Below, piece after piece: positions 1-60,455 of a DNA stretch of 60,455 nucleotides. Each line of letters begins with the position of its first letter. Position 1 is the first letter of the stretch. The position numbers and the translations under genes were made by a program. The DNA is from Patescibacteria group bacterium (GTDB lineage: Bacteria > Patescibacteriota > Microgenomatia > JAMCZE01). Under the pieces are notes generated by a model. It did no database searches, was not told the origin of the DNA, and saw only the letters and a program-made list of their open reading frames with translations. Location of the stretch: positions 1 through 60,455 of the forward strand of contig JAMCZE010000001.1 in the NCBI GenBank assembly GCA_023485845.1. Direction: 5' to 3'.

Positions 1-2
1 AA

Positions 3-125
3 ATTTACAGTTACATTTGGTACTACAATAATCTGCGAATTCACACCAGCTTAAAGATGTCCCCAGCTCAATTTAGAAGAAAATTCCTAGACGCAGAAAC
101 CGTGTCCCAAAAATCGGGTACTTGA
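3..125 (+). CDS. IS3-family transposase (OrfB), C-terminal fragment running off the window start
   Basis: Frame 3 translates as IYSYIWYYNNLRIHTSLKMSPAQFRRKFLDAETVSQKSGT*, matching the YI.YYN..R.H..L...SP..F tail of IS3 integrase cores. Not in the ORF track. Confidence 0.85.
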   Translation: MYSYIWYYNNLRIHTSLKMSPAQFRRKFLDAETVSQKSGT

Positions 126-127
126 CA
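102..127 (+). mobile_element. Right terminal inverted repeat of an IS3-family element
   Basis: gtgtcccaaaaatcgggtacttgaca ends in CA, resembles IS3-family right ends (gtgtcc...ggg...CA) and overlaps the transposase stop. Confidence 0.75.
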
Positions 128-351
128 AAAATCAACAGAAAATAACAAAACTGGAAAGAAAACAAACACTGTCTCTGTTTCTGAGGCTGGGAATTTATAA
201 CTCTTGGAGTCCAAGAAGCTATGCGGTATTTGAAAAGCATCTCAATCGGGCGGAAGACACATCGTTGTCGATGGGAGAAAGAGTTAGAGCAGCTAATAAC
301 ATTGATCAGATGTTTTATAGGAGGATAAAAAAACATGAGCAAAATAAGTGA
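128..351 (+). pseudogene. 5'-truncated ORF, probably interrupted by the IS3 insertion
   Basis: Open frame KNQQKITKLERKQ...RRIKKHEQNK* has no ATG/GTG/TTG near the IS end. Its stop overlaps the start region of the next gene. Confidence 0.55.
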
Positions 352-937
352 ACAATCAGAAAAACTAACCACCCCAAAGATGCCTGGAGAGACAGAAAGC
401 CAGTATACAGCTTTCCTGCTGTATTGCGAGGTCGGGAGCGTTTCCAAGTTGATGCAGGCATGGCAACAAATATGTCGGAATCCTGTAGGAGAGTTGTCGG
501 TGATTTTTGGCACTAAACTTGGGAATTTACCCTCAGAAAGGACGATTGAACGCTGGTCGGTCAAATACCAGTGGATTAAACGGGCAGACAAGAAGCTGAC
601 AGAAGATTTAGAAGGCTTGAAAAAGAAGTCAACTCAAATCAGACAGAAAAGAGCATATCTGATCACGGAAGCATTCTGGAGCAAACTGCAGGCATTAAAA
701 AAGCAAATACAGGCAGGTGAACCAGCAACTGTCCAGGAAGTTAAAGCATTATGGGAAATGCACAGAACAGAATTTGGAGAATCAATCGGCAAGCACCAGA
801 TAGTGGGAGGCATCGACGAAACAGAGCAAAGACCCCTTACTCCAGAAGAAGAAAAATTGTCAAAGGAGATAACAAAGTTAGAAATGGAATTTAACAAAAA
901 ACAATTAGAGGACAACCAAGATGATAGTTCAAGTTGA
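335..937 (+). CDS. Terminase-small-subunit-like HTH protein (putative)
   Basis: PGETESQYTAFLLYC...S...TIERWSVKYQWIKRA recalls phage GES..AY.AF..Y...IERWS....W..RA proteins. AGGAGG RBS at 319-324. Confidence 0.5.
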   Translation: MSKISEQSEKLTTPKMPGETESQYTAFLLYCEVGSVSKLMQAWQQICRNPVGELSVIFGTKLGNLPSERTIERWSVKYQWIKRADKKLTEDLEGLKKKSTQIRQKRAYLITEAFWSKLQALKKQIQAGEPATVQEVKALWEMHRTEFGESIGKHQIVGGIDETEQRPLTPEEEKLSKEITKLEMEFNKKQLEDNQDDSSS

Positions 938-983
938 TATTACTTGAAGTTTCATTTATGTGTTGTGTTAGCAACAAAAACCT

Positions 984-2618
984 ATGAAAGCTGTCCTACT
1001 CTGCCGAGTATCAAGTCGAGAACAAGAAGAAACAGGCTACTCTTTACCAGCCCAGGAGAAGCTGCTGAAGGGGTATACCCAAAAACAAGGCTATTCAATC
1101 GCCAAAATCTTCACCATCTCAGAAACGGCAAGCGGAAGGAAACAACGAGAGATTTTCTCCTCCATGATGGCGTATGTTCAAAAAAACAACATCAAAATTC
1201 TCATTTGTGAGAAAGTTGACCGTTTTACCAGAAACTTTAAAGATGCAGTTATGATTGATGACTGGTTAGAGGAGGATGAAGAACGGCAAGTCCATATGGT
1301 TAAAGACTCTCTTGTCCTTCATAAAAACTCCCGTTCGCAAGACAAGCTAAACTGGGGAGTCCGCATTATCTTTGCTAAAAATTACATTGATAACCTCTCT
1401 GAAGAGGTAAAGAAAGGGCAGAAAGAGAAATTGGCACAGGGCTGGCTGCCGTGCCGACCCAAGCCAGGATATAAGACCATCGGAGAACGAGGGCATAAGA
1501 CCCATGTTCCAGACGAGACGACTGCTCCTCTAATGCGCAAATTCTTTGAGCAGTATTCGGATGGAGACTGCTCGGTCAAAAAACTGGCTGATATAATGTT
1601 TGAGGCGGGACTTCGCTCGTCAACAGGAGGCAGAATCTACAAAAGCCGAGTCCATCAACTCCTCAAAGACCCGTTTTACATCGGGAAGATTAGGTGGAAC
1701 GGCGAGATTTACCAGGGTAAACATGAGCCTTTAATAAGTCAGGAGATTTTTGATAAGATACAGTTAGTGTTAGCTGGTAAAAATACACCTAAAATAAATA
1801 GACATATGTTTCTCTTTAAGCAATTACTCAAATGTGCCGAGTGCAAAGGCACGGTCACCTGGGAAATCCACAAGGGTATCATCTATGGGCATTGTAACCA
1901 CTACCGCAACTGCTCCCAGAAGAAATGGACAAGGGAGGATGAAATCGAAAACCAGCTATTAACAGGATTTGAGGGATTACAGTTGAAAAATAGCCGTATA
2001 GCAGAGTGGTTGAAAAAAGCTCTCAAAGAAAGTCACCAGGATGCCACCAACTACGAAACAAGCAGCCTCAAAGAGTTACAAGACCGTCTGGCACAGGTTG
2101 AGAAGCGCTTAGATCGCCTCTATGACGACAAGTTGGATGAGAAGATCACCAAAACCTTCTATGATCAGAAATTCAAGCAGTATACCCAGGAGAAGGCAGA
2201 TATTGTGGTAGCCATCGAGAAACACACCAAAGCCAAGAATAACCACTTTGATTTGGGGATAAACCTCTACGAACTCTCCCAGAGAGCCAGAGAGATATAC
2301 CTGCGAGCCAAAGAATGCCACCTTCTGGAAGAACAAAGACGGCTCATCAGTCTGGTATTTACCAGCATGACTCTTGATAAAGGAATCCTGGCTTACGAGT
2401 ATTCCAATGCCTTCAAGTTGATACACAATGCGGTGGTTGAGACTAACGGTTCGAAAGTGGCGAATTTAGCAAAAAATGGAGCGAGGATTTTCGAACCTAA
2501 CGAATTGCCCGATAAATCAACCCAAAAGGGGTCTTTGCGACCCTCTCGTCCTACTTGGCTGCGGGACTTGGATTCGGACCAAGATATCAACCTTCAGAGG
2601 GTCGAGTCCTACCGTTAG
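984..2618 (+). CDS. Large serine recombinase (resolvase, recombinase, Zn-ribbon and coiled-coil domains)
   Basis: RVSSREQ catalytic Ser, EKVDRFTRN, G.YQGKHEPLISQE.F, LLKCAECKG...C Zn ribbon. The C-terminus overlaps tRNA-Gln antisense. Confidence 0.95.
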   Translation: MKAVLLCRVSSREQEETGYSLPAQEKLLKGYTQKQGYSIAKIFTISETASGRKQREIFSSMMAYVQKNNIKILICEKVDRFTRNFKDAVMIDDWLEEDEERQVHMVKDSLVLHKNSRSQDKLNWGVRIIFAKNYIDNLSEEVKKGQKEKLAQGWLPCRPKPGYKTIGERGHKTHVPDETTAPLMRKFFEQYSDGDCSVKKLADIMFEAGLRSSTGGRIYKSRVHQLLKDPFYIGKIRWNGEIYQGKHEPLISQEIFDKIQLVLAGKNTPKINRHMFLFKQLLKCAECKGTVTWEIHKGIIYGHCNHYRNCSQKKWTREDEIENQLLTGFEGLQLKNSRIAEWLKKALKESHQDATNYETSSLKELQDRLAQVEKRLDRLYDDKLDEKITKTFYDQKFKQYTQEKADIVVAIEKHTKAKNNHFDLGINLYELSQRAREIYLRAKECHLLEEQRRLISLVFTSMTLDKGILAYEYSNAFKLIHNAVVETNGSKVANLAKNGARIFEPNELPDKSTQKGSLRPSRPTWLRDLDSDQDINLQRVESYR

Positions 2619-2629
2619 ACGATCCCGCA
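2556..2629 (-). tRNA. tRNA-Gln(CTG)
   Basis: Cloverleaf TGCGGGA/TCCCGCA, anticodon arm CGACC-CTCTGAA-GGTTG, T arm CTTGG-TCCGAAT-CCAAG, encoded CCA. Confidence 0.95.
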
Positions 2630-2712
2630 AAATTACCCCTTAATTATACTGCATCTTTGGGGAGGATGGTGTTTATACTGTTATGGCAATCTATTACTAG
2701 TATAATGCGGGA

Positions 2713-3135
2713 ATGAGGATTGAACACGCGGAACTTTTAATAAAACGATCGGATAAAAAAATTGATGTTCTTGAGTTAAGAAGGGCAGATGGGGGATTCT
2801 TCACAGCAGTATATTTGCTGGCAACCAGCAACTGGATTGATGCCAATAATCCGATATATCAGGCAATGGGTTGTCTTGAGTGCCCATTGCTAAAGAGAAT
2901 TGCGGAAGAAGAAGCAAGATCGTATGGTAGCCCCCGGACAACAAAAAATGTATTGGGTAATGACAACGCAAGGGCTAGACCTTTTTCCTACAATAGCTCT
3001 GATGCTGGCAGGACCGTTTTACTTTTTGTGTGCGAGTTACTAAATCCAATGAATAATCATCCGGATTTGCGAAGTATTAGGCCTCCTTGTCTGAAAAAAA
3101 CAAAACTTAGTTTTGATTGTGAAGTTTGGGAGTAG
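2713..3135 (+). CDS. Hypothetical protein (Cys-containing orphan)
   Basis: 140-aa ORF; TATAAT at 2701-2706, 6 nt before ATG (leaderless). Confidence 0.6.
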   Translation: MRIEHAELLIKRSDKKIDVLELRRADGGFFTAVYLLATSNWIDANNPIYQAMGCLECPLLKRIAEEEARSYGSPRTTKNVLGNDNARARPFSYNSSDAGRTVLLFVCELLNPMNNHPDLRSIRPPCLKKTKLSFDCEVWE

Positions 3136-3185
3136 GAAGATTATGATAAGCGGAAGTAATATAATCGGGCTGGAGGGGGTGAAGT

Positions 3186-3437
3186 ATGGCAGGCAGCAAA
3201 GTGGTTCATGTAAATGTTGGAACGGTTGAGAGTGTGCATCTATTGAGTGAGATAACTAGGGAACCCAATGATAAGGCGCGCGTTGTGGATGTCAGGTTAA
3301 CAAAAGGTGGTTTTGATCAAGTTAATATTGGTGCAAGAGCTGATATTAAACCTGGACAAAGAGTTCGAGTGGTAACACGGCAACGAATCGAAAATGGTGC
3401 AACAGTAATTTGGTCCAGCATTTGGCGAGCGAATTAA
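3186..3437 (+). CDS. Hypothetical small beta-rich protein
   Basis: 83-aa ORF with TATAAT and GGAGGGGGTGA RBS upstream. Confidence 0.65.
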   Translation: MAGSKVVHVNVGTVESVHLLSEITREPNDKARVVDVRLTKGGFDQVNIGARADIKPGQRVRVVTRQRIENGATVIWSSIWRAN

Positions 3438-3443
3438 TAGGAA

Positions 3444-3776
3444 CTATTTCTTTCTTGCTCTTTTGATCTCGTCAAGGAGTTCTTGTTTGGCGGCGGCGGC
3501 GGCGGCGCGGATAGCCGCTTCAATATCCACCGGGGTTTGCGCCTGCAGATAGTTCAGCAGTTTTGGGTCATGGGGGGCTTGGTGAAACTTCGTCAGAAAT
3601 TCTTCGTGTTTGGCAGCGGGCAGGTGGGTGAGAATCACGTCCAAAACCCGGTGGTGCAGAGTTTCATCAACCAATTCAATAAGCTCTTCCCGTTCTTCCA
3701 CCGCAATTTCGTGTTTGTCCAGAACGGCAATAACCTCTTCTCGCAGAACTAGATGGTCATAGAAAATCTTTACCAT
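3444..3776 (-). CDS. Hypothetical all-helical protein
   Basis: 110-aa ORF, co-oriented with the upstream operon. Confidence 0.75.
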   Translation of the reverse strand: MVKIFYDHLVLREEVIAVLDKHEIAVEEREELIELVDETLHHRVLDVILTHLPAAKHEEFLTKFHQAPHDPKLLNYLQAQTPVDIEAAIRAAAAAAKQELLDEIKRARKK

Positions 3777-3779
3777 AAT

Positions 3780-4213
3780 TTAAAATTCAAAAATCAAAAG
3801 TCAAAAATTCAAGTTAAAATTAAAAATTTTTACTTTTAAGTTTCATCACTCCGGCTGCGAGCATACTTGCGATTTCGGAAACTTCATCAATTAATGTTTG
3901 CGTGCCTTTTCCGGCAGCCAACCCGGAGTCCCTTAGTAATAATAACCAATATCTTGTTTCGTTGGCACTCTTAAGTGCTATTTCGTAAAACTTCTTGTAT
4001 TCAAGGCGAGAGCTGGCAGCGCCGCCTTCAATTAAATTTGCTCCTATTGACATGGCAGACCGAAGGAGTTGATCAGTAATAACCCAGGCGGATCTTTTCT
4101 GGGGCAGGCTGTCAACAAGGGTCATTGTTGCCAAACTAAATTTGAAGCAACGATCTTTCAAGTCACTTTTATATTTTGAATTGTAATTTTGCATTTTAAA
4201 TTTTGAGTTTTGA
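3780..4213. repeat. Imperfect 48-bp inverted heptamer arrays (3780-3827 and 4166-4213) flanking the four-helix-bundle gene
   Basis: Left ttaaaat tcaaaaa tcaaaag tcaaaaa ttcaag ttaaaat taaaaat versus reverse complement of right tcaaaac tcaaaat ttaaaat gcaaaat tacaat tcaaaat ataaaag; same register, including the one 6-mer. Confidence 0.75.
3820..4194 (-). CDS. Four helix bundle protein (23S rRNA intervening-sequence protein / Avd-like family)
   Basis: DQLLRSAMSIGANLIEG...Y.IALKSANETRYWLLLL signature. Confidence 0.92.
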   Translation of the reverse strand: MQNYNSKYKSDLKDRCFKFSLATMTLVDSLPQKRSAWVITDQLLRSAMSIGANLIEGGAASSRLEYKKFYEIALKSANETRYWLLLLRDSGLAAGKGTQTLIDEVSEIASMLAAGVMKLKSKNF

Positions 4214-4221
4214 CTTCATGG

Positions 4222-5067
4222 TTACGCTTGCTTAGCAGTTAGTTCTTTATTGACTTCTATATTATATTCTAATGGCCCTAACGGGACTTCGTTGTTGGGG
4301 TCATCAAGGAAAAACATCACCACCGGATGATTTTGCATGCCGGTGTTGATGCCCAGATATTCCAGCACTTCCGGGGATCCCCCAAAATGTTTGCCGGTCC
4401 AATCGGCTGGCCCGGCATCAGCCACGGCGCTGACTATGGCTTTGCCGTTGGCAGGATTAACCACCACCATCCGGCGCCAGCGGTACCAGTCAACATAATA
4501 TTTGGTCCGCTCCCGCCAGTCCGGCAGGTAGATAATCGGGACAGCGACATAATATTTTTCCACCGTGGGATCGGTGACATAGCCCCAACCGCCCAGCCCC
4601 GGGGCCATGTTGGGCACGTTGTCGCCCGGGAAACGGGCCAGATGTTGTTCGGCCCCCATGCGGCCATAATCATGGGGCAGGCGGTTGCCGTCCAGTTCGG
4701 GAACAGCGTTCACGCCGAAAGCCGCTTTAATTTTTTGGCTGATTTCCTGTTCCTGGTCAGGCGAAAGGCTCCATTGGCCTTCCGGCGGCAAAATGTTTTG
4801 CCAGGTCAAATTATTGGCGGCAATGGTGGTGTTGGCCTGGGTCGGCAAACCAGTGTGGGCGGTTAACAAGAGGCTGCCAGCCAAAGCTCCGGAAGTCAGC
4901 AGCCGGGCGGCATGCTGGCGGATTTTGCCCGGGCGCAGTTTAAGGTGGCCGAAGAACTCGGCGGCGGTTGGGTGGCTGACCAGCAGCTTTTTCTCCGATT
5001 CAAAACTGCGCAGTTTAAGGCGGGCCCTTAAATTTTCGCTATCCAGTCTTGGTTTATTTTTGTCCAT
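4222..5067 (-). CDS. Exported protein with RlpA-like double-psi beta-barrel C-terminus (putative)
   Basis: Hydrophobic segment, then RRMVVVNPANGKAIVSAVADAGP...GSP, like the V.V.N..NG..V...V.D.GP DPBB motif. Confidence 0.55.
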   Translation of the reverse strand: MDKNKPRLDSENLRARLKLRSFESEKKLLVSHPTAAEFFGHLKLRPGKIRQHAARLLTSGALAGSLLLTAHTGLPTQANTTIAANNLTWQNILPPEGQWSLSPDQEQEISQKIKAAFGVNAVPELDGNRLPHDYGRMGAEQHLARFPGDNVPNMAPGLGGWGYVTDPTVEKYYVAVPIIYLPDWRERTKYYVDWYRWRRMVVVNPANGKAIVSAVADAGPADWTGKHFGGSPEVLEYLGINTGMQNHPVVMFFLDDPNNEVPLGPLEYNIEVNKELTAKQA

Positions 5068-6361
5068 GGGCAGATTGTAAGCGGGATATGGTTTCCTCTT
5101 TCCCGAGAATTTTCATGATATCCCAAAGCGGCGGGGTGGCGGTCTGCCCCGTGACAGCTTGGCGCAGTGTCATAAAATAGTCGCCAACTTTAATATTTTT
5201 TTGCGCGCAGAACGCCCGACTTTGTTCCTCCAGAAATTTTCCGTCAAAGTTTTTTTCTAAGACAGATATAGCGTGGGAAATAATCGCGGCGTTTCCTGGG
5301 ACAGGCGCTGGGGCAGTGAAGAAATAATTCGTCAAAGCATCAAAATCTTTCAGGGTCACCAGCCGGTCTTTGACCAAGGGAATAAGTTTGGTTATTTCTG
5401 CCCCGGTTTTATCGGTGAACTTTGCCAGCATCTTAACTAGTTTGGTGTCGGCGGTTTTTCGGATGTATTGTTGGTTAAACCAGTCCAATTTTTCCGTGTG
5501 GAAAACCGGGTTGGCCTTTTGAAAGCCGTTTTCATTAAAATTTTCCACAAACTCGTCAAGAGTGAACATTTCCCGGTTGTCTTTGGGCGCCCAACCAAGA
5601 AGAATGATGAAGTTTAAAAGAGCGGCCGGTAAATAGCCATGATCAAGAAAACTGCTGATGGAAGTTGACCCTTTTCGCTTTGATAATTTGCCACCCTCCG
5701 GTGATTGCACGTCGGTTAAGTGCCCGATTTCTGGCGTTTCATAACCCAGATATCTATAAACAAGTAAATGGATGGGTGTGCTCGACATCCAGTCATAGCC
5801 TCGCAGCACATGAGAAATATTTGTCTCGTGATCATCAACAGCTGCCGCTAGATGATAAGTGGGGAAGCCGTCGGATTTGAGAAGAGTGGCATCAAAGACT
5901 TTGTCTGTATTCCAACTGATTTCCTTTTGAAAAACTAGATCTCGGAACGAAATTTTTTCACCATCAGGCACTTTGAGTTTGATTGCCCCCACCGTTAATT
6001 TTTTCTCACGGCAGGGATCCCGCAGGATTTGGGAGTATCCGTCCTTCTTGGCATTTTTTCCTGGGCAATTGCAATAGAAAGCATGGCCGGTGGCCACCAA
6101 TTCCTCGGCAGCGGCTCGGTAAAGATCGAGGCGCTCAGACTGGACATAATACTCGTCCCAATTCATATTGAATGTTGTTAACATATTTTTTAGGCTAGTC
6201 ACGGCTTCGGGGACATATCTTTTTTGGTCAGTGTCCTCAATACGAAAAATAAAATCGCCATCACTATGTTTGGCTAAGGCGAAGGCATAAGCAGCGGTTC
6301 GCAGGTGACCAATATGCGGTTGTCCGGTGGGCGAGGGGGCGAAACGGGTTCGGACTTTCAT
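5054..6361 (-). CDS. gltX: Glutamate--tRNA ligase (start revised to MKVRTRF)
   Basis: RFAPSPTG.PHIGH, RIEDTD, KSDGFPTYH, KLSKR; TAGAAT 8 nt before ATG. Confidence 0.97.
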   Translation of the reverse strand: MKVRTRFAPSPTGQPHIGHLRTAAYAFALAKHSDGDFIFRIEDTDQKRYVPEAVTSLKNMLTTFNMNWDEYYVQSERLDLYRAAAEELVATGHAFYCNCPGKNAKKDGYSQILRDPCREKKLTVGAIKLKVPDGEKISFRDLVFQKEISWNTDKVFDATLLKSDGFPTYHLAAAVDDHETNISHVLRGYDWMSSTPIHLLVYRYLGYETPEIGHLTDVQSPEGGKLSKRKGSTSISSFLDHGYLPAALLNFIILLGWAPKDNREMFTLDEFVENFNENGFQKANPVFHTEKLDWFNQQYIRKTADTKLVKMLAKFTDKTGAEITKLIPLVKDRLVTLKDFDALTNYFFTAPAPVPGNAAIISHAISVLEKNFDGKFLEEQSRAFCAQKNIKVGDYFMTLRQAVTGQTATPPLWDIMKILGKEETISRLQSAHGQK

Positions 6362-6401
6362 ACGAGAGAATTCTATCATAGAATAAGAGGGAACTGCCCA
6401 T

Positions 6402-7448
6402 ATGGCAACACTGACACAAACGGCATATGTCACCCGTAAGGCGATTAACATCGGATTAATCGTTCTGGCAGCGCTTTTTGTCTTGAGATTGGCCTTTGGT
6501 TTGGTGGTGGGCCTGTGGAACCGGATCTTTCCACCCCCGCCTCCGGCGGCCACCTTGGCTTTTGGCCAATTGCCCTACCCGGCGGCCCAAAATGACGTGT
6601 CCACCCCTTCAGCCGCCATTTCTTATTCTCTGGAAACGGCCGACGGCGGTTTGCCGGCCATGCCTGCCACAATTGAGGTTTTCTTTATGCCCCAACCCGG
6701 CCCCACATTTGGTTCTTTTGACAAGATGAAAGCCTTGGCAGCCAAAATTGGCTTTGCCGACGTGCCGGTTAAAACTTCCAGCACCGCCTGGCGTTTCACC
6801 GACGCCGCTAATCCTTTGCGCACTCTGGACATTGACGAGGTCAGCGGGAATTTTCGCTTAACCTACAATTTTTTGTCCGATTTGTCGCTGTTTAATGATA
6901 AGAATTTTTCTTCCCAGGATCAGATTGCCGGTGATGCTCGGTCATTTTTTAGCAATCTCGGACTTTTGCCGGCGGACATTGCCACCGCCAGCCCGACCCT
7001 GTCCTATTTTAAACTTGATTCCGGAGCCCTGATTCCCACCACTTCGCTTTCCGACGCTGATGCTGTTGGCGTCACTTTGAACCGGGCCGACGTCGAAGGA
7101 CTGCCTGTGGTGTCTCCTGACCCCAATCAGGGACTGGTGTCGGTGCTGTTTTCCGGCTCCAACGAGCAGAAGAAGAAAATTTTGGAGGCGCGCTATTTCT
7201 ACACGCCGGTGGACCAGGAAAACTTTGCCACTTATCCGGCCATCTCCACCGACACGGCGTTTAATAATCTAAAGTCCGGCAAGGCAATTTATGCCAGTTT
7301 GGCAACTCCGACCCCGACGACGGTGACAATTCGCAAGGTCTATTTAGCCTATCTTGACCCCTACCCGTCGCAAAGTTTTCTCCAGCCGGTGTTGGTTTTT
7401 TCCGATGAGAAGAGTTTTATGGCGTATGTGCCGGTGGTGAACTACTGA
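6402..7448 (+). CDS. Hypothetical membrane-anchored extracellular protein
   Basis: N-terminal TM helix and PPPPP linker; 348 aa. Confidence 0.8.
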   Translation: MATLTQTAYVTRKAINIGLIVLAALFVLRLAFGLVVGLWNRIFPPPPPAATLAFGQLPYPAAQNDVSTPSAAISYSLETADGGLPAMPATIEVFFMPQPGPTFGSFDKMKALAAKIGFADVPVKTSSTAWRFTDAANPLRTLDIDEVSGNFRLTYNFLSDLSLFNDKNFSSQDQIAGDARSFFSNLGLLPADIATASPTLSYFKLDSGALIPTTSLSDADAVGVTLNRADVEGLPVVSPDPNQGLVSVLFSGSNEQKKKILEARYFYTPVDQENFATYPAISTDTAFNNLKSGKAIYASLATPTPTTVTIRKVYLAYLDPYPSQSFLQPVLVFSDEKSFMAYVPVVNY

Positions 7449-8415
7449 TCCAGGTGAAGTTGCGAAAGATCCACTCGATTAACCGGGCGCTGTCCCCAAA
7501 CCGGTCGGTGCTGTCCAAAACCACGGCAACCACTCGGTGACCGTTGCGGGTCACAGAACTAACCAAACATTGCCCGGCCAAATCAGTGTAGCCCGTTTTA
7601 ACCCCATCGGCCCCATAGAGATAGCCCAAAAATTGGTTAACATTTTTGAGATTATAGGTTTTTGTTCCGGTGGCGTCGGTGACAGTGATGCCATAGGTGG
7701 CCACAATTTTGTTAATCAGGCTGTTTTTGAGGGCAGACATCGCCAGCAGGGAAATGTCATGGGCGCTGCTATATTGGGTGGGGCCGTCAAAACCGCTGGG
7801 ATTTTCAAAATGAGTATTTTCCATGTGCAGCTGTTTGGCCTTTTGGTTGGCCGCATACAAAAAGTTTTCAATTCCGCCGGGGAAGTTGTCGGCCAAAGTG
7901 TAAGCCGCGTCGCCGCCGGAAGGAACCAGGAGGCCATAGAGTAAACTGCGAACACTTAGTTGGTCGCCAACGGCCAGACCCATGTCTGATTCAAAGGGAA
8001 CGGGACTTAATCTCTTAACAATCAACACTTGGTCGGGGGAATAATAGTCCAGGGCGACCAGGGCAGTCATCAACTTGGTGATGGAAGCCGGGTAGAGCCG
8101 CTCATTGGGGTTAACTTCAAAAAGGGTGACGCCGGAGTCAAGATCCCGGGCAACAACGGCTTGCGCGGACAAATAAGGCGGCAATTCCACCCCGGTTTTT
8201 TGCGGATAGAGCGAGGGGGTGAAGTTGTCAAACTGCGTGTGGCGCAAAACCAATGGCTCGGGCGGGGGTTTGAGCTGGCTTGGGGCAGCGACAAAAAGCA
8301 GCGACAAAGCGACAATAATAAGAGTTGCCAGCCGCCATTTATCCCGGCTGATCCTCTTTCTAAAAGAAATAAACACCTGCAGTTTCCTTGACAATTTTAG
8401 ATTTCGTGATATCAT
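7417..8415 (-). CDS. D-alanyl-D-alanine carboxypeptidase (peptidase S11); start uncertain
   Basis: PASITK (SxxK), F.NPSG.D, GVKTGYT..AG.C; the SxN position reads SGG. Confidence 0.9.
   Translation of the reverse strand: MISRNLKLSRKLQVFISFRKRISRDKWRLATLIIVALSLLFVAAPSQLKPPPEPLVLRHTQFDNFTPSLYPQKTGVELPPYLSAQAVVARDLDSGVTLFEVNPNERLYPASITKLMTALVALDYYSPDQVLIVKRLSPVPFESDMGLAVGDQLSVRSLLYGLLVPSGGDAAYTLADNFPGGIENFLYAANQKAKQLHMENTHFENPSGFDGPTQYSSAHDISLLAMSALKNSLINKIVATYGITVTDATGTKTYNLKNVNQFLGYLYGADGVKTGYTDLAGQCLVSSVTRNGHRVVAVVLDSTDRFGDSARLIEWIFRNFTWISSSPPAHTP
8388..8415 (+). promoter_or_regulatory. Sigma70-type promoter for the small RNA at 8424
   Basis: TTGACA(8388-8393)-16 nt-TATCAT(8410-8415) with extended TG; no plus-strand CDS follows. 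Confidence 0.65.
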
Positions 8416-8423
8416 ATAAATAC

Positions 8424-8510
8424 TGTTGGATGCTCTAGTGACCAGTTCTCATAACTGAAACTCTGAGCTAGAGATTATCTCGACTAGATCGGGATCTCCA
8501 ACACTTTTTT
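8424..8510 (+). ncRNA. Candidate structured small RNA, convergent with and overlapping the DUF3800-like gene
   Basis: Stems TGTTGGA/TCCAACA, CTCTAGT/GCTAGAG, CAGTT/AACTG and ATCTCGA/TCGGGAT, then T6; own promoter. Confidence 0.6.
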
Positions 8511-17932: not shown

Positions 17933-18510
17933 CAGGAGATTAACTCTTCTTCGTCACCGATGACCATGATCCGGCTGGTTTCCAAAATTCCCAGGATAAA
18001 CGAATCGCGCTTTTTTTTGCGAAAGGCAAACTCCTCCTCCGTCATGGGCGTAAAAAAGATTTCCCGGCCGCGGTGAATTTCATCTTCCCGCACCAAGGCG
18101 GCCACTTCGGGAATCACCACGGTGCCGACGATTAATAAATCAACTTTCTCCGCTGAACCGGGGAGATTCCGGGCAAGTTTGCCAGAAAGCATGGCAAACT
18201 TGACTCGCCCCAACTTGTTACGATTTTTCAAAATGGCGGCTCCTAAGCCAGTGGTTTTAGTGATCAGTTCCAAAAGGTCAAAGTAGAGGGGATAGTCCTT
18301 GCGAAAAGAGTAATATAGCCGATTGGCCCGGTGTTCTTTAGTCACCATCCCGCATTTTTCCATGTGGGCCAGCTCCCGGCGAACGGCATTGATTTCTTCC
18401 TTGCTTTGGCGCACCAATTCCCGGACATGAATAATCTTGCCCGGATTGGTGAGAAAGAGCGTGAGCAGTTTAACGCGACAGCGTGAGACGATTAGGTCCG
18501 AAAGTTGCAT
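17932..18510 (-). CDS. Winged-HTH plus nucleotidyltransferase-like protein (start revised to MQLSD)
   Basis: S..RVKLL.LF...VRELVR....EINAVRREL HTH; SG.......VDLLIVG NTase-like motif. Confidence 0.75.
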   Translation of the reverse strand: MQLSDLIVSRCRVKLLTLFLTNPGKIIHVRELVRQSKEEINAVRRELAHMEKCGMVTKEHRANRLYYSFRKDYPLYFDLLELITKTTGLGAAILKNRNKLGRVKFAMLSGKLARNLPGSAEKVDLLIVGTVVIPEVAALVREDEIHRGREIFFTPMTEEEFAFRKKKRDSFILGILETSRIMVIGDEEELIS

Positions 18511-18514
18511 AAGC

Positions 18515-19723
18515 CTATTGCACCGTGACCGGCTGGCCGATGGGCAGGACCTCAATCCAAGTTAAGCCACGATTCATCTTTATCTCTACACCATTTTGGT
18601 CCAAAAATCTAGTCCTGGCTGTGCGGCTGGTTTTTTGCCAGGTGCCGTTGATCACTTTACCGTCAGAAAGGAGCATAGCTTTGCCGGAACCTTTGGTTCC
18701 ATAAAGAGTGTGCTGGCCATGACCTTCTTCGTTATAGCCGTCATCGGCCACCGTCATAGTGGTGAATTCAATGACCACGTTTTTGGCCAACAGTTGTTGG
18801 TTGGTGTCCAGATCCATGTGCGGCTTGCCGCCGTTAAAGCGTAGATAAGAATTGCTGTCGTGGTCATACTGCCATTTGACAACATAGTCGTCGGCATATG
18901 AGGCTTGTTGGCCGGAAAGGGCAAAGGTGGCGGAAAAAGCCGCCGGACGGGAATCTACTGGGGCATCGTCCTTAAACTGCCAGGGCACAAAGTTGACGTC
19001 CCAGGAAGTCTGCTTGCCGGTTTGGTCATTAGTGGAAACATTAGTGAGATCTCTTTTGGTGGCGGCAAAATCCCAAAGCTTCGTGGTGGAAGTGTAAACA
19101 GTGTGTTCGGTGGCGGTGTCCGGTCCTAGTCGCTCATAATCGCGCCAGAAGGTGGGAAAGCCAATGCTGAACTGGTTCATATCATTGTAGGCGTCCCAGC
19201 CATATTGACCAATTTGTCCGAGCGCATCCGCCGGGCCGGGCGTGTTGGCACCGCCAACGTGGGCATAGAGCGGATAGTCAGCGTATTCGGAAATCCAATC
19301 AAGATAATAGGTTCGGGCGGAGCGGACCGGGCCGACAATTTCTGAAGGCTGGCAATAGAAAATGGCCATCAGTCGGGTGATGCCGCCTTCGGCCACCGCT
19401 TCGTAGACGATGTCGGCGCTGGAAACTCCCGATTGGGGTCGGGCGGCAGCGGAATTTTCAATCATCACGCCCAACGGCCGGCGTTTTTCCCACAAGTCCC
19501 GTTCCGGTTTGGAATACATCTGCCCGTTTAGCGGACAGGCCTCGGTTTTTGGCAAATTAGCATATTGGGCGGTGGGGGAGACAAACTTGCCGTTTTGGGT
19601 GGTGGTGGCGGGCGTGATAGTGCCAGTTGGGCGCAGAACCGAGAAGGCCGCATAGGACAAACCGGCGGACAGAAGGTATAACACCAGACCTAAACCAAAT
19701 AAGAGCAGTTTTTCTTTATTCAT
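18515..19723 (-). CDS. DUF3048 domain protein
   Basis: RPLGVMIEN...ARPQSG...ADIVYE...EGGITR, GPVRSAR; N-terminal TM. Confidence 0.9.
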   Translation of the reverse strand: MNKEKLLLFGLGLVLYLLSAGLSYAAFSVLRPTGTITPATTTQNGKFVSPTAQYANLPKTEACPLNGQMYSKPERDLWEKRRPLGVMIENSAAARPQSGVSSADIVYEAVAEGGITRLMAIFYCQPSEIVGPVRSARTYYLDWISEYADYPLYAHVGGANTPGPADALGQIGQYGWDAYNDMNQFSIGFPTFWRDYERLGPDTATEHTVYTSTTKLWDFAATKRDLTNVSTNDQTGKQTSWDVNFVPWQFKDDAPVDSRPAAFSATFALSGQQASYADDYVVKWQYDHDSNSYLRFNGGKPHMDLDTNQQLLAKNVVIEFTTMTVADDGYNEEGHGQHTLYGTKGSGKAMLLSDGKVINGTWQKTSRTARTRFLDQNGVEIKMNRGLTWIEVLPIGQPVTVQ

Positions 19724-19783
19724 TTTCAATATGATAATCATAAACGACTGGACTTCCCTTCGTCAATATGTTAAAACAGGGTC

Positions 19784-20023
19784 ATGCCTAAAAAGACCAA
19801 GAAGGAAAAGATCATGGCGCAGTATCACCGGAAACTGCAGCAGATCAGCTATAAAATTCCCGAGCAAAAAACTCCCACGGTTATTGTTGCGGTTCCCAGT
19901 TTCCAGTCGCCAGTTTCCAGTCATTCGGACTATTCATACGTGCTGTCTGACCTAAAACGAATCGCCATTTTAACGGCCCTTGCAATTTGTGCTCAAGTCG
20001 TGCTATGGTATAGGTATCACTAA
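19784..20023 (+). CDS. Small membrane protein (basic N-terminus, C-terminal TM)
   Basis: MPKKTKKEK...DLKRIAILTALAICAQVVLWY. Confidence 0.7.
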   Translation: MPKKTKKEKIMAQYHRKLQQISYKIPEQKTPTVIVAVPSFQSPVSSHSDYSYVLSDLKRIAILTALAICAQVVLWYRYH

Positions 20024-20046
20024 CTGCCAAAAGGGGGTGAAGAATA

Positions 20047-20196
20047 ATGAAGCATCAAGGATATTGTGTTAAATGCCGAGCCAAAAGAGACATTACCGAT
20101 GGGAAAGAAGTGACTTGGAAGAACGGACGCCGCGCGTTTGTGGGCAAATGCCCAGTTTGCGGCACCACCGTTGCCCGTGTTTTGGGAAAAGCTTAA
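20047..20196 (+). CDS. DUF5679-like small zinc-binding protein (49 aa)
   Basis: MKHQGYCVKCRAKRDI...KNGRRAFVGKCPVCGTTVARVLGKA*; AAGGGGGTGA RBS. Not in the ORF track. Confidence 0.85.
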   Translation: MKHQGYCVKCRAKRDITDGKEVTWKNGRRAFVGKCPVCGTTVARVLGKA

Positions 20197-20223
20197 ACTA
20201 GTGGCTAGTTACTAGTAGCTAGT

Positions 20224-20257
20224 AAAGAATCGTTCTTTTTAAGAACGATTCTTTTTT
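20224..20257 (+). terminator. Intrinsic terminator
   Basis: Perfect hairpin aaagaatcgttctt-ttt-aagaacgattcttt running into a T tract. Confidence 0.8.
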
Positions 20258-20268
20258 GACCACATATA

Positions 20269-20995
20269 AGGGTGCAACCCTATTATGGACTGGTGTAACA
20301 GTATATTTTTAATAATCTATTTTTCTAAGACTAGAAAATTAAGATCAATTGGCTCCTTGATTTCATCACCGACAAATTTCTGATAATTAGGGATCTTTCG
20401 CATTTCCGCGCTGGAAAAACAATCTAGAATTGGTTTAGTGTTAAGCCATGCCGTGTGTCTTTCCCCGAGGTAGTCCCCGTAACTGCTATAGAGATAATTT
20501 TGAAAATTATCTGGGTTTCGATGAATGTAGCGACTAACCCAAAGTAAATAATTTTCATCGTCGATATCTACCGCCTTAAAGATTCCTTGAAAAAGTGAGC
20601 CTACGCGCTCGTACTTCTTATTAAAATACATAGCATAACAGGTGCAGATCGACCGCATGAACTCTGTCATCACTGTTGGTGTAGTTTGCCTAATCAGGAA
20701 ATGAAAGTGATTTGGCATTAAGCAAAAGGCGAGCAGGTCCATTTTTAGGTAAAAGTTTTTCTTGACAATCGGAATAAGCCTTCCTGATGCTACTTTAAGG
20801 GTTGCACCCTGTTTTGGAGCAGGAGAAAGGGCCATCTTTAAAAGATGCAAAAACGTCAGATAATCGTCACGATCTAGAAAGATATCCCGTTTTTCAACAC
20901 CGCGATTATAAATATGATAGAAGCCGTTTTCGTAATAGTGCTTAACCGAATTTTTCTGTGGCATGATTCTATGCTACAAAATAGGGTTGCACCCT
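20269..20995. repeat. Three REP-like palindromes AGGGTTGCACCCT (20269-20281 inverted, 20798-20810, 20983-20995)
   Basis: The outer copies form a perfect 16-bp inverted repeat (aatagggttgcaccct); the middle copy is in frame inside the transposase. Confidence 0.85.
20317..20964 (-). CDS. REP-associated tyrosine transposase (RAYT, Y1 HUH family)
   Basis: YHIYNRG...IF, CLMPNHFH (HUH), G.LFQG.FK, YIHRNP...YSSY. Confidence 0.92.
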   Translation of the reverse strand: MPQKNSVKHYYENGFYHIYNRGVEKRDIFLDRDDYLTFLHLLKMALSPAPKQGATLKVASGRLIPIVKKNFYLKMDLLAFCLMPNHFHFLIRQTTPTVMTEFMRSICTCYAMYFNKKYERVGSLFQGIFKAVDIDDENYLLWVSRYIHRNPDNFQNYLYSSYGDYLGERHTAWLNTKPILDCFSSAEMRKIPNYQKFVGDEIKEPIDLNFLVLEK

Positions 20996-21020
20996 GTAAA
21001 GTGGTAATTTGATAATTTGT

Positions 21021-21188
21021 CTAGGAGTGATTTTGTTGTGTCCTGCGGAGGTTGTGGATGAATTCGCTAATTTTCTGTCTCGCGGATTTTTTCGGTTCAA
21101 TCACTGGCATTCTTGCCATGATTTCCAGGCTAACAGGTCTTGTCCATAGTCCAGGCCTGATTTCTGTCCAACCGCCTTTTGTTGTCAT
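21021..21188 (-). CDS. Candidate 55-aa protein
   Basis: MTTKGGWTEIRPGLWTRPVSLE...QNHS*; ATGA overlap with the upstream gene's stop. Confidence 0.45.
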   Translation of the reverse strand: MTTKGGWTEIRPGLWTRPVSLEIMARMPVIEPKKSARQKISEFIHNLRRTQQNHS

Positions 21189-21868
21189 AAATATTTTACT
21201 ATTTTTGCTTGGGATTGAAGCTGTGAGAAAAAGCTTTGGAAAGCGGCGTTTTGCTTCTGGGAAATCAGTGTTTGCCGGGCTTGGGCGGCCTGGCTGGCCG
21301 GATCGGTGGAGGTTAAGCTGGCAGCGTTGGAAGCAATGTAGTCAGCCACTTGCGCATCGGTGACAGTGATTTGATCAGCCGTCAACTTTTCCAACATCAG
21401 CTGCAGTTCCACTTGGTTGCGAAAATCCGTCATGGTCATGCCCTGTTGGGCCAAGGCGTCATTGATGCTAATTTGTCCGTTGAGGGATTTTTCGATGTCG
21501 GCCACTTTGGCATCAATTTCGCTGGAAGAAACGGTCACGCCTTTTTTGGCGGCCGCTTGTTTAATCAAGTTCTCATTGGTGATTTCCTGCAGGGTTTGAT
21601 CGCCATAGTGACTAAGCATCCGACTTTCCAGCTCCCAACGCCAAACGGGCTGGCCGTTAACGGTGGCCACCACCAAGAGGCTTTTATTTCTCCAGGCAAA
21701 AACGGCCAAGAGAATCACTAAAGCCAAAATGATCAAATTTCGGGGAGAAAAAACTTTGTGATAGTCAACGGTCGGTCGCGTTGGGGTCATGGCAGCTATC
21801 GGTTCCGGCATTTTTACCGTCCGCGGTGTTCGGGTTCGAGTGTTTTTTCTGGTTATTTTTGTCGGCAT
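21185..21868 (-). CDS. SurA N-terminal / PrsA-like foldase lacking a PPIase domain
   Basis: TM, then VATVNGQP, LIKQAAAKKGVTVS, VTDAQV..Y, L.SQAKI. Confidence 0.85.
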   Translation of the reverse strand: MPTKITRKNTRTRTPRTVKMPEPIAAMTPTRPTVDYHKVFSPRNLIILALVILLAVFAWRNKSLLVVATVNGQPVWRWELESRMLSHYGDQTLQEITNENLIKQAAAKKGVTVSSSEIDAKVADIEKSLNGQISINDALAQQGMTMTDFRNQVELQLMLEKLTADQITVTDAQVADYIASNAASLTSTDPASQAAQARQTLISQKQNAAFQSFFSQLQSQAKIVKYL

Positions 21869-21901
21869 AATGTTTTTATTTTATATGATTGGCGGGAATA
21901 A

Positions 21902-22033
21902 TCAATGGGGAAAAACGGCCGTGTGTTCTCCCAGAACCACGCTGTGATCAGGAAGGAAACCTTGGGTTTTGGCATAAATCACCAAAACTAAACAAACCAA
22001 AAACCAGATAATCACATTTCTCAAGTCCTTCAT
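21902..22033 (-). CDS. Candidate 43-aa single-TM protein
   Basis: MKDLRNVIIWFLVCLVLVIYAKTQGFLPDHSVVLGEHTAVFPH*; TATTAT 8 nt before ATG. Confidence 0.55.
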   Translation of the reverse strand: MKDLRNVIIWFLVCLVLVIYAKTQGFLPDHSVVLGEHTAVFPH

Positions 22034-22052
22034 TTTGTGCTATAATACCACT

Positions 22053-22394
22053 GCTCTCTAAGACAGGGCAATGACCCCGCGAAGCTTTATGCAAAGTGGG
22101 GAGGAAAGTCCAGACAGCAGGAAGCAGGGTGCTCCGACCAAATATCGGAGGCGCCGGCCTAAAGCCGAGCGACGGTGAAGCTACAGAGACGAGTGAAATG
22201 CAACGAAGCAATTCCCCCCGCTGCAAGGTGCCGACTGGGTTTAATGCCGCTTCCCAAAATTCCCGAAGCAGCACCGCCTAGATAGATTGTTGCAGCGCCT
22301 CTAACGTAGCTGCAAGCGGAGTGGGGCTAAAACCCCCCTTCGCCAAAGGTTTCGGTGGGGTGCAACAGAATCTGGCTTACTCGTCTTAGGGAGC
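22053..22394 (+). ncRNA. rnpB: RNase P RNA (compact specificity domain)
   Basis: P1 gctctctaagac/gtcttagggagc; GAGGAAAGTCC (22101), ACAGAGA, TGAAA, TAGATAGAT, AACAGAATCTGGCTTA; TGcTATAAT promoter at 22038-22046. Confidence 0.93.
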
Positions 22395-23372
22395 TTTTAT
22401 GTGGTCTAAAATAACTCGAACCGAGGCAACAACGGGGACCGCAACCAGATAGCCCACCACTCCGAACAAATGTCCCCCGACAATCACAACCGCCAGAATT
22501 ATCAGGGGGTGCAACTTCACCATTCGCCCCATCACTTGCGGAATAACAAACAGATCCTCTAGTTGGCGAAGAACAGTGTATAAAGCGGCCACGGCCACGG
22601 CGTCAATAAACGGATTAGCGCTGATGCGCGAAGCCTGGTCGGTGAAAGCCACTATCACCGCTACCCCAGCGGCCACCAGCGGCCCGACAAAAGGAACAAT
22701 TTCCGCCAGTCCGGTGAAGACGGAAAGGATCAGGACAAAACGAACCCCGATTATTAAAAGCCCAATATAGGTGGCAAGGCTCATAATGGCCACTAAAAGG
22801 AGCTGGCCGCGCAAATAGTCGCCCAACACTTTGCCAATCTTGCCGCGGACGATTTCGACCTCTTTTGGTAAATTTTTAGTGAATTGGCTGCCGTCGCGCA
22901 AAAAATAAAAAGTGGCCACCAGAAAAATTAATAAGCTAACAGTGCGGTTAATGGCCCCAGGGATGTAGGTCGTCATCCGGCCGCCGGGAAGAGTGAGCGA
23001 GGTTCGGGCCGAGGTGAGAGTGTCCCGAGCCGCCGGAACCAACCAGTCTGGCAAAGTGGTAATTTGCAATTCTGCCTGGTTTAAAAAGACATGTGTTTCT
23101 CTTAAAAACTCTGTTGATTCTTCGCTTAATCGCAAAGCCAGATTTAAGCCGGCGGCAACTAAGAGTCCAATAGTGACAGTGTAAATTAAAAGAATTGCCA
23201 GCGTTCGTGGCATTCTAGCGCGATGGGTTAGCCAATTAACCAGGGGATTAAGCAAATAAGCCGCCAGGGCGGCCAGGATAAACGGGGTTAACACGGCTCT
23301 GGCCAAATAGGCCAAGACCACAGTGACAACCACCACTGTCAGATAAACCAAATGGCGACTCTCCACTTTCAT
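22386..23372 (-). CDS. AI-2E family transporter
   Basis: PF..A...AYLLNP.V, YLRGQ, EIVPFVGP, LHPLII....GG.LFG..G...AVP. Confidence 0.92.
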   Translation of the reverse strand: MKVESRHLVYLTVVVVTVVLAYLARAVLTPFILAALAAYLLNPLVNWLTHRARMPRTLAILLIYTVTIGLLVAAGLNLALRLSEESTEFLRETHVFLNQAELQITTLPDWLVPAARDTLTSARTSLTLPGGRMTTYIPGAINRTVSLLIFLVATFYFLRDGSQFTKNLPKEVEIVRGKIGKVLGDYLRGQLLLVAIMSLATYIGLLIIGVRFVLILSVFTGLAEIVPFVGPLVAAGVAVIVAFTDQASRISANPFIDAVAVAALYTVLRQLEDLFVIPQVMGRMVKLHPLIILAVVIVGGHLFGVVGYLVAVPVVASVRVILDHIKAP

Positions 23373-24499
23373 GGGGCAATTATACCTTCTTTGTGGTGCA
23401 GAACCAAAATGGCCCCGGAAGTGAGAATCATCCCCAGGCCAAAAAGAACCATTATCACAAGGGAGAGATTATTATTCTTGGTTAATGCCTTAGCTGATTG
23501 ACTGGCGCCAGACGAAGCGGGCCTGGCACTGGTGGTCCCCAAAACCAAATTAATTTCCGGCTCTTTAGTGGCGGTTTTTGTCTTTGCGGTCACAACGGGC
23601 GGGTTGATGGTGGCAGTTGTCACTGTTGTGACGGTGGGCGCCGGGGCGGGGGCGATAAAGCCCACCGTTTTATTGTTGGAATCGGTGTTGTCACCGGTTT
23701 GGCTATGGTGAAAACGCAAACCGATTTGGTAATCGCCCGGATCGTTTTCCGGTTTAATCCGGCCATAAATTTCTCCGGAAGCGCAGCCAGAGCCGTCGGC
23801 GGTGATTTTGGGGAATTTTGTCCAGCCGTCATTAGATGACAAATACTCACCGGCACTTTGCGTTTGGCCGCCGAGCATCTTAATAAAATAGTCCACGTTT
23901 TGATCAAAGTTTTTGATGGAGAAAGTCAATTTAAAAATGTCCCCGATTATTCCGTTGTCAACCGTGTCCCAGGAAATTTCCGGATCGGGAGTTGTCTGCT
24001 CTTCGGTTGTGTCATCGGATTGGTCCGATGGCAAATTCATTGTGGCGGAAATAGAAGCGGCATTGGAGTTTTGATGACTGGTGGGAGAACTAATATATTT
24101 CCAAACGAACAGGTTATAAATTCCCGGCCCGGTGTAGCCGCTATCGTCAATATCGAATTTCGCCTGGATCTCTGCGTTCCATGAACTGCCGTTGGGAGTA
24201 AAACTATATAGTGTCGGCAGGTCCGGGGTTGTTTGGTATCGGATCCAGTCTCCGGACGAATTTTTGGTAAAGCCAAGATAGTTTGAAGGCGCCCCATCTT
24301 TAGTAATAGCGACCTGGAGATATTGTGCGCTGCCGCTGGATATTCCGGTTATACTGACGGGAATTGTGATAATGTCGTCGGGAGAGTTAATTGTTGCCGG
24401 GGAAACATTGGAAATTGTCACGGCGGCAAAGATTTTTTGAGGAAAAAGAAACAAGAAGAAAAGTAATCCCAGCAGCCCGATGGTTCCCCATCGCCACAT
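23369..24499 (-). CDS. Cell-surface protein with signal peptide, two related beta domains, Thr/Pro linker and C-terminal TM
   Basis: Signal ending IFA-A; beta-rich repeats; VLGTTS; TM. Confidence 0.75.
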   Translation of the reverse strand: MWRWGTIGLLGLLFFLFLFPQKIFAAVTISNVSPATINSPDDIITIPVSITGISSGSAQYLQVAITKDGAPSNYLGFTKNSSGDWIRYQTTPDLPTLYSFTPNGSSWNAEIQAKFDIDDSGYTGPGIYNLFVWKYISSPTSHQNSNAASISATMNLPSDQSDDTTEEQTTPDPEISWDTVDNGIIGDIFKLTFSIKNFDQNVDYFIKMLGGQTQSAGEYLSSNDGWTKFPKITADGSGCASGEIYGRIKPENDPGDYQIGLRFHHSQTGDNTDSNNKTVGFIAPAPAPTVTTVTTATINPPVVTAKTKTATKEPEINLVLGTTSARPASSGASQSAKALTKNNNLSLVIMVLFGLGMILTSGAILVLHHKEGIIAP

Positions 24500-24512
24500 T
24501 AGTAATATGGTA

Positions 24513-25700
24513 TCACATTGTGACCTTGTCGATTTCGGTCATGCTGCCGAGACTGTAGTGGGAGGTGAAAGAAATCTCCTGGCCGTTTTCCACGAAGGGA
24601 TCATTCATTTTATAGTCCCCGTTGGAACCGCTGACTAAAACTACAAAGTGACTCGGCCCGGCGCCAATGCCCACCACCACCGGATGCCCGGCGGACAGTT
24701 CGCTGTCAATTTGCGAATAGGAAATTGACTGGCGGTTCATATTCACTCCATTGGCAGTGATTGATTTATTCAAATAGGCCGGATAGTAGACAGCAAAGTT
24801 ATCCGGGTTGCTGTTGATCGAAATCGGGTTGATGTCTTTGTGACCATAGTGGGTGGCCACCATGGCCATTGACGTAACCAAACAACCACTGTTAGCCAAC
24901 GTGTAGCCGGTGTGATTGAGGGCCATGGCTCCCCACTGACTGTCCCGTTGGTTATAGTAGCAGCCCCAATCATTGCATTTGGTTTGATTGGAAAGAAGGC
25001 TGGCGCCGCCTTGACTAGTGACGAAACCTTGGAAAGCAGCCAATTCCGCCTGAGCTTGGGCCAGCAGCTGCTGATAGGTGGCCTCGCTGTTTTGAGTCAC
25101 GGCCAACAGTTGTTGCTTATCCCGGTTTTGCTGGTCCAGTAGGTTTTTTTCCGCTTTAAGCTGGGCGGAAAGTTCTTCGACCTGCTTCTTCTTGTCAACC
25201 AATAGGTCCTTTTGGTCGTTATAATTTTTTTGCGTTAGGGCCATTTGCGTCATTAGTTCCTTATCGTGCTTCTGAACAATGCGCAAATAGTCAAATCGTT
25301 GGAAAAAATCATCAAAGTTCGCCGACAAAAGCAAATAGGTTATCGGGTCAGTTCGTCCGGCAATGTAGGTTTCGCGGATTCGATTAGCCAGGACAACGGA
25401 AGCATGGGCCAGGGAATCCTGAATAACGTTAATTTTGCCGGAAACGGAGGAAATGTCATTATTTAACCGGTCGAGCTTATCCTGAGTTTGTTGAATTTGG
25501 ACCTTAGTGAGGGCAATTTGATTATTAATTAAGTCAATTTGCGAGGATAAAGTTTTTTCCTGGCTCTGGGCATCGGCGATTTTTTGACGCAGTTGATTAA
25601 TTTGGTCCTGGAGGTCACTTTGTTGATCCGCGGCCGCCGGCCAAGTGGGGGCAAAAATAATAATAACGGCAAGGATGATGACAATCAGTCTTTTCCACAT
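24513..25700 (-). CDS. Coiled-coil (PcsB/CwlO-like) protein with C39-like cysteine peptidase domain
   Basis: Signal, long coiled coil with YLLLSANFDDF motif, YYNQRD..WG...GCLVTSMAMV...HFVV...NDP; follows ftsX. Confidence 0.85.
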   Translation of the reverse strand: MWKRLIVIILAVIIIFAPTWPAAADQQSDLQDQINQLRQKIADAQSQEKTLSSQIDLINNQIALTKVQIQQTQDKLDRLNNDISSVSGKINVIQDSLAHASVVLANRIRETYIAGRTDPITYLLLSANFDDFFQRFDYLRIVQKHDKELMTQMALTQKNYNDQKDLLVDKKKQVEELSAQLKAEKNLLDQQNRDKQQLLAVTQNSEATYQQLLAQAQAELAAFQGFVTSQGGASLLSNQTKCNDWGCYYNQRDSQWGAMALNHTGYTLANSGCLVTSMAMVATHYGHKDINPISINSNPDNFAVYYPAYLNKSITANGVNMNRQSISYSQIDSELSAGHPVVVGIGAGPSHFVVLVSGSNGDYKMNDPFVENGQEISFTSHYSLGSMTEIDKVTM

Positions 25701-26575
25701 TAATTTTTTAGGTAGTGCCAGACGGCCAAGAAACTTCCGCCCACGCCGACGATGGCGCCAGAGCCCACCGCCGCGGCTAAAATCGCCAGCATTGCCAGAG
25801 GGCTAAGCGGCAAAAGCGATAGTCCGGCCAAATAGGGTGTTAGGGCCGGGGTGGACAAAAGAATTATGGTCATCAAAATTGCCCAGGAGGCTGTGCCCCC
25901 GACTAGGCCGTAGAATAAACCTTCCAAAAGAAAAGGAGAACGAATATACCAGCCTGAAGCTCCCACCAAATTCTCCACGTCAATTTCTTCTTTGCGTAGG
26001 GCAATTTTCATCCCGATGATGGTGACGATGGTAAACAGTGAGGTGGCGGCCAGAAAAATCATTACCCCGACGCCAAACTTGCGCGTTTTGTCCAAAATGC
26101 CGATGAGATTATTAACAACGTCCTGCTGATAGGAAACATCCTCGATGTTGGAGGCCTGTTTAATGATGTTATAGAGGGTGGGCAAATCGGCAACGTTGGT
26201 GGCAGACACTTCTAGACTGGCGGGCAGGGTGTTGGCCGTAACTAATTCCAAAAGGAGGGGGTCATTCTGATTGCGCTGTTTATAAATCTGCAAAGCCTCG
26301 TCCTTGGAAACAAATTTCATGCTGGCAGCTTTTTGGGTGTCCACCAGTTTTTGTTCCACATCGGCCACCTGGTTTTCGGCCGTGATGGTGTCATTGAAAA
26401 AAACAATCACCTGGGGTTTTTGTTCCAAATAGGTTAAGAGCCGCTGTGACCCCAGGGACAAAATTAAAAAAGACAGGCCGACAAAGGTGGTGAGCATCAT
26501 AATCATCACGGCCGCCGCCGCTTGATAGGGCGATCTTCTAATGTGTTGCCAAGTGACGGTTAATTGATGAGACAT
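25700..26575 (-). CDS. ftsX: Cell division permease FtsX
   Basis: FVSKDEAL, LPASLEV, R.EEI....LVGA...YIRSPFLLEG. Confidence 0.92.
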   Translation of the reverse strand: MSHQLTVTWQHIRRSPYQAAAAVMIMMLTTFVGLSFLILSLGSQRLLTYLEQKPQVIVFFNDTITAENQVADVEQKLVDTQKAASMKFVSKDEALQIYKQRNQNDPLLLELVTANTLPASLEVSATNVADLPTLYNIIKQASNIEDVSYQQDVVNNLIGILDKTRKFGVGVMIFLAATSLFTIVTIIGMKIALRKEEIDVENLVGASGWYIRSPFLLEGLFYGLVGGTASWAILMTIILLSTPALTPYLAGLSLLPLSPLAMLAILAAAVGSGAIVGVGGSFLAVWHYLKN

Positions 26576-27250
26576 TTAATGGTATTTTCCTTTCTTATCA
26601 GAAATTATATGCCCGTCTTCAAGTCGCAGCACCCGTTTGTTCAGGGTGTCGACAATTTCCGTGTTGTGGGTGGCCATCACCACGGTGATGCCGCTCTTAT
26701 TAATCTTATCGAGAATCTTGACAATTTTCCAGGCGTTGGCGTCATCCACGTTGCCGGTTGGTTCGTCGGCCAAAAGATATTTCGGATCACCGGCTAGGGC
26801 GCGGGCAATGGCCACCCGCTGCAACTCGCCGCCGGAAAGTTGCGCCGGAAAAAAGTCACTTTTGGCGGATAGACCCACCAGGGCCAATTTTTCCGCCACT
26901 TGTTCATCAACTTCCTTTTTGGTTTTTCCTAGGACCCAGAGGGATAAAGCCACATTTTCAAAAACGCTGCGGTCGGCAAGCAGTTTTAAGTCCTGGAAAA
27001 CCACACCAATCTTGCGCCGCAACTGGGTGATTTTGCTGCCGGAAATCTTGGTGAGGGCGTGCTCATCAACGGTGATTTGGCCGGAGGTGGGAGAAAGTTC
27101 CCGGATGATCAGGCGCAAGATGGAGGTTTTGCCAGCGCCAGACGGGCCGACCAGAAAAACAAACTCCCCGTCGCCGATCTCAAAACTCAAATTAGTCAGC
27201 GCCGTCGTCCCGTCAGGAAATTTCTTATTAACTTTCTCGAAGATGATCAT
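26576..27250 (-). CDS. ftsE: Cell division ATPase FtsE
   Basis: GPSGAGKT, LRRKIGVVFQD, LSGGE.QRVAIARA, ADEPTGN. Confidence 0.95.
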   Translation of the reverse strand: MIIFEKVNKKFPDGTTALTNLSFEIGDGEFVFLVGPSGAGKTSILRLIIRELSPTSGQITVDEHALTKISGSKITQLRRKIGVVFQDLKLLADRSVFENVALSLWVLGKTKKEVDEQVAEKLALVGLSAKSDFFPAQLSGGELQRVAIARALAGDPKYLLADEPTGNVDDANAWKIVKILDKINKSGITVVMATHNTEIVDTLNKRVLRLEDGHIISDKKGKYH

Positions 27251-27256
27251 TAAGGA

Positions 27257-27718
27257 TCATTGTACCACTTTAATTCTTCCCACATCCATGAGCCAGCCGG
27301 CTTTCTGGCCTTGGAAGGTCTCGCCCCAAACCTGAACCTTTTTCCCGTTATATTTGGATAAATCAATCACCGAAGAGGTGAGGTAGACATTTTGGGAAAC
27401 GTCACCGCGAACCAGAATGTTGGTTCCCTCGGTGGTGATTTTGCCATCGTTTGGTTGCATCGTTCCGGTGGCGGTGTCTTTGAAAGTGGAAGCGTCTTTG
27501 ACGCCCTCTTCGGTGGGGGTGTTGACAATCTGAACATCCTGGCCGGCTAGGCGCACTGTCCCGGCCGTTTTCCAGCGATAAAGTCCAAACCCGCTGGTTA
27601 GTCCAAGAAGGATAATAACCACTAGGGCAATAAGGATTTTTTTGTCAAAGTTCAACTTGGGCAAACCAAGTTGCCTTTTGGCGCTCTCCAGTGGTTTGAC
27701 AACATTAATTTCTTCCAT
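27257..27718 (-). CDS. Hypothetical single-TM protein with OB-like domain (start revised to MEEIN)
   Basis: TM, then [21 protein letters not shown]...WLMDVGR. Confidence 0.75.
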
Positions 27719-28718
27719 CTGCAAAGAAGTGTAACTCACTTTGGATAAATCCGTCAAGATGGCCGTTGAGCACAAAGTCGGAGTTGGTTTCCTCATAATC
27801 GGTCCGCAGATCCTTAACCAGGTGGTAGGGATGGAGAACATAGGAGCGGATTTGGTTGCCCCAGCCGGGAGTGAGATGTTTGCCGCGCAGTTTTAACTCT
27901 TGTTCACGGACTTTTTCTTCCTGCCGCGCCAAGAGTTTCGCCCGGAGGATTTTTATGGCAATTTCCCGGTTGCGGCTTTGGTCCCGTTCTTTTTGTGAGG
28001 TCACAATGATTCCCGTCGGTTTGTGGGTAAGCCGGACGGCACTGCTGACTTTGTTGACATTTTGGCCGCCATGGCCCCCGGAGCGGAAAAAATCCCACTC
28101 GATATCCTCCTCATTAATGACTGCTTCCTGATTTCCTGTGGTCCTATCTTCCTGAATGTCCGGCATCACTTCCACCAGAGCAAAGGAGGTTTGGCGCAAA
28201 CGGTCGGCGTTAAAAGGGGACTGGCGCACCAGGCGGTGAACCCCGGCTTCATATTTTAAAAAGCCGTAAACATAGTCGCCGGTTAGTTCAAAAGTGGCGG
28301 TTTTCAGGCCGGCCTCCGGCCCCGGTTCAAAATCCACCTCGTCCAGTTTCCACCCTTTTTCCATCGCTAGTTTGGAATACATTCGGTAGAGCATTGACGC
28401 CCAGTCCATGGCTTCCACGCCCCCCTGGCCGGAATGGATGGAAACAATCGCGCTGCTGGCATCATAAGGGCCGGACAAATAGAGCTTTAATTCCATCTCC
28501 TCAACCAATTCCGGGGTGGGGGTGCTGGCCAGTTTTTCCAGTTTGGTGATTTCATCCTGTAGGCCAGCCAGCCGGCGCATCTTGGCCGCCGCCGTCTGGT
28601 TGTCATGCCAAAATTCCGGTTTCTCGGACTCCACTTCAATAGCGCGCGCCCCCCGGCGCTTCCCATCAACATCCATTTTCCCTAAAATCTTCTTCACCCG
28701 CTCGTTTAAGTCTTCCAT
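27705..28718 (-). CDS. prfB: Peptide chain release factor 2, single frame
   Basis: [30 protein letters not shown]. Confidence 0.96.
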
Positions 28719-28738
28719 GATAGTGATATAATAGCACT

Positions 28739-28978
28739 ATGAAGGTTAAAAAATTAGATTATCTTATTGAACTGACGTACGACAAAGCCTACAAGGGCTA
28801 TGTTGCCGATGTGGTTAACCTTTATGGTTGCATGTCTCAGGGAAAAACTAAACAAGAAGCATTGGCAAATGCCGACAAGGCAATTAAAGCCTATATGGAA
28901 GCGGTGACCCAGCCAAATAAAGATATCGAACTTGTCGAGCGAAGGGTCGAAACGCCGATTCCTATGGCTTATGCCTAA
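28739..28978 (+). CDS. HicB-like antitoxin
   Basis: GYVA.V..L.GC.SQGKT..EAL.N...AI..Y.E. Confidence 0.9.
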   Translation: MKVKKLDYLIELTYDKAYKGYVADVVNLYGCMSQGKTKQEALANADKAIKAYMEAVTQPNKDIELVERRVETPIPMAYA

Positions 28979-29192
28979 GTTGACAAATATCTCCGGCAGA
29001 GATGCAGTTAAAACTTTTCTAAAATTCGGCTATTCGCACGTTTACACTTCCGGCGACCATGCAATCTTGCAAAAACCTGGATTCCCAAGTTTGTCTATTC
29101 CTTTGCACAGAGAAGTAGCCCCCTTTCTCTTAAAGTCCCAGATAAAAAAGGCAAGTATCCCCTTAGATGATTTTATCGAAGCGCTGAGGTGA
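28971..29192 (+). CDS. HicA-like toxin (start revised to MPKL)
   Basis: SGRD.VK...K.GY......GDH..L......IPLH.E....LK..IKKA. Confidence 0.9.
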   Translation: MPKLTNISGRDAVKTFLKFGYSHVYTSGDHAILQKPGFPSLSIPLHREVAPFLLKSQIKKASIPLDDFIEALR

Positions 29193-29811
29193 CGGCAGTT
29201 TCGAGGCCGGAGGAGCCGACGAGGCGAGCCCCGTTGATAAAGAAAGTGGGCGTGGCGTTAACACTTAAGGAATTGCCGTCATTTTGATCTTCCAGCACCC
29301 GTGCCCGGGTGGCATCGGAATCCAGGTCCTGATTAAATTTCGTTATGTCCAACCCGAGGTCCTTGGCGGCCTGAATCAGATTGTCTTGCGACAAGCTTGG
29401 AGAAATAGTAAAGAGCTTCGTTCTCATTTCCCAAAACTTGCCTTGCTCTCCGGCTGCTTGGGCTGCCTCGGCAGAGCTAAACCCGTCCGGATGGGAGGGC
29501 AGGGGAAAGAACCGGTAGACGAACTGGATTTGGTTACCATATTTTGCTAACAGGCTGTCCACTGTTGGCTCGGCCGCTTGGCAGGCGGGGCATTCAAAGT
29601 CGGAAAACTCCACCAAGGTCACCTTGGCGTTGTCCGGACCTTTCTTCCAAGAATCCGGCCGGATCAAAAGCTTTTGGTCGGCGCTGCTGACGGCGCTGGC
29701 TCCCAGGGTGGCCGGGGAACCATTATTATTTCCCAACATCATCGCCGCGCCAAAAATCAGGACTAACGTTCCGATAATTACTCCCAGAAATATTTTTGTT
29801 TCCGTGCTCAT
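29173..29811 (-). CDS. DsbA-family thiol-disulfide oxidoreductase
   Basis: EFSDFECPAC, FPL..H, ATPTFFING; N-terminal TM. Confidence 0.93.
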   Translation of the reverse strand: MSTETKIFLGVIIGTLVLIFGAAMMLGNNNGSPATLGASAVSSADQKLLIRPDSWKKGPDNAKVTLVEFSDFECPACQAAEPTVDSLLAKYGNQIQFVYRFFPLPSHPDGFSSAEAAQAAGEQGKFWEMRTKLFTISPSLSQDNLIQAAKDLGLDITKFNQDLDSDATRARVLEDQNDGNSLSVNATPTFFINGARLVGSSGLETAVTSALR

Positions 29812-29816
29812 TTGGT

Positions 29817-30467
29817 TTAGTAATAGTAAACCAGACTTAACAGGGCCATGCCCGTTCCGAGAAAAAACCCCCCGATCACATCGCTGGTCCAATGGGCGCC
29901 CAGATAGACTCGGGAAACTGCCATGATTATAGTAAAAACCGTCAGAAATGTGAAGGCGGCAATCCGCCGGGCTTTGTTTTTAATGAACTTGCCGGCGAGA
30001 AACAGTCCCAGGACAGTGACGAAAATGGTTCGGGCTTCGTGGCCCGAGGGGAAAGAAAAATTTGTCCGGACATAGTCGGTGGGCAAACTAAACGGCAGTT
30101 CATAGTGGAAAAAGATATGCGGCGGGTTAGGGTGATAGAGAAGGAATTTGCCGATAAATTCAAAAATAAGAATCATGCCAAACAATGCCAAGGACCACAA
30201 CGCTAGGTGTTTTTTGCGCCAGAGCCAGAGGAAAACGGCAATCACGGTGAGGCAGGTGAACTCAAAGCTGCCAAACAGGGTGAAGATGGACAAAGGAACG
30301 TCAAGACTGCGGGGAAAGATCGCTTGCAAAGCGGTGGAAACTGCCAAATCAAGATGGGAAAAGGTCATTCTTGTCTCCAGGGAAAAGACAAAGAGAAAAA
30401 GGAGAAAAGACAAACTGCCGGCCGCAAAGAACTTAAAATTCCTAGGCTTCATGTTTAAATTAGCCAT
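29817..30467 (-). CDS. PAP2 family phosphatase
   Basis: SFPSGH, SRVYLGAHWTSDVIGG. Confidence 0.92.
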   Translation of the reverse strand: MANLNMKPRNFKFFAAGSLSFLLFLFVFSLETRMTFSHLDLAVSTALQAIFPRSLDVPLSIFTLFGSFEFTCLTVIAVFLWLWRKKHLALWSLALFGMILIFEFIGKFLLYHPNPPHIFFHYELPFSLPTDYVRTNFSFPSGHEARTIFVTVLGLFLAGKFIKNKARRIAAFTFLTVFTIIMAVSRVYLGAHWTSDVIGGFFLGTGMALLSLVYYY

Positions 30468-30468
30468 T

Positions 30469-30963
30469 TTATGATGATATCACAAAGCGCAGCGGGGCAT
30501 CCTTCCAAGTGCCGGCGTAACTGATTCCCACCCGGGGCAACACCGAAATCTTTTTTGGTTTGGGTCCATCGGCAATAAATAGCGGCCCCTTCTTGGTTAA
30601 ATCGGCGCCGTAGAATTTTTTGTTGATGGCCAGCTTTTGGCAAACCAGTCCCGGTCCGGGAGCTGTTTGCGTGGCCCGGATCAAAACGGCGGCGCCCAAG
30701 CCCGGCCGGCCGGTGACCACATTAAAGCAAAAGTGCTTGCCGTAGACTAAATAGACATAAGCAAATCCCGGCGGGCCAAACATCACTTGGTTGCGGGCTG
30801 TTTTGCCAAAACGGCTGTGGGAGGCCAAATCCTGCGGCCCGACATAGGCCTCCGTCTGGGTGATTTTTTCTGTCAGTTTTCCCCGGACAATAATTTTGCC
30901 CAAAAGCGCCCGGGCCACCACTTTTGCCGGCCGGTTATAAAACTCCCGCGGCAGCGGTTTCAT
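30469..30963 (-). CDS. 3-methyladenine DNA glycosylase (MPG/Aag family)
   Basis: VARALLGK, TEAY.G..D.ASH, YVYLVYG.H.C.NVV, AVLIRA, RVGI. Confidence 0.92.
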   Translation of the reverse strand: MKPLPREFYNRPAKVVARALLGKIIVRGKLTEKITQTEAYVGPQDLASHSRFGKTARNQVMFGPPGFAYVYLVYGKHFCFNVVTGRPGLGAAVLIRATQTAPGPGLVCQKLAINKKFYGADLTKKGPLFIADGPKPKKISVLPRVGISYAGTWKDAPLRFVISS

Positions 30964-31132
30964 GGGGGAATTCTACCATTTTTCCATTGCGCCCATTGCG
31001 CGATAATCTGCGCGATTCTTGCGCGATTATTAAAATATTCTGCCCCAGAGGAGCCTTGGTTCCAGCCCCGGCTACTTTCTAAAATCCCCCGGGGGTCATA
31101 GACACACCGTGGTTAACAGTTTTTAAATGTCT

Positions 31133-31480
31133 TTAGCGTAAAAATCGACTCGAGCGTCTCTGTCGCTTGGGAGATCTTGTTTGAACTCTTTGCGGCACTT
31201 CGCCTAACAATAAACCTGCGAGTTCTTCAGTATTGATTAGTCCGAGCATTAATATACTAGAGGTACTAATTGGATCCTCGCTAATCTGTCCTTCTTCTGG
31301 AAATTCCTTTACTTCCTGCACGATTAATCCTCTACTCTCGGGGTAAAGTTCTTTGAAGGCGGGTTCAATGTAGCAAAAATGCCCCGGGGTAGGTGCTTCC
31401 AGGTGAATTATCCTTTTGGGGTTCTCTTTATCATAAATAACCATCTTGACTGTCTTGGGTTTGACATCAGGAGTATTCAT
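31133..31480 (-). CDS. Hypothetical orphan protein
   Basis: 115-aa ORF with its own promoter. Confidence 0.65.
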   Translation of the reverse strand: MNTPDVKPKTVKMVIYDKENPKRIIHLEAPTPGHFCYIEPAFKELYPESRGLIVQEVKEFPEEGQISEDPISTSSILMLGLINTEELAGLLLGEVPQRVQTRSPKRQRRSSRFLR

Positions 31481-31489
31481 ATGCTGCGC

Positions 31490-31518
31490 ATCTTATGATG
31501 TTTGGGCTGTTATGTCAA
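31490..31518 (-). promoter_or_regulatory. Sigma70 promoter (leaderless) for the 115-aa orphan
   Basis: TTGACA-17 nt-TAAGAT, 9 nt before ATG. Confidence 0.7.
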
Positions 31519-31573
31519 GCTGTTATATTATCTGCCTACTAGGTATACGATTTATAGACTATTCTAACCTAAC

Positions 31574-31966
31574 CTAATTTTGGAAGTGGGGAATTGGTTC
31601 GATGTAGTAAACAGATGCCCCACCGTCAGCCATCACGATAGCCCTCACCATTCCCGCTGGTAATTCTGATTTGAGAGCAGGGGTGATATCAGGAACTACA
31701 CTGCTAAGATATTCAATGAGCACTTCCGCTCGTGCTGTACCTCGTGCTACCGGAGTTTCTCCTTTATCACGAAATTCTTGCCAATGAGACCCGGGGACGT
31801 CTGGCATCAGAGCCTCAACGACTTCAGTCCAGGCTGGGTCATCAACATCAATTGCCACGGCAACAAATTCTTCTCTGGATAACCCTTTCCTTACAGCCCG
31901 GTCGGCCATGTGTTCCAGGCGTTCACGTTGGGGTTGGAAAAACCGATCGCGGGTTTCTGCTGACAT
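31574..31966 (-). CDS. Hypothetical protein (start revised to MSAET)
   Basis: TATAAT 7 nt before ATG. Confidence 0.65.
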   Translation of the reverse strand: MSAETRDRFFQPQRERLEHMADRAVRKGLSREEFVAVAIDVDDPAWTEVVEALMPDVPGSHWQEFRDKGETPVARGTARAEVLIEYLSSVVPDITPALKSELPAGMVRAIVMADGGASVYYIEPIPHFQN

Positions 31967-32069
31967 ATAGCTAATTATATTAGGGACTAAATATAAAGTC
32001 AACTATAGGTTGCTTGGTTCCAAAGTGTGTTTTTGAATCCAAGTCTTTTTTAGTGTTATTATAAATTAG

Positions 32070-32750
32070 ATGGAAACACATGCCAGGGTGTCATCGCTGC
32101 GGGATTTGATTCTTGGCGGCCAGGACGGGTTGGTTAATGTTTTGGGGATTGTGTTAGGCGTTTCGGCGGCGAACGGTTCCACACAGATTATTATTGTTGC
32201 CGGTTTGGCGGCCGCTTTTGCCGAGGCGGTGTCCATGGGGGCGGTGGCCTACACGTCCACTTTAGCCCAAAAAGACTACTACGAAAAAGAACTGGAGCGG
32301 GAGAAAAATGAGGTGGAAACCAAACCGGAGGAGGAGAAACAGGAAATTCGCGAGATCTACAAAAACAAGGGTTTTTCCGGCCAGGTGTTGGATGACATTG
32401 TGACCACCGTGTCGGCCAACAAGGATGTTTGGGTGAACATTATGATGAAAGACGAGCTGGGTTTGGAGCCGGTGGACATGACCGCGCTTCGGCGCACGTC
32501 GGCGATTGTTTTTGTCTCCGCCCTGCTGGGCTCTTTTGTCCCAATCGTGCCGCTATTTTTCTTTCCCCGGGAACTGGCGGCTATCACCGGCGTGTTGGTT
32601 TCCTCATTAGTTTTATTCGCCATTGGGGTTTATGAAGCCAAAACCTATGTCGGTAATTGGTTGGTTAAGGGAGGCCAGATGGTGGTTATTGGCATCGGGG
32701 CGGCCATCGCCGGCTTTGTCATCGGCCGGGTTTTCCAGGTTGGACCATGA
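32070..32750 (+). CDS. VIT1/CCC1 family Fe/Mn transporter
   Basis: LRD.ILG.QDGLV, A.SMG...Y, MMKDELGL. Confidence 0.92.
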   Translation: METHARVSSLRDLILGGQDGLVNVLGIVLGVSAANGSTQIIIVAGLAAAFAEAVSMGAVAYTSTLAQKDYYEKELEREKNEVETKPEEEKQEIREIYKNKGFSGQVLDDIVTTVSANKDVWVNIMMKDELGLEPVDMTALRRTSAIVFVSALLGSFVPIVPLFFFPRELAAITGVLVSSLVLFAIGVYEAKTYVGNWLVKGGQMVVIGIGAAIAGFVIGRVFQVGP

Positions 32751-35037
32751 TCCGGGCATAGAAAAAGGACTTCACGGCCTGAGCAGCAAACATATAGCCC
32801 ACAATAATGGTGTTAATGGCTAAAACCAGGAAGATGGGCAGCGGTTTAAAACCAAACACCGGCCCGAGCAAATAGGGAGCCAGGTGGGCGGCGATAACAA
32901 CCAATAGGGTGGTGGCCAGAAGATAGATGCTGGGTCGGCTGGAGAGAAAAAACTTCCGGCTGCGAATCACCAGGACAATCACGGCGGCGGAAATCACCGA
33001 TTCCAAAAACCAGCCAGTGCGAAACTGCATTACCGACACGCCAAAGCCAAGCAGCAGGGCAAAAGTGAGATAGTCAAAGGCGGAGGAGAGCGGGCCAAAA
33101 ATGAGCATAAACCGGCGGATAAAACTGATGTCCCAGCGCCGCGGCGCCTCCAGATCAATGGCGTCCACATTGTCGGACGCGATGGTCATCTCCGGAAAAT
33201 CCGTCAGCAAATTTAAAAACAGGATCTGGCCTGGCAAAAGCGGCAAAAACGGTAAGAAGAGAGAAGCGCCGGCCATGGAAAACATGTTGCCAAAGTTAGC
33301 GCTAGTGGCCATAAAAATATATTTCATCGTGTTGGCAAAGGTTCGCCGGCCCTCAACGATGCCTTCTTTGAGAATGTGCAGGTCTTTGTGCAAAAGAACG
33401 ATGCTGGCCGCTTGTTTGGCCACGTCCACTCCGGTGTTGACGGAAATGCCCACGTCAGCAGCGTGCAGGGCGGGGGCGTCGTTGATGCCGTCGCCCAAGA
33501 AGCCGACCACATTGCCGCCCTTGCGCAGGGCCAGAATAATTTGTTCTTTTTGGTTTGGTTCCACCTGGGCAAAGATTTGGGTCGTTTGGGCTGCCGCGAC
33601 CAGGGCGGCTTCTTCCATTTTGGTGATCTGCTGTCCGGTGAGAATTTTTGTCGCGTCCAGCCCGACTTTGCGGGCCAGAGCGCGGGCAACTAGTTGATTA
33701 TCACCGGTAATAATTTTGAGCCCCACCCCCAGTTTTTGCAGGTTAGCCAGTGTCTGGGTCACCCCGTCTTTAACTGGATCGGAAAGCACCAGAAAACCGG
33801 CAAAAGTTAAGCCTTGCTCATCAGCCTGATCAATTTTGTCTTGGGAGATTTTTTTAGACGCGACGGCCAAAATTCGCATGCCGTCCCGGCTGTATTTATC
33901 CGTTAGTCTTTTTATTTTTTCGCGGTTTGCCCCGGGACAGATTTCCAAAATATTAGCCAGCGCCCCTTTGGTAATAAGCAGTTTGCCAGCTTTTGTCTGC
34001 ACTAAAACGCTTAAGCGCTTGCGAACAAAGTCATAAGGGATTTCGTCCAGTTTGGAAAAATCACTAAGATCCAGCGGGTGGTGGATTCTAATGGCCTGGT
34101 CAATCGGGCTATGGAAGCCGGTTTCAAAAGAGGAGTTGATAAACGCCAGCTGCCAAACCGCATCGCTCTCCCGGCCATCGGCGCCAAGAACTTTCTCCAC
34201 TTGGATTTTTCCTTCTGTCAGGGTGCCGGTTTTATCGGCACATAAAATGTTCATGCTACCGAAGTTTTCAATGGAAGCCAGGCGTTTAACAATCACTTTG
34301 CCGGCCGCCATCCGTTTAGCCCCTTTGGCTAGATTAATGCTGATGACCACTGGCAGCAATTCCGGGGTCAGCCCCACGGCCAGGGCCAGGGCAAACAGGA
34401 GTGATTCCAAAACCGGCCGGGCAAACCAGACGTTAACGGCAAAAATGCCCAACACCAAGATTAAAGTGACGGTCATCAACAGATAGCCAAAGCGGCGGAT
34501 GCCTCGTTCAAATTCCGTTTCCGGTTCCCGAGCAGCGAGTCGGGCGGCGGTTTGGCCAAACTTGGTTTGTTTGCCGACAGTGATGACTTTTGCCTGCGCC
34601 TGGCCGCTGACCACGTGAGTGCCCAGATAAACCGGATCGCCGACGGCTTTTTCCACCGGAAAGGTTTCCCCGGTTAGGCCGGCCTGGTCAACGAAAAGGT
34701 CTTTGGCGCTAATCAGCTGACAGTCGCCAGGAATAATGTCTCCAGCGGTAAGTTTGACGATGTCCCCGGCAACAACCTTTCCCACTGGCACTTCTTTGTC
34801 TTGGCCGTTGCGAACGACAGTGGCGGTCACTTGCACCAGCCGCAGCAATTTGACGACAGCGTCGCGGGCCCCCTTTTCCTGCCAAAAACCCAGACTGCCG
34901 CTGATGCCGACGATCACAGTTATAATGCCGGCATCAGCCCGATCCCCGACTAAAAAAGCCACCGCGGCGGCCAAAAGAAGAATGATAATCACCGGACTTT
35001 TGAATTGGGACAGGAAAAGCTTAAGCACTTCCATCAA
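32719..35037 (-). CDS. P-type ATPase, MgtA-like Mg2+ transporter (short form)
   Basis: LTGE, AVGLTPE, DKTGTLT, PYDF.RKR, GDGINDAPAL, SANFGNMFS. Confidence 0.9.
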   Translation of the reverse strand: MMEVLKLFLSQFKSPVIIILLLAAAVAFLVGDRADAGIITVIVGISGSLGFWQEKGARDAVVKLLRLVQVTATVVRNGQDKEVPVGKVVAGDIVKLTAGDIIPGDCQLISAKDLFVDQAGLTGETFPVEKAVGDPVYLGTHVVSGQAQAKVITVGKQTKFGQTAARLAAREPETEFERGIRRFGYLLMTVTLILVLGIFAVNVWFARPVLESLLFALALAVGLTPELLPVVISINLAKGAKRMAAGKVIVKRLASIENFGSMNILCADKTGTLTEGKIQVEKVLGADGRESDAVWQLAFINSSFETGFHSPIDQAIRIHHPLDLSDFSKLDEIPYDFVRKRLSVLVQTKAGKLLITKGALANILEICPGANREKIKRLTDKYSRDGMRILAVASKKISQDKIDQADEQGLTFAGFLVLSDPVKDGVTQTLANLQKLGVGLKIITGDNQLVARALARKVGLDATKILTGQQITKMEEAALVAAAQTTQIFAQVEPNQKEQIILALRKGGNVVGFLGDGINDAPALHAADVGISVNTGVDVAKQAASIVLLHKDLHILKEGIVEGRRTFANTMKYIFMATSANFGNMFSMAGASLFLPFLPLLPGQILFLNLLTDFPEMTIASDNVDAIDLEAPRRWDISFIRRFMLIFGPLSSAFDYLTFALLLGFGVSVMQFRTGWFLESVISAAVIVLVIRSRKFFLSSRPSIYLLATTLLVVIAAHLAPYLLGPVFGFKPLPIFLVLAINTIIVGYMFAAQAVKSFFYARIMVQPGKPGR

Positions 35038-35063
35038 ATCCAGTGTAGCACTAAAATGGGGGG

Positions 35064-36110
35064 ATGATATATTCCCGTCTGATCCGGCCGGTTCTTTTTC
35101 ATCTGGACGCCGAGTTTGTCCACAGCGCAGCCATTCTTATCGGTGAGCACTTTCCTCCTTTCCCGCTCTCTTACTCGTCTTCTTCTCTCGTCCAGAAAAT
35201 CAATGGCATCACTTTCTCCAACCCCATTGGCCTAGCGGCCGGTTTCGACTATGACGGCCATCTGGCGGCAACGATGAAAAATTTCGGGTTTGGCTTTAGC
35301 ACCGTGGGAACGGTGACGGCAAAACCTTACGCCGGCAACCCCAAACCACGGCTCGGCCGGTTACCGAAATCGCAGGCAATTTTTGTTAATAAAGGGTTTA
35401 AGTCTGAAGGGGTGGCGGCGGTGGCGGCCCGGCTTGACACCAAAAACCTTGCTGGTGCCACCGTTGGTGTCAGTCTGGGCAGCCGGGACGGTTCCATCGA
35501 AGAAGTTGCCGCCGGTTTTGACTATTTAAAAGACCGTGACGATATCAAATATTTTGAACTGAATATTAGTTGTCCGAACATTCCCGGCACGGGTGTCTTT
35601 GCTAATCCCAAAAATTTGGAAAAACTGTTGGCAGCGATTAAATTTTCCAAACCCACTTATTTAAAAATGCCCAATGAAATTGAATTTTCTTTGGCCGATG
35701 CCCTGTGCCGAGTGGCCTTAAAACACAGCCTAGCCGGCTTTATCTTTTCTAATCTTGTTAAGAAACGAGATAATCCGGCCATTGACCGGGGGGAATTAAA
35801 AAAGTTCGAGAATTTGCCGGGCAACTTTTCCGGCCGGCCGACATGGGAAAATTCCAATCGGCTCATTGCCCATGCTCGCAAAAAATTTGGCAAATCGGTG
35901 ACAATCATTGGCTGCGGGGGAGTCTTCACCGCCACCGACGCCTACGAAAAAATTAAACTTGGCGCCAACCTGGTCCAACTGATCACTGGGCTGGTCTTCG
36001 AAGGCCCAACTCTGGCCAGCTCCATTAATCGTGATCTCGTTCGTCTCCTTGCCGCCGCCGGCTACTCCTGCCTCTCCGAGGCCGTGGGAAAAGGCTTGTC
36101 AAGGGGGTAA
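35064..36110 (+). CDS. pyrD: Dihydroorotate dehydrogenase (class 2-like)
   Basis: NPIGLAAGFD, GTVT..P..GNPKPRL.RL, NISCPN, IIGCGGV...DAYEKI..GA.LVQL.TG. Confidence 0.9.
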   Translation: MIYSRLIRPVLFHLDAEFVHSAAILIGEHFPPFPLSYSSSSLVQKINGITFSNPIGLAAGFDYDGHLAATMKNFGFGFSTVGTVTAKPYAGNPKPRLGRLPKSQAIFVNKGFKSEGVAAVAARLDTKNLAGATVGVSLGSRDGSIEEVAAGFDYLKDRDDIKYFELNISCPNIPGTGVFANPKNLEKLLAAIKFSKPTYLKMPNEIEFSLADALCRVALKHSLAGFIFSNLVKKRDNPAIDRGELKKFENLPGNFSGRPTWENSNRLIAHARKKFGKSVTIIGCGGVFTATDAYEKIKLGANLVQLITGLVFEGPTLASSINRDLVRLLAAAGYSCLSEAVGKGLSRG

Positions 36111-36192
36111 AAAGGGGCAAAATAGGCACGAAAGTAATTAATAAATATATATAAATATATCAGTAATATAATCGGCTTCGAGGAGGTCAAGT

Positions 36193-36870
36193 ATGTCCAA
36201 AGATGATGAAAGAATTGCGTATATGAATCGGGTCCTGGAGGGTCTTGTTGAAAAGACTAATCAAGAGGAGGCGAGAGAAAATGCCAAACTGGCGCCGCTT
36301 TTTGGTAAGGTCATTGCGCTTATTGACAAAAAAATCCTAGACAACGGGACATATTCTTTTTTGAGAAAAACAGGTTATGATGGTTGCGAGGTTGCCTTGG
36401 TTGAAGCGGACGGTTTGCATCACCGCCCTGGCTTTTACACCCATACCCTGAATGATAAGCATAGGGTTGATGATAAGGACGCAATTCCGGGGGAGTACAC
36501 TCTAGTTGGAATTACTTTTCCCAGACGTATAGTGTCGGTGGTTGTCATCCGTAACGACTGGGAGGGAGAGCTATGGGGTCATTATGAATTTAGAGCTAGG
36601 ACAATAGAGTTTGATTATGCGCAGCTTCGCCGCGGACTACTGGAGGTTGAGCCATACCCTCCACAGGAGAGAGCGTGGCTCAAGGAGCGGTTGATCAAAC
36701 GTGGTGATCCGTTGCCTGGGCAGGATTGGGAAGAGGGAAGATCTCTGACTGAATGCTATCTATTGGGTCTGGTAGCTGATATCCCCACCTGGGTTCCGGA
36801 AAAGAGCCGGGGAAATAATCATTTGTCTTCAACCAAAGCAATCTGGTTTCCTTCGGAGTCATTAAAATAA
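36193..36870 (+). CDS. Hypothetical orphan protein
   Basis: 225-aa ORF with TATAAT and AGGAGG upstream. Confidence 0.7.
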   Translation: MSKDDERIAYMNRVLEGLVEKTNQEEARENAKLAPLFGKVIALIDKKILDNGTYSFLRKTGYDGCEVALVEADGLHHRPGFYTHTLNDKHRVDDKDAIPGEYTLVGITFPRRIVSVVVIRNDWEGELWGHYEFRARTIEFDYAQLRRGLLEVEPYPPQERAWLKERLIKRGDPLPGQDWEEGRSLTECYLLGLVADIPTWVPEKSRGNNHLSSTKAIWFPSESLK

Positions 36871-37193
36871 GCGGCTTCCCCCCACGGATAGTAGTTTATA
36901 TTGCCGACCGTTTTTATAAGATTTGGCTCGTCCTTCCCAACGGCTAAGAATTTAACGTCCCTTTTTTTTAACACCTTGACTTGTTCTTCTAGGTCAGACG
37001 CGCGAAATTCCATGCCGTTTTTGGTCCCGCCGTGAAGATAAAGATGGATCTCGGCGCCAAATGCTTCAAAAGACGCCCAGTCGGTGTCTTTATGAATAAG
37101 AGTCAATCCCAAGGTCTTCCCATAGAAACTGGTTGCCCGATCCAAGTCGCGCACCCGAATGTCTAGAATTAATTTCCTAAGACCTAGTTTCAT
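36819..37193 (-). CDS. VOC / glyoxalase family protein
   Basis: V.DLDRA.SFY...LGL; WG..AYF.DSEGN.I.L.E. Confidence 0.9.
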   Translation of the reverse strand: MKLGLRKLILDIRVRDLDRATSFYGKTLGLTLIHKDTDWASFEAFGAEIHLYLHGGTKNGMEFRASDLEEQVKVLKKRDVKFLAVGKDEPNLIKTVGNINYYPWGEAAYFNDSEGNQIALVEDK

Positions 37194-37279
37194 TTTTTAG
37201 TTCGGATAGTGACACTTCTTGAAATGCTAACCAAATAGAGTACCATATCTATTCAAATAGAATATTTCACCCAAAATAG

Positions 37280-38911
37280 TTATGTTTTGAGCACTTCTTT
37301 AATATCTTGCTTTTCTCCTTTGTTGTATGCTCCAAGAAGTTTTGATACTGATTCTGGTTCCCTTCCTATGAACATTAATGGCGATTGGTCACTAAGGACG
37401 GGGATTAGATCTACGCCGTCTTCGTCAAGGGTAACAATGACGTCATTTAGCCCCGCAGGTATAATTGGGGCTCGAACTCGCGCATTAAGATTTCTCGATA
37501 AAGTTTGTGCAAACCCACCTTCAGCTCCAGTGCTGCAGGAATCTAAAAGAAATGTCGGATGATCTACAAAAAATTTCTTCGCACTATTTGCTGTTGGGCC
37601 ACCAACCTGCTCCTGGGTAATTCTACCAGAGTTAAATGCTTCTCCGAGGGTAATCGCGTCACTGGTTCCATGTCCCATGGCTACAAGGAAAGAAATTTTG
37701 TGCTGTTCCCCATACTTTTTATCGCTTTTAATCAGGTTTTTAGTTAATTCATAAGGGCTGTCACATTCATACACTCGGAGATAATAGTGTCCTTCAAGAC
37801 CCTTCAACATCGATTCAAGACTATGTTCACCTTGGTAAAAAGCTCCGTTCCAATCTGCTTTGGCGGCCATAATAACACCGTAGGGTTTGTCATTTTTTTC
37901 ATACTCCTGAAATTGTTTAACCAACATTTCTGTTGGATAACGATAAAAATGACTAACACCAAACTTATCATGAAGGAATGAACATATTCCCGGTTTTTGA
38001 TTTTCGAGCTCTTCTATCTGACGAAAGTTTTCGCTAATCTTGGCACGATCCGTTTCCAACCAGCCTTCAGCCATTTCCAAACCCTCCTTTATTCCTTTAT
38101 CTCTTAGAAGCTCACCCGCGGTTTCCGCAATCAATGTTCTGACGGATCCTGCGTACGAAGCGTGTTTCATGTTGCCTAAATATCCTGCGGCTTCTGTCAA
38201 TTTCAAACCACCCTCTTTAACGCCATTTACTAAGAAATTCCTTAAAGTCGAGGCCGCTTTACCATTAACGGGATTTTCCTGGGTATCGTTATTGTTATAC
38301 AAATTATCTTCGATACTGACAATTTGATTTATGACCGAGATAGCTTCGTTAGGTTTATGAAGATACACCATGGGATCTGGGTCTTTGATGTATCCGGCGG
38401 GTGAGCGGAGAAAACCTTCAACAACATTCCAGTGGCGATAAACCATATCTACTGCCGATTGCCAATGGTTTTCGTCGCAGCCTTCTAGAATAACGTCCAG
38501 GCATCTTGCTTGAACTACCGTATCGGTTGAAGTGGCCAGCAAGTTCTCTAAAACATCTCCGTTTTCCGCTACAATGGACTGAATTTCATCTCGCACCGGA
38601 ACTAAGCTGTCGTCGGCAAGTGTCCACATCATTGTCAGGGTTTTACGTTGAAGGTCTGGATGTTCCAGGGCTTCCCTGAAAACCCCTCCGTTAACTCGGA
38701 GTTGCTGGGCAAATTCATTGGCTCTTTTTGACTCCTCTTTTCGGTCTGGATCGAAAGTAATTGTAGGATCAACCTCACGGTTTTGGTAGTCTGTATAGAC
38801 TTTACGTAGATTTTCGAATCTTTCGGAAATTGGGGGTGGAAGAATCTCCACTGCCGGAGCAATTGTCTCAATATCAACCGGAAACTCGCTTCCTCCTGAT
38901 TCGTTAGGCAT
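37280..38911 (-). CDS. Hypothetical protein with putative caspase-fold (His-Cys) C-terminal domain
   Basis: AMGHGT...LLDSCSTG...FAQTLS; TATACT 9 nt before the revised ATG. Confidence 0.55.
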   Translation of the reverse strand: MPNESGGSEFPVDIETIAPAVEILPPPISERFENLRKVYTDYQNREVDPTITFDPDRKEESKRANEFAQQLRVNGGVFREALEHPDLQRKTLTMMWTLADDSLVPVRDEIQSIVAENGDVLENLLATSTDTVVQARCLDVILEGCDENHWQSAVDMVYRHWNVVEGFLRSPAGYIKDPDPMVYLHKPNEAISVINQIVSIEDNLYNNNDTQENPVNGKAASTLRNFLVNGVKEGGLKLTEAAGYLGNMKHASYAGSVRTLIAETAGELLRDKGIKEGLEMAEGWLETDRAKISENFRQIEELENQKPGICSFLHDKFGVSHFYRYPTEMLVKQFQEYEKNDKPYGVIMAAKADWNGAFYQGEHSLESMLKGLEGHYYLRVYECDSPYELTKNLIKSDKKYGEQHKISFLVAMGHGTSDAITLGEAFNSGRITQEQVGGPTANSAKKFFVDHPTFLLDSCSTGAEGGFAQTLSRNLNARVRAPIIPAGLNDVIVTLDEDGVDLIPVLSDQSPLMFIGREPESVSKLLGAYNKGEKQDIKEVLKT

Positions 38912-39116
38912 ATATGGAAAAGTATATATCACTTCGACGGATTCTCAAATCAGCTAATAAATGTCCTACTTTGAATTCCTAAAGCCATATGGTGGCCGGT
39001 GGTTAGAAAAAAGGCAAAATGGAGTGTTTTACGCAAACTTTATAGAGATATAAATGCAGTTTTATATAGAAAAAATTATCTGTTATGTGGTGTTAGAAAT
39101 TGAGGTTCAGATTGTA

Positions 39117-41801
39117 TTAACGGCTATTGTCTTTATCCAAGTGGCAAAATTTATACTTCTTGCCTGATCCGCACCAACAGGGGTCGTTGCGGCCGGGCTT
39201 TTGTGAGGGACTAGTGGCTAGTGGCTGGTTACTATGAGAAGGAACGGGCGATTGGTTTTCCAATTGATTGGCGTTGGTCATCAACTGCTGCATTTGGGCC
39301 ACTTGTTCCGGAGTAGCAACAGCAATTTTGAAAATGCTGTGGACGATTTCAAAATCCATGGCGGCAATCAGTTTTTCAAACATGGCGAAGGCTTCCGATT
39401 TATATTCCACGAGGGGATCGCGTTGACCATAGCCGCGCAGCCCGATGCCTTCACGCAGATCATCAATGGCTTCCAGGTGTTCCATCCATAAGCCGTCAAT
39501 CACCCACAGCATTTCCTGCTGTTCAATGTAGCGGGCCATTTTGTCGCCGATCTGTTTTTCCCGTTGTTGGTAGACATCATGGGCTATTTTAACGAGAAAG
39601 TTGCTAGGTTCTAGGTTATGGGTTCTAGAAATTTGTTCGAGAATTTGTTTTTTTGAATTTTCATCAAATGGGACGATCGTAGTGAATTCCTCAACTAGTT
39701 TGCCTGGGTCTTCGGATCCTGGGGTCGTATACATGGCTGTTAGAACAGTAATCTCCTTGTCGATTTTTCCCAAGATTTCATTTCTTAATTCTGACCCCTG
39801 ACCACTAGCCACTAGAACCTTACTGCGCATGTCGTAAATAATTTCCCGCTGCTTGTTCATCACGTCGTCATATTCCAACAGGTGCTTGCGGGAGTCAAAA
39901 TTAAATTGTTCCACTTTCGATTGGGCTTGTTCGATGGCCCGGGTGACCATGCCATGTTCCAGCGGCTGGTCCTCGGGAATGTTAAAAAAGGTCATCAGTT
40001 TTGAAACTTGTTCACCGCCAAAGAGGCGCATAATGTCATCGTCTAACGCAACGAAGAACCGGCTGGAACCCGGGTCGCCTTGCCGGCCGGCGCGGCCCCG
40101 CAATTGGTTATCAATCCGGCGGGATTCATGCCGCTCGGTGCCAATAACATGCAAGCCGCCGGCGGCCACCACTTCGTCATGGTCGGACAGCCATTTTTTC
40201 CACTGCGGCGTTTCGGTGAGTGGCCGGCCGTCCTCTCCTTTGGGTGTGTCGCCGCCCAAAACAATGTCCACCCCGCGCCCCGCCATGTTGGTGGCCACCG
40301 TCACCGTGCCTTTTTTGCCGGCATTAGCTAAAATCATGGCTTCTTTTTCGTGCTGTTTGGCATTAAGCACCTGGTGGGGAATGTTCCTATGGTGCAAAAA
40401 TTGAGAAATAATTTCGTTTTTCTCAATTGAGGTGGTGCCGACCAAAACCGGCCGGCCTTTTTTATAATTTTCTTCAATGTCACGCACCACGGCGGCATAT
40501 TTGGCCCGTTGGGTTTTATAAACTTGGTCGGGATGGTCGGAGCGCACCAGTGGCCGGTGGGTGGGAATGACTACCACCGAGAGGTTATAAATTTTATGGA
40601 ACTCTTCCGACTCCGTCACCGCTGTCCCGGTCATGCCGGCCAGTTTTTCGTATTTGCGAAAGTAATTCTGCAGGGAAATTGTCGCCAGGGTTCGCGATTC
40701 CTGTTGAATGGTGACGTGCTCCTTGGCTTCCACGGCTTGGTGAATGCCTTCGCTCCAACGCCGGCCTGGCATCAGCCGGCCAGTGAACTCGTCCACGATT
40801 ATCACTTCACCTTCTTTGACAATATAGTCTTTTTCTCGTTGATAAAGTGTCCGGGCTTTGAGGGCCGCTTCAATGTGATGGACGGTGGCGAAATCCTTTT
40901 CATAGATATCTTTAAGGCCCAGCAGTTGTTCCACTTTGCCGACGCCGTGGTCGGTCAGATGGGCGGTGCGCAATTTTTCGTCAATAACAAAATCCAGCGT
41001 GGGGGTTAGTTTTTCCACCAATTGGGCGTATTCATAATATTTTTGCGTCGGCTGCGCGTCCGGGGCGGAAATGATATGTGGAGTGCGGGCTTCATCAATT
41101 AAAACCGAGTCCACCTCGTCAACGATGGCATAGTGGAATTCCCGTTGGACCACGTCGTTAAGGCTGCGGGCCATGTTGTCGCGCAAATAATCAAAGCCAA
41201 ATTCACTGTTAATGCCGTAGGTAATGTCGGCGCCATAAGCCTCTTTGCGGGAAATCGGCCGCAGATGGCGCAGACGCCAATCGGTGGCGGTTTCGTCAGT
41301 GAAGTCAGGATCAAAAAGAAAAGAAGCTTCGTGGACCATGGCCGCGGTGGACAAACCAAGAAAGTGATAAATGGCGCCCATCCAGCCGGCATCCCGTCGG
41401 GCCAAATAGTCATTGACGGTCACCAGGTGAACGCCGCGGCCGGTGAGAGCGTTAAGATAAAGGGCGGGAGAGGCGGATAGGGTTTTGCCTTCTCCGGTTT
41501 TTTGCTCGGCAATTTTTCCCTGGTGCAGCGCCACCCCGGCCAGAATTTGAACGTCAAAATGCCGTTCGTTGTTGACCCGAAAACTGGCTTCCCGAACAGC
41601 CGCAAAGGCCTCCGGCAGCAGATCATCGAGACTTTCGCCCCGTTCCAGCCGCAGTTTTAGCTCCGCTGTTTTTTTGGCAAAGTCCTTGTCTTTGAGTTTC
41701 TTGACCTTCGGTTCGAAGTTGTTGACGGCCTCCACCAACGGCCAAAGCCGCTTGACTTCTTTGTCATTAGAGTCTAAAAACTTAGTGAGGAAGTTCAACA
41801 T
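39117..41801 (-). CDS. secA: Preprotein translocase ATPase SecA
   Basis: KTGEGKT, IVDEVDS, ATNMAGRG.D, RIDNQLRGRAGRQG, C-terminal GRNDPCWCGSGKKYK.CH. Confidence 0.98.
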   Translation of the reverse strand: MLNFLTKFLDSNDKEVKRLWPLVEAVNNFEPKVKKLKDKDFAKKTAELKLRLERGESLDDLLPEAFAAVREASFRVNNERHFDVQILAGVALHQGKIAEQKTGEGKTLSASPALYLNALTGRGVHLVTVNDYLARRDAGWMGAIYHFLGLSTAAMVHEASFLFDPDFTDETATDWRLRHLRPISRKEAYGADITYGINSEFGFDYLRDNMARSLNDVVQREFHYAIVDEVDSVLIDEARTPHIISAPDAQPTQKYYEYAQLVEKLTPTLDFVIDEKLRTAHLTDHGVGKVEQLLGLKDIYEKDFATVHHIEAALKARTLYQREKDYIVKEGEVIIVDEFTGRLMPGRRWSEGIHQAVEAKEHVTIQQESRTLATISLQNYFRKYEKLAGMTGTAVTESEEFHKIYNLSVVVIPTHRPLVRSDHPDQVYKTQRAKYAAVVRDIEENYKKGRPVLVGTTSIEKNEIISQFLHHRNIPHQVLNAKQHEKEAMILANAGKKGTVTVATNMAGRGVDIVLGGDTPKGEDGRPLTETPQWKKWLSDHDEVVAAGGLHVIGTERHESRRIDNQLRGRAGRQGDPGSSRFFVALDDDIMRLFGGEQVSKLMTFFNIPEDQPLEHGMVTRAIEQAQSKVEQFNFDSRKHLLEYDDVMNKQREIIYDMRSKVLVASGQGSELRNEILGKIDKEITVLTAMYTTPGSEDPGKLVEEFTTIVPFDENSKKQILEQISRTHNLEPSNFLVKIAHDVYQQREKQIGDKMARYIEQQEMLWVIDGLWMEHLEAIDDLREGIGLRGYGQRDPLVEYKSEAFAMFEKLIAAMDFEIVHSIFKIAVATPEQVAQMQQLMTNANQLENQSPVPSHSNQPLATSPSQKPGRNDPCWCGSGKKYKFCHLDKDNSR

Positions 41802-41824
41802 AACCTGCCCATTTTAACAGGTTT

Positions 41825-42319
41825 ATGAGTAAGAAGGGAAATATCGGAAAACCTTCTCAGCCGGAGCTCCCTGGGTTGGTGTCACCGGGAGCTTTAAAGG
41901 ACAGAAGAACCGGTGTGCCAAAAAGAACTCGAGTATTGGCAATGTCAGTTCCGGATGTGACTCGCCATCTTGCCTATCTTAAGGAGCATGGCGACCGAGT
42001 TTTATCAAATGACATTAAAAAGTTTGAGATCCGCCCAGAAATTAAAAATCAGAATGCTAGGGAGATTGCGGAAGGGAGAAAATTTTCACCGACAGAATGG
42101 AATTCCTGGCGGACAACTGTCCGATTCAAAATTGATCTTATTAGACAAAGGACTGGCCAGCCAATTAGAGAGGGATCAGACGAAGAACAGGAAGTTTTTC
42201 AGGCAGTAGCTAAATTTAGAAGTCTCATCCCCGAAGACCGTCTCAGAATATTAGATAGCAATAAACTTCTCGCTCGCCATGTAATGATTGATCTTCGCAA
42301 ATATCGTCCTTCGGAATAG
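41825..42319 (+). CDS. Hypothetical basic orphan protein
   Basis: 164-aa ORF divergent from secA. Confidence 0.6.
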   Translation: MSKKGNIGKPSQPELPGLVSPGALKDRRTGVPKRTRVLAMSVPDVTRHLAYLKEHGDRVLSNDIKKFEIRPEIKNQNAREIAEGRKFSPTEWNSWRTTVRFKIDLIRQRTGQPIREGSDEEQEVFQAVAKFRSLIPEDRLRILDSNKLLARHVMIDLRKYRPSE

Positions 42320-42346
42320 GCTTGACACTGGAAGTATAATTTTGAT

Positions 42347-42715
42347 ATGGGAAGAGAAAAAATTGTTCGTCTACGTCAAGGGCAACGGATTATTGTCGAA
42401 GCAGCGCGTCGAAGACCTCGATCTGAGCCGCCACCCCTGAGGGATTTGGCAAGGTATGTTGAAACCCATGCCGATTTACTTCTCCGGGCCAGGGGCGGGC
42501 GGTATGCTGATAATCTTGATCTGGCGATGGATACTGGTGGTGTCCCGGAACAGCTAGTCAAAAATCTTCACAGAGCTAAAATTGGCTCAGAAAGGGCATT
42601 AAGAAGAGTAAGAAGAGTTCTAATTAGCTCCGGACAACAACCAGAGGTTGCAGATACTTTCTCGGAGTTTATTGTTTATGAGCACCTTGGGATGCCTCAG
42701 GCTGGTAAGAGATAG
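42347..42715 (+). CDS. Hypothetical Arg-rich orphan protein
   Basis: 122-aa ORF; TATAAT 6 nt before ATG. Confidence 0.6.
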   Translation: MGREKIVRLRQGQRIIVEAARRRPRSEPPPLRDLARYVETHADLLLRARGGRYADNLDLAMDTGGVPEQLVKNLHRAKIGSERALRRVRRVLISSGQQPEVADTFSEFIVYEHLGMPQAGKR

Positions 42716-43208
42716 AGCTTTTTAGACCTTCAAGATGATTGGTGATTATCAGGCCGTTTTTTGTCAGAAGTTTTTTGGGAATTTTGATAGTTTCCCGTCT
42801 ATTTCCGATATAGGCATCGGTGAGGATTAGGTCAAATTTCTGCTTGGTTGACCGGAGAAAATTGGTCGCGTCCGACTGGATAATTTCTAGATTGGGAATT
42901 TTGGCCAGGTTAAAGTACTTTTTTCCTAAAAAAATCATTACCGGGTCGATTTCCACACCGGTGATTTTGGCGGCGGGCCACTTTTGGGAAATGATTTTAG
43001 CAGCCGTTCCTCCACCTAAGCCAAGGATTAAGACATTCTTTGGAACAAAGGAAACTTTGGCCAGCGCCTTTTTCCAAAGCGGTCCCACATGGGCGTTTCC
43101 GGACTGCTCAAAACCGCCAGCCCACACTGACGGCCGGCCGAAAAACTGACGGAGTTTAATTTCGCCGTTAAATTTAGACTTAAAAATGATTTCCTGCCAA
43201 GGCCACAT
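42669..43208 (-). CDS. SAM-dependent methyltransferase, spermidine-synthase-like (short)
   Basis: VLILGLGGG, GVEIDP, DA..F, FDLILTDAY. Confidence 0.85.
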   Translation of the reverse strand: MWPWQEIIFKSKFNGEIKLRQFFGRPSVWAGGFEQSGNAHVGPLWKKALAKVSFVPKNVLILGLGGGTAAKIISQKWPAAKITGVEIDPVMIFLGKKYFNLAKIPNLEIIQSDATNFLRSTKQKFDLILTDAYIGNRRETIKIPKKLLTKNGLIITNHLEGLKSSISYQPEASQGAHKQ

Positions 43209-44160
43209 TGATGATTTTTTGCAAAAATTCAGGATAGGAATAGCCGGCGGCGGCTCCGGAGCGGATCACTCCCGAGTCTGGCGCCAGACCCGGGTTGGCG
43301 TTGACTTCCAGGATGTAAAGTCGGTTAGCGGGGGAAAGGCGCAGGTCCACCCGGCAATAGTTTTTGCACCCCGTGATCCGGGCGGCCGCCAGGCAGATTC
43401 TTTCTAGCTCTGATAAAATCTTCGGACTTAATTTTGCTGGACAGACACCGACGGTGTCTTTATAAGCAATCGTGTCTTCTTCCCATTTGGCAGCAAAGTT
43501 AACCATCTTGTATTTATTCTGAAACGATTTGCCAAAAATGATTTCGGAGACGGGCAAAACAGTTTTGTCAAGAATGGTGACATTTAATTCCCGGCCGTCA
43601 ATATATTCTTCCACCAGGGCCGGTTCTTGATAGGTTTTCACCAAAAAATCCACTTGGTCCAGGACATCGACCGCCGTTTTTAAAACCGAATGGCCGTTAA
43701 TGCCAATGCTGCCGTCTTTGGCCACCGGTTTAACCACCAAGGGAAAATTTAGTTTTTCCAGTTTGTCACCGGCGTTGGCCACTTGGAATTTTGGGGTGGG
43801 CAAGTTATTCTTTAGCAGCAATTTCTTAGTGGCGGCCTTGTCGGTGGTTAATTTCAGGGTCTTAGATCCAGAACCGGAAAATGGTTTGCTAATTTTTTCC
43901 AAGACCTGGATCACTTCATATTCTGTGTCTGGCAAATTGGCAATGCCCTCAGCCAGATTAAAAAAGAAATCAGTGGTTATTCGGGAAAGCTTCTTAAGCG
44001 TTTGCTGATTAACTTCAAAAAGCGAAACGCGGTGACCAAGGTTCGCCAATGCTTTGGTAACTGCCCCGGCGGTGGTCACCGTGTCCTCGTCAGCCAGAAT
44101 TTCTTCCGGGCGGCCAAACGGCAGGGCAGCGACGCGGTTAAACAGAACGGTGATGTTCAT
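43180..44160 (-). CDS. D-Ala-D-Ala ligase-like ATP-grasp protein, paralog 2 (start revised to MNITV)
   Basis: FNLAEG, DK..TK, VKP...DGSIGI, VEEYIDGRE, RVDLR, LEVNANP. Confidence 0.88.
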   Translation of the reverse strand: MNITVLFNRVAALPFGRPEEILADEDTVTTAGAVTKALANLGHRVSLFEVNQQTLKKLSRITTDFFFNLAEGIANLPDTEYEVIQVLEKISKPFSGSGSKTLKLTTDKAATKKLLLKNNLPTPKFQVANAGDKLEKLNFPLVVKPVAKDGSIGINGHSVLKTAVDVLDQVDFLVKTYQEPALVEEYIDGRELNVTILDKTVLPVSEIIFGKSFQNKYKMVNFAAKWEEDTIAYKDTVGVCPAKLSPKILSELERICLAAARITGCKNYCRVDLRLSPANRLYILEVNANPGLAPDSGVIRSGAAAGYSYPEFLQKIINVALAGNHF

Positions 44161-45157
44161 ACCGATCCACCGCCAATGAAGCAATCTCGCTGATAAATTG
44201 GCTGTAGTCTAACCCCATTGCCTTGGCCGAACGGGAGGCGCCCATGTCCGGTGACAAACAGGGATTGGCGTTAACTTCAAGAAAGTAGGGGGTGTGGTCA
44301 CGGGAGAGGCGAATGTCGATGCGGGCATAGTCCCGAGCACCGCAAACCAGATAGGCCTGAATGGCCAGCCGCTCAATTTTTTGGCGCAGTTTGGCGGAGA
44401 GTTTGGCCGGACAAACGCCGACGGTCTCCCGAAAGTTAGCGGAGTTTTCCACCCATTTGGCTTTAAAATCTACCACTTTCGGCTTGGCGTCATATTTATA
44501 GGAATCACCGAAGATAATTTCCGAAACGGGCAACACGGTGACATTTTTCCCATTGCCCATCACGGTGATGTTTAGCTCCCGGCCGCGGATATATTCTTCC
44601 ACCAGTGCCGGCTCGTGATATTGGGAAACGATTTTGTGGACCACCCGGCGCAGCTGTGTCAGATTTTCCACCACCGAGTTAGTGTCGATTCCCAAACTGC
44701 AATCTTCCGCCATGGGTTTGACGATCAGCGGATAATACAAATTTTTTGGCAGACTAGCCGGCGGAGCCTCAAAAAGAGCATAGGCGGGAGTGGGGATGCC
44801 GTTTTGTTCAAAAACACGTTTTGTCAGCGCCTTGTTGGTTGTCAAAAGCAGCGAGGAAGCATCGGCGCCGGTGTAGGGCAATTTTTTTCGGTCCAAAATC
44901 TCCGGAACTTTGTGTTCTGTTTTCGGGAGACTGCCGATGCCGTCACAAAGATTAAAATAGAGGTCGGCGTTTTTTTTGCCCAACTGGCCGATGGTTTTCA
45001 TTGATAACTCCAGGGTGTCGGCTTTATAGCCGCTAGTCTTTAAAGCCTTGGCAATGGTTTGAGCATCTTCCTTTGCCCCGTCCTCCACCATGATTGCTTT
45101 GTCATCGGCAAAAGGGAGTTTTTCCACCTCGTTATATAGGACGGTAATTTTTTTCAC
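44138..45157 (-). CDS. D-Ala-D-Ala ligase-like ATP-grasp protein, paralog 1
   Basis: FNLCDG, PYTGA, VKP..ED.SLGI, VEEYIRGRE, ARIDIR, LEVNANP. Confidence 0.88.
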   Translation of the reverse strand: MKKITVLYNEVEKLPFADDKAIMVEDGAKEDAQTIAKALKTSGYKADTLELSMKTIGQLGKKNADLYFNLCDGIGSLPKTEHKVPEILDRKKLPYTGADASSLLLTTNKALTKRVFEQNGIPTPAYALFEAPPASLPKNLYYPLIVKPMAEDCSLGIDTNSVVENLTQLRRVVHKIVSQYHEPALVEEYIRGRELNITVMGNGKNVTVLPVSEIIFGDSYKYDAKPKVVDFKAKWVENSANFRETVGVCPAKLSAKLRQKIERLAIQAYLVCGARDYARIDIRLSRDHTPYFLEVNANPCLSPDMGASRSAKAMGLDYSQFISEIASLAVDRYEHHRSV

Positions 45158-45161
45158 TAAT

Positions 45162-46511
45162 CTACCTTACCGGAGAGATTACGGTTTTGTCAATATATTT
45201 CTGCAGCACTTTGGGAATCGTGACACTGCCGTCTTTATTTTGATAGTTTTCCATGATGGCAATAATGGTTCGCGGCCCGGTTATTCCGGTGTCGTTAACA
45301 TTATGAACATACTTTTTTTGCCCGTCTTTGTCAATAAATCTAGTATTAAATCTTCTCGCTTGGAAATCCCGGGCATTGGTGTCGCTTCCCATCTCCACAA
45401 AGGTTTTTTGCACCGGCATCCAGACCTCAAAATCATATTTCCTGTTGGTGGCAAAATAACCGGCGTCTCCACTGCACATCAAAATAACATGATAGGGCAG
45501 CTCCAGTTTTTGCAAAAGCCATTCATTAATCGATAAGAGATATTCCATCATTTCGTTTGATTTTTCCGGAGTGGTGATGGCGTCCATCTCCAGTTTGTCA
45601 AATTGATGAACTCTCTTAATTCCGCGAACATCCTTACCCCATGATCCCACCTCTGATCGAAAGCACGAGGTGACGGCAAAAAATTTCTGCGGCAGGTTGG
45701 CAAGATCCAGGGTTTTATCCATATAGTAGGCAAATAGTGATGGTTCGGAAGAGCCGACCAAGAATAAATTTCTGTGTTCCTCGACATATTTATTTTCAAT
45801 TTGATAAACCTGGTCAGCGTCACCCGGGAAGTGGGATGTTCCATAAAGCACCCGGTCGCGAACCAGTAAGGGAACGATCATTGGTGTGAATCCTTCCTGC
45901 AAAAGTTTTTCTTTCAGCAGCTCAAAAACGGCATACTCCAGAAGAGCAGCTTCGTTTTTCAGATAATAGAACCGGCTGCCCGAAACAATGGCGCTTTGCT
46001 CCACGTCAATAATGTCTAACTGTTTTCCTAACTCGATGTGATCTTTGGCGGTAAAATCTAATTGTGGCATCCATTGCTTGGAAAAATCCTTCATTCCCAA
46101 TTGGTCTTTGCGAAGGTATTTATCTTTAGGAGTCCAAGCTTTAATCTCAATGTTATCGTTTTCGTCTCTCCCGATAGGAACATCACTGGCCAGCATGTTT
46201 GGCATCCAGTCCATGGCAGACTGCCAGTCTTTGGTAACGGCGGCCAGTTCTTTTTCCAAAACCTCCAGCCCATCTTTTAGTCTTTTCCCTTCCTCGATTT
46301 TTTCCGGTGTCCGGTCGGCGGCATTTTTCAGCTTGTCAGCCAGTTTATTCCGACCGGCGCGGATTTTCTCAATTTCTTTTTCCAGCTGTGTTTTGCGGGC
46401 GTCTAAAAGAAGGAGCTTGTCCACATCGGCCCTAGCTGGGTCAACATGACGGTTGGCAATGTTTTGTTTGATTTTCTCCGGATTTTCCCTAATGAATCTT
46501 ATGTCCAGCAT
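45162..46511 (-). CDS. serS: Serine--tRNA ligase
   Basis: MLDIRFIREN, SGSRF, CFRSEVGS.GKD.RG..RVHQF.K.E, DFQARR. Confidence 0.97.
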   Translation of the reverse strand: MLDIRFIRENPEKIKQNIANRHVDPARADVDKLLLLDARKTQLEKEIEKIRAGRNKLADKLKNAADRTPEKIEEGKRLKDGLEVLEKELAAVTKDWQSAMDWMPNMLASDVPIGRDENDNIEIKAWTPKDKYLRKDQLGMKDFSKQWMPQLDFTAKDHIELGKQLDIIDVEQSAIVSGSRFYYLKNEAALLEYAVFELLKEKLLQEGFTPMIVPLLVRDRVLYGTSHFPGDADQVYQIENKYVEEHRNLFLVGSSEPSLFAYYMDKTLDLANLPQKFFAVTSCFRSEVGSWGKDVRGIKRVHQFDKLEMDAITTPEKSNEMMEYLLSINEWLLQKLELPYHVILMCSGDAGYFATNRKYDFEVWMPVQKTFVEMGSDTNARDFQARRFNTRFIDKDGQKKYVHNVNDTGITGPRTIIAIMENYQNKDGSVTIPKVLQKYIDKTVISPVR

Positions 46512-46537
46512 GCTACTGTGAGTTTAACACAAAATAT

Positions 46538-46675
46538 CCTTCTTGTTGAGGACAGAACTTCGGAGTGTGAATTTTATTAGATAGCGGTCTCGGGGGAAAA
46601 CCGGCCGGACCCGCCGACATCAAAATAAACCATGTGAGAAAAGTTTATCACAGCCCAGTTTTGTTTGCAAGGGGG
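46538..46675 (+). ncRNA. Candidate long-hairpin RNA (6S-like architecture)
   Basis: Nested stems ccttcttgt/gcaaggggg, ggacagaact/agttttgttt, tgtga/tcaca, an AU-rich bubble and a GC-rich apical stem. Confidence 0.4.
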
Positions 46676-46679
46676 TTTC

Positions 46680-47003
46680 TTAGTGGACTAGACTCAAAAT
46701 GGTGAGAGTGAGAAGGACAAAAACAAACAAGGTAACCGTGCTTGAGGCGATAACTTTGAAAGCAGTCGGCAGGTCTTTTTTCTCCCAAAAAAGATAAAAG
46801 GGATAACCGAGAAACATTGCGGCACAAACAATGGCGGAGAAAACAAACAGGGTCAGGAAAAGCATCGGACCCAAGAAACTGGGCGTCGGCCCGAACCAGC
46901 GGTTGCCGTTGAGCATCACGGCGCCAACGGCGGCGCAGTAGGCAATCAGCCCAGTGGCCTGCGCCACTCCGATAATGACCGGTGATATTTTATTTTTTTT
47001 CAT
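46680..47003 (-). CDS. Small three-TM membrane protein (start revised to MKKNK)
   Basis: Three hydrophobic segments; overlaps the lysS 3' end. Confidence 0.75.
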   Translation of the reverse strand: MKKNKISPVIIGVAQATGLIAYCAAVGAVMLNGNRWFGPTPSFLGPMLFLTLFVFSAIVCAAMFLGYPFYLFWEKKDLPTAFKVIASSTVTLFVFVLLTLTILSLVH

Positions 47004-48384
47004 TAGTCGGCCGCAACAACGGAAACATAACTGTTTCGCGAATGGGCAAATTTGCCAAAAATGAAAACAGCCGTTCGCTAACACCAAAACCGGTGACCGG
47101 CGGCATACCATATTCTAAGGCGGTCACAAAATCATTGTCAAGCATCTGTGCTTCAGTGTCCCCCTTATCCCGCATTCTCTGCTGTTTCGTAAATCTTTCT
47201 TTTTGGTCGATGGGGTCATTAAGCTCCGAGTAGCCATTACCCATTTCACTACCGGCAATGATCACTTGATACCGCTCAACCAACTCCGGCCGGCTCTCCA
47301 GCCGTTTTGCCAGGGGAGAAACCGCCACTGGATGGCCGGTTAAAAACACCGGCCCGGTAATTTTCTCCCGGATACCTTTCCAAATTTGGTCAATTTCCCG
47401 GCCGTTATCCATTTTTGTCACGTCCACTCCGGCCTCTTTTTGAACTGTCTGCGCGTAATCAATGCGTGGCCAATCCTCAGCAAAGTCAACTTTGTGGTTA
47501 TTAATTTCAAATTCCATTTTCCCAAAAGTTTTTTCAATCACCGCTTTATACATTTCTTCCACCAATTTCATGGAATCTTCAAAGTTAGCGTAGGCCCAAT
47601 AGAACTCCATTTGGGTGTAGTCCTGCAGGTGCTCTCGGCTGATGCCTTCATTGCGAAATTGCCGGCCGATTTCAAAAGTTTTCTCGAAACCGGCAACCAT
47701 TAATCGTTTTTGCCACAACTCGCCCATGGAAATGCGCAAATAGAGGTCGATGTCTAAAGCGTTATGGTGGGTGACAAAGGGATTGGCGTCGGCCCCGCCG
47801 GCAGTGGTTTCCAAAACCGGCGTTTCCACTTCCAGAAAGCCGCGATCCGTTAAAAATGCCCGCATGCTGTTCCAGAAAACCGCTTTTTTGGCCAGCAGTT
47901 GTTTCAGATCGTCGTTAAGCAGCAGGTCCAAATAGCGCTGACGGTAACGGGTTTCTTCATCTTTAATTCCGAACCATTCCGACGGCAATGGGCGAAGGGA
48001 TTTTGTTAACAGTTCAAAGTCGGTGACATCAATGGTTATTTCTCCGGCTTTGGTTTTAGTTACGGTTCCTTGTGTTCCCAAAAAATCGCCGATGTCAAAG
48101 AGCTTAAGCAACTCGAATTTTTTATCTCCTAGTTTTTCTTTTTGAAACCAAAGCTGAATTTTTCCCGAGGCGTCTTTCAGATCGGCAAAAACCAAACTGC
48201 CATGCTCCCGCCAGGCGGTGATCCGCCCTTCCACAGCTTCTTTTTGACCCGGACTTTTGACGGCTTTGGCAATGGGCGTTGCCGACTGAGAATATTTTGA
48301 CGGATAGGGATTAATTCCAAGGGAGCGCAATTTTTCCAACTTTCCGTTGCGGATTTTGATTAGTTCATCAATTGGCGCGGCCAT
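46990..48384 (-). CDS. lysS: Lysine--tRNA ligase, class II
   Basis: RYRQRYLDL, GGA.A.PF.THHN, FRNEG, YSELNDP, LEYGMPP. Confidence 0.96.
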   Translation of the reverse strand: MAAPIDELIKIRNGKLEKLRSLGINPYPSKYSQSATPIAKAVKSPGQKEAVEGRITAWREHGSLVFADLKDASGKIQLWFQKEKLGDKKFELLKLFDIGDFLGTQGTVTKTKAGEITIDVTDFELLTKSLRPLPSEWFGIKDEETRYRQRYLDLLLNDDLKQLLAKKAVFWNSMRAFLTDRGFLEVETPVLETTAGGADANPFVTHHNALDIDLYLRISMGELWQKRLMVAGFEKTFEIGRQFRNEGISREHLQDYTQMEFYWAYANFEDSMKLVEEMYKAVIEKTFGKMEFEINNHKVDFAEDWPRIDYAQTVQKEAGVDVTKMDNGREIDQIWKGIREKITGPVFLTGHPVAVSPLAKRLESRPELVERYQVIIAGSEMGNGYSELNDPIDQKERFTKQQRMRDKGDTEAQMLDNDFVTALEYGMPPVTGFGVSERLFSFLANLPIRETVMFPLLRPTNEKK

Positions 48385-48400
48385 AAGAAGATGATACCAC

Positions 48401-48871
48401 TTACTCGATGGAGACAATAGTGTAAACCACTTTGCCGGCGGGAGCGGCCACTTCGACTTTTTCCCCGACCTTTTTGCCCAGAAGAGCTTTGCCCAGTGGG
48501 GAACTGCCGGAAATTTTCATCTCGGCCGGTTTGGCTTCCCAGTCGCCGACAATCTGGAAGGCTTGGGTTTTCCCATTGATTTTGACGGTCACTTTGCAGC
48601 CGACGTCGATGGCCCCTTTCTTGCCGCTGGCCGCAGCCGTGACCATGGTGGCATTTTTAAGAATGTTTTCCAGTTCATCAATTCGGCCTTCAATAAACTC
48701 CTGCTCCTGTTTGCCAAATTGATAGGCGGAGTTTTCCGACAAGTCACCGTCGTCCCTGGCATGGGCCACGCGCTCCACCACGGCCGGAAGTTTGGCGTTT
48801 TTCAGTTCATCCAGCTCTTTTTTGAGGGCCCCCAAGCCGTCCTTAGTTAACATGACTGTGTCCGTTTTCAT
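48401..48871 (-). CDS. greA: Transcription elongation factor GreA
   Basis: AR..GDLSENS.Y, RI.ELE, KIS..SPLGKALLG. Confidence 0.95.
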   Translation of the reverse strand: MKTDTVMLTKDGLGALKKELDELKNAKLPAVVERVAHARDDGDLSENSAYQFGKQEQEFIEGRIDELENILKNATMVTAAASGKKGAIDVGCKVTVKINGKTQAFQIVGDWEAKPAEMKISGSSPLGKALLGKKVGEKVEVAAPAGKVVYTIVSIE

Positions 48872-48885
48872 AAACTTTCTTTAAC

Positions 48886-48915
48886 AAAAAAAATCGCGAG
48901 AGGTTCCTCTGGCGA
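48886..48915 (-). terminator. Terminator-like hairpin in the greA leader
   Basis: tcgc-c-agag-gaac-ctct-c-gcga followed by T8, between promoter and ATG. Confidence 0.65.
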
Positions 48916-48924
48916 AGTGATCCT

Positions 48925-48952
48925 ATTCTACCATCTTTTCTTGCTTTGTCAA
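48925..48952 (-). promoter_or_regulatory. greA promoter
   Basis: TTGACA-16 nt-TAGAAT with extended TG; overlaps a divergent TTGCTT-17-TAAAAT promoter for tRNA-Glu. Confidence 0.7.
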
Positions 48953-48978
48953 TGGGAAAAAGCTAAAATCTAGCTGCA

Positions 48979-49052
48979 GCCGCGTTCGTCTAGTGGTCTA
49001 GGACGGTTGGTTCTCATCCAACAAATCATCGGTTCGAGTCCGATACGCGGCA
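48979..49052 (+). tRNA. tRNA-Glu(CTC), CCA not encoded
   Basis: GCCGCGT/ACGCGGC acceptor, GTTGG-TTCTCAT-CCAAC, ATCGG-TTCGAGT-CCGAT. Confidence 0.95.
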
Positions 49053-49098
49053 CAAACTCCTTCTTGCATCTTGAGCAGAAATAATTTAACTTTAACTT

Positions 49099-49788
49099 GT
49101 GATTCGGTTTGCACCACTGCTGGTTGCCCTCACGGTTTTCGTCACTACTTTGGCTTTTCGCGCCCAGGTGAACAGCCAGGTGGCCGACGAGCTTTCATCA
49201 AAGGCGTTTATTGACCGGATCTTGTCTTCCACCGGCAAGCTTGATCCCAACGCCACCACCGGCGTTTGGTTTAATAAAAATGTCGGCGTGCCCACGGCCG
49301 ATTTGGCGGCCGCGCTTCTTGACAGCGCGTCAACAAACGTTCTTGGCACCAGCTCCGACAAGTGGATCGAGGTCGATTTGACCACCCAACATCTTTATGC
49401 CCATGAAGGGGGCCGGGTGGTTTTTGATTTTCCCATCAGCTCCGGTTTGCCCTGGTTTCCCACTGCCACCGGGGAGTTTCACATCTGGGCCAAACTGCGG
49501 TCCCAGGAAATGATCGGCGGCTCGCGCGACAACGGCACCTATTATGATTTGCCTAACGTGCCGTTTATTCAATATTTCTACAATGGTTATGGTTTGCACG
49601 GAGCCTATTGGCACCATGACTTTGGCCATCCCCGGTCCCACGGCTGTGTGAACATTGATATTGCCGATTCGGAAAAGCTGTTTAACTGGACTGACCCGCA
49701 GCTGGCCCCAGGTCAGTCGGCCGTCTTTAATATTGATCCTTCGGTGGGAACCCGGGTGGTGGTTCATGGAACCACGCCGGCGCCATAG
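49099..49788 (+). CDS. L,D-transpeptidase family protein
   Basis: IEVDLT.Q.L, ISSG...PT.TG.F, LHGAYWH..FG.P.SHGCVN. Confidence 0.92.
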   Translation: MIRFAPLLVALTVFVTTLAFRAQVNSQVADELSSKAFIDRILSSTGKLDPNATTGVWFNKNVGVPTADLAAALLDSASTNVLGTSSDKWIEVDLTTQHLYAHEGGRVVFDFPISSGLPWFPTATGEFHIWAKLRSQEMIGGSRDNGTYYDLPNVPFIQYFYNGYGLHGAYWHHDFGHPRSHGCVNIDIADSEKLFNWTDPQLAPGQSAVFNIDPSVGTRVVVHGTTPAP

Positions 49789-49803
49789 TGATAAAATAGC
49801 CCC

Positions 49804-50229
49804 GTGACAATTAAAACCCACAGCGGCGCCCAAACGCAAAAGTTTGGGGAAGAATTTGCGAAAAAAATTGCCGGCGGGGCAGGCCTGCCTGCCGGCGGGC
49901 AGGTAGTGTGTCTTTATGGTGATCTGGGCGCCGGCAAAACCACTTTTGTCCAGGGGATGGCCCGGGGGTTGGGGATTAAGAAAAGAATCGTCAGCCCGAC
50001 CTTTATCATCGTTCGCCAGTACAAAAAACTTTTCCACATTGACCTTTATCGGCTGGATTCGGCGGCTAATTTGGGACTGGAAGAAATAATGGGGGAGTCG
50101 GGCAACATTGTTCTAATTGAGTGGCCGGAAAAAATCGAGAACATCCTGCCCAAAAATCACTGGGAGATAAGATTTAAAATAGTGAATGAAAAAACTCGGG
50201 AAATAAGTGTTAAGCATTATAAGCATTAA
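49804..50229 (+). CDS. tsaE: t6A biosynthesis ATPase TsaE
   Basis: LYGDLGAGKTTF, SPTF, HIDLYRL, IEWPE. Confidence 0.95.
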   Translation: MTIKTHSGAQTQKFGEEFAKKIAGGAGLPAGGQVVCLYGDLGAGKTTFVQGMARGLGIKKRIVSPTFIIVRQYKKLFHIDLYRLDSAANLGLEEIMGESGNIVLIEWPEKIENILPKNHWEIRFKIVNEKTREISVKHYKH

Positions 50230-50236
50230 TAAAATA

Positions 50237-50557
50237 GTGAAATTATATATCGACACATCATCAAACCAAAGAACCGTCGTTCGGCTAGGGGAGAGGGAAT
50301 TAGTGCAAAGCTCTCGCGCCTGGCACTCACAAGTCGTCTTGCCGATGATCAAGAAATTGCTAACAGCTAACAGCTGTCAGCTAAAAGCTATTGATGAAAT
50401 TGAAGTTAATCCTGGTCCTGGATCGTTCACCGGCTTGCGGGTGGGCGCCGCCATTGCCGGTGCTTTGGGTTATGCCCTAAAAGTTCCGGTTAACGGCCTT
50501 CGGTTTGACAAATCCCCTGCTTCGTACTATAGTATTAACTATGGCAGAAACGCTTAG
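50237..50557 (+). CDS. tsaB: TsaB, N-terminal-half form
   Basis: LYIDTS, HSQ..LP.I..LL, GPGSFTGLRVG; follows tsaE. Confidence 0.9.
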   Translation: MKLYIDTSSNQRTVVRLGERELVQSSRAWHSQVVLPMIKKLLTANSCQLKAIDEIEVNPGPGSFTGLRVGAAIAGALGYALKVPVNGLRFDKSPASYYSINYGRNA

Positions 50558-50846
50558 GAAGATTCTGGCCGCGGTCATCGGACTATTAATTATTATTGCC
50601 TTAATTATAGCGGCAAAGTGGACCGGTGACCAAATCCGGCAAAAGTTTTTCACCCCAAAAACTCCGACCATGGTCGAGCAGACCGTGCCGGCACAACAAA
50701 CTCAACCGTTAGCGCAAAACTCACCGACGGCAACTTATTCGGCAATTCCCTCCACCGGCCCGCGCGAAGACGCGATGGTTCTTTTGGTGTTTTTTGCCTT
50801 AGCGGGTGTGGTTACATTGCGGTTTGCCAAGTCGCCAACGGCTTAA
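50541..50846 (+). CDS. Small protein with N-terminal TM and C-terminal IPSTG-TM-basic (sortase-like) signal
   Basis: ...AIPSTGPREDAMVLLVFFALAGVVTLRFAKS; TATAGT 7 nt before the revised ATG. Confidence 0.7.
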   Translation: MAETLRKILAAVIGLLIIIALIIAAKWTGDQIRQKFFTPKTPTMVEQTVPAQQTQPLAQNSPTATYSAIPSTGPREDAMVLLVFFALAGVVTLRFAKSPTA

Positions 50847-51342
50847 GACAGGTGTCGCTGCTATAGACATAGCGAAAAATCTGGCTCCCTGCTTGCCAAT
50901 AAAGATCGCTTTCCACCCCGTTAGTTTTAACAAAGGTGTATTTCACCGCCGAAAGGCTACTGACTTTGGCCCCGAATTTCCACTGCAGAAGAATATTTTT
51001 GGCGGTTTTAAATTCCACCTGGTCGACTTTTTGGGATGATTTTAACAATGTTAACTGACAGGAGATCTTGTCGGGACTAAGAAAGACCACTTCTTGTTTC
51101 TCATTATCGCCTGGTGCTTTCTCTTGGGCCGTCCAATCCGGCGGATATTGGATCTGATAATGATATTTGGTGCTGACAAAGGTCGGCCAGTCGGGATGGG
51201 TGGCAGCGTCAATAATTGTTGTCCCCGTCCAGAGCTGGCGCAAAAAATAGCCGGCAACCAGTCCCAAAATCACGATTAAAACAATCGCTAAAGGAGTCTT
51301 TTTAACAACAACAGTCACAATTCCATTATATCTGTTACTCAA
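50812..51342 (-). CDS. Single-TM protein with PsbP-like domain (putative); start uncertain
   Basis: TM, then W.TF....Y.Y.IQYP.DW. Confidence 0.6.
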   Translation of the reverse strand: MSNRYNGIVTVVVKKTPLAIVLIVILGLVAGYFLRQLWTGTTIIDAATHPDWPTFVSTKYHYQIQYPPDWTAQEKAPGDNEKQEVVFLSPDKISCQLTLLKSSQKVDQVEFKTAKNILLQWKFGAKVSSLSAVKYTFVKTNGVESDLYWQAGSQIFRYVYSSDTCLKPLATWQTAM

Positions 51343-51366
51343 AAAATTTGTTTAGACCGTTGCTTA

Positions 51367-51395
51367 TTGACAATTTGACTAACAATGACTATAGT
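51367..51395 (+). promoter_or_regulatory. Promoter of the SipW/TasA-like operon
   Basis: TTGACA-17 nt-TATAGT, then a ~100-nt leader and GAGGGGGTGA RBS. Confidence 0.75.
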
Positions 51396-51503
51396 AAGTA
51401 TGCTGAGAGATAACTGATATTAATTTTCCTGCCCGGCAAAAAATATGCCGAATAAAAATCCTCAAATATTTCTCAATCTTCTGCCGAGAGGGGGTGAAAA
51501 TTA

Positions 51504-52106
51504 ATGAAGCGGATTTTATTAAGCTTGGTAATGATTCTTGCCGCAGCGACAATGGTTGCTGGTGCAACACGAGCCTACTACACGGATTCAGTGACCTTAT
51601 CGGGAATCACTTTTTCAACAGGTAACGCTGACCTGAAGCTTACCCAGATCATTACACATCAATGGTGGGACGGAACAGTTTCTTATACAACCCCCGCCGA
51701 CAGTGGTTGGACCACCTATGCTTCGGGACAATTTAGTGAAACAAATTGGTATCCCGGACAAACAGTCACTGATGGATTCTATGTGGGTAATTTCAGCACT
51801 GCACAGATCGGGCTTACACCCACTGTTTCCTTAACGGGTTACTCACAGAGTGTTGGGGGAATGGATAACGTCTTCCTGATGAGAATTCACGGTACTGGCT
51901 ATGATTCTGGATGGCAGACAATCAATTGGTGGCGGAATAATTCCTTCACCATGCCCAATATTGCGTGGGTAGCAGGTACACCTCCCAATCCAAATGGGAG
52001 CTACTCTGGATATATTGATGTCCAGATGGATCCGAGCGCTGGTAATTCCTACCAGAGCGCGGCGATGAGCTTTAACCTACTGTTTAATGCGGCACAAACA
52101 CCGTAA
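51504..52106 (+). CDS. TasA/camelysin-like protein with SipW-cognate signal peptide (putative major fibre subunit)
   Basis: MKRILLS...GATRA-YYTDSVTLSGITFSTGNADL; NWYPG; MDPSAGNSYQ...F.L.F.A.Q. Confidence 0.8.
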   Translation: MKRILLSLVMILAAATMVAGATRAYYTDSVTLSGITFSTGNADLKLTQIITHQWWDGTVSYTTPADSGWTTYASGQFSETNWYPGQTVTDGFYVGNFSTAQIGLTPTVSLTGYSQSVGGMDNVFLMRIHGTGYDSGWQTINWWRNNSFTMPNIAWVAGTPPNPNGSYSGYIDVQMDPSAGNSYQSAAMSFNLLFNAAQTP

Positions 52107-52122
52107 TCCGTAGGCTTTAGCT

Positions 52123-52152
52123 GGGTTGCACAAGGGGGACTTTGTGCAACTT
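52123..52152 (+). other. Intergenic stem-loop after the TasA-like gene
   Basis: gggttgcacaagg-ggga-ctttgtgcaactt, with no U tract. Confidence 0.6.
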
Positions 52153-52162
52153 ACTAAGTCCT

Positions 52163-52738
52163 ATGAGAAAAAATCTTAACGCGTTGCTGAAGAAGACTAA
52201 GCAATTTGCCCCATATGTATATTGGGGAATATTTGTTGTACTTGCAGCAATTGCCATTTTGGTAGCATTGTCTGGCATCAACACGCCTTTTAAAATAAGA
52301 GTTTTTAGTGTTCAATCGGGGTCAATGAGTCCAGCAATTCCTACGGGTAGCGTTGTGATTGTCCGACCAGAGACTGACTATAAGAAAGGTGATGTTGTTA
52401 CCTTTAAGTACTCCCAGGACCGCGAGTCTAAAAATCCCAAAGAGACCGTAACTCACCGAATCGTTGAGGTTAAAATAATTGATAGCAAAGTCTCTTACAT
52501 GACAGAAGGTGACGCTAATAAATCTGCCGATCCAACCCCAGTCGACAAGGATCTGGTGATTGGCAAAGTGGTCTTGTCGATCCCTTTAATTGGTTATCCA
52601 GTGGGGTTCGCGAGGACTCTGCCGGGCTTGATTTTGCTGATAATTATCCCCGCAACAATAATTATCTATAGTGAACTGGTGAACGTAAAGAAAGAGATTG
52701 GGAAACTTCTTAAACAACGTGCCAAAAATAAAAAATGA
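52163..52738 (+). CDS. sipW: Signal peptidase I, SipW / ER type (Ser-His)
   Basis: VQSGSMSP.IPTGS, GDVVTF, VTHRIV, T.GDAN...D, VIGKV...IP.IGY. Confidence 0.9.
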   Translation: MRKNLNALLKKTKQFAPYVYWGIFVVLAAIAILVALSGINTPFKIRVFSVQSGSMSPAIPTGSVVIVRPETDYKKGDVVTFKYSQDRESKNPKETVTHRIVEVKIIDSKVSYMTEGDANKSADPTPVDKDLVIGKVVLSIPLIGYPVGFARTLPGLILLIIIPATIIIYSELVNVKKEIGKLLKQRAKNKK

Positions 52739-53808
52739 GAAATTCTTTTTTTAAATTACTGTTACTTTTCGTGATTCTCTTTGTCCCAACGATTGGGGGA
52801 AGTAATGCTTCATTTCTCGACTTTGTGACGTTATCTGGGATCACCATTACCACTGGTTGTTGGGTGGCGCCAACGGTGCCGGTGCCAGTCTACCCTGCCG
52901 ACCCAACCTATGCCGGGGCGGCTTCCGCTTGGAATCTCAATCCCTATTTCGACTGGACCGATTCCACCAGTTCTTGTCCACAGCACCCGGACATCGCCTA
53001 TGAGTTTCAAACCTCGGTGGACAGTGCCGGAAACACCGTGCTCTATACTTCCAATTGGATTACTGTTTCGCAAACGCCGCCCTTCAGTTTGCCCGACGGG
53101 GTCTATTATTGGCGCGTTCGGGCCCGGGATTCGTTCCATAACACCAGTGCCTGGTCGGCACCGGCGCTTTTGGTAGTGGACCGAGCGGCGCCGACATCAA
53201 CTTTCACTTCCCCGGTGCCCAACACCGATGTAACGGCCAGCCCAATTCATTTTGCCGGCAACACCCATGACGATTTTGGAGTGGTTAGTGTTGATTTGCT
53301 TTATAGTCAATATGCTGGCAGCTGCAATTCCAGCTATACCTTAATCACCACTTTGGTCAATTCTTCAGTGAGCAATGACTTTTCTTGGAGTTATGACTGG
53401 ACACCGGGTTCTTCCGGCAGCTACTGCTTGAAGGCCGAGGGCCAGGATCAGGCAGGTAATAAGGAGGCCAGTCCGGTGGTGGCTAACATTTCCTATCATC
53501 AAGCCGCTGATCCGGCGGCGGCACTAAGCCTTTCCGGCGATCAACACACAATTACTTTCACCGTTAATAATCTTGCTAACTTTAAACATCTGGCTTACCA
53601 GTTAACCTATGACACCAGCAGCGCCCCCCAGGGGGTGACGGGTGATTTTGATTTAAACGGTGACGTCAATGTTTCCCGGGACATTTTGTTGGGCACTTGT
53701 TCCACCGGCGGAACTTGTGTTTATTCCCTCGGCAGTAAGAACTTCGTTTTGACGGTGATGTTGACAGACAGCGGTGGGGCAACAACAAGTCTTAGCGCAC
53801 ACTTATGA
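52735..53808 (+). CDS. SipW-cognate protein with FN3/Ig-like domains (putative tip or nucleator)
   Basis: GGSNA-SFLDFVTLSGITITTGCW; GVYYWRVRARD...N.SAWS; VDRAAP; DQAGN.E. Confidence 0.75.
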   Translation: MRNSFFKLLLLFVILFVPTIGGSNASFLDFVTLSGITITTGCWVAPTVPVPVYPADPTYAGAASAWNLNPYFDWTDSTSSCPQHPDIAYEFQTSVDSAGNTVLYTSNWITVSQTPPFSLPDGVYYWRVRARDSFHNTSAWSAPALLVVDRAAPTSTFTSPVPNTDVTASPIHFAGNTHDDFGVVSVDLLYSQYAGSCNSSYTLITTLVNSSVSNDFSWSYDWTPGSSGSYCLKAEGQDQAGNKEASPVVANISYHQAADPAAALSLSGDQHTITFTVNNLANFKHLAYQLTYDTSSAPQGVTGDFDLNGDVNVSRDILLGTCSTGGTCVYSLGSKNFVLTVMLTDSGGATTSLSAHL

Positions 53809-54995
53809 GAAAACTACTTCCTGTCATCTTGGGATTGACCGCCCTATTTTTTTTGTTTTTGCCGCGGCCAACTTTGGCAGCGGACCTGACAGTTAGCTGT
53901 AATGACAGCGGTTGTTCTCCGGCCACCTCACCCAGCATCTTTCCCACCGACTTTTGGTTTCCCGGCCGCTCGGTCAGCCGGCAGGTGGCGGTGACCAACA
54001 CTGACAGTAACCCGTTGACGGTGAGTAATCAAGCTCAAAACACTGCCGTCACCGGCAGCTTGGACACAGTGATGCTGCTTTCCATTATTAGGGACAGCGA
54101 CAGCACGGTTCTTTGGAGCGGAACCTTGCATGATTTTTACAGTGCCGGAAATGTGCCTTTAGGGGTGTTGGCCGGCGGCCACAGTGAAAGTTTTGACTAT
54201 GTGGTGACGATGGATTCCTCGGCCGGAAATGAGTATCAGGATAAAGAGACCAGTTATGATTTAGTGCTCTATTTTTCCGGTGGAGCTGCACCAGCAACGA
54301 TAACAACTGGGGGCGGGGGGACGGTGGCCGGGGCATCCACGCCGGTTTGCAATGACACGGCGCCAGCCGGCGCGCCGGTGTTAACGGGCATTGTTGCCGG
54401 AACCAATAGTGTGACCCTGTTCTGGAACAAAGCCGCCGACCCGGTGACTTATTATTTGGTGGCCTACGGCACTGATCCGGCGGCCGACCAGTTTGGTAAT
54501 CCCAATGTTGGCGGTGCCGGCACGACAAGCTACACGGTTGGTGGTTTGTCCGGTGGTGTGACCTACTATTTCAAGGTCCGGGCGGGCAACGGGTGCGCGC
54601 CGGGACCGTTCTCAAACATTTTGTCCGTTACACCCGGCGGCGGAGTGGTTAGCGGCCCGGCAGCCGGATTTATCCCCGGTGTGTTGGGGGAAGCCACCCC
54701 TTCGGCGGTTTTGTCAACTCCCAGCGGCGAAACCAAAGGAGCGGCGACCCAAGCGGTTTGTTCCGAGTGCGTTTGGTGGCCATTTCTTCTACTTGAGGTC
54801 GTGACTCTAGCTCTTCTGATTAGAAAACGGTGGTTAGTCCGAGCCCTGGTCCCGGTTGCGGTCTTTATTCTTTGGTGGTTTGTCAACCGCTACGCCTGTC
54901 CAAACTTCTTTTGCCAGTGGTTTTGGCTGCTGGACATCTTAGTTTTTCTGCTGGCCATCCCGGTTGCAAGATGGCTTAGAAGGAGATTACAATGA
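53805..54995 (+). CDS. TasA-like domain, FN3 and C-terminal TM helices (putative anchor)
   Basis: WFPGRSVSR.V.V.N...MDSSAGNEYQ; FN3 SVTL.W...YTVGGL..G.TYYF.VRAGNGC; hydrophobic C-terminus. Confidence 0.75.
   Translation: MRKLLPVILGLTALFFLFLPRPTLAADLTVSCNDSGCSPATSPSIFPTDFWFPGRSVSRQVAVTNTDSNPLTVSNQAQNTAVTGSLDTVMLLSIIRDSDSTVLWSGTLHDFYSAGNVPLGVLAGGHSESFDYVVTMDSSAGNEYQDKETSYDLVLYFSGGAAPATITTGGGGTVAGASTPVCNDTAPAGAPVLTGIVAGTNSVTLFWNKAADPVTYYLVAYGTDPAADQFGNPNVGGAGTTSYTVGGLSGGVTYYFKVRAGNGCAPGPFSNILSVTPGGGVVSGPAAGFIPGVLGEATPSAVLSTPSGETKGAATQAVCSECVWWPFLLLEVVTLALLIRKRWLVRALVPVAVFILWWFVNRYACPNFFCQWFWLLDILVFLLAIPVARWLRRRLQ

Positions 54996-60455: not shown

Follow-up and report, generated by a model that had tools for sequence, protein, structure and literature searches.

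A four-gene locus for a probable TasA-type donor-strand fibre with putative tip and membrane-anchored base proteins in a Patescibacteria genome

Layout of the locus, its subunit gene and its peptidase gene

The window that we analysed, a stretch of 60,455 nucleotides from contig JAMCZE010000001.1 of a Patescibacteria group bacterium (assembly GCA_023485845.1), carries four co-directional open reading frames on the forward strand at positions 51504-54995, all of them where a first-pass annotation made from the letters alone had placed them; gene 2 overlaps gene 3, and gene 3 overlaps gene 4, by 4 bases each. The motifs quoted in that annotation were all found again: YYTDSVTLSGITFSTG and WYPG...MDPSAGNSYQ in gene 1, FLDFVTLSGITITTG in gene 3, and WFPG...MDSSAGNEYQ in gene 4. 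Compared at the sequence level, the likenesses between gene 4 and gene 1, and between the N-terminus of gene 3 and the gene 1 family, exceed chance, and the four genes most likely build a surface fibre with interlocking subunits, a tip protein and a membrane-rooted base.

Gene 1 (51504..52106, + strand; 200 aa) encodes a TasA-superfamily fibre subunit, as judged from its AF2 model, Foldseek and a family profile, with a signal peptide (aa 1-24; predicted cleavage between ATRA and YY), a donor-strand segment (aa 25-40; 51576-51623, + strand) and a jelly-roll body (approximately aa 41-200). The top structural matches of the model, which is of moderate confidence only (pLDDT 63.1), were all donor-strand fibre subunits: the best was the TasA fibre 8aur_A (Z 10.6, rmsd 2.4 A, 130 aligned; 15% identity over the structural alignment), with further matches to the TasA monomer 5of1_B (Z 9.0), Hyper2 (Z 8.1), AbpA 7ueg_A (Z 8.0) and cannula subunits (Z 7.5-7.6). 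Foldseek gave E 1.4e-4 (prob 1.00), and the family profile matched AbpX 9sj2_C (E 0.0012). Since the structural alignment pairs model residues 40-200 with residues 42-234 of the 8aur_A chain, gene 1 residues 25-39 fall at the position of the TasA donor strand, given as residues 28-38 in the available text of PMC9674648. The gene 1 sequence scored under the cut-offs of PF12389 (14.7 vs 22.5 bits, the match being restricted to residues 10-47) and of TIGR04088, the SipW-dependent signal model (12.4 vs 19 bits); at E <= 1, matches to PF12389 occurred in 8 of 10 family members (best 1e-11) and to TIGR04088 in 8 of 10 homologues (best 2.4e-5), and the donor-strand motif was kept in all 10 family members. 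As modelled, gene 1 has a TasA-type jelly-roll body with the donor strand directly after the signal cleavage site, which bears out its earlier description as a SipW-type signal, an N-strand and a TasA-like body.

Upstream of gene 1 lies a sigma-70-like promoter, TTGACA-17 nt-TATAGT (51367..51395, + strand), a consensus match that agrees at 11 of 12 positions and ranked top of 10 sites in 50700-56200 (shuffled sequences: 4.6 sites on average), as well as a Shine-Dalgarno-like purine-rich stretch, GAGAGGGGGTGA, read from the sequence at 51486..51497 (+ strand) and ending about 7-9 nt upstream of the gene 1 ATG. The spacer between genes 1 and 2 is predicted to form a stable RNA hairpin (52107..52168, + strand; dG -32.9 kcal/mol, z -6.5) that none of 200 shuffles equalled in folding and that overlaps the likely start ATG of gene 2 (52163). 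Lacking a T-run, it did not qualify as an intrinsic terminator in the terminator scan. A comparable hairpin lies at the same position in relatives, with z <= -3 in 19 of 28 spacers. An excess of the major subunit had been suggested earlier from the promoter and stem-loop; both elements are present, and a conserved hairpin after the subunit gene is compatible with such a surplus, which it fits but does not prove.

Gene 2 (52142..52738, + strand) encodes an archaeal/ER-type signal peptidase I, SipW-like, with two membrane segments; it spans 198 aa when read from a TTG, the ATG at 52163 being in frame. Its scores were 102.3 bits against TIGR02228 (cut-off 51.85) and 29.7 bits against Peptidase_S26 (cut-off 22.9), and 103.3 bits against the Bacillus SipW equivalog NF046067, under that model's cut-off of 190. 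By profile scores, gene 2 is thus the same type of enzyme as Bacillus SipW and no orthologue of it by the NF046067 standard. Across 30 homologues, the SGSMxP, HR and GDAN..D motifs are conserved to at least 97%; S61, H105 and D124, which we take to be the catalytic residues, are kept in 100%, 97% and 97%, respectively. A second, LepB-type peptidase is encoded elsewhere in the genome.

A strand-only protein and a strand-less, membrane-anchored body

Gene 3 (52735..53808, + strand; 357 aa) has a signal peptide (aa 1-25) and a donor strand (aa 26-41; 52810-52857, + strand), followed by beta-rich Ig/FN3-like domains. With gene 1 it has in common the signal peptide, the cleavage site and the first 16 mature residues, after which other domains follow. 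Gene 3 residues 11-42 aligned with residues 8-41 of the gene 1 family in hhalign (E 2.7e-4), and the two N-termini were also aligned for 8 genome pairs. A signal-plus-strand profile, with genes 1 and 3 both in its training set, retrieved these two genes only (E 1e-18 and 8e-16) from the 4,971 open reading frames of the whole genome, the next one standing at 0.019. Judged in 8 related genomes only, the donor strands of the two genes also resembled each other more closely inside one genome (0.46) than across genomes (0.36; permutation p 0.009). The Ig-type domains stayed under threshold in Pfam (Big_13 25.6/27, Big_3_3 21.3/27, Big_7 20.5/24.1), and the Atlas leads were to fn3/Big_13, each below 0.9. 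Thus, the N-strand formerly likened to that of gene 1 is confirmed, and the Ig/FN3 assignment given alongside it has sub-threshold Pfam matches behind it. Gene 3 did not match TIGR04088, and homology to TapA was undetected, no TapA-related family being among its Pfam and NCBIfam matches at E <= 1. Orthologues, at lengths of 287 to 808 aa, keep the strand and the first domain but have other domains at the C-terminus. The peptidase reading frame of relatives can continue into a second signal, a donor-strand motif and further domains; this in-frame fusion was found in at least 8 of the 10 long SipW reading frames at phylum level and, within the family, in L017 and L028, which links the peptidase to the strand-only protein. 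By analogy, gene 3 may work like TapA, AbpB or TafC.

Gene 4 (53805..54995, + strand; 396 aa), a putative acceptor-only, membrane-anchored base protein, consists of an ordinary A-x-A signal (aa 1-25), a gene-1-like body (aa 26-159; 53880-54281, + strand), an FN3 domain (aa 183-281; 54351-54647, + strand) and three membrane helices (aa 325-395; 54777-54989, + strand) with a basic tail. When family profiles were aligned with hhalign, gene 4 residues 41-155 matched gene 1 residues 72-194 (98.0%, E 2.4e-13), and BLASTP gave 32% identity over 135 aa (E 5e-5). The mature protein starts, after such an A-x-A signal, at the D-L-x-V strand that comes next after the donor strand in gene 1, in 16 of 16 aligned homologues. 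The fn3 match reached 34.9 bits in Pfam and Z 12.1 to 4n68_A, and the AF2 model placed helices at 325-340, 344-364 and 373-395, where a hydropathy scan peaked at 321, 343 and 369. Gene 4 is thus paralogous to the body of gene 1, without the donor strand and with three membrane helices at its end; the FN3 domain, the C-terminal membrane segments and the missing N-strand had all been read correctly from the letters. The TasA-like nature then ascribed to its N-domain rests on its likeness to gene 1 and found no match in the Pfam TasA model, since PF12389 matched 0 of 16 family members; the top matches of the gene 4 profile in the PDB were not significant, and in two structural searches the FN3 domain filled both result lists.

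A C-terminal hydrophobic anchor was present in 12 of 15 gene 4 homologues from the family or class, one of the remaining three being truncated where its contig stops, and in 12 of 21 homologues at phylum level, four of which have an LPxTG-type motif just upstream of the anchor. The other nine carry Ca-repeat-like or other domains and no membrane or wall anchor, so the strand-less body is not always an anchor and polarity could differ. The gene 4 sequence here has no LPXTG-type motif. Some distant gene 4-like proteins carry LPVTG, LPETG or LPATG; this genome encodes two sortases, and other proteins in it end in LPATG or YPATG.

Complex prediction with gene 1 (residues 25-200) and gene 4 (residues 26-162) reported no interface and scored a median of 0.60 (0.60, 0.76 and 0.47), compared to 0.00 for the best of 3 control runs. 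The score mark lets 58 of 80 solved complexes pass, along with 2 of 110 mismatched pairs; among those reaching it, 7 of the 80 solved complexes and both mismatches scored 0.60 or lower. Contacts agreed between runs to at least 94%, and the partner pLDDT was at least 89, as against 74 with gene 1 replaced. The score may mirror a likeness to solved TasA-type fibres. For the 1-4 pairing proposed earlier, the modelling weakly supports the possibility that gene 4 takes the gene 1 donor strand.

Gene order in the phylum and the proposed assembly

Of 20 loci drawn from across the phylum, 19 show the order TasA-like gene, SipW and gene 4-like gene, and among 14 family or class loci a same-strand SipW was found in 12, a TasA-like gene in 10 and a gene 3-like gene in 6. 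The base domain of gene 4 was detected in 44 of 401 sampled phylum genomes, the remaining 357 giving no match. Homology, fold, gene order and the peptidase-tip fusions bear out the parts list first read from the locus, namely a SipW-processed donor-strand subunit, a strand-only protein and a strand-less anchored body.

We regard it as rather probable that the product of this locus is a TasA-superfamily fibre that depends on SipW, assembles through donor-strand complementation and is anchored in the cytoplasmic membrane, and we infer polymerisation, polarity and any role in host attachment from these parts. SipW would cut the products of genes 1 and 3 after a small-x-A site, with an aromatic residue next. 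Gene 3 would then insert its liberated strand into the first gene 1 subunit's groove, in the way that TapA serves TasA, and this subunit would pass its own N-terminal strand to the next one, and onward, until a gene 1 strand entering gene 4 stops growth; since gene 4 would have a groove and no strand to pass on, the fibre would end there, held in the membrane. In such a fibre the FN3 domain would serve gene 4 as a spacer, gene 3 would present its variable Ig-like domains at the distal tip, and the promoter, together with the hairpin conserved behind gene 1, could provide subunit in excess of the accessory proteins.

The same homology and fold evidence would apply to a shed matrix fibre like the Bacillus TasA scaffold, with no cell-rooted pilus, in which gene 4 is a membrane-tethered holdase or assembly platform that binds donor strands transiently against premature polymerisation, or hands subunits over, and is no permanent anchor. 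TasA fibres are largely matrix-borne according to the available text of PMC9674648, nine of the 21 phylum-level gene 4-like proteins are unanchored, and the weak score of the genes 1-4 complex suits transient binding equally well. We nevertheless consider this reading unlikely, though it carries some weight, as donor-strand complexes of the superfamily are described as very stable, most homologues in both samples end in a C-terminal anchor (membrane helices or LPxTG; 12/15 and 12/21), and an FN3 spacer suits a stalk better than a chaperone. In Fim and Pap pili the groove-only subunit is the tip adhesin. A fibre of reversed polarity, with the gene 4-type protein assembled first like FimH (groove, no strand, extra domain), gene 3 capping the other end and the strand-less protein acting as a distal adhesin in some lineages, would accommodate both the nine unanchored proteins, with their Ca-repeat-like or other C-terminal domains, and the frequent fusion of strand-only proteins to the membrane peptidase. 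It appears highly improbable to us, because with three membrane helices and a basic tail gene 4 cannot be distal at this locus, and the gene 3 variable domains differ most between relatives, as expected of a tip. Least probable of all is that there is no fibre and that genes 1 and 4 encode beta-sandwich proteins, secreted or on the surface (such as a protease of the camelysin type or a coat), merely sharing a dedicated signal peptidase: the Pfam family is named Peptidase_M73, gene 1 lies under its cut-off and the case for gene 1 polymerisation is indirect throughout, but no HExxH-type metal motif was seen in gene 1 by eye, its top structural matches are fibre subunits, and a strand common to genes 1 and 3 and missing in gene 4 would have no evident use except in strand complementation.

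Patescibacteria live attached to other microbes, and to our knowledge experiments have so far tied this attachment to type IV pili only. If the locus does encode a membrane-rooted fibre, adhesion between cells or to surfaces, in part of the phylum, is a role for which a compact four-gene fibre with an exchangeable tip is a reasonable candidate. A bolder extension, which we hold to be fairly improbable, is that the cassette forms a TasA-type pilus that is polar and rooted in the membrane and gives these episymbionts a second organelle of attachment, one that does not depend on type IV pili. The choice of host surface would fall to the strand-only protein with its variable distal domains; as tip and signal peptidase would be one polypeptide in many lineages, a single site in the membrane would couple cleavage to nucleation of the fibre. 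The peptidase-tip fusions of relatives could help to reveal how nucleation is coupled to secretion.

Comparison with known fibres

The tip/shaft/anchor model is itself not new, as it matches Tafi (TafC/TafA/TafF) and TapA/TasA. This layout, already proposed for Bacillus and archaeal fibres, is undescribed in Patescibacteria; the locus follows published logic, and those who work on TasA-type pili or archaeal bundling pili would find it unsurprising.

Chaperone-usher pili (Fim, Pap) likewise use donor-strand complementation of Ig-like subunits and specialised end subunits, and Fim, Pap and CFA/I subunits were among the weaker structural matches of gene 1 (Z 6-7.4); unlike them, the locus has no chaperone or usher, the opposite proposed polarity and a monoderm-type envelope. 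The AbpA/AbpX fibres are closer, the gene 1 profile matching AbpX and the model AbpA. As described in the available text of 10.64898/2026.01.04.697558, bacterial AbpX-like clusters hold a peptidase, minor subunits, tip proteins and SLH/LPXTG anchors, which AF3 puts in donor-strand oligomers, and AbpB is proposed in the available text of PMC9245690 to be a filament starter with distal adhesin domains. Here, in contrast, the anchor is a polytopic membrane tail and not an SLH or LPXTG type, and gene 2 is a two-helix SipW type whereas the AbpX peptidase has ten helices.

As in Bacillus tapA-sipW-tasA, a dedicated archaeal-type signal peptidase adjoins its substrates and the major subunit combines a jelly-roll body with an N-terminal donor strand (PDB 8AUR). 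TapA, the first strand donor to TasA, resembles gene 3 in having only the N-terminal strand in common with the subunit (available text of PMC9674648 and PMC10151520). The two loci differ in that the subunit gene comes first here, gene 3 has no detectable TapA domain, and Bacillus is without a strand-less, membrane-spanning subunit paralogue such as gene 4.

Haloarchaeal Tafi consist of the TafC tip, TafE adapter, TafA shaft, TafF anchor and TafD peptidase, and they differ from the present locus in being archaeal, in Tat export, in the adapter subunit and in a DUF5305 accessory protein. In the available text of PMC11821415 and PMC12337348, a strand-donating tip starts the fibre and a membrane-spanning, pilin-like acceptor ends and anchors it, and the anchor has a signal of another type than the pilins, as gene 4 here has an A-x-A signal and genes 1 and 3 SipW-type ones. 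TafF spans the membrane and takes the last donor strand with a pilin-like N-domain (available text of PMC11821415), and it is by architecture that we liken gene 4 to it. According to the limitations section of PMC11821415, TafC and TafF owe their assigned roles to AlphaFold models and not to experiments, and the Patescibacteria locus offers a minimal bacterial test case for a tip/shaft/membrane-terminator model that for Tafi is still a structure prediction.

Layout and predicted expression signals of the four-gene locus

Positions 51504–54995 hold four open reading frames, all on the forward strand, confirming the four-gene locus observed in the first-pass annotation, and every motif quoted there was found in the translations. 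Gene 1 (51504–52106, +; 200 aa) encodes a putative TasA-type fibre subunit and gene 2 (52142–52738, +; 198 aa with TTG as the start codon; ATG 52163 is in frame) a SipW-like peptidase. Gene 3 (52735–53808, +; 357 aa) carries a donor strand, i.e., the N-terminal segment that follows signal-peptide cleavage and that in TasA-superfamily fibres is inserted into the groove of the next subunit, and gene 4 (53805–54995, +; 396 aa) encodes a strand-less, membrane-anchored protein. The four-base overlaps at both the gene 2/3 and the gene 3/4 junctions suggest that genes 2–4 are probably translated as a unit. The promoter and ribosome-binding site proposed for gene 1 were recovered: a sigma-70-like site (TTGACA-17-TATAGT; 51367–51395, +), located 5′ of the gene and the best of the region with a score of 11/12, and a purine-rich ribosome-binding stretch. 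RNA from the spacer between genes 1 and 2 is predicted to fold into a hairpin (52107–52168, +; dG −32.9 kcal/mol, z −6.5), which the terminator scan did not call because it lacks a T-run. A hairpin is kept in this position 3′ of the subunit gene in 19 of 28 spacers of relatives (z ≤ −3, measured against mononucleotide shuffles). The excess of major subunit that had been read from the stem-loop is consistent with this predicted, positionally conserved hairpin; a lowered output of the downstream genes fits the conservation but is not proven by it. The host genome comprises 883 kb in 14 contigs and is 96% complete; the sequencing runs listed for it comprise five of DNA, three of which may be its source, and none of RNA.

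Putative fibre subunit and dedicated signal peptidase

Gene 1 by itself scored under the curated cut-offs of both the TasA/camelysin Pfam model PF12389 (14.7 bits; cut-off 22.5) and the SipW-cognate signal model TIGR04088 (12.4 bits; cut-off 19). From 213 candidates in a large protein collection we obtained a family of 10 proteins at E ≤ 0.001, query included, two of which are annotated with PF12389; the two named homologues are labelled Candidatus Saccharimonadales. When the members were scanned singly, PF12389 was matched by eight of the 10 (best 1e-11) and TIGR04088 likewise by eight; the SipW-type signal previously assigned to gene 1 has support from its family and not from its own score. 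The family profile also matched AbpX, a TasA-superfamily fibril protein (E 0.0012); with the single sequence as query, no PDB sequence reached significance (best E 0.2, to MHC chains). An AlphaFold2 model built from the family alignment was of moderate quality (pLDDT 63.1): values exceed 70 in the body, from about residue 80 on, and the N-terminal 15–40 are unplaced. Its top matches among solved structures were donor-strand fibre subunits without exception (Foldseek E 1.4e-4, prob 1.00): the TasA fibre 8aur_A (Z 10.6; rmsd 2.4 Å, 130 aligned residues, 15% identity), which upholds the TasA-like body seen earlier, the TasA monomer 5of1_B (Z 9.0), Hyper2 (Z 8.1), AbpA (Z 8.0) and cannula subunits (Z 7.5–7.6). 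The structural alignment starts at residue 40 of the model and residue 42 of TasA, whose donor strand is given as residues 28–38 (PMC9674648); the 15–16 residues past the predicted cleavage site of gene 1 therefore fall at the TasA donor-strand position. A camelysin-type protease was rejected as an identity for gene 1, since inspection by eye found no metal-binding motif.

Against TIGR02228, which models archaeal-type signal peptidase I, gene 2 scored 102.3 bits and so passed the cut-off of 51.85; with 103.3 bits it fell under the cut-off of the Bacillus SipW equivalog (190). The earlier designation as SipW holds for the broader peptidase family and not for the equivalog. Its SGSMxP, HR and GDAN..D motifs are each kept in at least 97% of 30 homologues from related loci. 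Because a separate LepB-type peptidase (176 bits) is encoded elsewhere in the host genome, gene 2 is a dedicated second signal peptidase, like SipW in Bacillus. In-frame fusions in relatives link this peptidase with the strand-only protein. Of 21 peptidase ORFs at phylum level, 10 have an extended frame (345–640 aa), and at least eight of the extensions comprise another hydrophobic segment together with a donor-strand motif and additional domains. At one locus of a relative (L080:6048–7376) the peptidase is instead joined to a gene 4-like body that carries a membrane segment at its C-terminus. Family-level fusions resemble those with a donor strand (L017:954–4472(−); L028:6907–9339(−)). Phylum-level fusions of peptidase and donor strand were seen at L077:7493–9115(−) and in L063, L064, L065, L072, L073, L075 and L078.

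Strand-only gene 3 and strand-less gene 4

Genes 1 and 3 agree in their signal peptide, in a small-x-A site with an aromatic residue behind it, and in the 16 residues that come next; gene 3 then reads C-W-V-x-P and continues as a different, beta-rich protein. Searched against all 4,971 genomic ORFs, a signal-plus-strand profile trained on a set including both genes matched only gene 1 (E 1e-18) and gene 3 (E 8e-16), the next best being 0.019. In a small sample of eight related genomes, the mean identity of the gene 3 strand to the gene 1 strand was 0.46 within a genome and 0.36 between genomes (p 0.009 by permutation). Orthologues of gene 3 range from 287 to 808 aa, with the strand and first domain kept and the remainder widely divergent. 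The matching N-strand claimed for gene 3 was therefore substantiated; its Ig/FN3 domains are only likely, because all Ig-type Pfam matches were slightly sub-threshold and look-alikes in the atlas gave fn3/Big_13 leads only, below 0.9.

Gene 4 begins with an ordinary A-x-A signal peptide. Its residues 41–155 align with residues 72–194 of gene 1 in a profile-profile comparison (98.0%, E 2.4e-13; 89% with single sequences; BLASTP 32% over 135 aa). The FN3 domain (34.9 bits; Z 12.1 to 4n68_A) and C-terminal membrane segments described in the first-pass annotation follow this body, the latter as three helices and a basic terminus. The mature protein starts, in each of the 16 aligned homologues, at a D-L-x-V strand that in gene 1 comes after the donor strand, which agrees with the body lacking an N-strand and argues that the strand is missing by descent and not through a mis-called start. 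The N-domain is putatively TasA-like, through its match to the gene 1 body; the Pfam TasA model itself was matched by none of the 16 gene 4 family members. The N-domain profile reached no significance against PDB sequences (best E 0.051, Nesprin; AbpX 0.63), FN3 and tandem Ig matches took up the Foldseek and VIA-align lists for the full model, no NCBIfam family was found at E ≤ 1, and the C-terminal membrane region had no usable match.

The gene 4 family also conserves a P-x-(V/I)-L-G-x-x-T motif (window 54650–54780, gene 4 residues ~283–325), 20–40 residues ahead of the W-W-rich start of the membrane segment. The three-helix tail, with conserved Cys pairs, recurs in distant classes (L022, L077, L079, L081 and L082). 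This region, which matched no known family, may serve as a signal for processing or sorting. Two weak matches to the gene 4 profile elsewhere in the host genome G000 (E ~1e-4; contigs C9:14807–15421(+) and C11:9745–10398(−)) were rejected as outside the system: both are small secreted surface proteins whose C-terminus combines YPATG or LPATG with a hydrophobic stretch and basic residues, and they are probably substrates for the two sortases encoded in the genome (C1:31475–31861; C10:211510–211914).

Structure prediction for gene 1 (25–200) with the gene 4 N-domain (26–162), each with its own alignment, gave a median score of 0.60 (runs 0.60, 0.76 and 0.47) against 0.00 for the best of three controls. 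In the benchmark of 80 solved complexes and 110 mismatched pairs, the mark was reached by 58 and 2, respectively; only 7 of the solved complexes, and both passing mismatches, did so with a score of 0.60 or less. Contact agreement between runs was at least 94%, and pLDDT of the partner was at least 89 with gene 1 and 74 when gene 1 was replaced. The prediction weakly supports a gene 1–gene 4 pairing and, because the output reports no interface, does not show strand insertion; predictor memory of solved TasA-type fibres may have raised the score.

Distribution, proposed assembly and known systems

The surroundings of gene 4 homologues were compiled for 14 family/class loci from 13 relatives, with a same-strand peptidase in 12, a TasA-like gene in 10 and a gene 3-like gene in six; both loci lacking the peptidase end at a contig edge. 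In an even sample of the phylum, the gene 4 N-domain profile (E ≤ 1e-5) matched 44 of 401 genomes (39 of 339 of good quality), some matches falling on TasA-like subunits. Among 20 loci fetched from matching phylum genomes, 19 kept the order TasA-like, peptidase, gene 4-like, establishing the synteny across Patescibacteria to which the first-pass annotation had looked. Directly after gene 4 lie genes for a protein that has a CAP/YkwD domain (78 bits) and a membrane segment at its C-terminus (54996–55880) and for an 82-aa membrane protein (55877–56125); the pair accompanies nine of the 14 family/class loci and lies within a few kb in five of the 20 phylum loci.

Of the 15 family/class gene 4 homologues, 12 have a C-terminal hydrophobic anchor, and one of those without it is truncated at the end of its contig. 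The anchor also occurs in 12 of 21 phylum-level gene 4-like proteins, four of these 12 having an LPxTG-type motif just before it. By eye, we labelled six of the 21 as having Gly/Asp-rich, Ca-binding-looking repeats and three as having another domain, the latter with a GDGLDN.GDH...WGDD motif. Gene 4-like proteins with no membrane or wall anchor (L025:6726–7763, L027:1351–2382, L066:9190–10497, L071:8824–10131, L073:6805–8205, and in L063–L065, L069, L072 and L075) are candidates for a free terminator or an adhesin end. Short ones with LPVTG, LPETG, LPATG or LPTTG just before the C-terminal hydrophobic segment (L066:5792–6421, L071:5450–6076, L076:6949–7596, L068:6049–7209) would correspond, in other Patescibacteria, to a base protein anchored by sortase. 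Two full subunit-peptidase-base sets stand side by side, in tandem or divergent, in L020 (G034:C53, 2200–8301), L066 and L071.

We consider it reasonably probable that the locus as a whole specifies a SipW-processed donor-strand fibre with gene 3 at the far end and gene 4 at the membrane end. SipW would cut genes 1 and 3, exposing their common N-terminus; the gene 3 strand would fill the groove of the first gene 1 subunit, and each gene 1 subunit would hand its strand on to the next. Gene 4, having a groove and no strand of its own, would accept the last strand, so that the fibre is both ended and held in the membrane, with the variable domains of gene 3 at its far end. The earlier tip, shaft and anchor interpretation is partly supported: the analysis shows its homology, architecture and synteny, and we infer its cleavage sites, polymerisation, polarity and stoichiometry. 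That such a fibre would serve in host attachment is guessed from the lifestyle of the phylum.

PF12389 homologues in Patescibacteria were remarked on in the AbpB paper (PMC9245690); beyond that remark on distribution, the main texts searched describe no TasA-type fibre locus in this phylum, and some may be listed in supplements. Comparable parts are known elsewhere. In Bacillus, where SipW is likewise the dedicated peptidase, TasA receives its first strand from TapA, as shown or modelled in earlier work (PMC10151520; PMC9674648), and AbpB, with adhesin domains, has been proposed as the starter of archaeal bundling pili (PMC9245690). A preprint on AbpX (10.64898/2026.01.04.697558) describes loci of bacteria whose anchor proteins, of SLH or LPXTG type, are placed by AF3 in donor-strand oligomers. 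The published model of the haloarchaeal Tafi comprises the tip TafC, adapter TafE, shaft TafA and TafF (PMC11821415; PMC12337348), roles that by its authors' account rest on AlphaFold (PMC11821415). TafF has a Sec, not a Tat, signal, a pilin-resembling N-domain that takes the pilin donor strand, and a membrane-spanning C-terminal region (PMC11821415); gene 4 is alike in its gene 1-like N-domain and membrane-spanning C-terminus. By analogy with these models, gene 4 would work like TafF and gene 3 like TapA, AbpB or TafC, a likeness proposed for role and not for sequence membership.
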